Virus record (IMG/VR): IMGVR_UViG_3300012349_000002
Coordinates: 1 to 56,247 of that record
Length of the DNA stretch: 56,247 nt
Reading direction: 5' to 3' (one strand)
DNA from: a virus
Taxonomy: Duplodnaviria; Caudoviricetes
The first letter of the stretch is position 1; each line of letters starts with the position of its first letter. The notes under the pieces are model-generated. The model saw nothing but the letters and a program-made list of their open reading frames with translations. It searched no databases and was not told the DNA's origin. Shown here in pieces: positions 1 through 56,247 of the stretch. The translations under genes and the position numbers were made by a program.

Positions 1-123
1 CCTGAACAAAACACAGCAAGAAAGAGATGCAGCATTGAGCGAAAATCTTAAACTCCAAGAAGCTAACGGCGACGCTGCGGCAGAATATGTTCGGTTGATA
101 GCTCAAATAGATTACGAAAAAGG
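1..123. repeat. Terminal direct repeat, left copy (circular-assembly overlap or terminal redundancy)
   Basis: 1-123 is identical to 56125-56247. Confidence 0.95.
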
Positions 124-274
124 TCAGCGCAAATTGCTGTGGCAAAGCTTCCAAGAACTTGAAGCACAGCGCGATGAGCTACTGGCAGCGTGCAAAAGGA
201 GTTTGACGGCTGATATTGCAACTTGTGATCGCATGCTTCGCGCCGCAATCGACAAAGTGGAGGGAAACCAATGA
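1..274 (+). CDS. 3' part of a coiled-coil hypothetical protein that starts at 56048 and crosses the join
   Basis: Frame from ATG 56048 (MQNTQTNTTAQAQPDNSAKWQDIHFVLNKTQQERDAAL...) runs into the 35..274 ORF; stop overlaps next start (ATGA). Confidence 0.75.
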   Translation, partial: LNKTQQERDAALSENLKLQEANGDAAAEYVRLIAQIDYEKGQRKLLWQSFQELEAQRDELLAACKRSLTADIATCDRMLRAAIDKVEGNQ

Positions 275-480
275 AAACACGATTGATTGCAACGGAAACT
301 TGGACGGAAATAATTCCAGCAGGAGAATTCGAATTTGTTTCTATTCATGGGACAAGAGACGGTTCTGTGACTATCCCGGAACAAATTCTCAACTACTACA
401 AAGGGCAACGCTTCACGGCACGCAATAAGCGTCAATTGAATGCAGCCCTCGCAACCGGCAAATGGGAAATAGAAAGGTAA
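271..480 (+). CDS. Hypothetical early protein
   Basis: ATGA-coupled to upstream gene, GGAGGG upstream. Confidence 0.65.
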   Translation: MKTRLIATETWTEIIPAGEFEFVSIHGTRDGSVTIPEQILNYYKGQRFTARNKRQLNAALATGKWEIER

Positions 481-486
481 AATAAA

Positions 487-630
487 ATGAACACGCAAGT
501 AATTGAATCAGCTTGGAGGCGGTGGCGGAAACCAAAACGATACTTCGGCACGTTTTTTGAAGTCGTCAAGGCTTGGGAATGCGGCCGCGAACCGTATCCA
601 GCGGTACGAAAAGCAGGAGGTACGAAATGA
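487..630 (+). CDS. Hypothetical 47-aa early protein (MNTQVIESAWRRWRKPKRYF...)
   Basis: Read manually; fills the gap and its stop overlaps the ATG at 627. Confidence 0.55.
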   Translation: MNTQVIESAWRRWRKPKRYFGTFFEVVKAWECGREPYPAVRKAGGTK

Positions 631-827
631 GCGAGACTGTTTTCACGGCAGCGACTAGCGACATAGACATGGCAAACTTGGGAACTAGCATCACGGCTAG
701 CCAAATCTTAGAGGGAGAGCCTCGCTTTCGCAAAAATCAACGCAAACACACACGAATCGCAGGCTTGGCGGAATATCTCGTGTGGTACAATAACCCGAAA
801 TGCACCAATCCAGGGAGGTTAAAATGA
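627..827 (+). CDS. Hypothetical early protein
   Basis: GGAGG SD before ATG 627; coupled to neighbours. Confidence 0.6.
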   Translation: MSETVFTAATSDIDMANLGTSITASQILEGEPRFRKNQRKHTRIAGLAEYLVWYNNPKCTNPGRLK

Positions 828-1003
828 GCCATTGTGAACCGTATCCAATGGTACGAACAAATAAAATTACGCGCCGGACGTGCGAATCATGCGGTGCAAG
901 CGTTCGTGAAATCTATTATTCGATCACTTGGCATGGTGCCTTGACTATAAAGAACGGGAAATTACGCGCATTGCGGAAAGGCACGCTATGTTCGCAAAAC
1001 TGA
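824..1003 (+). CDS. Small CxxC hypothetical protein
   Basis: GGGAGG SD before ATG 824; CESC motif. Confidence 0.55.
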   Translation: MSHCEPYPMVRTNKITRRTCESCGASVREIYYSITWHGALTIKNGKLRALRKGTLCSQN

Positions 1004-1013
1004 GAGGTACGAA

Positions 1014-1388
1014 ATGAGGCACGATCCACGAATTTACGAGCGCGATTCCAGAGAATTTCGCGATCTATCGTTTGCGCAAGCGGAACGAGAAAAGGAAATC
1101 AACGCTGGACTTGAAAACAATTTGCCCGTGCCTTTGCTGGCCGAGCCGCTGGACAGCGTGCAGGAAGGCGGCGAAGCGCGAGAGAGCAAACGAAACGGAA
1201 AGCCCAACCGTGACGCTCGCAAGGCGGAAAGGGACTCTCGCGGCGGGCAAACTTTTGATGACGGAGGCGAAAGCTATTGCGAATACTTGGATGAGGTACG
1301 AAAACGCGATGAAGAACGCGGCCTAGAATCGAATCCCTACAGTTATGAGGAATATGAGGCAAGGAGAGCGGAGCGCAATGAAGATTGA
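1014..1388 (+). CDS. Charged hypothetical protein
   Basis: GAGG SD, 124-aa ORF in the early gene run. Confidence 0.55.
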   Translation: MRHDPRIYERDSREFRDLSFAQAEREKEINAGLENNLPVPLLAEPLDSVQEGGEARESKRNGKPNRDARKAERDSRGGQTFDDGGESYCEYLDEVRKRDEERGLESNPYSYEEYEARRAERNED

Positions 1389-1563
1389 GTTCGAGCGCGG
1401 GACGAATCCAGAATGGCCGTGTTGCGCGCAGGTGCATTTTATCGGACGCCAGCAGTGGGTATGCGCATGCGGCAAGACTTGGGAGGAAGCGGAGTTGAAT
1501 GTTAGGGCAAAGATCGCGGCATTGAACGAGGTACCGCCACCACCGGAGCCGGTTGAACTATGA
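1378..1563 (+). CDS. Small protein, possibly HicB-like N-terminal fold
   Basis: GKTWEEAELNV resembles the HicB G-x-T-x-EEA-x-x-N motif. Confidence 0.45.
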   Translation: MKIEFERGTNPEWPCCAQVHFIGRQQWVCACGKTWEEAELNVRAKIAALNEVPPPPEPVEL

Positions 1564-1775
1564 AAACACGAGAATCTTTCAATGATGACTTGGGAATTAA
1601 AATCTTTAACGAAGATGGAACCGTCAATCCGCCGCCGTCGGTACACTTTTACCGAGTGGAAGGCGGCTATCGCGGCTGTTGGGACATGTCTCATTCAATG
1701 GTTTGGAATGGACGATTCCACGAAATGCATCCCGATCATGTTCATTCGCCATTCTGCCCTGAAGGAAAACCATAA
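1560..1775 (+). CDS. Hypothetical His/Cys-containing protein
   Basis: ATGA-coupled; abuts the SSB gene. Confidence 0.55.
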   Translation: MKTRESFNDDLGIKIFNEDGTVNPPPSVHFYRVEGGYRGCWDMSHSMVWNGRFHEMHPDHVHSPFCPEGKP

Positions 1776-2456
1776 ATGAGAGAACTAACCATCAGCAAAA
1801 TTCAAGAGTTGAGCAACGGAGAGATCATTCCGTCGTTTCGCGGTACGATTACCAAGGTTTACGAGCAAAAACGTGGTTTGGGTGAGTACGGCGAATGGCA
1901 TCTACAGAATATGATCGTTGAGGATCACACTGGAAAAGTTCAGGTGACATGGGGTGGCGAGGACGATGTGAGCAGCATCGAAGGAGAGACCCGGCTTTTT
2001 GAATCGTCGGAAACCAAACACGGACTGCAAGGTTGCAGATGGGAGATAAAAAAGGTCAATGGAATGGTTTACAAGAGTGTGAAATTGACCGGCTCATGTA
2101 AAATTAAACCTTTGAGCGGTTCGGCATGGGCCGGAGATGAAGCCGCGTCGCGAGGTACGTCTGGAGGTGTCGCCAGGGCGACCGACGTAGCAGGACAACC
2201 GAAAGGTACAGCCTTAGAAGCCTCGCCCGCTCAAAAACCTTATGATCGACAAGCGCGAATTGAACGGCAGCATTCCCAGGAAATGGCAATTCGTGCGATA
2301 GTTGCAACAGGTCCGGCCGATGAAATGGCCATGACGACTTTCCGCAATTTGATTAGCGATTGGACGGATTGGTTCCAAGCCGACTTGGACAACGAGCCAA
2401 GAATAGAAAACGCCGAACCCAATCCAACGGCGGAAGATCACGAGGTTCCATTTTGA
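1776..2456 (+). CDS. ssb: Single-stranded DNA-binding protein (OB fold)
   Basis: OB-like N-terminus (FRGTITKV...NMIVEDHTGKVQVTW); acidic tail ending EDHEVPF, like the SSB DDDIPF tail. Confidence 0.7.
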   Translation: MRELTISKIQELSNGEIIPSFRGTITKVYEQKRGLGEYGEWHLQNMIVEDHTGKVQVTWGGEDDVSSIEGETRLFESSETKHGLQGCRWEIKKVNGMVYKSVKLTGSCKIKPLSGSAWAGDEAASRGTSGGVARATDVAGQPKGTALEASPAQKPYDRQARIERQHSQEMAIRAIVATGPADEMAMTTFRNLISDWTDWFQADLDNEPRIENAEPNPTAEDHEVPF

Positions 2457-2908
2457 GCACATCAAGCAAAGAAGAGGCAAGAAAGCTACTACAAAAAGAA
2501 GGCGAGGTTTATACGTGCGGAACCGGATTCAATCCTAAAAATGAAGAAACAGGTGTGACGACATTTAAGGGTGTATTACCTGCACAGCCGCAGGAGCAAC
2601 TTCCACCGGATGGACGCGAGTTTTATCGTCGCCTAGGACGTGGCGAAAAAGTGATTCTCGGCGACGTTTATATCGGCTCGCAATTTCAGCTTATTGCGGC
2701 AAACCCTTACAACGACAGAGTTGTAGCTGAGGGTAAAAACGAAGGGGAAGGAAAGGGTCCAGCAGTCATTTTCTTTCGGCCAGTTCAACCACCCGCACAG
2801 CCGCAGGAACTAGCCCAACTCGGAGAAAGGGAAATTACCACAGGAGCCATAATCATCGTATTTCTGTGTGTCGCTTGTGGCGCGGCGATTTATAAAGGCT
2901 GGCTATGA
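2453..2908 (+). CDS. Modular hypothetical protein with two PAQPQE linkers and a C-terminal TM helix
   Basis: Probable TTG start overlapping the SSB stop; hydrophobic C-terminus. Confidence 0.5.
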   Translation: MSTSSKEEARKLLQKEGEVYTCGTGFNPKNEETGVTTFKGVLPAQPQEQLPPDGREFYRRLGRGEKVILGDVYIGSQFQLIAANPYNDRVVAEGKNEGEGKGPAVIFFRPVQPPAQPQELAQLGEREITTGAIIIVFLCVACGAAIYKGWL

Positions 2909-3753
2909 CTGAAGTATTGACTGCACAGGAGAAAACACGTGAGGGGCCAGGGATACCCTCCGAGGCGATGCATTGGTACACCCGCAAAGGGCAACCAATG
3001 TATGAGGTTCAAGGCAAAAACGGCAAGATGCGCCCTACCACCTTAGCCGATGCGCGCAAGCTTGATCTTGTTCCCGGCTACAGCACTATTGCGAAACAAG
3101 TCTGGAATTTCGGGCTGCTCCGCTACATGAAAAAAGAGGTGGCGATGAGCGCGCTTACAATCCCGAGAATTGACGATGAGAATGACGAAGCGTTCATAGA
3201 TAGAATCATCGAGGAAGGCGGAGAACATGCGCGTTTGGCTGCTGAACGCGGTACATCTTTGCACAAAGCGATTGCGGATTATCATGTTACTGGGCGATGC
3301 GCGCCGGAATGGATAGAGCATATAAAAGCTGTTAACGCCGCGATGGAACAATACGGTATCGACGTTGCGGCGGGCAGAGCAGAAGTAAGCTTTGCGTCCC
3401 AACTAGGATATGGCGGCAAAGTCGATCTGCACAGCGATACAATCGGAGTTTGGGATTTTAAGACCAAAGAGAAGATCGACGACGAGAAACAACTCGTCTA
3501 CGACAATCACATTATGCAATGCGCCGCTTACGGGTTTGGACTGTTTGGCAAGCCTAGTGACATCTTCGGTCACACGCCTTCTCTCAAAATCGAGAAACCT
3601 TTCCCCGCCGGGAACGTTTTTATCGGCGTCGAAGACGAACAAGTGCGCATATTCGAGCACGAGTGGAACGATCTGCGCAATGGATTCTACATGTTCAAAA
3701 ACTTGTTGGAATATTGGGAGCGCAGCAAGAAATTCGGGCCGTACGCGAAATGA
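2905..3753 (+). CDS. PD-(D/E)XK exonuclease (RecB/lambda-exo-like recombination nuclease)
   Basis: RGTSLH, YGGKVDL, WDFKTK and QCAAY motifs; HWY...PTTLADARKL N-terminus typical of phage exonucleases. Confidence 0.8.
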   Translation: MTEVLTAQEKTREGPGIPSEAMHWYTRKGQPMYEVQGKNGKMRPTTLADARKLDLVPGYSTIAKQVWNFGLLRYMKKEVAMSALTIPRIDDENDEAFIDRIIEEGGEHARLAAERGTSLHKAIADYHVTGRCAPEWIEHIKAVNAAMEQYGIDVAAGRAEVSFASQLGYGGKVDLHSDTIGVWDFKTKEKIDDEKQLVYDNHIMQCAAYGFGLFGKPSDIFGHTPSLKIEKPFPAGNVFIGVEDEQVRIFEHEWNDLRNGFYMFKNLLEYWERSKKFGPYAK

Positions 3754-3829
3754 AAACTGGAGAATTGTTTGTTTTGGGTTTCGTACTAACTGCTGGATTA
3801 CTTTGGGTAATTTGGGTAGTCATGCTGCA

Positions 3830-4195
3830 ATGAATCCCGATCAATCAGAAATTTCAACGATTGAGCAGAGGTTAAAATCCTCAACGAAACGGTTGCACGC
3901 GCTCTCCGCCCAAGTCGGAGCGGCCAAGCAGGTACGAAATTACGACGCGGACCGCCGGAAAAACCTGCTTGCGAAATACGTCGTCAGATACCTCGAGGCG
4001 GGTGAGAGCGCAACCGCCGCCGAACAATATGCGCGTGCGGACGGCGCATATCAATCCGAGCTAGAGTTTCTAGCCAAAGGTCACGAATCTGCGGAGCAGA
4101 CAATAGCGGAATGGGATGCTGAGTTCGCCAGCTTCGAGGCGGCGCGATCACTTTTGAGTATGCAAAAAGAGACAATGAGGACGTTGGAGGGATGA
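3830..4195 (+). CDS. Helical protein, possibly a UvsY-like recombination accessory factor
   Basis: All-helical, SATAAEQYARAD...Y pattern, follows the exonuclease; true start is ATG 3830, not 3410. Confidence 0.5.
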   Translation: MNPDQSEISTIEQRLKSSTKRLHALSAQVGAAKQVRNYDADRRKNLLAKYVVRYLEAGESATAAEQYARADGAYQSELEFLAKGHESAEQTIAEWDAEFASFEAARSLLSMQKETMRTLEG

Positions 4196-4374
4196 GAGAA
4201 AAACACGTTCTGTGGAGAGTAGGCAACGGCTGGATTAGGACGCTAGACGATTATCCCCATTTGGTAAATGACAAAGCAAATATATTCGTGTTCGATAATC
4301 TGCGACAATTTGCAGATTGGAACGCAAGAGAAGAACTTAAAATCGAAAATGAAAAAAAGCCCGCTAAAACGTAA
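4192..4374 (+). CDS. Hypothetical protein
   Basis: ATGA-coupled, GGAGG upstream. Confidence 0.5.
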   Translation: MREKHVLWRVGNGWIRTLDDYPHLVNDKANIFVFDNLRQFADWNAREELKIENEKKPAKT

Positions 4375-4651
4375 AACGACGTTGCGCCGCGTGTCCGATA
4401 GACGCGCTGCCGAACTGCGGGTTTACAATTCTATGCGCCGAATCTTCTTGCAGAATCATCCCTGCTGCGAAATTCCATCACGGGACGGTCTGCCGTCTTG
4501 CATGAAGCGATCCGCGCACATCCATCACGCGAAGGGCAGACTCGGCAAACTTCTCAACGATACACGTTGGTGGTGGGCGGTATGTAATGATTGCCACGCA
4601 TATTTGCACGAGCACGGGAAAGAATCACGCATGAAAGGGCTGATGTTATGA
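4349..4651 (+). CDS. Small HNH-type endonuclease
   Basis: CE...C...HIHHAKGR...AVCNDCH...H pattern. Confidence 0.75.
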   Translation: MKKSPLKRKTTLRRVSDRRAAELRVYNSMRRIFLQNHPCCEIPSRDGLPSCMKRSAHIHHAKGRLGKLLNDTRWWWAVCNDCHAYLHEHGKESRMKGLML

Positions 4652-4824
4652 AGTTCTGGGCGATAGCGAAGTGGTCAGCCATCTCCGTTTATGTTTGTCT
4701 ATGCATCAGTTTCGCCATTTTAATGTTAACGAAGGGGGGACTTCGATATACTCCAATGGCATTTGGAGTCTTGCTTTGCGCAGTATTTGTCATCCTTTTG
4801 TCAAGAACCGATCAATCATCGTGA
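4648..4824 (+). CDS. Two-TM membrane protein
   Basis: Two hydrophobic segments; ATGA-coupled. Confidence 0.5.
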   Translation: MKFWAIAKWSAISVYVCLCISFAILMLTKGGLRYTPMAFGVLLCAVFVILLSRTDQSS

Positions 4825-4934
4825 AAGATTTATGACATTTGGAGACTGGTGTTTCATTATCAGTTGGACCGTAGGAATTATCATCATCGCGATCGGGACT
4901 CTACTCACGATACTCGTAGAGTAAAACTGCAAAC

Positions 4935-5174
4935 ATGGATACAGCTATCGAGAAGTTTCTCATATCCAATGGCAATGACATTTGTCGATGGGATCGCGGA
5001 ACCGTCGTCATCGAGAGTCTATATGCCAAACAATTCGAAAATCTAGGCGGGAACTTGAATCTGTTCGTTGCCATGTTTGAGGATAACGGAAATTCCCAAG
5101 ATGCGACTGATGAATATCTGAAATATCAGCGCATGGCCGAGTTTTTCTATTCAATTAGGGAGAAAAATGATTAA
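4935..5174 (+). CDS. Hypothetical protein
   Basis: 79-aa ORF in the operon run. Confidence 0.5.
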   Translation: MDTAIEKFLISNGNDICRWDRGTVVIESLYAKQFENLGGNLNLFVAMFEDNGNSQDATDEYLKYQRMAEFFYSIREKND

Positions 5175-5376
5175 AGATAAATTCAGTGATCTGAAGATTT
5201 CACGTCAACGCAAGTGGCAGCTCCGCAAAGAGAGCAAGGGCCTGTGTTCGATATGTGGTGAACCGGCAATCAGCGGGGCGCGTTGCGTAACCCACATGAT
5301 CGCCAACCGTGAACAGCAGCGAAAACTTAAGGGTTGCGTTGGACGTTACAATTCTAAAAGCTATCGCCATGTCTAA
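5167..5376 (+). CDS. Basic zinc-finger protein
   Basis: GLCSICG...C..H motif. Confidence 0.6.
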   Translation: MIKDKFSDLKISRQRKWQLRKESKGLCSICGEPAISGARCVTHMIANREQQRKLKGCVGRYNSKSYRHV

Positions 5377-5725
5377 TACTTTCGGAGAACTCTGGAATCG
5401 AATTCAGCGAACGTTGGAAAATCCAATGGATGTACCTCCAAGTGTGGATGACATCTGCCAGAATCGTCATAAAGGGAATGAAGAGTCGCGCGCCGCATTT
5501 GATACCATCAAAGGCACGCTAAGCGTCCAGCAAGAACGAGTGCTCCGTGCGATCCGAGATAGCGACACTGGCCTCACGGTCGATGAGATCGCAGTAAATC
5601 TCGGCGCTACACCAAACCAAATCTCCGGGCGCGCATCGGAACTGAAGAGGCAAGGCCGAATAATCAAGGCCGGTACTCGACTGACTCGCTCGGGTTGCTC
5701 GGCGGCTATTTTACAAGCGCTATGA
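5369..5725 (+). CDS. Winged-helix DNA-binding protein
   Basis: GLTVDEIAVNLG..PNQISGRASELKRQGRI winged-HTH signature. Confidence 0.75.
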   Translation: MSNTFGELWNRIQRTLENPMDVPPSVDDICQNRHKGNEESRAAFDTIKGTLSVQQERVLRAIRDSDTGLTVDEIAVNLGATPNQISGRASELKRQGRIIKAGTRLTRSGCSAAILQAL

Positions 5726-6003
5726 AAAGTAAACATCGAAGCTATATAAGACGACAGCAGCGCGCGGTTAGCTGCGAACATTATTGGTTCTATGAGAGTT
5801 TAATCTGGCAAGCACGAGATGGCCGCGATGAAGTCGCAGTGGGCCGCTACTGCGCGAAATGCAGCAAGATGCAGACAGCCGTCGCACGTAACTGGTACGC
5901 TATACCAAAATCTTACGTCGATATGCGGGAAACCTTAGAGAAATCAATAAGTAACCACAGAATTATGGCGGCGAAAATTTCTGAAAATAAATCTTGCCAG
6001 TGA
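5722..6003 (+). CDS. Hypothetical protein with CxH and CxxC
   Basis: ATGA-coupled; CEHYW and YCAKC. Confidence 0.5.
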   Translation: MKSKHRSYIRRQQRAVSCEHYWFYESLIWQARDGRDEVAVGRYCAKCSKMQTAVARNWYAIPKSYVDMRETLEKSISNHRIMAAKISENKSCQ

Positions 6004-6029
6004 TTGACGAATACTGTATTTGACCAGTG

Positions 6030-7040
6030 ATGTTCGCGAAGGTCTTTGAACAAATTTTCGATTCATCCATCGCCGAAGATTACAATTGCCGCCGAATGTT
6101 CATGGACTTGCTTGTGCTCGCCGATTCGACCGGAGCCGTCGATATGACACCGGAGGCCATCTCGCGACGTACGAATGTCCCGGTCGAAGAAGTTGTCAAA
6201 TATGTCAAAGAATTATGTCAACCCGATGCAAAGAGCAGATCGAAGCTCGAAGAAGGCAAACGATTGGTGCCATTGGATTCGAATCGAGACTGGGGCTGGA
6301 AGATCGTAAATTACGTTCATTATCGTAAGATTCGTGACGAAGCTGCTCGCAGAGAATACTTTAGAGATAAACAGCGAGAACACAGAATTCGCGAGAAGAA
6401 AGGCAAGAAACTGCCATCCGCCAATCTAAAAACCCGGATCGACGGGTTCATCTACTACGCCCAATCTGGTAATCAAATAAAGATCGGTTACAGCAATAAC
6501 CCACTCAATAGGATCGCAGAGATGAAAGTAGCGTCTCCCGACATAAAACTTTTGGCTGTTGAAAAAACCGGGCAGGATGTCGAGGGGGAAAGACATCGGA
6601 GATTCAAGGCGATTCATATTGCTGGAGAATGGTTTAAGGCGGATAAAGAACTTATGGACTTTATCTTATCCCTGCCCGTATTTGACAGAGTGTTGACAAA
6701 AGTTGACAACAATGGACAGGTGTTGACCCCTCCTTCTCCTTCTTCTTCTGCTTTATTCTGGGAAGAGTTAAAGAGAAACCCTCTTTATACTGGAGTCGAA
6801 ATTGACCGGGAATTGGAGAAGGCAAAACAGTGGTGTCGCCGAAAGGGAAGACGACTTACGCAAAGGTTTTTCGAGAATTGGTTGAGCAAGGCTGATCGCG
6901 TTCTCGTCGATGTTCCCGTAAAGAAGAAGCAATATCCCAAGTTCGCTCCTGATCTCACTGACGAACAGATCGCAAAAAACAAAGCAGTAATCGCGACAGA
7001 GAAAGCGAAGCTGCTAGAGAAATTTAAAATGCCAGTATGA
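6030..7040 (+). CDS. Replication initiator/replisome organiser with an embedded T5orf172 (GIY-YIG-like) domain
   Basis: N-terminal wHTH-like FAKVF..IFDSSI...GWKIVNY; central IYYAQ..IKIGYS.NP..R...H.RF.....GEWF; internal iterons. Confidence 0.7.
   Translation: MFAKVFEQIFDSSIAEDYNCRRMFMDLLVLADSTGAVDMTPEAISRRTNVPVEEVVKYVKELCQPDAKSRSKLEEGKRLVPLDSNRDWGWKIVNYVHYRKIRDEAARREYFRDKQREHRIREKKGKKLPSANLKTRIDGFIYYAQSGNQIKIGYSNNPLNRIAEMKVASPDIKLLAVEKTGQDVEGERHRRFKAIHIAGEWFKADKELMDFILSLPVFDRVLTKVDNNGQVLTPPSPSSSALFWEELKRNPLYTGVEIDRELEKAKQWCRRKGRRLTQRFFENWLSKADRVLVDVPVKKKQYPKFAPDLTDEQIAKNKAVIATEKAKLLEKFKMPV
6682..6760. repeat. Helically phased iterons plus pyrimidine tract: probable replication origin
   Basis: TTGACA at 6682, 6693, 6703, TGGACA at 6713, TTGACC at 6723 (spacing 11,10,10,10), then a CT-rich run. 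Confidence 0.65.
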
Positions 7041-7255
7041 AATCCTCGATTGACCTTGGCTTGGCTATCTCCGGCCTGTACGCGCGAAAAGGCGTGCCTA
7101 TGACGCACGACGAGATTGCGGCCTATTGCGGATGTTCTTGGCAACGAATCTGGCAGATTGAACAGCGCGGGCTCCGCAAACTTCGCAATCGCCTCCACTT
7201 TCATAAGAGTGATCCTGAGGTGCGGGAACTAATCGAAAGTCTACAGGGGCGATGA
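7037..7255 (+). CDS. Sigma-70 region-4-like HTH regulator
   Basis: MTHDEIAAYCGCSWQRIWQIEQRGLRKLR matches the sigma r4 pattern. Confidence 0.8.
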   Translation: MKSSIDLGLAISGLYARKGVPMTHDEIAAYCGCSWQRIWQIEQRGLRKLRNRLHFHKSDPEVRELIESLQGR

Positions 7256-7431
7256 AACTTTGCAAAATTTGCTGTAGGGAGACAAATATGTTGTTCAACG
7301 TTGCAATGCGCAAAACGTCGATTTGTGAGTTCTGCGCCAATCAGATCGCATGGCAACGAACCGAAGATTTGATTTGCAAAGACAATGCCCGACTTAATAA
7401 TTCGCAATTTTTAGCAAAATTACCGCGATGA
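7252..7431 (+). CDS. 59-aa zinc-finger protein (MKLCKICCRE...ICEFCAN)
   Basis: Read manually; two CxxC; ATGA overlaps at both ends. Confidence 0.6.
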   Translation: MKLCKICCRETNMLFNVAMRKTSICEFCANQIAWQRTEDLICKDNARLNNSQFLAKLPR

Positions 7432-7850
7432 ACGACCTTCTCAGTATATTCCCCCGTGCCTCTAAATCATGCCAAGAGGCCAACCCCGCTATCTTGACCC
7501 TCCCGGACAATAAAAACGATTTTACGGAGGGGGGTGGCAAGAAACGGCATCAAATGAACAAGACTGAAGCCGAATTTGCCCTAATCTTGGAAGCCATGAA
7601 GCGGAAGGGCGAGATTCTACGTTACGAATACGAGGGAATCACGCTTCGTTGGGCTGATATGCGGTACACGCCGGACTTCATCTGTTTTTCGGTCAACGAT
7701 CCATGGTGGTCGATCAAGTTGATCGAAGTCAAAGGCGCGCACATTTGGGATCGGGACATCGTACGGTTCAAGGGCGCCAGAGCTTACTGGCCGGAGTTCA
7801 GCTTTGAGCTTCATCAAAAAAAGGGAGGACAATGGACGAGGATAATGTAG
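7428..7850 (+). CDS. DUF1064-like PD-(D/E)XK endonuclease (possible junction resolvase)
   Basis: MNKTEAEF...YTPDF...IEVKG motifs. Confidence 0.7.
   Translation: MNDLLSIFPRASKSCQEANPAILTLPDNKNDFTEGGGKKRHQMNKTEAEFALILEAMKRKGEILRYEYEGITLRWADMRYTPDFICFSVNDPWWSIKLIEVKGAHIWDRDIVRFKGARAYWPEFSFELHQKKGGQWTRIM
7485..7509 (+). repeat. 25-bp dispersed direct repeat, copy 1
   Basis: CCCGCTATCTTGACCCTCCCGGACA, identical to 55081-55105. Confidence 0.9.
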
Positions 7851-7999
7851 AAAACCTTCTGCCTTGTCCGTTCTGTGGCGCCGAATGCGACGATTGCAGA
7901 AATGAAGAAGGCGAAGGTTACCTTGGATGCTCAAACGCGAAATGTCCTGCCAGTAGATTGGCAGTGACAGATGAACAATGGAACCGACGTGCCGAGTGA
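7832..7999 (+). CDS. Lar-family restriction-alleviation-like protein
   Basis: Read manually: LLPCPFCG...C....C...WNRRAE; GGGAGG SD. Confidence 0.75.
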   Translation: MDEDNVENLLPCPFCGAECDDCRNEEGEGYLGCSNAKCPASRLAVTDEQWNRRAE

Positions 8000-8000
8000 T

Positions 8001-8102
8001 TTTCCCGCGACATTCGATGTGTCGGGAGCCGCTGGGGTTCGTGTGTTCCCCTGCGACGGCAATCCGCGCTCTAGACCCTGAAAGCTAGGGCGCGGCGGGA
8101 AA
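8001..8102 (+). ncRNA. Putative multi-stem (cloverleaf-like) structured RNA element
   Basis: Closing stem TTTCCCG/CGGGAAA with three inner hairpins, one of 11 bp (8064-8095). Confidence 0.5.
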
Positions 8103-8109
8103 TAACTCA

Positions 8110-8565
8110 ATGAACGATTGGATTACAAAGAAATGCATGACATGCGGCGCGGAATTTCGTGGCCGGCATTTTATGAAACAATGCAAATCATGTTATTGGT
8201 ACGACAAAGGTTTTGCGTGGCGCTGCCCGAAGCGCAAAGCACTCCATACTCCCGACGATCTAAAAATGCTTTGGTATGGCGGGGTTGTTGGTTCCGGTAT
8301 GTGGGGCGAAAAAGAATTGCTCATGAAAATCGAATCGCGAGGAGGATTCGAACAATACTCGCACGAAAACTGGGATGAGGTATGGAAAGTCGAACTTTAC
8401 GCCTCGCGATATGGATTGCAACCATCAGTCCATCATCATGATCCTCCAGTGGAAACTAGCGGTTCTTGTCTTATTTGTGCTATAAAAGATGCAGTCGCGG
8501 AAGCGAAGAAACGAGAAACTATTGAGACATCGAAAATTAACAGCAGTCCGTTGCTCCAGCCCTGA
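8110..8565 (+). CDS. Hypothetical Cys-containing protein
   Basis: CMTC, CKSC and CLIC motifs. Confidence 0.55.
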   Translation: MNDWITKKCMTCGAEFRGRHFMKQCKSCYWYDKGFAWRCPKRKALHTPDDLKMLWYGGVVGSGMWGEKELLMKIESRGGFEQYSHENWDEVWKVELYASRYGLQPSVHHHDPPVETSGSCLICAIKDAVAEAKKRETIETSKINSSPLLQP

Positions 8566-8589
8566 AAACTGGAGCTGGGCGGGAATTAC
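8546..8589 (+). promoter_or_regulatory. Second copy of the CCCTGAAA-loop hairpin followed by GGCGGGAA
   Basis: GCTCCAG-CCCTGAAAA-CTGGAGC; same loop and tail as 8064-8106 with a different stem. Confidence 0.55.
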
Positions 8590-8597
8590 TTTGATTT

Positions 8598-9203
8598 ATG
8601 AGAGTTTTGGTCGCTTGTGAGTTTTCTGGCATTGTCCGGGATGCTTTTTCTAAAAGAGGACACGAGGCATGGTCATGCGATTTACTTCCGAGCGAACGGG
8701 ACGGGCGACATATTCAAGACGACGTATTGCTTCACTTGGAGGATGGCTGGGACTTGATGATCGCGCATCCCCCATGCACGTATTTAGCGTCTAGTGGTCT
8801 GCATTGGAACAAGCGCGTCGCCGGTCGGGACGAAAAAACGCACGAGGCGATGCTGTTTGTTCTTAATCTGATCGGCGAGGGATTTATAGCTCACGGAATT
8901 CCAAAAATTGCTTTGGAAAATCCCGTTGGATGTATTTCCTCGAAGTACCGAAAACCAGATCAGACGATTCAACCTTGGCAATTCGGCCATCCCGAAAGCA
9001 AAAAAACATGCCTTTGGCTTAAAGGACTTCCGCCATTGAAACCCACCGATTTGCTTTTACCCAAGAATGGAGACTGGAATCGCGGGTGGGACAATCAAAC
9101 CGCCAGTGGTCAGAATAAACTTGGCCCATCACCAACTCGCGCCAAAGAACGCAGTAGAACGTACCAAGGAATCGCCGATGCAATGGCAAATCAATGGGGA
9201 TAA
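8598..9203 (+). CDS. Short DNA cytosine-C5 methyltransferase-like protein
   Basis: VLVACEFSG (motif I variant), HPPC (catalytic), LENP. Confidence 0.8.
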   Translation: MRVLVACEFSGIVRDAFSKRGHEAWSCDLLPSERDGRHIQDDVLLHLEDGWDLMIAHPPCTYLASSGLHWNKRVAGRDEKTHEAMLFVLNLIGEGFIAHGIPKIALENPVGCISSKYRKPDQTIQPWQFGHPESKKTCLWLKGLPPLKPTDLLLPKNGDWNRGWDNQTASGQNKLGPSPTRAKERSRTYQGIADAMANQWG

Positions 9204-9469
9204 AAATCGGCATGAACCGCACAGTATTCGATTTGGCCCACGGCACGGAGCGTAACCGTCAAGTCCACGTTGTCCCCATTAGTGACGAATGGCATCACAA
9301 AGCGTCCGTAAACTGCTGGTGTAAACCACGCGTGGATAGCCTTTCGATTTACGTTCACAATTCAAAAGACGGTCGTGAGCGCGAGGAGAAACTCCACGGT
9401 AAAAAATGCTCACAAGGATGGAACGTCATTGATGTTTACGGCTCGTCGCCACATGCTACGAACATCTAA
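9194..9469 (+). CDS. Hypothetical protein (HVVP..D...H....CWC.P...VHNS.DGRE)
   Basis: His/Cys pattern; last gene of the + arm. Confidence 0.55.
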   Translation: MGIKIGMNRTVFDLAHGTERNRQVHVVPISDEWHHKASVNCWCKPRVDSLSIYVHNSKDGREREEKLHGKKCSQGWNVIDVYGSSPHATNI

Positions 9470-9474
9470 GGAAT

Positions 9475-9504
9475 TGGCAGACTTTCCTTCCCCTCGGTCT
9501 GCCA
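9475..9504. terminator. Hairpin between the convergent early and late arms
   Basis: TGGCAGAC/GTCTGCCA 8-bp stem; no strong U tract. Confidence 0.45.
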
Positions 9505-9517
9505 GCGAGACTGGAAT

Positions 9518-9745
9518 TTAAGGATTCGCTGCGACCGCTGATGCCAGCGCGTCTGACTTCGCTTTCAACGCTGCCACTTCGTCGGTGAGCGGTTGAAGTT
9601 GATCGGCTGTTGCGCCATTGGCCAACGCTGCGTCAATCCCGGCCTGAACACGTACGGCGATGCTGTTGATGAGCGCGGTTGCACTATCCACAACACCTTC
9701 GGTATCCTTGACCGTTTGAATATCTCCTGATAGGTCTGCTGCCAT
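9518..9745 (-). CDS. Small Ala-rich coiled-coil protein
   Basis: AAGGA SD; helical, ends ALASAVAANP. Confidence 0.7.
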   Translation of the reverse strand: MAADLSGDIQTVKDTEGVVDSATALINSIAVRVQAGIDAALANGATADQLQPLTDEVAALKAKSDALASAVAANP

Positions 9746-9761
9746 GTTTTTTATCCTTTCT

Positions 9762-10037
9762 TTAAAGTGCCAGCGTTTGAAGTAATTCGTGGACGGCGCT
9801 GGCCATTCCTTCCACGTCTCTGCGATGACTTCGCAAACTCGCGCCCAGTTCGCTCAAAACGGATTCCGGGTTTTTGTCATCCGATACCGCATGGGGAACC
9901 GAACGCAAAATTGGCTGCAACCGTTGCGCTAATGCCCGCACATTTTCGAATGCGGCTTGAATCGCGTCGCCTAGGAGCTTATTTTCGGAAGCGATCTCGG
10001 AAGATAATTCTACTTGTGGTGTACTTATATTAGTCAT
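9762..10037 (-). CDS. Helical-hairpin hypothetical protein
   Basis: 91-aa coiled-coil ORF in the operon run. Confidence 0.6.
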   Translation of the reverse strand: MTNISTPQVELSSEIASENKLLGDAIQAAFENVRALAQRLQPILRSVPHAVSDDKNPESVLSELGASLRSHRRDVEGMASAVHELLQTLAL

Positions 10038-10042
10038 CTGAT

Positions 10043-10252
10043 TTATTGTTTCTGTTCCTCGATTGCTTTCGCCAATAGATCGGTCTTACCTTTCAGCTTT
10101 TGCGACTCCTCATTTAGCTCTTTGAGTTGCTCCGGCGGTACGACCGTCGAAGCGGATAGCAACGTATCGAGTTTACGCTCCACATTGTTTAACTGCATGG
10201 AAATGGTGACGAGCGCGCCGATCAGCCATTCCTTGAAATCGTGGTCAAACAT
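10043..10252 (-). CDS. Coiled-coil hypothetical protein
   Basis: Heptad pattern. Confidence 0.6.
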   Translation of the reverse strand: MFDHDFKEWLIGALVTISMQLNNVERKLDTLLSASTVVPPEQLKELNEESQKLKGKTDLLAKAIEEQKQ

Positions 10253-10357
10253 CTATTCTCTGTGACTGAATTGTTCTCTGTCATTCCGTCGCAGTCGCAT
10301 CGAATCTATCACGGCGATAATCGAAAGTCCAATTAGAACGCCAGCCAACTTAATCAT
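10253..10357 (-). CDS. 34-aa single-TM peptide
   Basis: Read manually (MIKLAGVLIGLSIIAVID...); coupled at both ends. Confidence 0.45.
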   Translation of the reverse strand: MIKLAGVLIGLSIIAVIDSMRLRRNDREQFSHRE

Positions 10358-10551
10358 TTCGCGGGCTTTTCGATCAGTTCAAATGCATGCGCCCATGCCC
10401 CGCTGGCGCTTGCGGCCGTGCCAAGACATCTAGCTTTAGATGGATGATCCCACACAACGTATTCGCCTTCCACATCCTCATCCGCCTCGATGTACTCGCA
10501 GTAGGCGTCCGGGTATTCGACTTTCACCAACGCTTCATGTTTTGTTTTCAT
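10354..10551 (-). CDS. Hypothetical protein
   Basis: GGAG SD; 65 aa. Confidence 0.55.
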   Translation of the reverse strand: MKTKHEALVKVEYPDAYCEYIEADEDVEGEYVVWDHPSKARCLGTAASASGAWAHAFELIEKPAK

Positions 10552-10555
10552 ATTT

Positions 10556-10672
10556 TTATCTCCAATTATCCAGAACTTTTCCGATCAAATATGTACTCCC
10601 AAACCAGAGCGTAGCGGCTATAATGATCCCGGCAACGACTCCGATTAGTTCACCGAAACCAAAGTTCTTCAT
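10556..10672 (-). CDS. 38-aa single-TM peptide
   Basis: Read manually (MKNFGFGELIGVVAGIIIAATLW...); ATGA-coupled. Confidence 0.45.
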   Translation of the reverse strand: MKNFGFGELIGVVAGIIIAATLWFGSTYLIGKVLDNWR

Positions 10673-11151
10673 GTACCACGCTCCGCTGCTTTGAGCAGTG
10701 TGAAATGGGAAATGATCTCATACGAAACCCGGTAATTATTGCCCTCTTTCTTGATGTTCACATCTTCCGCAATGCTCCGTTTGTACTGCAACTCCATCTG
10801 CTTGTATTTCGCGATGAAATTAGTGTCAACTAAACAACCGTTCGTATCGCAGTCGATGATACCCGCGTTTTGTTTGTTGCCCGAGAACGCGATTGCGTGA
10901 GCGTTGACCGGCTTCGGCGCAACCGTTAGATGAGAGCATGAACACAAGCCTAGCAATAAAATCAGAGCCAATCCATGTTTGATAGCCCATTCCCGCATCG
11001 CGGGCATTGGCGTAGCGCGTTGCTTCGCCCAGTCCTGATGAAGCTGCTGAACTTCGTGATTATGCTGCGCGATGCGATGGTCGCGCTCGTCCATCTGCTC
11101 GACCGTCTCGCCCTCGAACTGAATTCCCGCAGGTGTAGGGTCGTAGAACAT
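10669..11151 (-). CDS. Lipoprotein-like protein (possible spanin); paralog of 12780..13124
   Basis: Internal LILLLGLCSC lipobox; the start may be a downstream Met. Confidence 0.55.
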   Translation of the reverse strand: MFYDPTPAGIQFEGETVEQMDERDHRIAQHNHEVQQLHQDWAKQRATPMPAMREWAIKHGLALILLLGLCSCSHLTVAPKPVNAHAIAFSGNKQNAGIIDCDTNGCLVDTNFIAKYKQMELQYKRSIAEDVNIKKEGNNYRVSYEIISHFTLLKAAERGT

Positions 11152-11373
11152 TTAGCTTGCGGCCATTCTGAGCGCCCTGAGAGCCTCCGCGTGTTGCTCT
11201 GGAGTTGAATTCGGATTAGCTAAAGTGGTCTCAGCTATGCGTACAGCATCCGTTGCTTCCTGTTTGGCAATGGCGAGCTTGTTCTTGACCATTTCGGGCT
11301 TGTTGTAAATTGATCTCTCTTGGCGAAAAACTGCTAATGCCGCCCAGATGGCCTTGATGATTGCTCCGATCAT
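11152..11373 (-). CDS. Small protein with hydrophobic N-terminus (possible i-spanin)
   Basis: MIGAIIKAIWAALAVF followed by helical region. Confidence 0.5.
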   Translation of the reverse strand: MIGAIIKAIWAALAVFRQERSIYNKPEMVKNKLAIAKQEATDAVRIAETTLANPNSTPEQHAEALRALRMAAS

Positions 11374-11374
11374 C

Positions 11375-11506
11375 TCAGTGTCCCGGGAACCATGCCGGGA
11401 AGGATACTGGCGAATCCGATCCGATCCATGAAATGAACAGGTAAAAAAGGTAATAGACGATCACGACTCCAATGATTCTGGCGACAATTTCACCGGGAGT
11501 GGTCAC
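11375..11506 (-). CDS. 43-aa single-TM peptide
   Basis: Read manually; GTG start; IIGVVIVYYLFYLFISW. Confidence 0.4.
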   Translation of the reverse strand: MTTPGEIVARIIGVVIVYYLFYLFISWIGSDSPVSFPAWFPGH

Positions 11507-11511
11507 TTTGA

Positions 11512-12072
11512 TTAAAATGCTTTAGCGACTTGCTTCAAATCCTCTTCTTCCGGGACTCTCTCCACGAATCGAAGGTTCCCGGGCGACTCCGATCCAGCGA
11601 ATCGGGTTGTCCTGTCTGTGCGGATATTCCTGTATGTCAGATGTTGCGTGATGTACGGAGCTGCGCCAGCTTCGAGGCCAGCAGCAACATCCCCAAGCAC
11701 GCGGTAGAGTTCTTTCGTGTTAGTCCCGTATTTGGCGAGCGCGTTCTGATATTGGAGTACCACGATTGGAACTACCAATGCAGCGATTTCCGGGTACGCA
11801 TGCCTGACGCTTTCAGGAATGAACGCATTGACCTGCGTGGTTAACTGATCCGCCGTCGGTGATCCGGTAATCGTCCGAACCGCTGGCGCATACACATCAA
11901 TGTAATTGGCGATCGCTGTTCGTTTGTTGCTGTCTTTGATCGTGTATTTGAGGCCGATGCTGGTAGCAAGGGAAACCGTCGTTACGATTGAGGCGTCGCT
12001 CGAGAAATAAGATTGGAAGCTTGCGCAACCAATAAGGAGCGCGGCGATGCTGACTGCGATGAGTCGTTTCAT
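11512..12072 (-). CDS. Lipoprotein
   Basis: MKRLIAVSIAALLIGC signal peptide and lipobox. Confidence 0.7.
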   Translation of the reverse strand: MKRLIAVSIAALLIGCASFQSYFSSDASIVTTVSLATSIGLKYTIKDSNKRTAIANYIDVYAPAVRTITGSPTADQLTTQVNAFIPESVRHAYPEIAALVVPIVVLQYQNALAKYGTNTKELYRVLGDVAAGLEAGAAPYITQHLTYRNIRTDRTTRFAGSESPGNLRFVERVPEEEDLKQVAKAF

Positions 12073-12281
12073 TGTCCGCCGCCAATCGTGTTAATTCCCC
12101 AAATGATGACCAATATTACGAGGACGATCGCCACGACCAATTTTATCGGTGCAGGGATTGGATGCACCCAGTTTTCTATGCACCAAAGCAAACCACCGAC
12201 GATGGCGAGCACGATGACGAGCACCAAAAAGCCGATCAAAAGACCGTGAAGCTGCGGAGTAATTACGAGCAATGTTGTCAT
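12069..12281 (-). CDS. Two-TM membrane protein (holin candidate)
   Basis: Two long hydrophobic helices around a PIPAP turn. Confidence 0.65.
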   Translation of the reverse strand: MTTLLVITPQLHGLLIGFLVLVIVLAIVGGLLWCIENWVHPIPAPIKLVVAIVLVILVIIWGINTIGGGQ

Positions 12282-12284
12282 TTA

Positions 12285-12521
12285 TTATCCTTCTGTTGTT
12301 GTTTGACTAACTGTTCCTGACTGAGAAGTATTTGGATTCGATGGCAACGGCGCGCGTGGGGCGATGTACGCCGCAACGAAAGCGACGACGGTTGTGATTG
12401 CGCTCGCAGCTTCCGGTGGCACATCAATCTTAAAGCCTCCGTGTAAAATCCATACTAGAAGTATGGAGACGGCAGCTGCAAGACCAGCAGCGTTAGCCTT
12501 GGGAGTAGGCGCTAAATTCAC
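12285..12521 (-). CDS. Two-TM holin-like protein
   Basis: K..AAGLA.A...LVW.L....DVP.E..SAIT.VV.F...Y..P pattern typical of small phage holins. Confidence 0.6.
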   Translation of the reverse strand: MNLAPTPKANAAGLAAAVSILLVWILHGGFKIDVPPEAASAITTVVAFVAAYIAPRAPLPSNPNTSQSGTVSQTTTEG

Positions 12522-12564
12522 AAATCTTCCTGCTTATGCCGCATATTTCACGTGATGACAAGCT

Positions 12565-12777
12565 TTATTTATCAGGGCAATCTTCACAAATGACTATCCA
12601 CTTGCCATCCTCGTAAATGTAGAGGTTGTTCCCGATACGTTTGATCGGCGGCGGTGTAGCATGGCATTCAACGCAGGAATTCGCAGCGCATCCAGTCAAG
12701 AGTCCAATGCCCAACAGCACCAGCATTGCGCCAACGGCGATAACGATCGCGACGATGATTGCGAGCACGGTTGTCAT
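12565..12777 (-). CDS. Membrane-anchored Cys-containing peptide
   Basis: N-terminal TM, LLTGC, CVEC and CEDC. Confidence 0.5.
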   Translation of the reverse strand: MTTVLAIIVAIVIAVGAMLVLLGIGLLTGCAANSCVECHATPPPIKRIGNNLYIYEDGKWIVICEDCPDK

Positions 12778-12779
12778 TG

Positions 12780-13124
12780 TTAGGGATTTAATTCGGGGTC
12801 AGGCGTCGGAGTAGGGGTCGCGCTCTGTTTTGCGCGAATTAAATCTTGATAATGCTCGATGACCGATTCAGGCACAAGGAATTTCGCGCCATGAGCGGCG
12901 ATCTTTTTGTCTTCGGATATGATATAATCGCCGTGGTCTTTTTCGAGCTTCCTATAATTCGAAATCCAATCTGAATCGACAAGTTGGCCATCCGTTTTTG
13001 CCTTCGCTTTGTGGACGTTGGCATGATAACCCGTAGCATGATGTGGACTGTTCTTTGCCAATGGACGCACAGTCACAGTGCAAGCCGCCAGGATGACGAT
13101 GGTCAAAGGAAAAAGGACTCTCAT
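12780..13124 (-). CDS. Lipoprotein (possible o-spanin); paralog of 10669..11151
   Basis: ILAAC lipobox; PTPTP tail. Confidence 0.65.
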   Translation of the reverse strand: MRVLFPLTIVILAACTVTVRPLAKNSPHHATGYHANVHKAKAKTDGQLVDSDWISNYRKLEKDHGDYIISEDKKIAAHGAKFLVPESVIEHYQDLIRAKQSATPTPTPDPELNP

Positions 13125-13603
13125 TTACGCGTCATATTTGCACGAATATCCCTAACAGCTTCGTCGATTCGGCCTAGTCTTTCGTCCATCACATCAATCT
13201 TTTTTGCTGATTTCTCGACCTCAGTCAGGCGCGCTTCATCAATGTTAAACCGAGTCTGATCCGCTTGCAGTCCATACTTGCTCGCGTTTGTCCCGTGTTC
13301 GTCCATTCGAGTTTGATTAGATTCCACAGACGCAACCCGTGTAGCTAAATCTAGGAATTTCTGAGAATTTTGGCCGTAAGTACTGGCAAATGTTATAGCC
13401 CAAAATGAGAGCATGACAATCTGCCCGAGCAAAAAGATGAACAAATTGCTCCGTAAGAAATGTGTGCCATTCACGCTTCGCGTGCCTGTCCAGACGACAG
13501 GATGTTTCGCCTGATCTTGCGGTGATGTGGAGGACGAGAATCCGCTACCAGTTCCAGCGCCAGCTTTCACATCTTTTTTAGGAATTAAATCTTTGAACTT
13601 CAT
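13121..13603 (-). CDS. Single-TM coiled-coil protein (holin/spanin-like)
   Basis: One TM then heptads; directly after the GH75 gene. Confidence 0.55.
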   Translation of the reverse strand: MKFKDLIPKKDVKAGAGTGSGFSSSTSPQDQAKHPVVWTGTRSVNGTHFLRSNLFIFLLGQIVMLSFWAITFASTYGQNSQKFLDLATRVASVESNQTRMDEHGTNASKYGLQADQTRFNIDEARLTEVEKSAKKIDVMDERLGRIDEAVRDIRANMTRK

Positions 13604-14085
13604 TTGGTGAACGGCTGAAGTTGATAAGCAATACCGTCAACAATGGCCGGTTTCCCCGGCCAAAAACGGTACAGCACGCGCTGTTCATCTTCACCACCGA
13701 TATTTGGATCGTCGTTAATCCCAAGCCGTCGCGCGGCTTCTGGACTGATCTCGCCTAGTTTGCTGTGCGGCCCTACATCCGCGCATACGGCGTCGATGGA
13801 CTTGCCCTCGTAATGGATCGTTCCATGACACCCGAGAATTACGCCCTTGAATGCCTTGATAACTTCTGGCGGAAGAACAAAAAAAGGAACCGATTCGCTG
13901 TCAATCGGTTTCCCGTTATGATGAAGCGTAGTATCTGCTTGGCCGTATGGATCGCGCTGCCAATCAGGGCTCCCGTCAATATCTATGTCCGCGTCCGCTA
14001 GGAATTGCCCTGATCCGTCTTCATTATCAATCAGATCAGCAGAATAATGCTCTCCCTTGCTGTAAATCGTCAAAAGTTTTTTCAT
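13600..14085 (-). CDS. GH75 chitosanase-like hydrolase (endolysin candidate)
   Basis: DIDIDG, VPFFVLP and ADVGP...LGEIS..AA..LG GH75 motifs; no signal peptide. Confidence 0.8.
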   Translation of the reverse strand: MKKLLTIYSKGEHYSADLIDNEDGSGQFLADADIDIDGSPDWQRDPYGQADTTLHHNGKPIDSESVPFFVLPPEVIKAFKGVILGCHGTIHYEGKSIDAVCADVGPHSKLGEISPEAARRLGINDDPNIGGEDEQRVLYRFWPGKPAIVDGIAYQLQPFTK

Positions 14086-14091
14086 GGATTA

Positions 14092-14256
14092 TCATCGTGG
14101 ATTGACAGTCCAATGCACTTGTGTTCCGGTCGGCCAGTTCCGTTCTATCCACTCGACAACGCTCTGCATATCGGCAGCGGCAATCTCGATTATGCCGTCA
14201 ATTGACAGGTAATAACAACCTTTGCTTAATGTCACCGTTATTTTATTTGGTTTCAT
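14092..14256 (-). CDS. 54-aa hypothetical protein
   Basis: Read manually (MKPNKITVTLSKGCYYL...); ATGA-coupled. Confidence 0.5.
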   Translation of the reverse strand: MKPNKITVTLSKGCYYLSIDGIIEIAAADMQSVVEWIERNWPTGTQVHWTVNPR

Positions 14257-15356
14257 TTCAAGACGATTGCTCCGTCACCACCCGACACGGTCTTTCCTTT
14301 AACCGTCACAACAGGCGATCCGACTGGATTGTAAACAGCCGTGCCATTCTCAAAGTCCCGGCAGCTCGCGACCCCACTTTTGTACGTTGACCCCACAGTT
14401 TTGCCGAGCTTCGTATCCCAAGTCGAATACCACAGATGCGAATGATCGTCGTGACCAGCAACATTAGTGTAATGCGGCACCAGCACATAAGCATTTGAGA
14501 GCGTTGCGACCGCGCATGTGACCATGCGAACCCGCGCATCGCTCGGCGTCGGGATGTTCTTGATGTCGTTGTAGCAGTTCGCGGTTGGTTTCCGCGCGTG
14601 GCTCTCGTTGTATTTGAGCGTGCCCAAGCATGACGGCCATTGTGTTCCCGCGTTCTCCATGAAAATACCGTTCACACGTCCCATGCTCGCCAAGCTTAAT
14701 TGTTGATAGCCGCCATTCACGATAAGCAAAGCCGTCGATCCAATAGCGTCACGAACCTTTTTGATTATCGTTGTGATGGCTGGCGTGTGCGATTCCGCGC
14801 CGCACCAGTCCAGCATTATCCCGTCGAGTTTACCCGTGGCCATGAGAGCCTTGGCAACCGCCGCAACGTGATCCTGCAAACTCGCATTGTTTATGTCCAA
14901 TAAGAAGTTCGGCCCCCAACTTGGAATTCGCTGGCCATTCTTATCTTTCATCCACCACGGATCGTTGTCGGGCAACTGTGTCGGAGGAAGATCATGCCAT
15001 TGGACGGCACCGAGAACGCGGATTCGTGGATTCAACGAACGAAGTTTAGACAAATCGTAATGAGGCATACTGGTAAGCGCGGGCGTTTGATTCATTGCCC
15101 GGAACCCGCTAGCCGGATATGTATATCCAAAGGCACCTATATTGTGCCAGACTAAATCGTGCTTAGCCAGTGTCTCCGTTGTGTCGGGAAGATTTTCAGC
15201 CGGGCCGTTCCATGCCTGATACACGGCGGGAAACTGCATATCGGTTACTTGTAGCGTCGTAATAACTGCCGGAGTCGGCGCTGGCGCAGGGCTTGATGTA
15301 GAGCACCCCGCCACACCACCAACAACAAGACTGAGAACGAGCAGTCGAAATAGCAT
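14253..15356 (-). CDS. Lipoprotein glycoside hydrolase-like TIM barrel (GHL15-like)
   Basis: VAGC lipobox, Pro/Thr linker, DGIMLD, GIFMEN, RDFENGTAVYNP. Confidence 0.65.
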   Translation of the reverse strand: MLFRLLVLSLVVGGVAGCSTSSPAPAPTPAVITTLQVTDMQFPAVYQAWNGPAENLPDTTETLAKHDLVWHNIGAFGYTYPASGFRAMNQTPALTSMPHYDLSKLRSLNPRIRVLGAVQWHDLPPTQLPDNDPWWMKDKNGQRIPSWGPNFLLDINNASLQDHVAAVAKALMATGKLDGIMLDWCGAESHTPAITTIIKKVRDAIGSTALLIVNGGYQQLSLASMGRVNGIFMENAGTQWPSCLGTLKYNESHARKPTANCYNDIKNIPTPSDARVRMVTCAVATLSNAYVLVPHYTNVAGHDDHSHLWYSTWDTKLGKTVGSTYKSGVASCRDFENGTAVYNPVGSPVVTVKGKTVSGGDGAIVLK

Positions 15357-15729
15357 TCTTATTTCAATGGAGGTTCTTTTTTAAGTATCTCAATTTCTTT
15401 ACGTAGGCTTATCAATTCCTTGTGGATTTCAACCAAGACGCCCATCAGAGGGTCTCTTAGCTTACGTGTCAGTTCAAATAGTACGCCTTTGCTAATCGAG
15501 TTCATTTAAGTGAAAGTCTCAAAGCTAATCTATAAAGTGCTTCTACCATGGAATATGTCGCTATCCAAGCCCACGGACGTTTCAATCGTTTCCTAACATC
15601 TCCCAGTAATTTTCGTTCTTCCTTTGTAAGTTTCATGGCGCACCAAGTTTTCGGAGCGCCCACACAATCATAAAGTAAATCGCCACTAGAAGGAGCACAC
15701 CGGCAAAACTGTTCATTACCGCGAGCATA

Positions 15730-16899
15730 TTAATGAGTCGCCATGTAAGCGCCCCACTTGTCAAGGAACGGAGCTAAAACCGGATCGTCGCAGTCGCCTG
15801 CCCATACTTCAACAAACTTGGCACCGTAATTAACTCCAAACTCCAATGTTACATCTAACTGATAGCGCCCAGTTGCTGTGTCGATACCTGTCCTAGTTCC
15901 ACGGAAATCTTGAAACCCCGGCGTGCTTGTTGCGGTCAACAATAACGCTTCTTTGGCACCGATAGAGTTGGCACCCGGCGCGCCTGTATACCAAAGATCA
16001 TGACAGGAAGAAGCCATGTGATTACCCGGATGCTGCGCTACGCCGTAGTCAAACACAGCTTGAAGTGCTGCTTGGCCGTCTGTGGTTCCCATTGGGGCAC
16101 CAGTAATAAGCGTAATTGGCTTGGACGAAAACTCCGTTGTCATCTTGTCGATCTTAAATTCGACGCCCTCCTTCCATACCGTTAAACCGCCAAGAGAATT
16201 AAAAGTCGCAATGTCTTGGTCAGTATTGACAAAGAATCCTTCGATCACACAACCAATAGGAAGATCAACGTAAGCCAAGCTTGCATTGTTACCATAGCGG
16301 GCCGCCACTTCGTGAATCATGGCCCCCCATTTTGTCTGGAAAACTTTATCCCACGGAACTGGCATTGGCAAAACGGTTGGCGTTTTACCTGGCGTTGTTG
16401 TCACATTAAACTTAAATGCACCCGCGTCATAAACCCAGTGTGGACTTTGTACACCATCACCGATCAATATCGAAAATTTCTTACCGTGTGCCACCGCTTG
16501 CGTAGTGCAAGCATCAAGAAAATCCCAATAAAAATCATTAGCGTTAGCATGTTCGTGTGGCTCGATTCGGTCCCAGTTAGTTCGACAAGTTACATACTGG
16601 ACGTGATTATTCGTAAAGGCGTTGTTATCCGCTTGTGGTATAGGTTGTGGAGCGTCCACTTTATCTGTCTTAAGCATATATCCAATCCCGATACCTAATG
16701 GATGCGAACCCGTAGTAGGTTTTGGCGTCGGCGTGGGAGTTACCTTGGGATTCGGCGTTGGCGTCGGTGTTATCTTTGGTTTTGGAGTTGGCGTCGGGGT
16801 CGGTTTAGGCGGTTTGGCGAATCCGTCCACGGATACAACGATGAAAGTCAGTAACAGTGAGGCGAGAATCAGACCGGCAGGAGTTAGTTTATGTTTCAT
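15730..16899 (-). CDS. Secreted glycoside hydrolase (GH42/GH35-like clan A barrel) with PT linker
   Basis: Sec-type signal peptide, (PT)n linker, WDRIEP...FYWDFLD...P.WV...PVPWD. Confidence 0.7.
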   Translation of the reverse strand: MKHKLTPAGLILASLLLTFIVVSVDGFAKPPKPTPTPTPKPKITPTPTPNPKVTPTPTPKPTTGSHPLGIGIGYMLKTDKVDAPQPIPQADNNAFTNNHVQYVTCRTNWDRIEPHEHANANDFYWDFLDACTTQAVAHGKKFSILIGDGVQSPHWVYDAGAFKFNVTTTPGKTPTVLPMPVPWDKVFQTKWGAMIHEVAARYGNNASLAYVDLPIGCVIEGFFVNTDQDIATFNSLGGLTVWKEGVEFKIDKMTTEFSSKPITLITGAPMGTTDGQAALQAVFDYGVAQHPGNHMASSCHDLWYTGAPGANSIGAKEALLLTATSTPGFQDFRGTRTGIDTATGRYQLDVTLEFGVNYGAKFVEVWAGDCDDPVLAPFLDKWGAYMATH

Positions 16900-17156
16900 A
16901 GGTTTAGTTTTTTCAAGCGCATTTTGATTTCTGTTTCGAGTTCTTTGTCAACCGAAGCTGCGAGTTTGTTCCCCTTTGAATCTTCGTCAGGCCATCGCAG
17001 TTTCCCGACAAATTCGCCACCAATATATTGACCGTCCTTTTCAAACGTCTCTTTGTAAACGCAAATGGAATGATGGATGCCACTGAGTTCGTTGGGATCT
17101 TCGCACAATTCCAATCCAACCTTGTCTATCGCCAGGACAGCTTCAATGAAGTTCAT
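16896..17156 (-). CDS. Hypothetical protein
   Basis: 86 aa; ATGA-coupled to the GH gene. Confidence 0.55.
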   Translation of the reverse strand: MNFIEAVLAIDKVGLELCEDPNELSGIHHSICVYKETFEKDGQYIGGEFVGKLRWPDEDSKGNKLAASVDKELETEIKMRLKKLNL

Positions 17157-17203
17157 GGAATCGCGATGTATTTAAGATGTTTAAAGAAATTGTCAATGCG
17201 GTA

Positions 17204-20200
17204 TTACGAAGCGAGCAATTTTGCCGCTGCGTCAATAAGATTTGGAGCCTGTGTAGCGTCATCGCAATCATGACTATAAATCTCGATGAAGTGCGCCCCG
17301 GCATTGATTCCCCTGTCGTTTGTTTCTTTCATGCTCACCAAATCGCCCCCTTGCCTGTTCAGATGCTGATAGCCAACAAGGGACGTTGGCGAAAGCGCTG
17401 TGACTTCTAATATACCAATGGAACCATCGGGCGGCTCATGGGGGTTTAATCCATCTGATTTAATCGCAAAATGGTTTCCCGGATAATTAGCCGCACCGTA
17501 ATCGCAAGCCGCCTGCAACGCGGCCGCACCAGCATCGGTCGTGTAAGGCGCACCAGTGTGAAGAATGAATGGCGTATGCGGACAGTACAAACCGTATCGG
17601 TCGATCACCCATTTCGTTCCGGTCAGCCAAGCATTCAAACCTGCTGTTAACCCGCCACCGGCGCTGAATCCCTGCGAGACAGCTAAGGCGTCTAAATCTG
17701 TTTGATCTTGCGCGGTCGTCACGAAGAAGGATTCCGCGCGCCGCCCTGGGCCGCCCGTAGCGTAGTAAACAATGTTCCTATCACTGCCGTAGCGTGCAAA
17801 AAAGACGTTCAGGAAAGCATCCCATTTCGATTGCCAAACCGGGTCCCATGGAAGTCCAAGCTTGTTCCTGTATTGCACTGCTCCGCCAGTTGACATCATA
17901 CCGCTGCCGCCAGAACAGCCTGTGAACGTTGTGCTTGTTATGCCTGTGTAAGTAACGATCTGTTCGCCGAGCGAGGTCGTGACATAAATTGTTCCACTTG
18001 GAGCCGGGAATTTGTTCGTGTCGAGCACGGTAATTGTCGTCTGCGGCAGCGATAGACCGTTCATGCTGGAGGCCAAAGTTGTATCTTGAAGAGAAACGTT
18101 GAAGTAGCTCGCGCCAGCGTCGTACACCCACGATGGAGTTGTTATTCCTGCCGTGACCAAGAGTGAAATCTTTTTCTTGTAGGTCTGTCCGAGCGCCACG
18201 GACTGATCGAAAAAGTCCCAATAAAAATCGCTCGCATTAGCGTGTTCATGCGGTTCGATCCTTTCCCAGGATGATCGGATAGCTACGCCTTGGATCAGTG
18301 GATGTGTCCATTCCGGGTCGCCAGTGAAATCATGGATTGGATCGCCAGCTTGATCGCTATTGGTTAGATACATGATGCCGAGTCCAAGACCGGATGCGAC
18401 ATCTCCGAAGGTTGCTGTATCGGTTCCGGTGCGTGATCTCTTGGGAACGCGGGTTGCCACTTCCGAGATTGTTGGATGATCCGTTACCGAACGTCGCGCT
18501 TGGGTATGACGAATGGCTGACTCTGTGGCGTGTGCCGCGTCTGAGACTGTCCGGCGTCTCGCTATGCTGCGAGTAGCCGTATCCGTTGCCGTTACTGATC
18601 CTACGACGTTTCGGGCGAGTCCCGTGGTGCGAACCGCTGCTGCGTTATCTGTCGCCGAGATCACGTCGGATGCATGCACAACGACCGTATTCGTAAAGAC
18701 CACCGCCGCGTCGTTGATGGTGCCAGTACTATCATCGGAAGTCCGCGAGAAAACTCCCGAGCGCGCGGCGGCATCAGCCCGTGAAATCGAGTCACTCGTT
18801 GCCCGTCGATTGGTAGCAACGCGATTAAGTGAATCCGTTGCGGTTGCGTGATCGGTTATTGAGCGACCGGATTGAATGACCCGTCTCCCTGAATCTGCGG
18901 CATGAACGCTTTGGGTGATGCTGCGGACAAGCGCCAGAACGCGAACAACTAGGTCGCTCGACGTGATTATATCAGCAACGTTGCGGGTAACAATGTTCAC
19001 GAACGCTATCGCAGAATCGAGGAAACCACCGGAATCCGAAATGTTCCGTGACAACTGAGCCGCTCGGGTAGCGGCATCTGTCGCCGTCGCCGCCTGAGTT
19101 GCCTGACGCGCGTTGATGGCCGCCCTAGCCGCCGAGTCTGACAGCCCAACTGAGTCACTCACTTTCGTGGCTCGCCCATAAACAGCGGCGCCGTCCGTAG
19201 AGATCGAGTCACTCGCATCGCGCAAGATGTTGGAGGGTGCTTCCAAGGAAGCAGCATCCTCCAGCGCGACTGCATCAGTCGAGTCCCTCGCTATATCAAC
19301 GAAGCGATCCGTCGAATCCGATACGGCGAATGCATCCGCTGTCATTGATTCACCGGGACCGACTACCACGTGCTGGCATTCGGGCGCGAAACTCGGCATG
19401 AACGTGATCTTCAACGTCTTAGGAGTCGGCGTGACCACGCAACTCAACGTCGCTGGCGTCACGTCGGCCACGGTGGCAGCGATGGTTTCTGGTGGGACAA
19501 CGGTGGCCGAAAGCGTTTTTGGCTCTACATTTACGTAGCAACTCAGGGTTTTCCGATAAAATAGGTTCAGGAAAACCTTAATGATGGTTATCCAAATCCG
19601 GCGTGCACAATCAGCTAACGTCATAGAGTCAGTTGTTCCACGTAGAAACACTCCAGCGCGAATGGCGACATCGACTTCAGTCGTTACGTCGTCTATTGAC
19701 CGGAGCAGATCAGCGATCCGGGTAGCGGTCTCTGATATTGTGACTGAATCTATGGTTGTCCTGAGCCTGCCAATCCCACGCACAGCCACGTCCGTCGCCG
19801 TGCTTTCATCGGTTCCGTCTCTGAGCAATGAGGCAATCGTAGTCGCAACGTCTGCAGCGGTTTGCGAATCAGTTATCGACCGGAGCAAAACTGCCAGTCG
19901 CGTAGCTGCATCTGAGAACGTCGGGGAATCTGTTGTTGAACGATTTACGCCTACGGAACGCTCAGCATCTTCTGCCGCCGTGCCAGTATCCGATGTGGAA
20001 CGGAACAGCCCAAGAATCCGGGTCGCAGCGTCCGCAATCGTTTGAACGTCTGTTATTGAACGGAAAAGTGCGACAAGGCGCGTTGTCGCATCGGATAAGG
20101 TCGAAGAATCCGTTGACGATCTTCCCGCATCAAGCCTCTTTGTACCGGCATCAGCAGCCGCGCCAGAATCAGTCACGGTTCGGAATAGCGTTACGATGCG

Positions 20201-21292
20201 CGTGGCGACATCGCTGGACATCACAGCGTCCACCGCAGCCCTGAGCAGCGCACCGCCGCTGGAAACGGCATCTGCCAGATCGGCAAAACTACTGGCGTCA
20301 TTTATGGCCCTAAAGAGATCAAGGACACGAGCTACGACATCAGAGAAGGTTGCGCCGTCGCTAGTTGATCGGGAACCTGTGAATTGGCGGGCTGAGGTTT
20401 CTTCAGCAGTTGAAGAGTCATCGGTTGATCTGTCGCCCGCGAACCCACGTGAAGTCGAATCGGTCTCGGTTGTCGCGTCGCTAATGGAGCGTGTTCCCGT
20501 AAACAGGCGCGACACGGAATCGCTTTCAGACGCGGCATCGCTTACCGATCTAAGAGAGTTGAGAATTCGAGCTGCACTTTCGCTGGTAGTTTCTGAATCG
20601 GTTATGCTTCTCGCACCTGCGAATATTCTGACTACAGCTTCGGCAAAATCTGCGCTGTCGCTAGCGCTCCGAAGTTTTGCGGTAATCTCTGAGACAACAT
20701 CGTCAAATGTTCCAGTATCAGTGACATTACGCAGCAAGACGGCGATCCGTGTCGCTACATCCGCGAACGTGGAGGAATCGCTGATTGCCCGGAGATAAGC
20801 AGTGATTCTCGTGGCGACATCTGATGCTGATGCCGAATCACTTGCTGTGCGTCCAAGAACAACCAAGCGAACCGCAGCGTCCGTGAAGCTTTCCGAATCG
20901 CTGACTGACCTTAAGCCAGAAAATAACCGCGTACCAGCATCAGCATCTGTTGCAGCATCCGCGACACTCCGGCTTCCCGCGAACAGTCGAGTCACCGCGT
21001 CTGCATCGGTGGCGGAATCAGTCACCGTTCTTAGTGCGACTAGAAGGCGCGCAACGGAATCCGCGTCTATAGCCGAATCGCTGGTTGCTCGCAGTCCGAC
21101 AAAGACTCGGTTGGCAGAAGAATCCAAATTCGTAGCCGAATCAGAAGGCGCACGCAAATTCGTAACGACGCGCGAAGCCGAATCGCCAGCCGTAAACGCG
21201 TCCACAGGATAGCCGAGCTTCAACGGCGGGATGACTACTCTGGGCTGCGGTACTCCCGTTATCGACGATCGCGTTGGATACGTCGTTATCAT
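17204..21292 (-). CDS. 1362-aa fibre protein: 20-aa repeats plus C-terminal glycoside hydrolase domain
   Basis: R-x3-D-x5-D-x3-R units with 20-aa period; C-terminal about 390 aa paralogous to 15730..16899. Confidence 0.75.
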   Translation of the reverse strand: MITTYPTRSSITGVPQPRVVIPPLKLGYPVDAFTAGDSASRVVTNLRAPSDSATNLDSSANRVFVGLRATSDSAIDADSVARLLVALRTVTDSATDADAVTRLFAGSRSVADAATDADAGTRLFSGLRSVSDSESFTDAAVRLVVLGRTASDSASASDVATRITAYLRAISDSSTFADVATRIAVLLRNVTDTGTFDDVVSEITAKLRSASDSADFAEAVVRIFAGARSITDSETTSESAARILNSLRSVSDAASESDSVSRLFTGTRSISDATTETDSTSRGFAGDRSTDDSSTAEETSARQFTGSRSTSDGATFSDVVARVLDLFRAINDASSFADLADAVSSGGALLRAAVDAVMSSDVATRIVTLFRTVTDSGAAADAGTKRLDAGRSSTDSSTLSDATTRLVALFRSITDVQTIADAATRILGLFRSTSDTGTAAEDAERSVGVNRSTTDSPTFSDAATRLAVLLRSITDSQTAADVATTIASLLRDGTDESTATDVAVRGIGRLRTTIDSVTISETATRIADLLRSIDDVTTEVDVAIRAGVFLRGTTDSMTLADCARRIWITIIKVFLNLFYRKTLSCYVNVEPKTLSATVVPPETIAATVADVTPATLSCVVTPTPKTLKITFMPSFAPECQHVVVGPGESMTADAFAVSDSTDRFVDIARDSTDAVALEDAASLEAPSNILRDASDSISTDGAAVYGRATKVSDSVGLSDSAARAAINARQATQAATATDAATRAAQLSRNISDSGGFLDSAIAFVNIVTRNVADIITSSDLVVRVLALVRSITQSVHAADSGRRVIQSGRSITDHATATDSLNRVATNRRATSDSISRADAAARSGVFSRTSDDSTGTINDAAVVFTNTVVVHASDVISATDNAAAVRTTGLARNVVGSVTATDTATRSIARRRTVSDAAHATESAIRHTQARRSVTDHPTISEVATRVPKRSRTGTDTATFGDVASGLGLGIMYLTNSDQAGDPIHDFTGDPEWTHPLIQGVAIRSSWERIEPHEHANASDFYWDFFDQSVALGQTYKKKISLLVTAGITTPSWVYDAGASYFNVSLQDTTLASSMNGLSLPQTTITVLDTNKFPAPSGTIYVTTSLGEQIVTYTGITSTTFTGCSGGSGMMSTGGAVQYRNKLGLPWDPVWQSKWDAFLNVFFARYGSDRNIVYYATGGPGRRAESFFVTTAQDQTDLDALAVSQGFSAGGGLTAGLNAWLTGTKWVIDRYGLYCPHTPFILHTGAPYTTDAGAAALQAACDYGAANYPGNHFAIKSDGLNPHEPPDGSIGILEVTALSPTSLVGYQHLNRQGGDLVSMKETNDRGINAGAHFIEIYSHDCDDATQAPNLIDAAAKLLAS

Positions 21293-22956
21293 TGCTCGTA
21301 GGGAGCTAGTAGAGGTTGCTGGTTTATGTCTGGAAGCGTAACGGTAGGCGCAACGTAAGCGTAAATCACCAGCATACGGCCAGCAGCCACAACGCCGGTC
21401 GTATCAAGAACCCACGTATCAAGTTCATGCGCTGTCGTAAGTGTTCCGAGGGAGCCTGAGACTTGTTGATTCGCTCCAGTAATAGTGGAACTGCTAATGT
21501 CCGCAGCGGCAGTAATGTCCCTTAGCTTGATGGAATTACTGGCGTTATCCGAATCCATCGCGTGTTTGTAAGTAATAGTACCGCTTCCAGCATTCCATTC
21601 GGACGAATTCCAAATAGTCTGCTGGGTTTGCAATCCAGTGCCTATATCAGGCTGATTTTCCATCAAGAATTGCGGTTCGCAATTGGCGAGAGGGGACAGT
21701 GGCGTAGGCACCATTTGAAAGGCTAAATCATCCGTAGCCGACTCCGAAGTCCACGTTCCGCTATTGTTCTTGTACCCTCCCCCATTGCTAAGCACAGAGC
21801 TACTTGTTCCAATCCAGATATAATAATTATTGGTATCATTGGCTCCCGATCGCGTTAAACGAAGATAATACTTTGTTCCGCTAGTAATAGAAAATGAACT
21901 GAATGCAAAAGATAGCCAAGTATTCTGGAGAGTCGATAACCCGCTACCGGAGGTTGCACTTGAAGTCGCTATCACGGTACCCGTAATTGATCCCGTAAGA
22001 ACCTCGAGAGTAAGATTATCCGAAGGGGAACCTACTTTCACCATACTTAATAAAATAGACGCGCAACTATAGGATACACCTGCTGTAAATGATTGTCCGG
22101 TAGCCTGATTGGTAGCCGTACCTCCCTGTACAGTTCCTAATGTTGCTGTATTGGGGGCCACCAATTGTGAATCTGTGAAACCCTGATCGACAATGATCTT
22201 GGCGTTGGCGATCGCGTAACTGGATTTCGAGGTAGAGCTAACTGCTGAAATCTGATAATGTCTCCCAGTGGTAGGCGTAAAACCGAATGGCACGCGCGTT
22301 AAAGTGGTCCCCGTCGAACTGGTTCCGGCGCTTACAATAGTTACCTTGTCCGTCCACGACGCGAATGAACCGTTATCCTCCTGTAACGTGATCGTCGTGG
22401 TGTTCTTAGCACTCGTTTTCCAGACTGCTTCCACTGAAAAATATACCGCCCCTGTCCAATTCGCAGAAGTGTAAAGCCAGTATTTAGGATTAGTAACAGC
22501 CGCTGCTACCGTATTCGTTTTTGTGCCCGAATCTCCAGCAATTTCAATCTGCGTTTGAGTCTGAGTAATCGCTAGTTCGCTCTGTAGAACTATGATCCTA
22601 GCAGCGACAACTTTCTTCGTTGCTCCGGCGGTTGCGTCAATGAAAACCGTGTACTGCGTTTGACCCGACGGAGGACTAAACGATGCTGATCGAATTCGTG
22701 TAAACGCTGTCGTTAAGAGAGGAATCGTGCAGGTAGCATCATCAGTTGATGTTCCCGCCCTGCGCAGCGTTACGGTAAACGTTATGCTAACGGTTGAGTC
22801 CGCTACGATCTCGAAGTAATAGGTCGGCGCGGTTGAACTAGAATAGGCGTTCGTATCAAGCGTGACGGTTTCATTGGAGGTAGCTGACGCGCCGCCTGCC
22901 GCCGCCATACTATGGGTCATTATATTGATTTCTTGCCGAATCGCTTGATTAGCCAT
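21289..22956 (-). CDS. Ser/Thr-rich beta-sandwich virion protein (possible glycan binding)
   Basis: GQSFT...W..F.F.....SGTKYYL pattern; position in the fibre cassette. Confidence 0.55.
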   Translation of the reverse strand: MANQAIRQEINIMTHSMAAAGGASATSNETVTLDTNAYSSSTAPTYYFEIVADSTVSITFTVTLRRAGTSTDDATCTIPLLTTAFTRIRSASFSPPSGQTQYTVFIDATAGATKKVVAARIIVLQSELAITQTQTQIEIAGDSGTKTNTVAAAVTNPKYWLYTSANWTGAVYFSVEAVWKTSAKNTTTITLQEDNGSFASWTDKVTIVSAGTSSTGTTLTRVPFGFTPTTGRHYQISAVSSTSKSSYAIANAKIIVDQGFTDSQLVAPNTATLGTVQGGTATNQATGQSFTAGVSYSCASILLSMVKVGSPSDNLTLEVLTGSITGTVIATSSATSGSGLSTLQNTWLSFAFSSFSITSGTKYYLRLTRSGANDTNNYYIWIGTSSSVLSNGGGYKNNSGTWTSESATDDLAFQMVPTPLSPLANCEPQFLMENQPDIGTGLQTQQTIWNSSEWNAGSGTITYKHAMDSDNASNSIKLRDITAAADISSSTITGANQQVSGSLGTLTTAHELDTWVLDTTGVVAAGRMLVIYAYVAPTVTLPDINQQPLLAPYEQ

Positions 22957-23065
22957 AATCTATAGTTGACGCGCGAATGACAGTTCGCGTGGCGGAGGAG
23001 CGTGGCTGCGCGATATATTCTGGATCGCGGGATAATTCCGGTTGCAAAATCCAGCCCGCTCCATT

Positions 23066-24148
23066 TTATCCATCCGGTTCCTTTAGATGATGAATTGGAT
23101 CGACGCACCAATATTCAACACAGGTGTACTTGTTCTGCTCCAAAAACCATCGCCAGAAATGCGAGTCCACACCCTGATTTATGAAATCGCCTGCTGTTTC
23201 AAATTCAAACGCTTCGATCAATCTCCGGCTCCAAACCGAGCAACCGAGTCCTGAACAACACGGGACGATCTCCCCCCTTGCGGGATACGTGTGCGCGATC
23301 CAATCGCAATCTTTTCCGTAGCGTAACAATGCTTTCAACATGGTCGGTTCGATTATCACGTCGATCTCGACGTTGAACCACCATTTGTAATTATCGGCGA
23401 GAAACTTCTTTCGAACCACTTCCATTGACCGCGCCATGCGCTGTGCGGCATCTAGTCCAACGGAACTACTGATGTCCGTTGTATCGACGTGCGCCATCGG
23501 CATTTTATCTTTCCAGCGATTGTAACAATCTTCGGTCGCCGAATTGTCCACAACGAAAATGTCGAAGTTCGGATAATCAATCTTCCGCACCGCGTCGATC
23601 CATGCCTGATGCGCATATTCCTTCATCTCATAAGTCGGGCAACTTACGAGCACCTTTGGCGCGGCGAGTTGTTCGTTCCACCATTCAATCGACTTCCACG
23701 TCACGAAGTCCTCTCGGAAATCAGTGCCGCTATGGTCGATTTGATGTAGCTGCTTTGATCCTACGCGCCAAATCTCGTCGCGACCTTTCGGGACATCTGC
23801 CTCTGACACGTATTCCCAGAGACCATTTGAGGATACCACATCGAACCGTTCGTCTTTGAACGGGAGATCGGTTACGCTCGCGTTCAGGACGTAGCCCTGA
23901 GCGCAGGTGTTGGCTATTGCGTAGTCGCTGGAGTCAACGCCCCAAGCGTCGCAGCCTTTTTCTCGGAGCCGTTTGACGAGGTATCCGCATCCGGTGCCAA
24001 TGTCCAATACCGATGAGCCTGCCCCGGACTCAGTAATAAGCCGATTAGCCCAGTATTCGCAATAGTCGTGACGGTGCACGCCACCGCAATCGCCCCAGAC
24101 TTCATCGTAGTACTCGCGGGTAAAAACCACATCATTCGTTCCAATCAC
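23066..24148 (-). CDS. SAM methyltransferase fused to a GT2-like glycosyltransferase
   Basis: VLDIGTGCG SAM motif; VLVSCPTY, FVVDNS, VEIDVII GT-A motifs. Confidence 0.8.
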   Translation of the reverse strand: MIGTNDVVFTREYYDEVWGDCGGVHRHDYCEYWANRLITESGAGSSVLDIGTGCGYLVKRLREKGCDAWGVDSSDYAIANTCAQGYVLNASVTDLPFKDERFDVVSSNGLWEYVSEADVPKGRDEIWRVGSKQLHQIDHSGTDFREDFVTWKSIEWWNEQLAAPKVLVSCPTYEMKEYAHQAWIDAVRKIDYPNFDIFVVDNSATEDCYNRWKDKMPMAHVDTTDISSSVGLDAAQRMARSMEVVRKKFLADNYKWWFNVEIDVIIEPTMLKALLRYGKDCDWIAHTYPARGEIVPCCSGLGCSVWSRRLIEAFEFETAGDFINQGVDSHFWRWFLEQNKYTCVEYWCVDPIHHLKEPDG

Positions 24149-24582
24149 TCATTCCAGTCAAAATAATATGTGAGTATCTGTCCCGTGCCTGAAGGACAAA
24201 TGACGCCGACACCGTTAGCCGTGCCGATGTTGATGCAAAAGCCTTCCTCGCCGAACGTCCAAATCACTCCAGAGCCAACTACAGCTCCAAGTTCCGCATA
24301 TCGTATTGGTGAGCCAACTGCTCCATCCGCCGTGTGTCCAGCAAATCCTGTAGCTAGCGGAACAGGATCGTGCTCGGCATCCCATTGCACTTCGGTAAGA
24401 CCCGCGCCGACGCCTGTCGCGTTGGTGAATCGAACTAGGGAGACATAAACGGCAGTTGAAGTCGTATTCCAAACCCCGCACTCGCGTAGGCGAAAACCCT
24501 TAGTGGAACTGGAAAATACGGATGCGACTGCTCTCAGGGAAGTCCCCGCTACTGTAGACAGACCTGCGACTGAGCAGCGCAT
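24145..24582 (-). CDS. Small beta-rich virion protein
   Basis: Gly/Thr/Val-rich beta pattern ending YYFDWNE; structural cassette. Confidence 0.5.
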   Translation of the reverse strand: MRCSVAGLSTVAGTSLRAVASVFSSSTKGFRLRECGVWNTTSTAVYVSLVRFTNATGVGAGLTEVQWDAEHDPVPLATGFAGHTADGAVGSPIRYAELGAVVGSGVIWTFGEEGFCINIGTANGVGVICPSGTGQILTYYFDWNE

Positions 24583-24583
24583 G

Positions 24584-25090
24584 TTAGCTTACTCCGGCCA
24601 AGTGTTTCCTTAATGCCCATGATTCCCGTAATGATTTAGAGCGTTTTGCTGATGTCAGCATTGGATCAGCATGGAACCTTTCACTTGGGGCTCGTCGATT
24701 GTATATTCGATTGCCCACGTGCTCGGAGTTTTCGAATCGTTTGATCTGATTACAGTTCGCGCAAAGAAGAGCATAGAGATTGCGATTTTCTAGTATCTTC
24801 CTGCGAAAGGATGCCATGTGGGAACTTCCATATTCCCGTCGCTCCGAAGCGCCGTTTCCGTTTACGTGATCGATTTGCAGTGCTCGCCAATCCTCAGAGT
24901 ATCTGCACTGAATACATTTTCCTCCCAAAGCCTCGATTAGCTTCTTACGTTGGCGCTGTCTCTGTTCGGCGCAAAACTCGCGATGACACATCCAACAATA
25001 TCCGCTTAAGCCATCATCCCTAGCACGATTTCTAACAAAGTCGGAAACGGACTTCGTTGTTGAGCAGCGCGGACACCATTTTGATTGCAT
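24584..25090 (-). CDS. HNH-like homing endonuclease with N-terminal zinc finger
   Basis: KWCPRC...YCWMC; LGGKC..C...LQIDHV...LLCANCN; start reassigned to ATG 25090. Confidence 0.75.
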   Translation of the reverse strand: MQSKWCPRCSTTKSVSDFVRNRARDDGLSGYCWMCHREFCAEQRQRQRKKLIEALGGKCIQCRYSEDWRALQIDHVNGNGASERREYGSSHMASFRRKILENRNLYALLCANCNQIKRFENSEHVGNRIYNRRAPSERFHADPMLTSAKRSKSLRESWALRKHLAGVS

Positions 25091-25096
25091 GGTTCC

Positions 25097-25126
25097 AGCA
25101 TAGTTGTCTATGTCACAAACTGACAA
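25097..25126 (-). promoter_or_regulatory. Sigma-70-like promoter giving a leaderless HNH transcript
   Basis: TTGTCA-18 nt-TATGCT-6 nt-ATG. Confidence 0.5.
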
Positions 25127-25136
25127 GCAAAATCTC

Positions 25137-25955
25137 CTAACTTATTGTAACCGTTTCGGTTACGGTTAACGTGTCGCCGCTAACCACGCTCGCATCCGCG
25201 TTCAGCACGGTCTCGAACATCATGCTTCCCGCCGTGCCCGAGCCACTGTTGAAGATGCCCATCTTATGAATGGCTGGGAACGTTGCCGTAACCGCGAAAG
25301 CTTTTTGCAGCGTGAACGTGGCTGTGGCAAGCGTGTGCGCGTACGTCGCCTGCTGCCGGTTGCAGCCGCCGGTTGTAATCTCGCCAGTCAATGCCGTATC
25401 TGATGGCGAGGCCGCGCCTGAGTTTTCCGTTAGCGCCATGTAACGGGTCGGGCTTCCACCCGGCAAGATGACAAACGCACTGGTCGAAGCTGGCGTTGTT
25501 CCGATCACGGACGGTTCAGCCGGAGTCCACCATCCGTCAACCGTAGCGACGCTTGTTGTGTTTGAAATGATGTTCCCAAAAACCGGAGTTGTCGTGAGGT
25601 TAGTAATCGGGAACACAACCCGCATTCCTGCGAGTAAATTCGTCGTCCAAGGGGTCGCGGTTGCTGTAAACGTCGTTGCCGAAGAACCAGTTGCCGGTGA
25701 ACCTTGACCGCCTGTGGCAACGAGTCCGCCAATCAAAGCTGCGATCTGGTCGCGCCCACCAGCAGATGCAGTGATGAGAACATTCGTGCTGACCCCCAAA
25801 TCTTCGATGTCTCCGTTTCTCTTGACGATACAGGCGTGAACCATGTTCGGGCCGAGCGTGAGCGATTCGAGTACCTTGCGGCCACGACAGATTTGGATGG
25901 TGGCTGCATCGCGGGGATGCAAAATAACGTTTGGTTTACCAGTTTTGATGTTCAT
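25137..25955 (-). CDS. Fibre/collar-type structural subunit
   Basis: YMALT......DTALTGE....R...F......I...GIFN......M...........SGDTLTVT.TVT pattern of tail-collar/fibre-base folds. Confidence 0.6.
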   Translation of the reverse strand: MNIKTGKPNVILHPRDAATIQICRGRKVLESLTLGPNMVHACIVKRNGDIEDLGVSTNVLITASAGGRDQIAALIGGLVATGGQGSPATGSSATTFTATATPWTTNLLAGMRVVFPITNLTTTPVFGNIISNTTSVATVDGWWTPAEPSVIGTTPASTSAFVILPGGSPTRYMALTENSGAASPSDTALTGEITTGGCNRQQATYAHTLATATFTLQKAFAVTATFPAIHKMGIFNSGSGTAGSMMFETVLNADASVVSGDTLTVTETVTIS

Positions 25956-25957
25956 AA

Positions 25958-26314
25958 TTATGCTTCTGTAACTTTGTCTCGGACGATCACGTCATCTTTT
26001 ATCAGAGGTTCTGTGGTGTCCCCACTGCCATCAGCGGTTAACGTGAAATCCCAGTGATAATCGTTCTTCTTGATCGCCAATGTCGCTGCGTTTTCTATGG
26101 CCGGGATTGTCACTTGCCCTCCTGAAACGTCCGTAACCGTTGGATTAAGATCGTAGATGAGAACGCTGGAACCGGGATCATGCCTAATCTGAGCGTTTGG
26201 CGTGTATCCAGTGAGATCGAACGGGACCGTTTGTGCTTCGTCCGAATAACATTGAATAATGAATCCGGGCCAAGTGCTCCCACGAAAAATCTTGATCGTT
26301 GAATCATCAGCCAT
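25958..26314 (-). CDS. BppU/LtfC-like Ig-fold fibre adaptor
   Basis: RG.T.......P.DLTGY....QIR...G.VT...YHWD; paralog of 51393..51746. Confidence 0.6.
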   Translation of the reverse strand: MADDSTIKIFRGSTWPGFIIQCYSDEAQTVPFDLTGYTPNAQIRHDPGSSVLIYDLNPTVTDVSGGQVTIPAIENAATLAIKKNDYHWDFTLTADGSGDTTEPLIKDDVIVRDKVTEA

Positions 26315-26329
26315 GTCATTGTCGTTTTA

Positions 26330-26364
26330 AGAGCGGTAAACCGAGTTGAACAGTTTACCGCTCT
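26330..26364 (-). terminator. Hairpin downstream of the major capsid gene
   Basis: AGAGCGGTAAAC/GTTTACCGCTCT 12-bp stem just after the MCP stop; weak U tract. Confidence 0.55.
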
Positions 26365-26375
26365 CTCTCATTTAA

Positions 26376-27617
26376 TTAGCCTGGATACTGATCGTAAGCT
26401 CCTAGGCAATCGTGCAAGTCGATGTTAGCCGGGCAAGCCAAACTCAGGATGCCGTAACCAACCACAGGGTTGATCGGCTTGGAAGCGTCTGCGAACAGCG
26501 CCCTCCAGTAAATCATCGTCCCGTCCGGGTTACAAACGCGCTCCAAAATGTTGCGCGGCTCGAAGCTGCCCATCCAATCGTGCGGGTTGAAGTTCCAACC
26601 AGGTGCCGGATTCGTTACCGTGTTCACGGCCAAGCTTTGGTAGTTGTCCTGATGGAAGATGATCGACTCGATGTACGGTGCGGCGTCATAAGCGGGATTC
26701 CGCTCGTTCTTGACGCCTTTCGTGGTCGAACTCTGAACGAACGGCGCTACCTCGTGGTATGCGCCGCCGGAAAACGTGAACTTGCGCGGATACGGGTCAA
26801 TCTCGTGAACAAACCCGCCGTAATTTCGGCGCTTGGTTGGAAGGCCTGGCATCAAGAGACCGTCAAGACCTTGCCCCATCAGCGCATACTGCTGATCGGA
26901 TCGCAGCCCGGGATCGCCTCTGACGATGTTATCCGACTCTTCCGCTCCGGTAATTAATGTGAACACCGGCGCGCCCGTTCCTTCGTCGAGACCTTCGGAA
27001 AGGTCTCCGCCTTCACGCCATAGATCGGCATACAGCGATTTCAAAAGTTTCTGGCTGATCCGTGCGTCTGGAACATTCGTTACATTGTACGCCGTGGCGC
27101 TGTCCTGTTTCCCGTGGGCTTTGTTCAGGGTAAGTTTGTGACCTGCGAGCCGAACATATTCGCTGGTGTACCGGCTGGCCCAAGTCCATTCAGATACGTT
27201 GGAAAAACCGGACGTGATCTTGCTCAGGAACTCCGCGTACTGCCAATCGAATTGAATATCTCGGATACAGAAGTAATCCGAATCTATCGCCATGTGATCC
27301 GGCGCATAGTTCCGAGTGGTTTGACCGAACGAGACAGTATCAGTCGGCGGCAAACAGGCGTTAACCGTGTCTCCGTCGCTTTGCGCTATGGCAGCCCACA
27401 CGCCGCCGTACGTGTCCGGCATCATACGCTCGAACGTGACCGCGCTAATGGTGACGCCCATTCCGTTCATCCATGCGCCCCTGGTCTTTGCCATGAGCCG
27501 GATGATTGGACGTTTTCGCGCCGCGCGTACGAAGATGCCCGGGCCGAAGCGACCTGTCTCCGCTAAAAGTAAATTTTCAACAACCTGACAGTTTGTTGGA
27601 GTTGAAGTTGTAGCCAT
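26376..27617 (-). CDS. Major capsid protein (probable)
   Basis: 413 aa; same strand as and downstream of portal and scaffold; own promoter, AAGGA SD and 3' hairpin. Confidence 0.65.
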   Translation of the reverse strand: MATTSTPTNCQVVENLLLAETGRFGPGIFVRAARKRPIIRLMAKTRGAWMNGMGVTISAVTFERMMPDTYGGVWAAIAQSDGDTVNACLPPTDTVSFGQTTRNYAPDHMAIDSDYFCIRDIQFDWQYAEFLSKITSGFSNVSEWTWASRYTSEYVRLAGHKLTLNKAHGKQDSATAYNVTNVPDARISQKLLKSLYADLWREGGDLSEGLDEGTGAPVFTLITGAEESDNIVRGDPGLRSDQQYALMGQGLDGLLMPGLPTKRRNYGGFVHEIDPYPRKFTFSGGAYHEVAPFVQSSTTKGVKNERNPAYDAAPYIESIIFHQDNYQSLAVNTVTNPAPGWNFNPHDWMGSFEPRNILERVCNPDGTMIYWRALFADASKPINPVVGYGILSLACPANIDLHDCLGAYDQYPG

Positions 27618-27720
27618 TTTGTAAATCCTTTCCTGCGTGCAACGATGAACTGTTGCCGTTGGATACTGTCGTGCGTGTATCCAAACCGATTTACAAAACG
27701 CGGCCTCATTTTTGCGAGGC
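27617..27720 (-). promoter_or_regulatory. Structured 5' leader of the capsid gene
   Basis: 11-bp stem 27617-27627/27688-27698 enclosing two hairpins; further hairpin at 27703-27720. Confidence 0.55.
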
Positions 27721-27740
27721 TGTCTTGCTGCTGAGCATCG

Positions 27741-27800
27741 CTTTTAGCAGAAACCAAGCGGCTTGCAACATTTATTTTTAAGAATTTTCTTTCTTTTTTT
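27741..27800 (-). promoter_or_regulatory. Probable capsid-gene promoter with A-rich UP element
   Basis: TTGCAA-16 nt-TAAAAG preceded by an A-rich tract. Confidence 0.4.
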
Positions 27801-27824
27801 CTGGGATGCCTTAAACATCGTGGC

Positions 27825-28817
27825 GTGTTCACCCTTGGCACTGCGCGACCGATCCTCTGGCAATACGCCTCCAACGTCGCTTACGCCGATGCCACCGATG
27901 ATGATCTTCTCAGTTTTGATTCCAAACTTGCGCAGGTACTCGAACGCTTTTTTAATCTCGGTACCTGGCGCGCAATGTGGAAACGTCCGTTGCTTACGAT
28001 TTACGGAAACACATTGACGCTGCCGCGCGGATTCGATACGTGTCACGGAGTCGAAAATTCGTGCGGCTATCCGATGCCGATATATTCGCGGTTCCACGAG
28101 TTTGTTGCGCACGGTCCGTGTTTCCTCGAGAACACTTCCGCCACAAGTTGCCGTTATCCGAGTATCGGTTTAATTGACGAAGCTGCACAGACATTCATCG
28201 CACCGACAGGAACGTTCACACTTCGCGCTGTCGCAACCGAAGTATTAACCGATGGACTAAATTTCAACGGCGGCTTCGATCAGGACGGGAACGAATTGTT
28301 TGGTTCTATCACGCTAGATTTGGCAAATGGCACATCAGAAACAACGCAGCAATTCACGATTCTGCCAACGATCACCAAGCTAGTTACTTCAGACGCGGTC
28401 TCACTTTATTCTGTCGATACTACGACTTCGGATGCAACGCTGATCGCGGTTTACGCTCCCGGAGAAACCGTCCCGGCTTATCGACAATACATTGTCAATG
28501 GCGCGAATGATAGTGATGTTGTGCGCGCTCAATGCAAATTATCGTTCGTGCTCCCAAATGCCGATACGGATGTAATTGTGCCTTCAAACTTAGGCGCATT
28601 AAAGCTCGGATTGATGTCGATTCAGTTCGAGGATAAAAATGATCCTGTCCAGGCTGGTCTTTACATGGGGCCGAATTATCCGATGGATAATCCCGGCAAA
28701 CCATACGGTGCGATTGATCTTCTTGACGGTGAAGCGGGAGAACTCAGGGAAGCCGAGATACCAATGTTCAACGTCTCAACGCAGTACGCTGCTGGCAACA
28801 TTTATCAGGTAAAATAA
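27825..28817 (+). CDS. Head-tail adaptor/tail tubular-like protein (probable)
   Basis: N-terminal helices, LTLPR.F, C-terminal helices; leads the + structural cassette. Confidence 0.45.
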   Translation: MFTLGTARPILWQYASNVAYADATDDDLLSFDSKLAQVLERFFNLGTWRAMWKRPLLTIYGNTLTLPRGFDTCHGVENSCGYPMPIYSRFHEFVAHGPCFLENTSATSCRYPSIGLIDEAAQTFIAPTGTFTLRAVATEVLTDGLNFNGGFDQDGNELFGSITLDLANGTSETTQQFTILPTITKLVTSDAVSLYSVDTTTSDATLIAVYAPGETVPAYRQYIVNGANDSDVVRAQCKLSFVLPNADTDVIVPSNLGALKLGLMSIQFEDKNDPVQAGLYMGPNYPMDNPGKPYGAIDLLDGEAGELREAEIPMFNVSTQYAAGNIYQVK

Positions 28818-29695
28818 TGGCTTACACCGATAGGTTTTACGCCACGAGCGACGATGACGCGCAGTTCCCAAACGATCCGTTCAGGAAATACTTCGGAGGC
28901 GGTGCGCGCCCTTCGCCTACGCCGAAGCCGACTCCAACGCCGACGCAGGTGGCGATGCTCGGGCCCACGAAAGGATTGTTTTCCCCTGCGACTCCAACTC
29001 CAGCCACGGTTACGCCGCTTACCCAAAACGCAGCAAGTCGAGTAAACGCAAATGGCAGTCGCTACATCGCAGAAGGCGGCAGAGATTTAGGGCCGCAATA
29101 TGACGATCAAGGTCGCGTCAATCCTCTTCCACGCGGGGCAGTTGGTGTTCAAGGAAGTCCGGGCGCAAACGACTTTAATGTCAGCTTGGGCTACGGATAT
29201 GGATATTCCCAGAGTGGCGGGTCGCCTTCACGCGGCGGATTCGTTTCCGCTTCGCAGGAACAGGCTGTTACGGCGACCGCACCACGGATGACGCATACAG
29301 AAATGGCCGTTAACATTGCCCGACGCAATCTGGCCGCGCAATATCCTACGTCTAGTTTGGACGTTGGCGCGCAAGGCGGGCAGGCAGGAAGCCAATATTT
29401 CGCTTCCAATGAGACCAATCTCGCTGCGTCTGGTTCTGCTCTCCGCGCCGCGACTGCGTACCGCCCAACTCTAGAAACAGCAACGTTACCGGGCAAAGGC
29501 GCACTGGATATTGTTCCACCGGGAACACCGCTGATGTCTGTCAAAGGCATCGTCAATCCGTTTACGGGCCAGACATCGTATCAACCCATCAATCAAACTT
29601 CGCCATATCAAGGCCCGGCTAAATATCAGATCGAACAGGGCGCTACCGATTTCTATCGCAAACGGAACGAGGGATACGGTAGCGCATATCAATAA
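28817..29695 (+). CDS. Low-complexity internal virion/ejection protein (probable)
   Basis: Gly/Pro/Thr-rich; TAATG-coupled at both ends. Confidence 0.45.
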   Translation: MAYTDRFYATSDDDAQFPNDPFRKYFGGGARPSPTPKPTPTPTQVAMLGPTKGLFSPATPTPATVTPLTQNAASRVNANGSRYIAEGGRDLGPQYDDQGRVNPLPRGAVGVQGSPGANDFNVSLGYGYGYSQSGGSPSRGGFVSASQEQAVTATAPRMTHTEMAVNIARRNLAAQYPTSSLDVGAQGGQAGSQYFASNETNLAASGSALRAATAYRPTLETATLPGKGALDIVPPGTPLMSVKGIVNPFTGQTSYQPINQTSPYQGPAKYQIEQGATDFYRKRNEGYGSAYQ

Positions 29696-30642
29696 TGGCC
29701 GGACGACGAACATGGCGCGACGAACTTTCGGCTGATCGCTACGATCAAGGTCAACTGGAAAGCCAAGCCCTTCGACAGCAGCTTTTGGAGCAACAGGTAG
29801 CGAATCTTCCTCTTTCGAGGGAGGAACAGCAGTTAAAGTTCACTCATGCCCAAAGCCAAGAGGCAAAAGCGCGGTACGATCTGAATAAGGAAATCGAGAC
29901 TGACCGGCAAAGAACGGCATTTTACAATGGACTTCAAGAAGTCGAATCCTACCTGAACAATAATGGTGCGCCTATTGGCACACAGAAACACGCGGAAGCG
30001 TTTGCGGCTTATGCTCACGAATTTCCGCTTGCGCGTTCATCTGCGGATGTTCAGCAAATGCTCAAACTCCACGCTAATATCAATGACGATCAGGCAGCAT
30101 TAACGCAGAGAATCGCAGCGCGACAGGCTGCTGCCCAGGCGGCGGCTCCGGGTCAGAAAGCCGAACTATCGTCAATTACCGAATCAGGCGAGCCCACGCT
30201 AAGATTTAAGAGCGCCGAAGTGCCGGAGGAGGCGATACTGCGGTACGGTAAGATGAAAGGTGACGTTGCCCAGAACGAAGCCCTTTTGCTGCACGACATC
30301 AAGCGGCAAGCAGAGGCAAACCAAACTCCAAACATTCCGTATAATCCTGCGTTTGATGAAAAGTCAGCAAAGATCGCTGGCGATTTGGCGGCGTCTAAAG
30401 CCGAACTAGGAATTCTTACTCAGAAACATCCCCAGTTAATTCAGTCGGCAGTACCAATGACTACGGCTCAAACTCAGCCAGCAGCGGACATTGTTGCTCC
30501 TGCGCCGAATGCACCAGAAATCACGCTACCTCCGGTGGAAGCAGCGCCAACTTCGCATCCAATGGAAGGCCAGACCGTTCGTAACAAGCAAAGTGGGAAA
30601 ATTGGTGTAATCACCGATGGTCAGTTCGTTCCGAATGAGTAA
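29695..30642 (+). CDS. Helical internal virion/ejection protein (probable)
   Basis: Gln/Ala-rich coiled coil; second of three consecutive ejection-like genes. Confidence 0.5.
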   Translation: MAGRRTWRDELSADRYDQGQLESQALRQQLLEQQVANLPLSREEQQLKFTHAQSQEAKARYDLNKEIETDRQRTAFYNGLQEVESYLNNNGAPIGTQKHAEAFAAYAHEFPLARSSADVQQMLKLHANINDDQAALTQRIAARQAAAQAAAPGQKAELSSITESGEPTLRFKSAEVPEEAILRYGKMKGDVAQNEALLLHDIKRQAEANQTPNIPYNPAFDEKSAKIAGDLAASKAELGILTQKHPQLIQSAVPMTTAQTQPAADIVAPAPNAPEITLPPVEAAPTSHPMEGQTVRNKQSGKIGVITDGQFVPNE

Positions 30643-30651
30643 TTAAATGAG

Positions 30652-33498
30652 ATGCCTGCTGATCCGAATGATTATGAAATTGTCGCTAACCCAAGTGATT
30701 TTGAGGTCGTAGCAGCACCAAAGCCTGTCGAAAGTCCAGCAGTCGCCTACGGTCAGCGAATGGGCGGTGGTGAAGTGAATCCGAAAGGAACGCAGCAACT
30801 CGGAGAATTACTTCGCGGTGCGGATTTAGCGACAATTCCCAGCGATGTCGCAGCGACACTAACCCCTCTCACCGCCGTCCCACACGCAATTAAGGAAGCA
30901 TACGATGTGCTGCGAGGAGTTCCGGTTGAGCAAGCGGTTCCTGAAAGCCAGAAATTTGTAGGCGTCGAGACAAAGCCGCTGGAAGAACGGATCACGACTG
31001 GTGCGGACACCGCTATCCAACTCTTATTCGCCAAGGGAATCGCGGGCGGTCTGTCCGAGACGCTTGGATTCGCCGAGCGACCACCAATTTTACCAGAAAC
31101 GGCAGCAGTACCAGAAGTTCAACCACAAGGAGGTGAGACAGGTGCCATACAAGAGCAAAAAGCAGCAGAGATACTTCAACGTCCACGCGGCGGAATTGGA
31201 GAGGCAGGGGGTAAACGTGGCGGAGTGGAACCAAGCGTCCAAGGGCCAGAAATTGCCGCTCCGGGCGCGGAAGAAGGGGCGATAGCAGAGAAACCAAAAG
31301 AAGCAGCAGCTCCTGTTGCGGTGGAACCAACGATTCCAAATAGTCCAACGAGCCTTAAAAATGCTGTAGTTGATCAGGAACGTGAAGCAAGAGGATTGCC
31401 GTCTGTAGTTCAACCGGCGCGCCAAGGATTTGGCGAACTGTGGGACAGGGTATCGCAAAAGATAGATCAAGACCCAAATTATCCAGATCAAGTCATTCAG
31501 TCGCTCAAAGATAATAAACGTGCAATGACGGCAGAGGAAGATGCCGCCTTGCTCCACCGTCAGGTTGATCTCCAAAATCAGTACGCAAAAACTAATCAGA
31601 CGGTAATAGACGCGAAGGCTGCGGGTGACGATACAGCGTTGTCGGAAGCCAGTGCGCGATCCAAGGCGTTGTCCGATCAATTACTGGAAATTTACGATAT
31701 TGGCAGGGCTGGTGGGCGCGAGACTGCGCTTGGGTTAAATGCCAGAAAACTTCTTTCAAACGAAGATTTTTCGTTGGGCAACATGATAACCCAAAAGCGC
31801 GCAGACCAAATGGGCGCGGAACTCACGCCGGAAGAAACCGCGCAAGTCACTAAGGCGCACGAAAACATAACCGCTAAACGCATCGCTTTGGACGCCTACG
31901 AAACATCTCCACGCGCTGAATCTTACCGCAAACAACTCCAGAAATGGAAGGATGAATACCAGCAGAGAACGACTGAGGGAGATTTCGCACCGACGGTTCG
32001 GCAACGGCTACTCCTCGATCCAGAGGGAATGAAAATTAAAGCCGACTTTGAAAGGTCTAAGGCCGATTGGCAGCGGTCACGAGTAGCCGATCAAGCGGCC
32101 AGCCGCACTCCAAGCCAGAAGTTTTGGGATAACTTCGTTGGCGTTGAGCGCGCAATGAAGCTGTCTTCTGACGTTGTTCTTGCCAAGTTGACCGCTGCCG
32201 CTGCCGTTCGCGAGGCCGGTCTTACCCCGGCGGAGCAGCTCGTTGGTAGTGTAACTCGTCAAATAATTCCCGGGATCGCCGCAAAAGCCCCAAGGTACGG
32301 TGGAGGATTCTCGCTCGATTCCGAGATAAATGCTAAACGTGAGATGTTCACCACGGGCATGAAAGATGCGTGGCAAAATCTCCAAATGAAGCAGACCGAT
32401 CTGGACGAACTTTACAAGACTGGAAAGATCAAAGCGCCTGACGAATTTTATGATTACATGGGTTATCTACACGGGGCGCTTAAAGCACCGATCAAGAGGG
32501 CTGAGTTTGCGCGGTCATTAACCGAGAGGATGAAATGGGCAACGCAGCAAGGCCAAGACGTGAATAGTCAACCGGTGATGCGGCAGTTGTCCGAGCAGGC
32601 GTACGTGGACGCTAATCGTTCGATATTCTTGCAGGACAACATCGTCAGTAAATCAATGAATTTGCTTAACCGCTACCTGGAAACGCAAAAGATAGCTCCA
32701 AACCTCGGGCCTGCTCTCTCGCGGATAAACAGGTTCTTAGTGCCAATCGTGAAAATCCCAGTAAACATCGTAGGGGAAGTCGCGGAAGGCGTTCACGGTG
32801 TCGCCAGTGGCGGAACGCGCGCTGCGCTTGCTTATATGAAGGGAGTATCGACCCTAGAACCTGCACAAGCCGATCTGGTAATGCGCCAGATCAATAAGGG
32901 GCTGATCGGGAATGGTCTGATTCTTACCGGCTATCTTCTACGTAATCAGGTTGGCGGATTCTATCACGATCAAGATAAACGCAGTCCAGCAGATGTTCAG
33001 CCAGGACGGTACAGAATAGGCTCAGTTGATCTTCCAGCATCGGCTGGGCACTCCACGGGTGCGATGCTTCTCAACATTGGAGCTACCGTTGGAAGGGTCG
33101 CAGAAGAACAAATAAAGAAAACATCATCTCAGACCAAGGGCGCCACAGAAGGATTGCGCGCGGCTGGTGCAAGACTAGCGCATGAAGTTCCCTTTGTTCC
33201 AGCCGTCACCGGAATTGTGGATGCGATGGATTCCAAGGGAGGATTCCAGAAGTATGTAAACGGGATGATAACTAGCACCACAACGCCTGCTCTGCTTTCG
33301 CATATCGCCAAGATAGCTGACACGCCGGGAACGTTCCCCGCGAACGCTTTGCAAGAAGCTACAAGGCGCAAACCAACCACTCCGGTTGAGGCGTTGAAGA
33401 TGGGCATTCCAGGGCTTCGACAGACGGTTCCAGAACCGAAGCCAAGAGGCGGCGGCGAAAGCGCGATAAGATCGTCTCGACAAAGGGAAAGTCGTTAG
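30652..33498 (+). CDS. Large internal virion/DNA-transfer protein (probable)
   Basis: 948 aa, mostly helical; C-terminal FL.P.VKIP.NI pattern typical of large podoviral ejection proteins. Confidence 0.55.
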   Translation: MPADPNDYEIVANPSDFEVVAAPKPVESPAVAYGQRMGGGEVNPKGTQQLGELLRGADLATIPSDVAATLTPLTAVPHAIKEAYDVLRGVPVEQAVPESQKFVGVETKPLEERITTGADTAIQLLFAKGIAGGLSETLGFAERPPILPETAAVPEVQPQGGETGAIQEQKAAEILQRPRGGIGEAGGKRGGVEPSVQGPEIAAPGAEEGAIAEKPKEAAAPVAVEPTIPNSPTSLKNAVVDQEREARGLPSVVQPARQGFGELWDRVSQKIDQDPNYPDQVIQSLKDNKRAMTAEEDAALLHRQVDLQNQYAKTNQTVIDAKAAGDDTALSEASARSKALSDQLLEIYDIGRAGGRETALGLNARKLLSNEDFSLGNMITQKRADQMGAELTPEETAQVTKAHENITAKRIALDAYETSPRAESYRKQLQKWKDEYQQRTTEGDFAPTVRQRLLLDPEGMKIKADFERSKADWQRSRVADQAASRTPSQKFWDNFVGVERAMKLSSDVVLAKLTAAAAVREAGLTPAEQLVGSVTRQIIPGIAAKAPRYGGGFSLDSEINAKREMFTTGMKDAWQNLQMKQTDLDELYKTGKIKAPDEFYDYMGYLHGALKAPIKRAEFARSLTERMKWATQQGQDVNSQPVMRQLSEQAYVDANRSIFLQDNIVSKSMNLLNRYLETQKIAPNLGPALSRINRFLVPIVKIPVNIVGEVAEGVHGVASGGTRAALAYMKGVSTLEPAQADLVMRQINKGLIGNGLILTGYLLRNQVGGFYHDQDKRSPADVQPGRYRIGSVDLPASAGHSTGAMLLNIGATVGRVAEEQIKKTSSQTKGATEGLRAAGARLAHEVPFVPAVTGIVDAMDSKGGFQKYVNGMITSTTTPALLSHIAKIADTPGTFPANALQEATRRKPTTPVEALKMGIPGLRQTVPEPKPRGGGESAIRSSRQRESR
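31142..31285 (+). CDS. Nested out-of-frame 47-aa basic protein (MPYKSKKQQRYFNVHAAELERQGVNVAEWNQASKGQKLPLRARKKGR)
   Basis: AAGGAGGTGA at 31127-31136, 5 nt before GTG; +1 frame inside 30652..33498. Confidence 0.7.
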   Translation: MPYKSKKQQRYFNVHAAELERQGVNVAEWNQASKGQKLPLRARKKGR

Positions 33499-33656
33499 CC
33501 TTTTACGCGCTTTAATCGTGGATTCTTGCGCTTGGCCGATGCGCTAGCCTTGCGCGTGCTGCTTGCCAGAATCGCACCTGCTCTTTGCTTGGATACGCCC
33601 ATGCGTTTCGCTATACGCGATTGAACTCTTGCAAAACCCGGATGTGATTTAGCCAT
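33495..33656 (-). CDS. 53-aa highly basic protein (MAKSHPGFARVQSRIAKRMGVSKQRAGAILASSTRKASASAKRKNPRLKRVKG)
   Basis: Read manually; TAATG-coupled to scaffold; GAGGAG SD. Confidence 0.7.
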   Translation of the reverse strand: MAKSHPGFARVQSRIAKRMGVSKQRAGAILASSTRKASASAKRKNPRLKRVKG

Positions 33657-34897
33657 TATGCTCCTCTCGCTACCGCCATTGCTTCGTTAAACCGTTTCTT
33701 CGCCAGCTCTGTTGGTGAAAGCTTCTCTTCACCGTTACCTCCGGGAGCTGCGCCCTGAGTTGTTCCTCCAGTTGGCTTTGCTGCTTTCAGTTTCGCGTTT
33801 TCGGTTGCCAACTTCTTAATCTCTTCCGTCAACGCCACACGAACCTCCTCCAATGCATCGTACGCGACGCCCTTTGCTATGGTGTCGGCTACGGTTTCGA
33901 GGCTTACACCTTCACCGTTGAATACCAATTTGGCTTTGGATTTCAGGCCGTCCGAGCGACCGTTCCAAGGATCGTTGCCCTCGAATTTGCGGTATGGAAT
34001 GAGTTCGTTCTCATATCTCGACATGGTGGCGTTCCAAATTCTATCTTCTGCTTCCCTTCTTTGATTCAGAGCCGTTTCTTGCTGAAGTTTTTGAGCTTCA
34101 GCCATCTGAGTTGATTCTACTTTCCAATTTTCAAGTGACGCCGTTTTATGTCTCTGGATTGAATCGTATTGGGCAAGATACGGAGCCACAGCCGCGATCA
34201 GTTCCGGGTCAGCTCCGGCTTCTTTAAGTACTCTGATCCGCTGCGATCCGTTCGTTCGGGCAGCAAGATCGACAATGGCAGGATTGACTTCCGTGCCTTC
34301 GAAGTAGGCTTTTGCTCCGTCGAGCGATGCCATCTCTTCCGAAATGAATTGCTTGAATTTTGGAGATTCAGTGAACGCCAGCCGCTCAATGGTAGATTCA
34401 AGTTCCTTCGCCTTATCCTCGGCGGCCTTTGCCCGATTATGAGCAGCCTCAATTTCGGCCTTGGTCGAACCGTCTGACGTTTTGGATTCCAATTCAGCTA
34501 TTCGTGTCAATTTCTCTTGGATAACTTTTTTGCTCTGCTCTTTCAGCTTTGCGAAACTGGCAACCGACTCGGCTTTGGCGGTCGCTGGAAGCGCCATCGC
34601 CTCAATCTCTGAAATGGCTTCGTCGATCTTTGGCTCAGATTTTTCGCCTGAAATCAATTCCTGCGGCAACGTCGCTTTCTTCGCAGGTGCGGCCTCCAGA
34701 GGAGTCTCTGGTTTTTCCGGTTTAGGTTCCTCTTTTGGAGCGGGTTTAGCTTCTGGTTCCGTAATTGGCTCGGCAGGCTTCGCTGCGGCCATTGCGTCAT
34801 TGAATCGCTTCATGGAATCCTCTATCCCCTGAGGGAGAACAGGATTAGGAAGTTCGGTTTTAGTTTCGATAGGATGTTCTACGGTATCTGCTGGCAT
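33656..34897 (-). CDS. Capsid scaffolding protein (probable)
   Basis: Pro/Glu/Lys-rich N-terminus, long coiled coils, downstream of portal. Confidence 0.65.
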   Translation of the reverse strand: MPADTVEHPIETKTELPNPVLPQGIEDSMKRFNDAMAAAKPAEPITEPEAKPAPKEEPKPEKPETPLEAAPAKKATLPQELISGEKSEPKIDEAISEIEAMALPATAKAESVASFAKLKEQSKKVIQEKLTRIAELESKTSDGSTKAEIEAAHNRAKAAEDKAKELESTIERLAFTESPKFKQFISEEMASLDGAKAYFEGTEVNPAIVDLAARTNGSQRIRVLKEAGADPELIAAVAPYLAQYDSIQRHKTASLENWKVESTQMAEAQKLQQETALNQRREAEDRIWNATMSRYENELIPYRKFEGNDPWNGRSDGLKSKAKLVFNGEGVSLETVADTIAKGVAYDALEEVRVALTEEIKKLATENAKLKAAKPTGGTTQGAAPGGNGEEKLSPTELAKKRFNEAMAVARGA

Positions 34898-34903
34898 GTT
34901 AGT

Positions 34904-35209
34904 TTATTGGTTGATTGCAAAATCTGATTTTTTTACACCGAAGGTGGCTTCTTCTTCTGGCTCTTGGATCGGCAACGGCTCGCCACAACTTAGGAGCAAC
35001 GTGATCACATCGTCGTGTTGCGCAATCCGGCTCAACCTTCGAACACTAACGATCTCCGGTGCATCGTCCATAGCGTCCACGGTTGGTTTCTCGTTTTGTA
35101 CGGCTACTATGGCTTGCGCAAGAACGGTGGGTTGCGCTCCGTCACCGCGCAAAAGCTCGCGCATTGCACCTACCAACACTGGGTTTGAACGGAATTGTTC
35201 CACGGTCAA
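34904..35209 (-). CDS. Small head-module protein between portal and scaffold
   Basis: Position and coupling. Confidence 0.55.
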   Translation of the reverse strand: MTVEQFRSNPVLVGAMRELLRGDGAQPTVLAQAIVAVQNEKPTVDAMDDAPEIVSVRRLSRIAQHDDVITLLLSCGEPLPIQEPEEEATFGVKKSDFAINQ

Positions 35210-35433
35210 GCTGCCCCCTTGATTGCATCTTCAGTCAGGTCATCTTTCGTAACTTCCCATTTCATTAACCCCGGATATTCCTCCGTCAATTCAGAGACTT
35301 CCACGGCAAATAGGAAGCTTGCCCAACACATGATATGCCGGATACCATTCAAATCAGTCGCTTCAAAAAAATGTGCATCCGAGTGCGCCTTCTTACAGTA
35401 ATCCACGTTAAATAGTGCTTCTCTTATGGTCAC
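35206..35433 (-). CDS. Hypothetical protein
   Basis: GTGA overlaps at both ends. Confidence 0.5.
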   Translation of the reverse strand: MTIREALFNVDYCKKAHSDAHFFEATDLNGIRHIMCWASFLFAVEVSELTEEYPGLMKWEVTKDDLTEDAIKGAA

Positions 35434-37844
35434 GCTGCCTCTTTTGCTTCCTTCGGCGTTTTGATCCTCGCACTTAATTCGCTTGGAACCGTTAACGCTT
35501 TGTTCCGCTGGTTGCGAATATCAGCTGCGGTTTTGGCCGCATCAAACTGAATGTCAGCCGCTTGTTTAACGGCTTTCTGTCGTATCCCATGAACGGTCTT
35601 CAACGCCTGATTCTGAATCTGACTTTGGGTTTTCTGTGTCGCCAGCGCCGTCTGTGTCTGAACGCTCTGGACCTTGGCCGAATCCAACGCGCTTAACGCC
35701 GTGGCTTGCTGTTGTTGTTGCATCTGCACCTGTTGTTGACGTATCGCATCGAACAGTTCCGCCCGCAACTTTCCATCGAACGCGGTGAGTTGCCTGAATT
35801 GATCCTGGAACAAACGTCCCTGATCTTTCCGCATTGGATCATTCTGCAACCGTGCTATGTGCGCCTCAACGTGTGGGATCATCACCTGCGAGTATTCGTA
35901 AGCGTCTTGGAGTTGCGCTGGATCAAGTTGTTGTCCGCCGTCGATTGCCTGCTGAATCGGACTTAGCGTATCCCCGGCGTCTCGAAGATGGGATGTCAGA
36001 TGCACAACGTCATCCTGCCCCGTGGCGATAACAGGAGAACGACCTTCCTGAATCAACCCATTTTCAAGAGCAGCGATTGAATCGTCTTGGTCCGGGATAT
36101 ACTGGCGCGGCGCGTAACGATTCGTTTTCTCCGGGCCTTCGATCGTTGTTACCGCATCTTCCAACCAGTTCGATTTTCCCTGCTCTGGCAACATCGGAAC
36201 AATCGCCATCATTTGTTGTTGTTTGAGGAGCGCCATTTGTGGACTGCCGTAACCGCTTTGACGATTCGCCCTTACGTATTCCATATCTGACAACGCTTGC
36301 TTTGGAACTCCATCGTCTCTCAATTCTTTCTGGAACCGTTTTGCTTCCTCATCTGAACTGGAAGGATCAGCCGCCCTTCGGAACATTTCCGAATAAAGCG
36401 TATCGAGATACTGATAGAAAAGCGTGATCTGCCCTTCGCTTAGCGTAGATTCTTTTGCAACCTGCTGATTCACCTGCGTCGCGGTCGGCATCTCGCCCTT
36501 TCCATCCTCGCGTGACAACGTCCTCTGATTGAACATCCCGATGTTGTTGGCCAGATGATTGGTCAACATCCGATCAACTTCGAGCACGCTCTCAGTTCCG
36601 CCCTGAACAGTAGTAGGCTTAAACTCCGCGCCGGTCGGGAGCCGAACTACGCTACCCCATACGGACAATTCTAATCTCTCACGTCCGCGTCCAGTCTGGG
36701 TTTGTAGAACAAGCGAACTATCCAGAAACGCCCTGTTCACAGCCTGACCTTTTAGACGATTGCTGACTTCCAGATGTTTGAACGCGCGCATCGCTATTCC
36801 GCGCACGGAATGGTACGTTCCGTCCCCAGTATTCTGGAAAAACACGATCAACGCTTGTTGAAAGTTGTCATAACAATTCGGATCGGAAAACAGGAATTGT
36901 TTGTCGCTCCCGGTGTCTGCGTTGTTCTGATTGCGCGGGACAACTTGGTGATCCGTGAAAATGAATTTGCTGATCTTGGCGTCCTCGCCGGGCTTGGCGA
37001 ATTCCTGCACCAAGATGTGCGAACAATTGACAAGATCGGAATCGGTGAATGATGCCGTCAAATCGTTGTTTTTCAGGATGCGCTGGTAATATTCCCACGA
37101 TTGCGCCCACCATTCGCTACCGTTTGGAACCAATCCTTTCATCCCGAATTTGATCGCGTTCTTGACCGCAGAAACATTCCATCCCGCTGCCGTTGCTGCT
37201 TCTTCGTCCTTTATCCTGTCCCAGAGTTCAACTATTCGGTACGGAACACGGATAATGATGAAAGGAATTCGTTCGTCTACGCAACTTGGCGATCCGCGCG
37301 GGAACAGAACGTTCGCGGTCTCGATTGCCCGGAATCGCCAGTCGCCGTCCCTGTCGAAATACGCAGGGCCAGGCCCGTGAAGTCGCATCCAATACGAGCA
37401 TTGCTGAACGTTCCAGTTAAATTCGGGCCAACGTTTTAAGAGATTCGAGAAACAATAAGTGATCTTGGAACACCACGATTCGTGATCGGGATTGTCCGGC
37501 TGATATGCCGTCCGGCAATCAGCGTAGTACGGGACGTTGGCAAACAATGCAAAATACGGAACGGCGGAGGCATCCATGATCGCCTGACCTTCCATGAAAT
37601 TCAGGTTGCACTCCCAGCCTCTGCCTTCCGATCGTCTTTTGGAATCGTTATAGGGCGGATTGCCGTCAACCAATCCTTTTACAATGGCGCGTTCCATCGA
37701 ACGCTCGCTGTCTTCTTGCAGACACGTCCAGAGCAGTCGGCGCGCGTCGTGCCCGTTCTGGAGACGGGTATATGGACTTTTGCTCGTTTCCTCGTCGAGA
37801 CCGAGCAAGCCTAAAGGCGGAATAATATCAAGGGAAGATGCCAA
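35430..37844 (-). CDS. Portal protein (podovirus-like, with Gln-rich C-terminal barrel)
   Basis: 804 aa; TAT.V.....E motif and long Gln-rich helical tail; follows terL. Confidence 0.75.
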   Translation of the reverse strand: MASSLDIIPPLGLLGLDEETSKSPYTRLQNGHDARRLLWTCLQEDSERSMERAIVKGLVDGNPPYNDSKRRSEGRGWECNLNFMEGQAIMDASAVPYFALFANVPYYADCRTAYQPDNPDHESWCSKITYCFSNLLKRWPEFNWNVQQCSYWMRLHGPGPAYFDRDGDWRFRAIETANVLFPRGSPSCVDERIPFIIIRVPYRIVELWDRIKDEEAATAAGWNVSAVKNAIKFGMKGLVPNGSEWWAQSWEYYQRILKNNDLTASFTDSDLVNCSHILVQEFAKPGEDAKISKFIFTDHQVVPRNQNNADTGSDKQFLFSDPNCYDNFQQALIVFFQNTGDGTYHSVRGIAMRAFKHLEVSNRLKGQAVNRAFLDSSLVLQTQTGRGRERLELSVWGSVVRLPTGAEFKPTTVQGGTESVLEVDRMLTNHLANNIGMFNQRTLSREDGKGEMPTATQVNQQVAKESTLSEGQITLFYQYLDTLYSEMFRRAADPSSSDEEAKRFQKELRDDGVPKQALSDMEYVRANRQSGYGSPQMALLKQQQMMAIVPMLPEQGKSNWLEDAVTTIEGPEKTNRYAPRQYIPDQDDSIAALENGLIQEGRSPVIATGQDDVVHLTSHLRDAGDTLSPIQQAIDGGQQLDPAQLQDAYEYSQVMIPHVEAHIARLQNDPMRKDQGRLFQDQFRQLTAFDGKLRAELFDAIRQQQVQMQQQQQATALSALDSAKVQSVQTQTALATQKTQSQIQNQALKTVHGIRQKAVKQAADIQFDAAKTAADIRNQRNKALTVPSELSARIKTPKEAKEAA

Positions 37845-37857
37845 AGTATCGCCGCGC

Positions 37858-37886
37858 TTTTTACGACGTTATGCCCACCAATGCAA
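37858..37886 (-). promoter_or_regulatory. Possible portal promoter
   Basis: TTGCAT-17 nt-TAAAAA, similar to the capsid promoter. Confidence 0.35.
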
Positions 37887-37901
37887 GGATTTCTTTCATC
37901 C

Positions 37902-38438
37902 TCATCCCCATGGAACAACTGCATACCTTGAACACCATGAACCGCATCCTTTTGCCTTTTGGTAGGGCGATCTTCCACCTCCAGTTACGTTGAAGTACGT
38001 TTGTCCGGTTCGTATTCTTTGAACAACGTCTCTCTTCACATTAAAGGATTTGGCAATCATGCCGCACGTCCGTTGGTCGCGAAAAATAGAAAGCGCCGCA
38101 CGATCGCTTAGAACTGACCTTGGATGTTTTTGACCTCTCGGGTAATTTCCGATCAGTCTTCTATCGAGCATATTGTCGAGTTGGTTCCCAATTCTAAGAT
38201 GCAGGGGATTCACGCATGAGGCTTCGTTGCACGAATGAATCACCATCATGCCGTCTGGAATTTTTCTTCCGTTAAACCACTCCCACGAATATCTGTGAGC
38301 GCCCATCCTGTTTCGAGACCACGCGAAAACTCCATAACCATCCTTATTTTTGGTGCCGCTCCATAGCCAACAGCCCGTAGGGGTTTTTACGGTTACCTTG
38401 CTTGCGAATAATTCATGCGGCTCAGTTGCCATGCGCAT
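37902..38438 (-). CDS. HNH homing endonuclease
   Basis: CWLWSG....GYG...AHRYSW...H.C....CVNP.HL..G...DN..D. Confidence 0.85.
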   Translation of the reverse strand: MRMATEPHELFASKVTVKTPTGCWLWSGTKNKDGYGVFAWSRNRMGAHRYSWEWFNGRKIPDGMMVIHSCNEASCVNPLHLRIGNQLDNMLDRRLIGNYPRGQKHPRSVLSDRAALSIFRDQRTCGMIAKSFNVKRDVVQRIRTGQTYFNVTGGGRSPYQKAKGCGSWCSRYAVVPWG

Positions 38439-39066
38439 CTTTAACAGAGGTACGCCATTCCTGCAACTCTTTTATTTTCCAACAGTCCTGAACTTGTTCG
38501 TATTGTTTCTCGTGTTCTTCGGTAATTCCCTTGGCCAGATGTTCTATAGATACCCAAACGGCGGCCTCGTTGCTGCACGCGCAAATCCCACATGCCTTCA
38601 GAAGATGATCGTACGGCGTTTTGCGCGCACCTTTTAGGCTTATCACCACGTTGGCAATTTGATGACACGCTTTGCATCCGGGGACGTTCACGTTAGCGAA
38701 GCACCGCGAACAAATCAGCGCGCGTTCATCTGCGACTTCCTGAGAAACTATTGCATCTGGACTTGCCAACATAGAGGCCGCCACCCCCGTACCACGGATG
38801 AAATCTAGCATAGTAAATCGCGTGGTATTGATGAACGATTCAGGCTTGCCACCCTCGCACCATTCGCCCGAGAGCGTCCGACAACATTGATCCTCAGCAA
38901 TCTCGCGCCAGTTTTCAGGGAGTGCATAGCCGTTGTCGATTGCGTGTTTATAGATTTGCGCGAACCAATCCTGCTTGGAGAACGCGCTTATCATTACCCC
39001 GTCCTCTGGAAATCGGTAACGGAATTTATCCGGCGGCGTGGTATTCGTTTCCTTGAATTTCAACAT
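38422..39066 (-). CDS. Cys-rich hypothetical protein
   Basis: ICSRC, GCKAC, ACGICAC, DCW; coupled to the terL stop. Confidence 0.65.
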   Translation of the reverse strand: MLKFKETNTTPPDKFRYRFPEDGVMISAFSKQDWFAQIYKHAIDNGYALPENWREIAEDQCCRTLSGEWCEGGKPESFINTTRFTMLDFIRGTGVAASMLASPDAIVSQEVADERALICSRCFANVNVPGCKACHQIANVVISLKGARKTPYDHLLKACGICACSNEAAVWVSIEHLAKGITEEHEKQYEQVQDCWKIKELQEWRTSVKDAHGN

Positions 39067-40859
39067 CAGACAAACGAATAACTTTCCAGATAATTTCGTT
39101 GATCGAATTCGTCTTCTTGTTGCGGACGATATTCTTCCTCCACCGCTATGCCAAAGTCTGCCGGGGTCGCGCCTTGCTGGCGGCAGAATTCAATTCCTAT
39201 TGCCAAGCTATCAAAATCGTCCGGGCTGAACCCGAGACGTTGTTTGAACCCTCGCACCGGCCGCCCTTTTTCGTCCGTGCGTCCTTTTGAACCCGTCTTC
39301 GGTTCAGCGCACCATTTCCCGTTCCGGTAAAATGTACGGCGCGAACACGCCTGGAACGCTGCATCATGTGATAATCCACGAAGCCCGTCGGACAACGCGA
39401 ATTCTCTGACATTAAAACAAAGCTCGCTAGCGCGCGTGTCGTATGCTTCCTTCGCTGTTTTCCCGGACGTATCAACCGGAAGCTCGCTCGGGGCACCGCC
39501 CGATTCGATTCCGGTAACGTAACCCCACTCCCTGTCGAAGATAGATTTTAACCCACCGCCTTCTCCGCTGGCGTCCAACGCGAATTCTCTCGGTTTAATT
39601 CCACGCTTTTCGCATTCCACCTTGCAGAAATCCACGATCTGATAATGGAGCGGTCGTTCGGATTTAGCGTCAATCGGAACCATCTCAACTTCACGAGCTT
39701 CGATTATCCAACGCAGTCTTCCTCTGTCGTCCTCCGTTTGGCCGTAATGGATAAATGTCAATTTTGCCTTGTCGCCACCGCCAAACGCAGGATCAAGCGC
39801 GGCGCATTTCCTAAATCCCTGTGTCCATACAGCTTTATCCTTGCAATGGAACGTGATTAGGATCGCGTCATCAAGAAGAGTAGATTCCAAACCCATCGGT
39901 GGTGGCCAGCCGATGGCTTGGCTCCAAAAACCGGGGTCGTTCAGGTTGCCACGGACAGATTTGAGATGGTTGTCCACCCAATCTTTATTTATCAGCCACG
40001 GCAACCGTTTCTTTTCTTCCGGTGATTTATCTGCCGGACTTTTGCGGCCATCGAAAAATTGGCACAATCCATTCCCTGCCAGCGGACCGCCGAGCGTTTC
40101 CCATTGTTCGGTCTCGGCGCGGGTTACACTATCCCATCCGTTCACCGGCTCGCTCTCCCGCACGAGCGGACTGTGAATCGTGTCCGGGTTTCCCATCATC
40201 AGGAAATCGAATCGAGGATTTTTCGCCATATTGTTCGTGGCGCGCAAAATCGCTTCACGAATTCCCTGCCCCTCGTCGATTATCAGGAGAACACGCTGGG
40301 TATGGATGCCGATTAGGTTGTTGACGACCTCCTCAATCGGCCCCTCTTCCACGGCCATTCCGAATACCCCATTTTTATCGTCGCCCGCGCGCCACCGTAT
40401 CCGAGTGGATGAATCGAGAAGTTCCCCGGTGTACTGCATCACATCGTTAACTGCCTTGGGCAATGCCTGATGATAATGGGTGACGTACGACCAGATGCGC
40501 ATCCTGAGCATCTTCATCGTGGTCGAACAGAATATCACCGCAGTTTGAAACGGCGCTTGTAGCCAGTATTCCAGACCGAATACGCCAGCGTCTACAGTCT
40601 TGCCGCTCGCGGCCGGGCCGATCCATGTCGTCCAATGATGTGAACAGATTCCCTCCAATCGCCGGTCGTTCCATGTGTGCCACTGATATTCAGGCCAGAA
40701 AAATTTGATCCGCTCTTTCCGGTGATAGAACGCGCCTTTTCCGACATCATGATAGGCACAGAACTGATGCCGCGTTATCAAGGGAATGTCGCGCTGCTTC
40801 CATTCCTTAGCTTTTTGCGTCCAGTCTATGCCGAACTGAATATCGCGGCCAGCTCTCAT
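39066..40859 (-). CDS. terL: Terminase large subunit
   Basis: Walker A GPAASGKT, Walker B LLIIDE, MGNP coupling motif, nuclease ALDPAFGGGD and SPDDFDS. Confidence 0.9.
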   Translation of the reverse strand: MRAGRDIQFGIDWTQKAKEWKQRDIPLITRHQFCAYHDVGKGAFYHRKERIKFFWPEYQWHTWNDRRLEGICSHHWTTWIGPAASGKTVDAGVFGLEYWLQAPFQTAVIFCSTTMKMLRMRIWSYVTHYHQALPKAVNDVMQYTGELLDSSTRIRWRAGDDKNGVFGMAVEEGPIEEVVNNLIGIHTQRVLLIIDEGQGIREAILRATNNMAKNPRFDFLMMGNPDTIHSPLVRESEPVNGWDSVTRAETEQWETLGGPLAGNGLCQFFDGRKSPADKSPEEKKRLPWLINKDWVDNHLKSVRGNLNDPGFWSQAIGWPPPMGLESTLLDDAILITFHCKDKAVWTQGFRKCAALDPAFGGGDKAKLTFIHYGQTEDDRGRLRWIIEAREVEMVPIDAKSERPLHYQIVDFCKVECEKRGIKPREFALDASGEGGGLKSIFDREWGYVTGIESGGAPSELPVDTSGKTAKEAYDTRASELCFNVREFALSDGLRGLSHDAAFQACSRRTFYRNGKWCAEPKTGSKGRTDEKGRPVRGFKQRLGFSPDDFDSLAIGIEFCRQQGATPADFGIAVEEEYRPQQEDEFDQRNYLESYSFV

Positions 40860-41155
40860 TCGATTTCGGTGAGAAAGCGAGAATTGTTGTAGAAAAAACT
40901 TAGACCCCTAAGCTTCCTGTTTATAAATACGGGATGATCCAAAAATTCAATCCAGCCAAAATCTTCCAACTGCTTGCGGAGGGAAGGGTCTTCTCTTAGC
41001 ATTTCCTTTGCAAAATCTAATGAGACTTCGAGGATGCAATCTCCATGTAAAGGAACGTCGTTTGAGGCATCAAGAGACTCTGCCGCCGCGAACAGGACGT
41101 GCATAAATGGATGTGTAAATTCCTCGCTTATTTTATCGAAAGATTTCGCTCTCAT
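40856..41155 (-). CDS. Hypothetical protein
   Basis: ATGA-coupled at both ends. Confidence 0.5.
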   Translation of the reverse strand: MRAKSFDKISEEFTHPFMHVLFAAAESLDASNDVPLHGDCILEVSLDFAKEMLREDPSLRKQLEDFGWIEFLDHPVFINRKLRGLSFFYNNSRFLTEIE

Positions 41156-41910
41156 ATCCGGTCAACCATAACCTTGTCGTCCACAAATGGAAAGAAGCGA
41201 GCGAGCCTATCCGGGAAATGCCTGTGCTGTTGCAATGCCTTCCATTGATTTACAAGCCCCGTGTAGCCGTAAAATTTCTCCTTGAATTCGGCTTGCTTGC
41301 ACAGCGTGTAGGCGTAATGATCGAATGTTAATCCGTGTCTGCGCGCTTCGTTGCGTTCCATTGTTCGGCCCTTCAGGCCACGGAGAACCGGAGGTTCATG
41401 TGAGGTAAATTGCATACCAGGTTCGAAGCGCCATGCGCGTAACCATTCGTAATTTTTATTACCCCAGCAATGTTCACCTACGCAGATCAAGTTTTTCCCG
41501 ACGAAACATCGGCACGGCATCTTGATTGCTCCGAGTTCCGACTCGCATTCGAAAAGCGAGACAATTTTTTCGATGTTTCCCGGTGTATGAATTTCGTCTA
41601 CGTCGATTTCCATTAGCACGCACGGTTTCTCAATATATTCCAACGCTGCGTTCACCATTTCATCCTTGGATTTCCAATCTTTGCGACGGATGAGCGAAGC
41701 GTAATACCCTAGCGAATTAAGATACTCGGTTGTTCCGTCATCGCTTAATCGTGGCTCCTGTGGTTGGCACCATCCCGTTGATCCGTTGTTTTGCGCCGTC
41801 CCTTCAACCACGATCCAACGCCAATCGCACGACAATTTCTTGAAGATCGAGAGATGCCATGTTGCGAACGGCATCGCGTCCAGCATTAACGTGAAGATCG
41901 CTAGTTTCAA
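41152..41910 (-). CDS. GT2-like glycosyltransferase
   Basis: WIVVEG, SDDGT.EYL, DVDE (DxD). Confidence 0.75.
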   Translation of the reverse strand: MKLAIFTLMLDAMPFATWHLSIFKKLSCDWRWIVVEGTAQNNGSTGWCQPQEPRLSDDGTTEYLNSLGYYASLIRRKDWKSKDEMVNAALEYIEKPCVLMEIDVDEIHTPGNIEKIVSLFECESELGAIKMPCRCFVGKNLICVGEHCWGNKNYEWLRAWRFEPGMQFTSHEPPVLRGLKGRTMERNEARRHGLTFDHYAYTLCKQAEFKEKFYGYTGLVNQWKALQQHRHFPDRLARFFPFVDDKVMVDRI

Positions 41911-42365
41911 ATGATCTCTAAGCTTTGTGGGAAATCTTTACTTGGTTTCAATTCGATCTCGCCTCTACGAAATAACTCACTATCCGAAACATTTCGAAAA
42001 TGTTCCGAAAGCTTTTCAAAAGCGTCGTCGATATTATAGGCCTCAAATTCAACATCGGCTTTTAGTCTAAATATCGTGTCTTGATCGCCTCCATAACAAC
42101 AGATTCCAAAATCACCCTGCGCAGTCCCATCATCCTGTGATGTCCGTCAATTCCAATCTCGCTCCTATTTCGGATTCGTGAGAAGATGTACAGCACGAAG
42201 TTTCATTATGGTTTTAGAATATCTATTTCGATCTTTCTCTCTTTCTCGTCGTTCAGATATATCGAATCATTCATCGCGACCTTGAATTCGTATCGTTTCC
42301 AGCCACTTTCGAATTTTACTCTCATCCGAAGTAAAAAGACGGGACGCCGAAAGAAATCAATGAGT

Positions 42366-42689
42366 TTACTCACAAAAGAATCTGCTCCAGAAAGATGGAA
42401 TCGTAGTCGGTGTGTACCCCTCGTTTGTGTAAACTTCAACTTCCTCCACAAGGCCGCCCAAGAACGGGACTTGGAGTTTCTTTTCTATTTTGGCTCCCGC
42501 TAAAAACCTGTCAACATCTTCCGGGACAGTTAATTTCACCCTATTTCCTACGGTAATCAGCTTCTCTTTGTTCGAGAATGCATCGCCCTTAAGTAGGTGG
42601 ATGGGATATGATACTGTTTCCACTTCACTTTCGTCTTTCGTAGGAATCGGTGACAATGTAGACAAAAACCCCAAGGCAGACCATGGCAA
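42366..42689 (-). CDS. Hypothetical protein
   Basis: 107-aa ORF; start uncertain. Confidence 0.4.
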   Translation of the reverse strand: MPWSALGFLSTLSPIPTKDESEVETVSYPIHLLKGDAFSNKEKLITVGNRVKLTVPEDVDRFLAGAKIEKKLQVPFLGGLVEEVEVYTNEGYTPTTIPSFWSRFFCE

Positions 42690-42776
42690 AAGCTAGGACA
42701 CGTTGTACCGGAGTGCCAACGACAATAGCGAACAGTGCAACACTATAAGGAAAAATTATCAGGAAGAATGTCTTAA

Positions 42777-44090
42777 TCATGCCGACTGACTCCACAGTTG
42801 CTCGTTCCATTGACCTTCAAACGAATTTTCGATTTCAGGCGTTGCCCAGTGCGATTGGTGTTCTTCGTGCGTTATCACGTCTGGGATTTCAACCGGAGCG
42901 AAGTCATATTTAAGGTTTTCCATAGTTGTGGGGATGCGAAGCTGTTTACGCATCCAACGCGCCATTATTAAATCCGGTTTTTGCGCGCTCCAGTACGGAT
43001 TAGGAACCCTGTCCAGATGATCTTTGAGCCAATCCCTGCGAAACCAGAATATCTCGCGCCCGATATGAACAGGATCGCGTGGGCGACGGGAACAACCAAA
43101 GTTCCACTTGCCCGCGTGCTGGCGAATCTTGTCTAAGGAACCGTTTAGAAATGCGACATCATCATTCGTGAAAACGATCACATCCTTCCCGGTTTCGAGA
43201 CCTTTTCCCAAAAAATCTCTCATTTTTGGATGGCGCGCTTTGACGTAAATAAAATCGGACAAATGCGTTTCCATTGCGCGTTTATGCCTGTTACTCGACG
43301 GATCGTAGGAATTGACGACCACGGCAAGAGACTTCACTTCACACGATATTTGCCGCTTCGCCGCTTCCACTACTGCCGTTAAATCTTTACCAATCTCAGA
43401 GCGTGTCCACGAAGCGACCACCTGCGGCGGAGGAACAGCACCAAGCCATCCGTCATTCAAGATTGCAATCACCGGGCAGTTGCTCGCGCGTGCGAGGTGA
43501 AGATGAACCGTGTCCACCGTTACGAGGCAATCAGCAAGTTCGTAAAGTCCAAGAAGATCAATAATGCTGTCGGCTCTAACGTTGTCCATGTCGATCACGT
43601 CCACGTCCAATCCGCGAATCATAGCGATTAATTTATTAGCGTGTTTGAACGGTGTAGAAATGTTGGTCGTTGATACTAAAACGAGAGGGCGCTTATAGTC
43701 CGGTACGTGTCGCCGAACTAATTCGTCCTCTTCCGTTAAGTCCCGCCTGTCGAAAATCAACGGCCACTTCCCGTATTCATCGAGATACCCGCACAATCGC
43801 CATTCCTCTTTGCAGAACGAGTCCGTCATCCTTCGTTTGTCTGAGTTGCGATTGCACTGGCCGACGAGAAGATTCGATGACGTTCTCCATCCGTACTCCA
43901 TCGCTTGAAGAAGAGTCTCTGGGCTTCCGTGCCATTCACGGGGCGTTACGTACGAACAGCGGCTTAATGTTTTCTCAAAATCGTGGCCAACGATCCATTC
44001 CACTTTGCCTTTCTTCGACAGATGATAGGCGAGAGGAAGCAGATTGATGATGTCCCCGTGACGCCCAAGGAGTAGGATCGTATTCGTCAC
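42777..44090 (-). CDS. Two-domain glycosyltransferase: GT9-like (GT-B) plus GT-A-like
   Basis: LGRHGDII...P and ADCLVTVDT..LHLA GT9 motifs; C-terminal VFTNDDV. Confidence 0.75.
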   Translation of the reverse strand: MTNTILLLGRHGDIINLLPLAYHLSKKGKVEWIVGHDFEKTLSRCSYVTPREWHGSPETLLQAMEYGWRTSSNLLVGQCNRNSDKRRMTDSFCKEEWRLCGYLDEYGKWPLIFDRRDLTEEDELVRRHVPDYKRPLVLVSTTNISTPFKHANKLIAMIRGLDVDVIDMDNVRADSIIDLLGLYELADCLVTVDTVHLHLARASNCPVIAILNDGWLGAVPPPQVVASWTRSEIGKDLTAVVEAAKRQISCEVKSLAVVVNSYDPSSNRHKRAMETHLSDFIYVKARHPKMRDFLGKGLETGKDVIVFTNDDVAFLNGSLDKIRQHAGKWNFGCSRRPRDPVHIGREIFWFRRDWLKDHLDRVPNPYWSAQKPDLIMARWMRKQLRIPTTMENLKYDFAPVEIPDVITHEEHQSHWATPEIENSFEGQWNEQLWSQSA

Positions 44091-45037
44091 GCCTTAGAGG
44101 CTTCGTATTTGCGCAGCGCTTCCAATCGCTGCTCTTTCGTGGCTGAACGCCTACGTTTGATACGCCGCTTGCGCGGTTGCCATTTCTGTTGTGCTTTCTT
44201 TTCGTATTCCGCGAGTTGTTCCCCGTATGGCGTTAACGGAGATGACTGGACGGATGTTTCATGCTCATTGGTCCCACACACAACAGAGGTCACAGGTTCT
44301 CCCTGTGCACCATGTCCGCCAGCCATCAGCTCCCCCCGGAGCATATCAATCAAAGTACCATCCTTATTCCGATGAAAAAACGCCGTCTCGGGTTCGAGAA
44401 GGTGTCTATCGCCCGGGAACGTCGGAGCCTGATTCTCACGCGCCCAATAGACGTGCTGAAATAGTTTAGAGAAATGAACTTGATTCATTACCTCCATTGC
44501 CCCAGCCATATCAAACGCGACTTCGGAACCGTTAGGATATTCTAGCGCCTTCACGAGTGACGGTGCCAGTTGAACCGCATTATCGGGATACACGCCTGAA
44601 CCGTTCATACGTTCGCGTCCGTTGATGTTGACGTACGCTCCCATGAAATCTTTGCCGCATGATTGATATTCCTTCTCTATAAGATCAAACGCATCTGGTT
44701 TCGTCGGAATGCAGTCCGGCTCACAAAATAGCCACGCGCCTTTCTTTTGGAGATAAAAATGCCACGCGGCCTGTCGGAACATGGAGTTCGGCCCGCGCGC
44801 GTCCCTGAATTGATCGTCACTCTTCCAATCGCTTGTTATTCCTTCGGCATCTTGAATTTCGTGTACGAATTTGAAAGCTTTCTTTGCGGCTTCCGTTGTG
44901 CGACTGGAATTCATTCCCTTGAATGGGAGCAGCCACAAAACGTGACGCTCTTGGATGCCGCAGAATTCCGCTACCCACTCTATCCAATCGACCGCTTGAT
45001 CGTAATCGTATAATGAAAACGGAAGGACAACGTTCAT
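44087..45037 (-). CDS. GT-A-like glycosyltransferase (probable)
   Basis: WLFCEPDCIP DxD-like motif, MNG.GVYP; start reassigned to ATG 45037. Confidence 0.55.
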   Translation of the reverse strand: MNVVLPFSLYDYDQAVDWIEWVAEFCGIQERHVLWLLPFKGMNSSRTTEAAKKAFKFVHEIQDAEGITSDWKSDDQFRDARGPNSMFRQAAWHFYLQKKGAWLFCEPDCIPTKPDAFDLIEKEYQSCGKDFMGAYVNINGRERMNGSGVYPDNAVQLAPSLVKALEYPNGSEVAFDMAGAMEVMNQVHFSKLFQHVYWARENQAPTFPGDRHLLEPETAFFHRNKDGTLIDMLRGELMAGGHGAQGEPVTSVVCGTNEHETSVQSSPLTPYGEQLAEYEKKAQQKWQPRKRRIKRRRSATKEQRLEALRKYEASKA

Positions 45038-45071
45038 TTTAACGGCAAGCAGGACGGCAGTGCGAGACATT

Positions 45072-45150
45072 CAGGTTGGAATGTTGGGCGTGAACGACCC
45101 ACAAGGCGCGCTGCCGTCGTGTTTAACGTTTTCTTCTTCATTCCAACCTG
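45072..45150. repeat. 12-bp perfect inverted repeat in the divergent intergenic region
   Basis: CAGGTTGGAATG (45072-45083) and CATTCCAACCTG (45139-45150). Confidence 0.75.
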
Positions 45151-45213
45151 TGAATCTTAAACGGATAATCTGTCGTTGCACATTTGGCAACAACAATTAT
45201 TATCGTCCACGAA

Positions 45214-48200
45214 ATGCCCGGTCTTCGTAACCCGCCCCCGGAACAGCCGGTACGCACTTATCCGACGCCAGACATTACCGATCAGGTTCTTCTTGAATGG
45301 GTAACGTCAGAGACGGCATCAGCCACTCCTCTCGAACCGGGATCGGATCATCCTAACCAGCGCGAGTTTGCCGGATTCAAGCTCGGTAAACAGGAGGTTA
45401 ACCCGCGCGATCCGTTCTGGTTTATCAGGTACTGGGTAATCGACCAGCCTGACCCGGATTTTTACAATTACTCGATCAAATACTCGTCGGAAAGTAACGC
45501 GCATCAAATCCTGATCCGCGCTTACCGGGAGCTGAAAGACGGGTATGTGCCACGGACAAAAGGAACGGCGCTCGACGATTTCCCGGGCGCAATTCTTGTC
45601 AGCGAAGAAGCGCAACAGTTCCCTCAGACCAGCGAGTATTTTGCCAACTATTTCAACGTCATTCGTGTGTACGAGACGTTGCCTGGGCCGATCCTGACTT
45701 CGACGGAATTCGAGAGGGACGGGATCAAAAAGGTCGTCACCAAACAGCGGATGCTGGCGACGGTCGTGGTTACAGAAGAAGACCTTACCGGCGGCATTCT
45801 GACCCACAGATACGAGGAAGCTGTAGACTCCGTTGTCTCCAACCAAGTTGTCGAGACGATCACGGTAGATAGCGAAAGCTTGCTGGATGATCCCGAGTTC
45901 TCGGTCTCAATCCCAAACGTTATCCCGGAGATATTCCGGGCTCTGATTCCTACCCGAACGGAAGGTCATATCGTTCCGGGTGAAGCCACCGCGCCTACTC
46001 TCGGGTTTGGAGAGTTCGAGCGGTCGGAACGCCAACTCCATCCGCTCTACAAAGAAGTTCGATTTACGGTTCTAGATAGCGTTGCTCTCCCATACACGAT
46101 TTCCGGCCTGAAAGAGACCGATGCCGATAAACAGGTCGTCGATATTTCGATGACGTTGGAGCTGGACACGGCCACTCCGAGCCTTCCCGATGCTACGACC
46201 GATGTTGAATTCAAGAAGCTCGGGAACGGAATGGCCGTGGAAATCATTCGGACGGTACCGGAGGTTTTCCCTCGCGACAGCTACACCAAGAGCATTCTCA
46301 ACCTTATCCCGGAAAAACTCCGGGCAACGATTCCAACTTTCGAGAGTACTATTGACGAGCCAGGGGCACCGTCCGTCGATCCGATCCTTCTTACGGGCGA
46401 GTTATCCAGAACCGAATCGCGGCTAACCGAATTCACCAAGCGAACGCGGATTACAAGTCTCGGTGCGATTTCCGTCCCCGTCAGCATATCGGCGACCGAG
46501 ACGCGCCCGGATAAACAGGTCGCCACAACGACGTGGACTCTGGAATTGGTCGGGACTTCGATTGTCACGCCTACATCCACGCTGGACGTGGCCGTGGAAG
46601 ATTTGGGGAACGGGTACGAAGTACAGACAGTCACGACCGTCCCGGAGGTCTTCAAAGCTGGCAGTTACACCAAGACAATCCTGAATCTGATCCCTCCTGA
46701 ACTCCGGGCAACAGTTCCAACGACAGAGACAGACGAAACCAGTGATGGTATCGCCTCCACCGATCCCACGTTGCTTTCGGGCGAGCTGTCCAGGAATGAG
46801 GAGCAAGTCAACGAGTTCACGAAGCGGGTTCGAATAACGAGTCTTGGTGCAATCACGGTTCCGATCTCTATCACGGCGTTAGAGACTGATCGTGACAAGC
46901 AAATTGTATCAATCGTTTACACTTTGGAGCTGGTAGGAACAAACGCAGTTGTTCCCACCGCCTTAATAGATGTAGAGGTCAAGGATTTAGGTAACGGGTA
47001 CGAGGTCGTCACCACACGGACAATTCCAACCGTATTCGATCCTCACACGTATACCAAGAGCATCCTGAACCTCATTCCTGAGCGGTTGCGTGCAACCGTA
47101 GCTACGGTCGAGGCGGATGACACCTCCATTGGAACAGCTTCCACCAATCCCACTCTGCTGACCGGAGAGCTTTCTAGGAGCGAGACCCAAGTGTCCGAGT
47201 TCGTAATGCGGATTCGGACAACGAGCCTTGGCGATATTACCGTGCCGGTCTCGATTTCAGAGACCAAGACCAGACCCGACAAACAGATCGAGACGATTGT
47301 TTATACATTGGAATTGGTCGGGACATCGGTTGCAACGCCGAATTCCACCACGGATGTCGCAGTTGAAGATTTAGGCAATGGCTACGAAGTCCAGACTGTT
47401 GCCACCGTGCCCGAAGTATTCAAGGCGGGAAGTTATACAAAGACGGTTCTCAACCTTATTCCGCCTGAGTTGCGCGCGGCGGTTCCGACAACGGAAACAG
47501 ATGAGACCAGCGTGGGAACGGCTTCCGCTGATCCTACATTATTGACAGGCGAACTCTCCCGAAATGAAGAGCAGGTAAACGAATTCACCAAGCGCGTACG
47601 GATTACCAGCTTAGGAGCGATCACCGTTCCGGTTTCAATCACCGCTTTGGAGACGGATAAAGATAAGCAGATCGTCTCAATAGTTTACACACTGGAAAAT
47701 GTCGGCACCAACGCGGTTGTCCCAACGGCGCTAATAGATGTCGAGGTCAAAGACCTTGGGAATGGCTATGAAGTTGCAACCACGCGTACGATCCCCACTG
47801 TATTTGATCCGCATACTTACAGCAAAAGTATACTCAACCTGATCCCGGAAAGGCTGCGCGCTACGGTGGCTACGGTCGAAGCCGATGATACTTCGATTGG
47901 AACGGCATCGACTGATCCTACGCTCCTGACTGGGGAACTCTCCCGTAGCGAAACGCAGGTCTCGGAATTCGTCATGCGAATTCGTACCACGAGTTTGGGC
48001 GACATTACCGTTCCCGTATCGGTTTCCCGAACGGAGACTACTAGGGATAAACAGGTAGCAACGATTGTTGATACTCTCGAATTGACGGGGACATCTAGCG
48101 CGACGCCCAGTTCGATTCAGGATGTTGACGTGATTGATCTCGGGAACGGGTATGAGGTCGAGACGGTTACGATGGTTCCTGACGTATTCGTTTCTGGCAG

Positions 48201-49875
48201 CTACACCAAGACCGTCGAGAACCTGATCCCGGCGGAACTGCGCGCGGCGGTTCCTACCGTCGAGACAGATGAAACCAGTGCGGGCACGGCTTCTACTGAT
48301 CCAACGCTGCTGACCGGCGAACTGTCGCGTAACGAAGAACAGGTCAATGAATTTACGATGCGAGTCAGGATACGCAGTCTTGGCTCCATATCAGTCCCCG
48401 TAAGCATCACCGCGCTGGAGACGAATCAGGACAAACAAATCGTTTCCATTGTTTATACGCTTGAGCTGGTAGGAACGAACGCCGTTGTCCCGACAGCGTT
48501 GATAGACGTTGCGGTTAAAGATTTGGGGAACGGCTATGAGGTCGCCACAATCCGCACGATAGATTCGGTGTTCCCCGCTAACACCTATTCCAAGAGCATA
48601 CTCAACCTTATCCCGCCTGAGTTCCGAGCAGTTGTTCCCACGGTTGAGAGCGATGTTACCAGCGAGGGAACGGCGTCCACCGACCCGACGTTGTTAACGG
48701 GCGAGCTGTCGCGTTCCGAGACCCAAGTTAGCGAGTTCGTAATGCGGGTTCGCACCACGAGCTTTGGCAATGTGGTTCTTCCGATAACACTCACGGGCGG
48801 CGAAAAAATTGTGGAGAAATTTGGGTTACAACTGGTCGCCGACGAAGTAATCACCCTAGCCTACTCTGGCACAACCAGTATTCCAACCGGTTCATTGGTC
48901 ATTGACGCAGCGATCAAAGAGATCGGTGCTGGCATGGAAATTCTTACGACATTGGTCGTGGCTGATGCTGCATGGCCGATTATACCAAGCCGTTTGTGGG
49001 ATGAAAACATGCGGGTTGAGTATGACGAGACCAATCAAATCGTAGCTGTCGGGAGCGCAGAAGACCCTGATCCCGGCGGAGTATTTGCGTGGACATCGGA
49101 AGTAAGAGGGATAGACCAATGGCACGCGCGCAAGACGAACGTTAACAAGCCTAGTCCTCCCTATACGAATTCGACGACTGCGCTTGTCACTTATGACTTT
49201 AGGCCTTTTAAGTTCCCCGGGACAGTAGACGTGATCCTTGCTTATAATTCGGGTGCGGTGTTGGGGAATAGGGAAACCAAAGCTGAATTGGTGTTACACA
49301 CGATCAGAACATGGTGGCAGAAAAGTGCTACTACACCTACGGTAACGTTCGATGAGATCATCACGGATTCGGTTACGATCACAACCGCTGGTTTGACCAC
49401 CAATAGGACGTTTCAAGACGTGTTGCATGATGGCTTTTACGCGCAATGGCTGTATGCCACCGAATTTTTCCCTGCAACGACACCGAGTTTCACTGAGTAC
49501 TATAAAGGAACAGATGCCGGAACGTTCACCAATCACAATCAGATTGTAGCTTATACGATAGGCACGGGATACACGGTTGGAGACAATCTTACGATTGGAT
49601 TAGCGAGCATTCAGATTACGGGAGTTGGAATAGCAGGTTCAATTTTCAATTTTAATGTAACCGATGAGGGGGTAGGAGGAACCTATTTAAACCCCGTCAC
49701 AGCTACCGGCGGAACCGGGACCGGGGCTACATTCAACGTTACCGCGTACACCGTTCCTGATTACGTTCCGGGATCGCAATGGATAGGCACAGAGCGCATC
49801 GTTCACGCGTCGGTGACACCGGAGCGCGAGAAAGACATTTGGAGAATCTCAACCGAGTCTGTGACAATGCGATGA
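45214..49875 (+). CDS. Giant beta-rich tail protein with eight 128-aa tandem repeats
   Basis: 384-bp period from 45898; Thr/Val/Glu-rich; probable start ATG 45214. Confidence 0.7.
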   Translation: MPGLRNPPPEQPVRTYPTPDITDQVLLEWVTSETASATPLEPGSDHPNQREFAGFKLGKQEVNPRDPFWFIRYWVIDQPDPDFYNYSIKYSSESNAHQILIRAYRELKDGYVPRTKGTALDDFPGAILVSEEAQQFPQTSEYFANYFNVIRVYETLPGPILTSTEFERDGIKKVVTKQRMLATVVVTEEDLTGGILTHRYEEAVDSVVSNQVVETITVDSESLLDDPEFSVSIPNVIPEIFRALIPTRTEGHIVPGEATAPTLGFGEFERSERQLHPLYKEVRFTVLDSVALPYTISGLKETDADKQVVDISMTLELDTATPSLPDATTDVEFKKLGNGMAVEIIRTVPEVFPRDSYTKSILNLIPEKLRATIPTFESTIDEPGAPSVDPILLTGELSRTESRLTEFTKRTRITSLGAISVPVSISATETRPDKQVATTTWTLELVGTSIVTPTSTLDVAVEDLGNGYEVQTVTTVPEVFKAGSYTKTILNLIPPELRATVPTTETDETSDGIASTDPTLLSGELSRNEEQVNEFTKRVRITSLGAITVPISITALETDRDKQIVSIVYTLELVGTNAVVPTALIDVEVKDLGNGYEVVTTRTIPTVFDPHTYTKSILNLIPERLRATVATVEADDTSIGTASTNPTLLTGELSRSETQVSEFVMRIRTTSLGDITVPVSISETKTRPDKQIETIVYTLELVGTSVATPNSTTDVAVEDLGNGYEVQTVATVPEVFKAGSYTKTVLNLIPPELRAAVPTTETDETSVGTASADPTLLTGELSRNEEQVNEFTKRVRITSLGAITVPVSITALETDKDKQIVSIVYTLENVGTNAVVPTALIDVEVKDLGNGYEVATTRTIPTVFDPHTYSKSILNLIPERLRATVATVEADDTSIGTASTDPTLLTGELSRSETQVSEFVMRIRTTSLGDITVPVSVSRTETTRDKQVATIVDTLELTGTSSATPSSIQDVDVIDLGNGYEVETVTMVPDVFVSGSYTKTVENLIPAELRAAVPTVETDETSAGTASTDPTLLTGELSRNEEQVNEFTMRVRIRSLGSISVPVSITALETNQDKQIVSIVYTLELVGTNAVVPTALIDVAVKDLGNGYEVATIRTIDSVFPANTYSKSILNLIPPEFRAVVPTVESDVTSEGTASTDPTLLTGELSRSETQVSEFVMRVRTTSFGNVVLPITLTGGEKIVEKFGLQLVADEVITLAYSGTTSIPTGSLVIDAAIKEIGAGMEILTTLVVADAAWPIIPSRLWDENMRVEYDETNQIVAVGSAEDPDPGGVFAWTSEVRGIDQWHARKTNVNKPSPPYTNSTTALVTYDFRPFKFPGTVDVILAYNSGAVLGNRETKAELVLHTIRTWWQKSATTPTVTFDEIITDSVTITTAGLTTNRTFQDVLHDGFYAQWLYATEFFPATTPSFTEYYKGTDAGTFTNHNQIVAYTIGTGYTVGDNLTIGLASIQITGVGIAGSIFNFNVTDEGVGGTYLNPVTATGGTGTGATFNVTAYTVPDYVPGSQWIGTERIVHASVTPEREKDIWRISTESVTMR
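45898..48969 (+). repeat. 8 x 384-bp coding tandem repeat with alternating A/B units
   Basis: Units start at 45898, 46282, 46666, 47050, 47434, 47818, 48202, 48586. Confidence 0.9.
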
Positions 49876-50096
49876 CGGTCGAGGAAAGAATAACAAGACT
49901 AGAGAATCACGTTCGCAACTTCAAGGTCGTTGTTGCTGGCGGCGGCGATGTGCTTGGGGGTTTTGGTCATTTGCCGTTGGCCGATACGACGCAGGAACGA
50001 TTAGATAACCTTGAAAAAGCAACGGCCAACTTCAAGCTAGAAGGAAGCGGTGTTCCGGTGTCGGGCAACTTCGATCACGGTTTCGTGATAGGCTAG
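49872..50096 (+). CDS. 74-aa protein made of two copies of a roughly 35-aa module
   Basis: T..ER...LE....NFK....G..V.G.F.H twice; ATGA-coupled. Confidence 0.7.
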   Translation: MTVEERITRLENHVRNFKVVVAGGGDVLGGFGHLPLADTTQERLDNLEKATANFKLEGSGVPVSGNFDHGFVIG

Positions 50097-50098
50097 TC

Positions 50099-50944
50099 AT
50101 GGATTTAGAAGATAACATCGAGACCACACGCCGTGTTCGGCGATTAGAGGAACGTTTTAAACGCCTAAATATCCTAGGAGGTTCAGGAGTGCAGGTCGAG
50201 GGAGATGTTACGAAAGGCTACGCGGTTGATACGAGCCAATTAGGAGCAGAAGCAATTGTAGAAATTATTGGCGGAATACTTATTGGAGCTTGTTGTATAG
50301 GGGAAGCATGCAGTTTGACAACCGAATCAGATTGTATTGCTTCCGGGGGGGCCTTCTTAGGCGCTGGGACAGTTTGCAGTCCGAATCCTTGCCTTGTTGT
50401 GTTGCCTTCGTGTTCAACATGTTACTTTACTAACTCCTGCTTTGGCGACGGTAAACGTTGGCTGACGAAAACCTGTGTGACAAGTAGATATGCAATCGGT
50501 AATTTTGATTATGACGGTGACACGCAATGGGAGCAAGGTACCTTCTCTCAAACTCGTTCCTATGTGCCTGGTAGTTGCACCGAAGACAACAGTGGATGTG
50601 AAGGTTCCGGTCATATTCACATGCCGTTTATAGGTCCACCATATAATGAACCAGGTGGGGATTGTGATTATTCAGGCTGCGCCCCGCCGGTGGGATGCGT
50701 GATAGAGGGTTACGGAGAGATTTCGTTAGGGCGCGGAACGTCTGATGCGTGCGTTGATCTAGGACCAGGTTGCGACATCGGTGACTTTTATTGTGCAAGC
50801 TGTGGCGGTGGCATAACAAGTTGCTCTTCAGATTTTCAGGAATCCTATTATACGGTGGCTTGGCCTTGCTGCGACGGAAGTTGTGCCAACACAAGTGGAT
50901 ACGTTATTTATGATGTCTACTACTCAGACGAATGCTCGCCATGA
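50099..50944 (+). CDS. Cys-rich (24 Cys) tail-tip/receptor-binding candidate
   Basis: GACC...C.......C...GG...G.GT.C..NPC module; no signal peptide. Confidence 0.65.
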   Translation: MDLEDNIETTRRVRRLEERFKRLNILGGSGVQVEGDVTKGYAVDTSQLGAEAIVEIIGGILIGACCIGEACSLTTESDCIASGGAFLGAGTVCSPNPCLVVLPSCSTCYFTNSCFGDGKRWLTKTCVTSRYAIGNFDYDGDTQWEQGTFSQTRSYVPGSCTEDNSGCEGSGHIHMPFIGPPYNEPGGDCDYSGCAPPVGCVIEGYGEISLGRGTSDACVDLGPGCDIGDFYCASCGGGITSCSSDFQESYYTVAWPCCDGSCANTSGYVIYDVYYSDECSP

Positions 50945-51141
50945 AAAAAGGTGACGCCATAGCCTTAGTCGCTCAGCCAATCGCCAGAGTTGCTGATGCG
51001 CTCTGGGGAACGGATTTGCAAAATTGTCCAGGTTGCAGTAAAACGAAAACTAACTTGAACAACGGCATGTCGCTTGCGGACGCTTTTTACGACCGATTCT
51101 GGTCGCAGAAACCAAAGAAAACCAAACAGAAAGAAAAATAA
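50941..51141 (+). CDS. Small CxxC protein (GD.IA..A.PIA...CPGC......LN)
   Basis: ATGA-coupled to the Cys-rich gene. Confidence 0.65.
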   Translation: MKKGDAIALVAQPIARVADALWGTDLQNCPGCSKTKTNLNNGMSLADAFYDRFWSQKPKKTKQKEK

Positions 51142-51144
51142 CAT

Positions 51145-51348
51145 ATGGACTATGTAGTAACTAAAAGTCAGCAGATCGCTGTAACAGCAGAATCTCCAGA
51201 TGAAGCCATTACCAAGGTAATGACCGGCGCGGAAGGAAATCCGATCTCAGCCAATTACTCAGCACAACCTAGGCCGCAAGCTCCTGCGCAGAGGCTCGTG
51301 CCGCAGCCGGGAATGCCAGCAATGCCGGTGCCTACGGTGCAACGGTAA
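51145..51348 (+). CDS. Hypothetical protein
   Basis: 67 aa in the operon run. Confidence 0.5.
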   Translation: MDYVVTKSQQIAVTAESPDEAITKVMTGAEGNPISANYSAQPRPQAPAQRLVPQPGMPAMPVPTVQR

Positions 51349-51392
51349 TTCCTTGACACCACAGCAACAATGAATTATCGCTCGCCGACCAA

Positions 51393-51746
51393 ATGATCGT
51401 TCCCGGTACGCTTAACCTCACGATGACGCGGGGTTGCACGTTTGAATCGTTCACCCTGCAAATGACGGATGTGAACGGTGATCCTGTCGATCTCACTGGG
51501 TTTACGACGAACGCTGAAGTCAGAGTTGCCTCGGGAACGACAGTCATAATCAATCTCTCCCCGTCGATCACGGACGCCGCTAACGGGATCATCACGATCC
51601 CGGAGATTAACGATGAGACCACGCTGACTTACACGGCCGCAACATATCTGTGGGATTTGTTATTGGAAGAGACCGCCCCTGACAATATGCAACGGATTTT
51701 GGCTGGACGCTTCGACATAATAAACAAAATCACGCTCTCGACCTGA
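51393..51746 (+). CDS. BppU/LtfC-like Ig-fold fibre adaptor
   Basis: RG.TF......PVDLTGF....EVR...GII...YLWDL; precedes the fibre gene. Confidence 0.65.
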   Translation: MIVPGTLNLTMTRGCTFESFTLQMTDVNGDPVDLTGFTTNAEVRVASGTTVIINLSPSITDAANGIITIPEINDETTLTYTAATYLWDLLLEETAPDNMQRILAGRFDIINKITLST

Positions 51747-51747
51747 T

Positions 51748-53364
51748 ATGCCAATAGACGACATAGTATCCGTAAACGTCACCACGCCGGAAGGCATCCA
51801 GAACGTTATTGTTCAGGGAAACGTCGGAGGCACTGGACCAACTGGACCAACCGGGCCTACCGGGCCAACGGGGCCAGCTGGAGCAGATGGATTAAACACT
51901 CAAGCGGTTTACGTCAACTACCTGTTCTCAACGACGACAACGGATTCCGACCCGGGCAATGGCAATCTTCGTCTGAACAACGCCACGCAATTATCGTCGA
52001 CGGTTATCCGCGCCGATTTGATTGACGTTAACTCGCAGACCGTGACTGCGGTGTTGGATAACCTCGATGCGAGCACTAGTACCGTCAAAGGTTACATTAG
52101 GCTGTATAAAACTGATGATCCTACCAAGTGGATAGAGTTCACCCTATCTTCGCGAGCGTCTCCGAGCGGTTACAGAAATCTTACGGTAACTGAGGTTGCC
52201 GGTAGCGGGAGCAATCCCTTTGCTAATCTCGACCCGGTAACGCTGGTATTTTCGCGCACAGGCGACGCAGGCGTAGGCGCGACAGGCCCAACGGGCGGCA
52301 CCGGTGGAACGGGTGGAACAGGTGGAACGGGCCCGGCTGGCGCGACGGGACCAACCGGAGGAACCGGAGGTACCGGAGGAACTGGAGGCACGGGTGGAAC
52401 CGGAGGAACAGGCGGGGCTGGTCCAACTGGGCCAACCGGGCCAATGGCTGCGTCCGGTGCGGATGTTAGCAATTCTGCGACTCAAAGCATATCCGCGAGC
52501 ACGGATACGGCGCTCACGTTCGACACTGAAACGACTGATACAGACGGTTATCATTCGATTGTTTCTGCAACATCCAAGCTAACCGTCCCAACTGGTCAGG
52601 GTAACGCTTTCTTTACGATCACAGGCTGGTTCACGTTTGCGGCGTCGGTTGGCGGAACCGAGCGCACCGCAAAGATCAGGCTCAACGGAACCACGATAAT
52701 TGCCGAGCAGACTGAGCAAGGATTGGTCAATGCCAATCTGGACATGAACATTGCCAAGGTAATCAAGCTCGCCGACGGCGATTACGTCGAGCTAGTTGCC
52801 TTCCAGGACAGCGTAGGTTCTATCAATGTTCAGACCGGTGCTTCATTTTCGATAGCGCGCGAGGGTGGCCCTATCGGAGCCACGGGACCGACCGGCGGTA
52901 CCGGGGGTACTGGTGGTACCGGACCAGCAGGCGGCGGAACTTTGTCGCAGGTCAGCGGATCGGATTTTACTACGAGCAGTACTACGCTTGTGGATATTAC
53001 GGGATTAACCTTTGCGGCATCTGCTAACACCAAATACGAAGTGGACGTTTTGTTGACTGTTCAAAGCAGCACCTCGGCGGGATTAAAGCCATCTATCGCA
53101 TTTAGCGCGGCTGGCGCTACCGGGCAGTGGCAAGGACTGGCCAACTCTACAAGCGGTGGCGTTGTAGCGGGCTTGGCGCAAGTGATCGGAACGGCCAATA
53201 CCGCTGCTGTTATTACTACTGCGGCAACAACGGGAGGAATTTGGATGAAGACTATTGTAAATGTGGGTGCAAACGCTGGAAACATAACTGCCCAAATACT
53301 TAAGGTCACTAGCGGAACGGCCACTGTTTACATAGGTTCGAGGATGACGGTCACGACATTGTGA
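51748..53364 (+). CDS. Collagen-like tail fibre with C1q-like and beta-sandwich domains
   Basis: GPT/GGT/GAT triplet runs; ALTFD.E..DTDG.H...L..GDYVEL.AFQ C1q-like pattern. Confidence 0.75.
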   Translation: MPIDDIVSVNVTTPEGIQNVIVQGNVGGTGPTGPTGPTGPTGPAGADGLNTQAVYVNYLFSTTTTDSDPGNGNLRLNNATQLSSTVIRADLIDVNSQTVTAVLDNLDASTSTVKGYIRLYKTDDPTKWIEFTLSSRASPSGYRNLTVTEVAGSGSNPFANLDPVTLVFSRTGDAGVGATGPTGGTGGTGGTGGTGPAGATGPTGGTGGTGGTGGTGGTGGTGGAGPTGPTGPMAASGADVSNSATQSISASTDTALTFDTETTDTDGYHSIVSATSKLTVPTGQGNAFFTITGWFTFAASVGGTERTAKIRLNGTTIIAEQTEQGLVNANLDMNIAKVIKLADGDYVELVAFQDSVGSINVQTGASFSIAREGGPIGATGPTGGTGGTGGTGPAGGGTLSQVSGSDFTTSSTTLVDITGLTFAASANTKYEVDVLLTVQSSTSAGLKPSIAFSAAGATGQWQGLANSTSGGVVAGLAQVIGTANTAAVITTAATTGGIWMKTIVNVGANAGNITAQILKVTSGTATVYIGSRMTVTTL

Positions 53365-54437
53365 GACTGCATCTCGTTGCGCTTCCGCATACGCAGGTCT
53401 CTAATGAGTTTTGCGGATGCGCGTATACGTCTAACATTGTAAAATTTTGTAAGATGTTGGGGCAAGAGCATGAAATTTTCGTGTATGCACCTGACGGCCC
53501 ACCGATTAATGGCGCAACACTCGTTCCATGTTTTACATACGAAGAACGCACAAAATTGTTCGGAGAATATGATCCAGACCGAAACCCATCTTGGCCTACA
53601 GACCAACAATTTGTAGGATTTAATGAGCACGTCGTTGAAGCCCTGAAAGAACATCTAAGTGCTCGTGACCTAATTTTGATCTCTGCTGGCTGGTGCCATA
53701 AACTTGTATATGATTCCTTTCCAGCCCATATTAGGTGCGAACAAGGCGTGGGGTACGAAGGTATTATATCTACCTTCTGCGCTTTCCCTTCCTACGCTTG
53801 GATGCACTACGTCTATGTCAAAAAGAAAATAGACGACGGACGTTGGTACGACGTTGTGATTCCACATTTTGTCGATTCGGACGAGTTTCCTAAATTGAAT
53901 AGTGGCAAAGGGAAATACTTATTGTTCCTCGGCCGTATCATCGAACGCAAAGGTCCGCACATCGCTGGGGAAATAGCTCAGAGAACTGGATTGCCGTTGA
54001 AGGTTGCTGGTCCTAGTGGGAGACAAGTGGGCGAAGATATTGCCGGTGCGGGTGTGACGATTAAAAACGCTGAGTATGTTGGTTCAGTCAACATTAGAGA
54101 ACGTGCTGAACTCTTAGCAAACGCCAAAGCCCTAGTCGTCCCAACAACTTACTTCGAACCATTCGGTAACGTCGTAATCGAAGCTATGATGGCAGGTACC
54201 CCGGCGATAACGACCGACTGGGGCGCGTTTCCCGAGACCGTCCACAATGGCGTATCAGGATTCCGCTTTCGCACGTTGAAGGAAGCAGCGGCAATTATCG
54301 AGAAAGCTCTGTGGCCAGCCCCGAGCGTCATCCGCCAATACGCAACCCAACGCTTCTCCCTCGCCGCCGTCACGCCCAAATTCAATCACTGGTTTAATCA
54401 GCTCGATTCCCTCTGGGGCAAGGGCTGGTACGCTTAA
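53361..54437 (+). CDS. GT4 glycosyltransferase
   Basis: LFLGRIIERKG and EPFGNVVIEAMMAGTPAI (EX7E). Confidence 0.9.
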   Translation: MRLHLVALPHTQVSNEFCGCAYTSNIVKFCKMLGQEHEIFVYAPDGPPINGATLVPCFTYEERTKLFGEYDPDRNPSWPTDQQFVGFNEHVVEALKEHLSARDLILISAGWCHKLVYDSFPAHIRCEQGVGYEGIISTFCAFPSYAWMHYVYVKKKIDDGRWYDVVIPHFVDSDEFPKLNSGKGKYLLFLGRIIERKGPHIAGEIAQRTGLPLKVAGPSGRQVGEDIAGAGVTIKNAEYVGSVNIRERAELLANAKALVVPTTYFEPFGNVVIEAMMAGTPAITTDWGAFPETVHNGVSGFRFRTLKEAAAIIEKALWPAPSVIRQYATQRFSLAAVTPKFNHWFNQLDSLWGKGWYA

Positions 54438-54775
54438 TCTGTCCGCTTTCTCGGAGAAGCTGCCACGGCAGCGATGCTGCGCATAACCAGCTTCTCAACT
54501 TTACGCCCACAATGCGGACAATACCGCTCCCGTTTTCGATATTCCCTGAAATATTCAGCCCTTCCTTGTTGCGCAACTGTCCCGCTTGCATCGGATGTGT
54601 TGCGTAACACGTCCTGCACTGCGGTGCCTTCCATCTTCTTCGCATACTCAACCGATCGCGCATGCCGAATCATACCCTCCTCGTGTTCACGCGAATCTCT
54701 CTGCTCTTTCGTCTCAATCATAGGTTGTTGCGCTACACTGTTGCACAACATTTGTCCTGTTGCACAACAATTCAT
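54434..54775 (-). CDS. Small protein with a basic helix and CPHC knuckle
   Basis: RAEYFREYRKRERYCPHCG; GAGG upstream. Confidence 0.55.
   Translation of the reverse strand: MNCCATGQMLCNSVAQQPMIETKEQRDSREHEEGMIRHARSVEYAKKMEGTAVQDVLRNTSDASGTVAQQGRAEYFREYRKRERYCPHCGRKVEKLVMRSIAAVAASPRKRTD
54567..54769. repeat. Five copies of the 12-bp palindrome TGTTGCRYAACA
   Basis: Copies at 54567, 54598, 54726, 54739, 54758. Confidence 0.85.
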
Positions 54776-55080
54776 TCCTCGCTCGCCGCTGCTGCATCAT
54801 CACTAATGCCAAGGTAAGTAATTTAGTGGCAATTCGGGTTTTGAGTGAATAATTTGCGTGAGCGACCTTATACGCTGCCCGCCCGTCAATTCCCGGGGTG
54901 GCCTCGTCTCCCTACCGCTGGCTGGTAAAGCGGAGAAAAGAATGCTTTATATGAGTGATCTTGTCTGATATTATGGCCAAGTGATTGAATGAGAGCATGA
55001 TGCAATGCACGCTGCGCAGCATCATCTTATCTCATTGAACAAACGCTTCAGGATGCCCGCAGAATCGTTTTGATTGAGTG

Positions 55081-55105
55081 CCCGCTATCTTGACCCTCCC
55101 GGACA
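55081..55105 (+). repeat. 25-bp dispersed direct repeat, copy 2
   Basis: Identical to 7485-7509. Confidence 0.9.
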
Positions 55106-55137
55106 TACAGACACGGCATATCGCCTTATGTGTAAGG

Positions 55138-55557
55138 CTAGCGATTAACGATGTTAACGTTCACAAGCGTCTGACTCGCAGCTTGTACTTGCTCAGGCCA
55201 GAGCCCGGCGTGCGTAGCCTGTACGTCACGCACCGCACGAGCGTCTTTCAGAGGTCGTTTGCTCTTCGCAGCCTCCCTGCTGGCGTTCACCACGTACTCG
55301 CTCAAATACGACTTGCTAGTTTCTCTGCGTTCCGCCATCACATTTGCGAGGACATCGGCTGGTGATGCTGACAGGTTGCTGACGCTGTTAACGGGACCTG
55401 GTTTGACGACGCCTGAGATGTTCCAATGGTAGCGTTCGGCCCATTTACAAGCTGTATCTTCGTTGACACCCAGTTTACGAGCTGCTGGTCTGATACCGAT
55501 GTCAATGGCAAGCATTCTGACCAGTTCCATTTTTTCGTTAGGGTAAGGGGCGGCCAC
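55138..55557 (-). CDS. terS: Terminase small subunit (probable)
   Basis: N-terminal HTH (IRPAARKLGVNEDTACKWAERYHW), helical middle, C-terminal VNVNI strand; first gene of the late arm. Confidence 0.55.
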   Translation of the reverse strand: MAAPYPNEKMELVRMLAIDIGIRPAARKLGVNEDTACKWAERYHWNISGVVKPGPVNSVSNLSASPADVLANVMAERRETSKSYLSEYVVNASREAAKSKRPLKDARAVRDVQATHAGLWPEQVQAASQTLVNVNIVNR

Positions 55558-55602
55558 GAGATGAATTGATAGCGCAGGCTGCGATGCGAAACAACATCTA
55601 AT

Positions 55603-55632
55603 TTGACAAGCTTGCTTGCTTGATTGTATGTT
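55603..55632 (+). promoter_or_regulatory. Promoter with an operator-like repeat in the spacer
   Basis: TTGACA-AGCTTGCTTGCTTGATTG-TATGTT, 8 nt before ATG 55641. Confidence 0.65.
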
Positions 55633-55640
55633 ATGGGGTT

Positions 55641-55793
55641 ATGACGCAACGGGAATTTGCTCGGATGGGCGGGAAAGCGCGCGCGGCGCAACTCAGTAAG
55701 GAGCGTAAGATCGAAATTGCTCGCAACGCCGGACTGGCGAGCGCTAAACAACGTGCTAGCAAGTCCAATGCCAAAATGCCCGAATCGGTCTGA
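55641..55793 (+). CDS. 50-aa basic protein (GGKARAAQLSKERKIEIARNAG), probable DNA-binding regulator
   Basis: Read manually; GG.ARA..LS.ER..EIAR motif. Confidence 0.7.
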   Translation: MTQREFARMGGKARAAQLSKERKIEIARNAGLASAKQRASKSNAKMPESV

Positions 55794-55823
55794 CTTTATT
55801 TTTATTTATTTTCATGCGCTCTC

Positions 55824-55852
55824 TTGACATGCAAGCAAGCTAGAGAGAAACT
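55824..55852 (+). promoter_or_regulatory. Early-arm promoter with the inverted operator copy
   Basis: TTGACA-17 nt containing GCAAGCAAGCT-GAAACT, 6 nt before ATG 55859; AT-rich upstream. Confidence 0.55.
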
Positions 55853-55858
55853 ATCGGC

Positions 55859-56032
55859 ATGAGAACACACACAATCGTGCTGACAGAAGAGGAAGCAATC
55901 TTAACCCGCGATGCGCTGATCGACATGAAACATCACTTAAAATCAGCGCCTAGTGAGCGCGGCCAACGTCTTAGCAAACTAAGCGCCGCTATTGCCGAAA
56001 CGTTAGACGCAAACATCAATCATCGCAGATAA
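55859..56032 (+). CDS. 57-aa hypothetical early protein
   Basis: Read manually (MRTHTIVLTEEEAILTRDAL...). Confidence 0.6.
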   Translation: MRTHTIVLTEEEAILTRDALIDMKHHLKSAPSERGQRLSKLSAAIAETLDANINHRR

Positions 56033-56047
56033 TCATCCCCGTGAATT

Positions 56048-56247
56048 ATGCAAAACACACAGACAAACACAACGGCGCAGGCGCAGCCAGATAATAGCGC
56101 CAAGTGGCAGGATATTCATTTTGTCCTGAACAAAACACAGCAAGAAAGAGATGCAGCATTGAGCGAAAATCTTAAACTCCAAGAAGCTAACGGCGACGCT
56201 GCGGCAGAATATGTTCGGTTGATAGCTCAAATAGATTACGAAAAAGG
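56048..56247 (+). CDS. 5' part of the gene crossing the circular join (ends at 274)
   Basis: Open frame from ATG 56048 into the repeat. Confidence 0.7.
   Translation, partial: MQNTQTNTTAQAQPDNSAKWQDIHFVLNKTQQERDAALSENLKLQEANGDAAAEYVRLIAQIDYEK
56125..56247. repeat. Terminal direct repeat, right copy
   Basis: Identical to 1-123. Confidence 0.95.

Follow-up and report, generated by a model that had tools for sequence, protein, structure and literature searches.

The window, that is, the whole stretch of DNA that was analysed, comprises 56,247 nucleotides of a virus of the Caudoviricetes (IMG/VR record IMGVR_UViG_3300012349_000002). On its plus strand, a large gene (30652..33498) starts 9 nt after the preceding ORF and encodes a protein of 948 aa (P0002). 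Wholly within this gene, on the same strand and in another frame, lies a short ORF (31142..31285, plus strand), which reads from a GTG (31142–31144) through 47 codons to a TAG (31283–31285). As (31142 − 30652) mod 3 = 1, the nested ORF occupies the +1 frame of its host gene, and the two form a same-strand overprinted pair. With M read at the GTG, the translation is VPYKSKKQQRYFNVHAAELERQGVNVAEWNQASKGQKLPLRARKKGR, followed by the stop. A Shine-Dalgarno (SD) sequence, AAGGAGGTGA (31127..31136, plus strand), is also located inside the host ORF and is separated from the GTG by the 5 nt spacer GACAG, so that the nested ORF has a translation initiation signal of its own. An initial annotation had described this SD, the GTG in the +1 frame and the encoded peptide, and reading the sequence anew recovered all three.

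The same annotation had called this SD the strongest noticed in the genome, and its duplex energy with a generic anti-SD sequence, −12.7 kcal/mol, corroborates this description: at 54 long-ORF starts, taken as the starts of the longest ORFs, the best value was −7.3 kcal/mol and the median −0.65 kcal/mol. The combination of AAGGAG with the start of an ORF of at least 40 aa within 4–10 nt is unique to the nested ORF in the genome. Taken by itself, the SD 10-mer is not above chance (two occurrences with at most one mismatch, versus 2.45 expected), and short ORFs in alternative frames are common (73 ORFs of at least 30 aa in 7 kb). It is homology, and not the SD or the ORF length alone, that lifts the nested ORF above chance. 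Most long ORFs of the genome have little or no SD at their longest-ORF starts, and the strong SD could therefore have a purpose other than initiation. The sequence is listed for no RNA run and occurs only in soil metagenome DNA runs, which may be its source. Two antisense ORFs (31090–31680 and 31013–31348) are without a Pfam match, and antisense ORFs are inconsistent at the other copies of the gene; they are treated as by-products.

The N-terminal segment of the host protein (approximately residues 1–145; 30652..31086, plus strand) is conserved in close relatives, and an alignment (A4) pairs MPADPNDYE... and ...GLSETL of the host with the N-termini of P0179–P0184. The linker (residues 131–231; 31042..31344, plus strand) is hypervariable and without predicted structure; in A4 it is unalignable, with large insertions in the relatives. 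It contains the whole overlap, which corresponds to host residues 164–211, and the host-frame stretch AIQEQKAAEILQRPRGGIGEAGGKRGGVEPSVQGPE represents residues 165–200. The linker had been described as low-complexity, in agreement with the AlphaFold2 model of P0002, which predicts disorder here, with pLDDT <50 for residues 1–218 and no secondary structure at residues 131–231. The all-alpha C-terminal region (residues 225–944; 31324..33483, plus strand) is conserved and confidently modelled. The search for host homologues yielded 112 proteins of 543–1658 aa, most of which cover 52–77% of the query, and the invariant columns all lie within residues 296–928. Relatives without the nested gene have, in one polypeptide, counterparts of both the N-terminal segment and the C-terminal region, indicating that the host is a single gene.

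No Pfam family at E ≤ 1 and no PHROG matched P0002, and a PDB fold search with it gave no match (TM about 0.1). Some of its homologues individually carry PF18760, PF18762, PF04545, PF01464 or PF18013, and the variable half of some of them contains sigma-70 region 4, SLT or lysozyme Pfam domains. In P0002 itself, the two or more domains of disparate activity that define a polyvalent protein were not found; judged by the Pfam scans, it has the conserved C-terminal region of polyvalent proteins without a recognisable effector domain. The host is related to polyvalent proteins, a group probably delivered with the virion, and the putative label 'ejection protein' that it had received finds support solely in the polyvalent-effector and muralytic Pfam domains of its homologues. 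Three ORFs upstream and one ORF downstream of the host had no Pfam or PHROG match, and a tail-fibre gene is located 18 kb away. When 10 ORFs that precede nested hosts were compared with PHROG, two matches emerged, one of unknown function and one, weak, to a virion structural protein (E 2.6e-6).

The product of the nested ORF combines a three-helix mini-domain (residues 1–39) with the basic tail LRARKKGR; in its AlphaFold2 model (pLDDT 88), the helices span residues 6–14, 16–21 and 26–33. The peptide has no cysteine and no hydrophobic N-terminus. A PDB fold search with the model gave no usable match, and among the predicted viral structures of BFVD only weak matches to uncharacterised small viral proteins were found (best E 0.065). 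Pfam and PHROG scans of the peptide and of its 94-aa upstream-extended form returned nothing, and no Pfam family matched the peptide (P0001) or 24 members of its family alignment (A1) at E ≤ 1. The Pfam models searched included the LPD families of the work on polyvalent proteins, and none of them matches the small module. PHROG matches of 24 family members were scattered, all with E > 0.02. A Q-x-x-Y-F near the N-terminus resembles a sliding-clamp-binding motif, a speculative likeness that was dropped. DUF3008 (PF11450), which comprises small viral and bacterial proteins of about 50 residues, was considered as an assignment since, in a language-model search, the nearest named cluster had 37% DUF3008 members (score 0.90, 190 of 256 features). 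It was rejected: neither the peptide nor the 24 members of A1 matched the Pfam HMM (24-bit cut-off, E ≤ 1), and searching a six-frame translation of the genome with PF11450 gave nothing at E ≤ 10 either.

A homologue search, as suggested in the initial annotation, retrieved 22 small proteins (45–75 aa, 63–79% identical) from a database of 5.8 billion proteins, with E values from 2e-13 to 2.5e-10. A profile search extended the family to 1352 representatives of 50%-identity clusters at E ≤ 1e-3, 433 of them at E ≤ 1e-10. The family consensus, MPYKSxAQxxYFNxxxxxLExQGVxVxEWNxASKGxKLP, in which PYKS at the start is invariant, agrees with the MP(Y/F)KS... motif given in the initial annotation. By tblastn, at least 364 places were confirmed in viral contigs, and the analysis proceeded with the best 80 of them; MAG contigs yielded another 47. 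The window genome has a single copy. Against 50,697 phage records, tblastn of the peptide and megablast of the host gave no match or only matches with E of about 5, so at this sensitivity, and with records close to the window possibly excluded from the set, no member of the family was detected in deposited phage genomes. A collection of 15 billion proteins contains the host protein, with entries from four public sources, but not the exact peptide.

Altogether, 117 non-redundant DNA copies were classified: 89 are stand-alone genes, 21 are nested in large ORFs, five are N-terminal in-frame fusions with long proteins, and two are ambiguous. The family had been proposed to be widespread, small, basic and normally encoded by stand-alone genes, which the 89 free-standing copies bear out. 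The accompanying proposal, a gene absorbed into a virion gene and missed by annotation, held in part: the gene had indeed been missed, but a one-off absorption is contradicted by 21 non-redundant nestings, all of them with the same +1 offset. The phages with the nested cassette range in G+C from 0.30 to 0.69, and its position in the host protein varies from residue 42 to residue 1667. In addition, the module is present at E ≤ 1e-6 in 237 proteins of 124–2000 aa and is N-terminal in most of those examined. Among 120 module-bearing long proteins listed, 18 contain DUF6321 and three NUDIX. At 13 loci, the small gene is found 2–13 nt downstream of a large ORF that belongs to the single-linkage BLAST cluster of the nested hosts, and at two of these loci (L004 and L015) the large ORF matches P0002 itself. 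Elsewhere, its neighbours match small-terminase, portal and virion-structural PHROGs. The contexts are heterogeneous; in one locus, the small gene precedes a DNA polymerase gene.

Evidence for dual coding was obtained by comparing nested and free-standing copies. The per-site pairwise divergence at the first, second and third codon positions was 0.24, 0.18 and 0.36 among nested copies (n = 14) and 0.23, 0.16 and 0.57 among stand-alone copies (n = 47). By this measure, nested copies are as conserved at positions 1 and 2 as stand-alone copies, and the constraint in the host frame that was to be checked is visible as the drop in third-position diversity to 0.36. Over the 39-codon core, the frame equivalent to the host frame is free of stops in 21 of 21 nested copies, versus three of 89 stand-alone copies, in which it contains 3.88 stops on average. 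At AT-rich loci, the G+C content of the nested core exceeds that of its own locus by 0.154 (n = 13), compared with 0.008 for stand-alone copies (n = 54; Mann-Whitney p = 1.5e-8). The open host frame, the G+C shift and the reduced third-position diversity (0.57 to 0.36) together indicate that both frames are constrained, and the third positions of the nested copies are recoded in a manner that keeps the host frame open. Nested copies are more alike in the small frame (mean amino-acid identity 0.72) than in the host frame (0.50). With 89 of the 117 copies free and the third position the most variable, the small frame is conserved as a protein independently of the host.

The arrangement can be compared with known cases of nested genes. 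In lambda Rz/Rz1 and other embedded spanin pairs, a larger phage gene encloses a small gene that is read in the +1 frame from its own start and the product of which cooperates with that of the host gene; the lipoprotein Rz1 has a signal peptide and a lipobox cysteine. The likeness lies in the +1 nesting with an own start and in the fact that nested genes of this kind escape automatic annotation. Unlike Rz1, the nested peptide lacks a cysteine and a hydrophobic leader, and thus a lipobox and a signal peptide; the host is a 948-aa protein related to polyvalent proteins and not an inner-membrane spanin; and the nested gene is the older, widely conserved partner and the host frame the derived one. 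In phiX174, genes B in A, E in D, and K are overprinted, and in classic overprinting the nested gene is young and lineage-restricted. The likeness to phiX174 is that two frames share one stretch of DNA, one of them ancestral and the other compositionally biased and disordered. Here, by contrast, the nested gene belongs to a family with more than 1000 cluster representatives, the host linker is the novel frame, and the same cassette recurs at varied positions in mosaic host proteins. Overprinting in general is treated in reviews (PMC8227390 and PMC6195259). A preprint (bioRxiv 10.64898/2026.10.22.760973) reports that the E. coli microprotein GndA, encoded out of frame inside gnd, acts on the gnd product; GndA shares with the present case a small protein encoded out of frame within a larger gene and differs in belonging to a cellular metabolic gene and in having an unrelated sequence.

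Taken together, these comparisons make it likely that 31142–31285 is a genuine protein-coding gene that overlaps the linker of the large phage gene in the +1 frame. For this reading to be an artefact, either a chance ORF or an assembly frameshift that splits an in-frame host domain would have to be invoked. ORFs of this length are common in alternative frames and the SD 10-mer alone is within chance expectation, but homology down to E 1e-13 and the same +1 offset at 21 independent non-redundant loci speak against chance; moreover, contigs of two runs, both possibly the source of the sequence, cover 30600–31700 without differences or gaps. No stop interrupts the host frame across the overlap, and the host protein can be aligned with its relatives both before and after it. 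An artefact is accordingly very improbable. The nested ORF might also be an untranslated relic, that is, a free small gene that was engulfed by the fusion of neighbouring genes and has not yet decayed. The host family provides the arguments in favour of this explanation: the host-frame signature of the nesting is missing in 110 of 112 host homologues, including the closest (P0177, 88% identical), so that nesting is dispensable for the family, and the linker of P0181 resembles a degenerate signature (by eye, in the protein only). A search of metagenome contigs with A4 found six distant loci, in none of which an HMM scan detects the small gene. A decaying relic is nevertheless improbable given the equal constraint on codon positions 1 and 2 in nested and free-standing copies, and the nesting persists between the window and a second locus (L026), where the host protein, 34% identical to P0002, matches it before and after the overlap and the nested peptides are visibly similar over the core. 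The host-frame signature is also present in P0179 (76% identical to P0002). Furthermore, none of the 21 nested copies is disrupted, and each has kept its start codon and an initiation signal.

The conserved peptide could also be produced by programmed ribosomal frameshifting and not as a free protein of 47 residues. If ribosomes slipped by +1 out of the host frame before reaching 31142, the host N-terminus would be joined to the module; if they slipped by −1 where the small ORF ends, the module would be joined to the host C-terminal region, as in the in-frame fusions of other loci. The SD-like sequence would then be a frameshift stimulator, and such sequences stimulate frameshifting in prfB and dnaX. 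In line with this, in-frame N-terminal fusions are common, with one C-terminal case (P0091), the small frame in the window is open for 60 codons upstream of the GTG, and an X XXY YYZ heptamer is present somewhere in the small frame in eight of the 21 nested copies. However, the other 13, namely 31142–31285 and 12 further copies, have no slippery heptamer, and entry from upstream is excluded at 12 AT-rich nested loci, where the small frame has a stop 0–11 codons before the ATG. A start codon is retained in 21 of 21 copies (ATG in 20, GTG only in the window), with initiation signals that fit the likely host type: at all eight other nested loci with G+C of at least 0.42, SD-like sites of −5.7 to −11.9 kcal/mol precede the nested start, and A-rich leaders are found at the AT-rich loci. 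In addition, stand-alone copies begin precisely at the Met that matches the nested start. Frameshifting is thus an unlikely source of the peptide.

Under the preferred interpretation as a translated overlapping gene, ribosomes would initiate internally and independently at the SD and GTG, on an mRNA presumably shared with the host gene, and the product would be a 47-residue protein with a conserved three-helix mini-domain of about 39 residues and a short basic tail. Comparison shows the small gene as the older, conserved reading and the host frame over the overlap as a derived, disordered linker of low complexity. The codons of the linker are dictated by the small gene, the third positions of which have been recoded to remove stops. 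In free copies, the other alternative frame is open by chance in 17 of 89, roughly six times as often as the +1 frame (three of 89). That only the +1 frame is used in the 21 nested copies, although the other frame opens more often, argues for one origin or a functional requirement, and against repeated accidental read-through. Mapping the nested state onto a tree of the 39-residue core takes 10 changes, compared with a mean of 12.5 for shuffled states (12 of 500 shuffles were as low). The well-supported branches force only one change, the core being too short to resolve more, and single and multiple origins of nesting both appear compatible with this tree.

The possible role of the small protein is suggested by its context. 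Iyer, Burroughs, Anand, de Souza and Aravind (2017, PMC5512222) describe polyvalent proteins as being packaged into virions and injected alongside the DNA; the main text of that article contains no occurrence of 'overlapping' or of 'small basic'. Homologues of P0002 resemble them in carrying PF18760 and PF18762, and one source names a PF18762 protein 'Serine/Threonine/Tyrosine Kinase found in polyvalent proteins'. The long in-frame carriers of the module likewise combine NUDIX, DUF6321 and other domains. The difference is again the absence of a recognisable effector domain in P0002. We tentatively propose, while considering it somewhat less probable than not, that the module serves as an adaptor in the delivery or packaging of large, virion-carried polyvalent proteins. 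Many phages have it joined in cis to the N-terminal end of long mosaic proteins; in others, it is encoded by a separate small gene directly after, or nested inside, such a large gene, or beside genes for the small terminase, the portal or virion proteins. The basic tail is suggestive of an affinity for packaged DNA or the capsid interior. The roles put forward in the initial annotation, a DNA-condensing core protein or a chaperone of the host protein, would be conjectural alternatives.

A more far-reaching and rather speculative version holds that the small gene and the acidic disordered linker form one mobile dual-coding cassette of single origin, which recombination spread to the linkers of many different cargo genes, polyvalent or virion, in phages infecting Bacteroidota, Acidobacteriota and other hosts. 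The exclusive use of the +1 offset would be in keeping with such a cassette. In that case, the small protein would be a 'loading handle' in trans, fused in cis to the cargo in other phages, often with DUF6321 at the far end, and would attach the cargo to DNA or to the inside of the capsid so that it can be packaged and ejected. The overlapped linker might be the docking site of the small protein, and nesting would fix the stoichiometry of both products. A complex prediction for the small protein with host residues 225–948 gave no answer (score 0.00, without controls) and is neutral as to binding.

The locus exemplifies a conserved phage gene that is lost by standard gene calling: the host protein is found in four public sources, the nested peptide in none. 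It defines a protein family without a Pfam or PHROG model that has more than 1000 representatives of 50%-identity clusters. The usual direction of overprinting is reversed, the short nested gene being old and the linker of the long gene being the new frame. Since the codon-level signature can be measured over 21 independent loci, these loci are a good natural data set for the evolution of dual coding and for the constraint that a disordered linker absorbs. The free, fused and nested arrangements tie the family to large mosaic proteins that are thought to be injected with phage DNA, and the family may thus provide a way into studying their loading or delivery.

The window is a complete phage genome of 56,247 bp with direct terminal repeats (100% completeness by CheckV) that originates from soil metagenomes and is very divergent. 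Among the approximately 30 long ORFs scanned, the only genes recognized were those for a methyltransferase (23066–24148, minus strand), a tail-fibre-like protein (51748–53364), and a glycosyltransferase (53361–54437), plus a few ORFs matching PHROGs whose function is unknown; none of the ORFs was recognized as encoding a terminase, portal or capsid protein. On the plus strand, a small ORF of 47 codons runs from a GTG at 31142 to a TAG at 31283–31285, in the +1 frame relative to the host ORF of 948 codons that surrounds it (30652–33498). It is preceded by the Shine-Dalgarno (SD) sequence AAGGAGGTGA (31127–31136) and the spacer GACAG. The peptide and the host-frame stretch reported in the initial annotation match the sequence exactly, and its description of this motif as the strongest SD also held for duplex energy with a generic anti-SD: the value is −12.7 kcal/mol, compared to a best value of −7.3 kcal/mol and a median of −0.65 kcal/mol for 54 long-ORF starts, which were set by the longest-ORF rule and might be wrong in some cases. 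Three ORFs of 59–69 aa at the left end (starting at 271, 627 and 824, plus strand) all have GGAGG 5–7 nt before the ATG; since most long-ORF starts, set as above, have hardly any SD, SD usage looks uneven across the genome. Taken alone, the SD string and an alternative-frame ORF of 47 codons are each within chance expectation, and the case therefore depends on the comparison with other sequences.

A search with the nested peptide against 5.8 billion clustered proteins identified 23 small proteins, 22 of which have lengths of 45–75 aa and identities to the peptide of 63–79% (E-values of 2e-13 to 2.5e-10). The family consensus is MPYKSxAQxxYFNxxxxxLExQGVxVxEWNxASKGxKLP, followed by a variable tail rich in lysine and arginine. 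At E ≤ 1e-3, a profile search yielded 1,352 cluster representatives (clustering at 50% identity), 433 of them at E ≤ 1e-10. In viral contigs, tblastn confirmed 364 of the 597 places that matched the pattern, and the 80 best were retained for analysis. Species-representative genomes contributed 47 places, all on MAG contigs and mostly binned to Bacteroidota and Acidobacteriota. The peptide had no tblastn match in deposited phage genomes, and none of the Pfam and PHROG models matches the family. DUF3008 was the nearest named cluster in a language-model search, but its HMM matches neither the peptide, nor family members, nor the genome. The AlphaFold2 model computed from an alignment of 50 sequences is a mini-domain of three helices (residues 6–14, 16–21 and 26–33) with high confidence (pLDDT 88); no relative was found for it among solved structures.

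Six-frame translations of 133 loci were scanned with the family HMM; the module was found in 126 of them, which together with the window gave 117 non-redundant copies. Altogether, 89 copies are stand-alone small genes, 21 are nested wholly within an ORF on the same strand (393 to over 3,376 codons), 5 form the in-frame N-terminus of a longer protein, and 2 are ambiguous. This scoring of stand-alone versus nested copies, suggested in the initial annotation, together with the number of cluster representatives, bears out its view of a widespread family that is normally encoded by stand-alone genes. The ambiguous copies lie in two near-identical GC-rich loci (L046:3853–4035 and L079:2320–2502), in which the small gene shares about 100 nt with the beginning of a 782-codon ORF downstream, at the same +1 offset; this configuration could be an intermediate between free and nested genes. 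Fusions are common among the cluster representatives: the module is N-terminal with a long C-terminal extension in 60 of the best 150, a set in which the string test gave no class for 38. Furthermore, 237 longer proteins of 124–2,000 aa match the module at E ≤ 1e-6. Among the 120 of these proteins that were listed, NUDIX was present in 3 and other domains in single cases; the module is C-terminal in one protein (P0091). The combination of an N-terminal module with a C-terminal DUF6321 is frequent (18 of the 120; P0061, P0081 and 16 others), and mosaic cargo proteins of a single type may have these two as their end modules.

The nested copies differ from the stand-alone copies in several respects. 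The offset between the small and host starts, modulo 3, is 1 in all 21 nested copies, as in the window. In the host-equivalent frame of the 39-codon core, stops are absent from 21 of 21 nested but from only 3 of 89 stand-alone copies, with the stand-alone copies averaging 3.88 stops. Although 17 of the 89 stand-alone copies have no stop in the remaining alternative frame, no nested copy uses it. At AT-rich loci, the G+C content of nested cores exceeds that of the locus by 0.154 (n = 13), compared to 0.008 for stand-alone cores (n = 54; Mann-Whitney p = 1.5e-8), a compositional price of the recoding. The nested small protein remains constrained: at codon positions 1 and 2, nested copies differ pairwise by 0.24 and 0.18 and stand-alone copies by 0.23 and 0.16. 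A drop, from 0.57 in stand-alone to 0.36 in nested copies, is seen solely at position 3 of the small gene, which coincides with position 1 of the host codon. These sequence comparisons show that selection acts on both frames, and that the nested copies are dual-coding, not relics. With an amino-acid identity among nested copies of 0.72 versus 0.50 for the host frame, the small frame is the better conserved of the two. The comparisons also show a conserved small gene that is recurrently nested in one frame.

SD-like sequences (−5.7 to −12.7 kcal/mol) lie at a proper distance within the host ORF in the window and in the 8 other nested loci with a G+C content of at least 0.42. AT-rich nested loci have A-rich leaders without an SD, as is usual for Bacteroidota, and a small-frame stop 0–11 codons upstream of the ATG. 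These initiation signals suit the likely host type. The small peptide might instead arise via frameshifting, and in the window the small frame is indeed open for 60 codons upstream of the start; however, 13 of the 21 nested copies, including that of the window, lack an X XXY YYZ heptamer in this frame. Therefore, a frameshift route cannot be general, and we regard it as improbable for the window. We infer that the small gene is translated by internal initiation, and it would be co-expressed with the host gene. The nested ORF is probably a genuine, independently translated gene.

The host ORF, which begins 9 nt downstream of the preceding ORF, encodes P0002, a protein with 112 homologues of 543–1,658 aa. 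The alignment of P0002 with its eight closest homologues comprises a common N-terminal segment (about residues 1–145), a hypervariable middle part that contains large insertions, and, from near residue 225, a C-terminal region of strong conservation; therefore, P0002 is one gene rather than two read together. In the AlphaFold2 model, residues 1–218 have a pLDDT below 50, residues 131–231 lack secondary structure, and residues 225–944 form a confident all-alpha body without a fold match in the PDB (TM about 0.1). The overlap corresponds to host residues 164–211, so that the nested gene sits wholly within one host gene, in a linker predicted to be disordered. The C-terminal region (31324–33483, residues 225–944) has no Pfam model despite more than 100 homologues, and is an uncharacterised conserved module common to proteins with polyvalent-type effector domains.

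In the variable part of individual homologues, Pfam detected PF18760, PF18762 ('Serine/Threonine/Tyrosine Kinase found in polyvalent proteins'), PF04545/PF08281, PF13412/PF08279, PF01464 and PF18013, which we take to be ART-PolyVal, Kinase-PolyVal, sigma-70 region 4, HTH, SLT and phage lysozyme, respectively. These domains place the host family among, or adjoining, the polyvalent proteins, for which packaging in the virion and injection with the DNA have been argued (Iyer et al., 2017; PMC5512222). Because the Pfam scan found no recognisable effector domain in P0002 and Pfam and PHROG gave no annotation for the adjoining genes, the label 'ejection protein' is plausible but provisional. The host-frame signature of the cassette is present in 1 of the 112 homologues (P0179), and this nesting recurs in locus L026, where the host is homologous at 34% identity. 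In P0181, a 64% identical homologue, the linker (alignment columns about 300–400) resembles a degenerate, interrupted signature (NATQE ... AETGGRGVVEQ) and may represent a decayed nested gene.

In 13 loci, a free small gene follows 2–13 nt after an ORF of 984 to over 1,664 codons; these upstream ORFs and the nested hosts fall into one single-linkage BLAST cluster, and 2 of the 13 match residues 473–926 of P0002 directly. A conserved 172-codon ORF (L004:5208–5726 and 18 other loci), without a Pfam or PHROG match, lies downstream, 22–47 nt past the small gene in 18 loci and past the nested host ORF in L073. Elsewhere, the small gene abuts genes matching small terminase subunit PHROGs (two clusters, 7 and 4 loci), PHROG-matched portal and virion structural protein genes or, in one locus, a DNA polymerase gene. 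In AT-rich phage contigs, a ferritin-like protein of 164 aa (L005:4504–4998; PF00210, E = 1.7e-18) adjoins the small gene or nested host; its homologues are upstream of the small gene in L001, L008, L011, L014 and L073 and downstream in L050, and P0102, a long protein that combines the small module with DUF6321, is likewise annotated with a ferritin domain. The small gene is thus linked to large proteins and to the morphogenesis module. It may have a role tied to large virion-delivered proteins. Tentatively, the small protein might be an adaptor or bind DNA, mainly because the same module is fused in cis to many mosaic proteins.

The exact nested peptide is absent from about 15 billion predicted proteins, a collection that includes the host protein from four sources; the gene was therefore indeed missed by annotation, as initially proposed. 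The terms 'overlapping' and 'small basic' do not occur in the main text of PMC5512222. No paper on DUF6321 or DUF3008 was found by full-text search, and a search on overlapping or nested out-of-frame phage genes and small proteins of metagenomes gave nothing on the present family. Phage genes nested in the +1 frame are a known kind, for example Rz/Rz1 and the overlapping genes of phiX174. Three aspects of the present case are new: the protein family; the relative age of the frames, which is reversed; and the reappearance of a single cassette in phages that differ greatly from one another.
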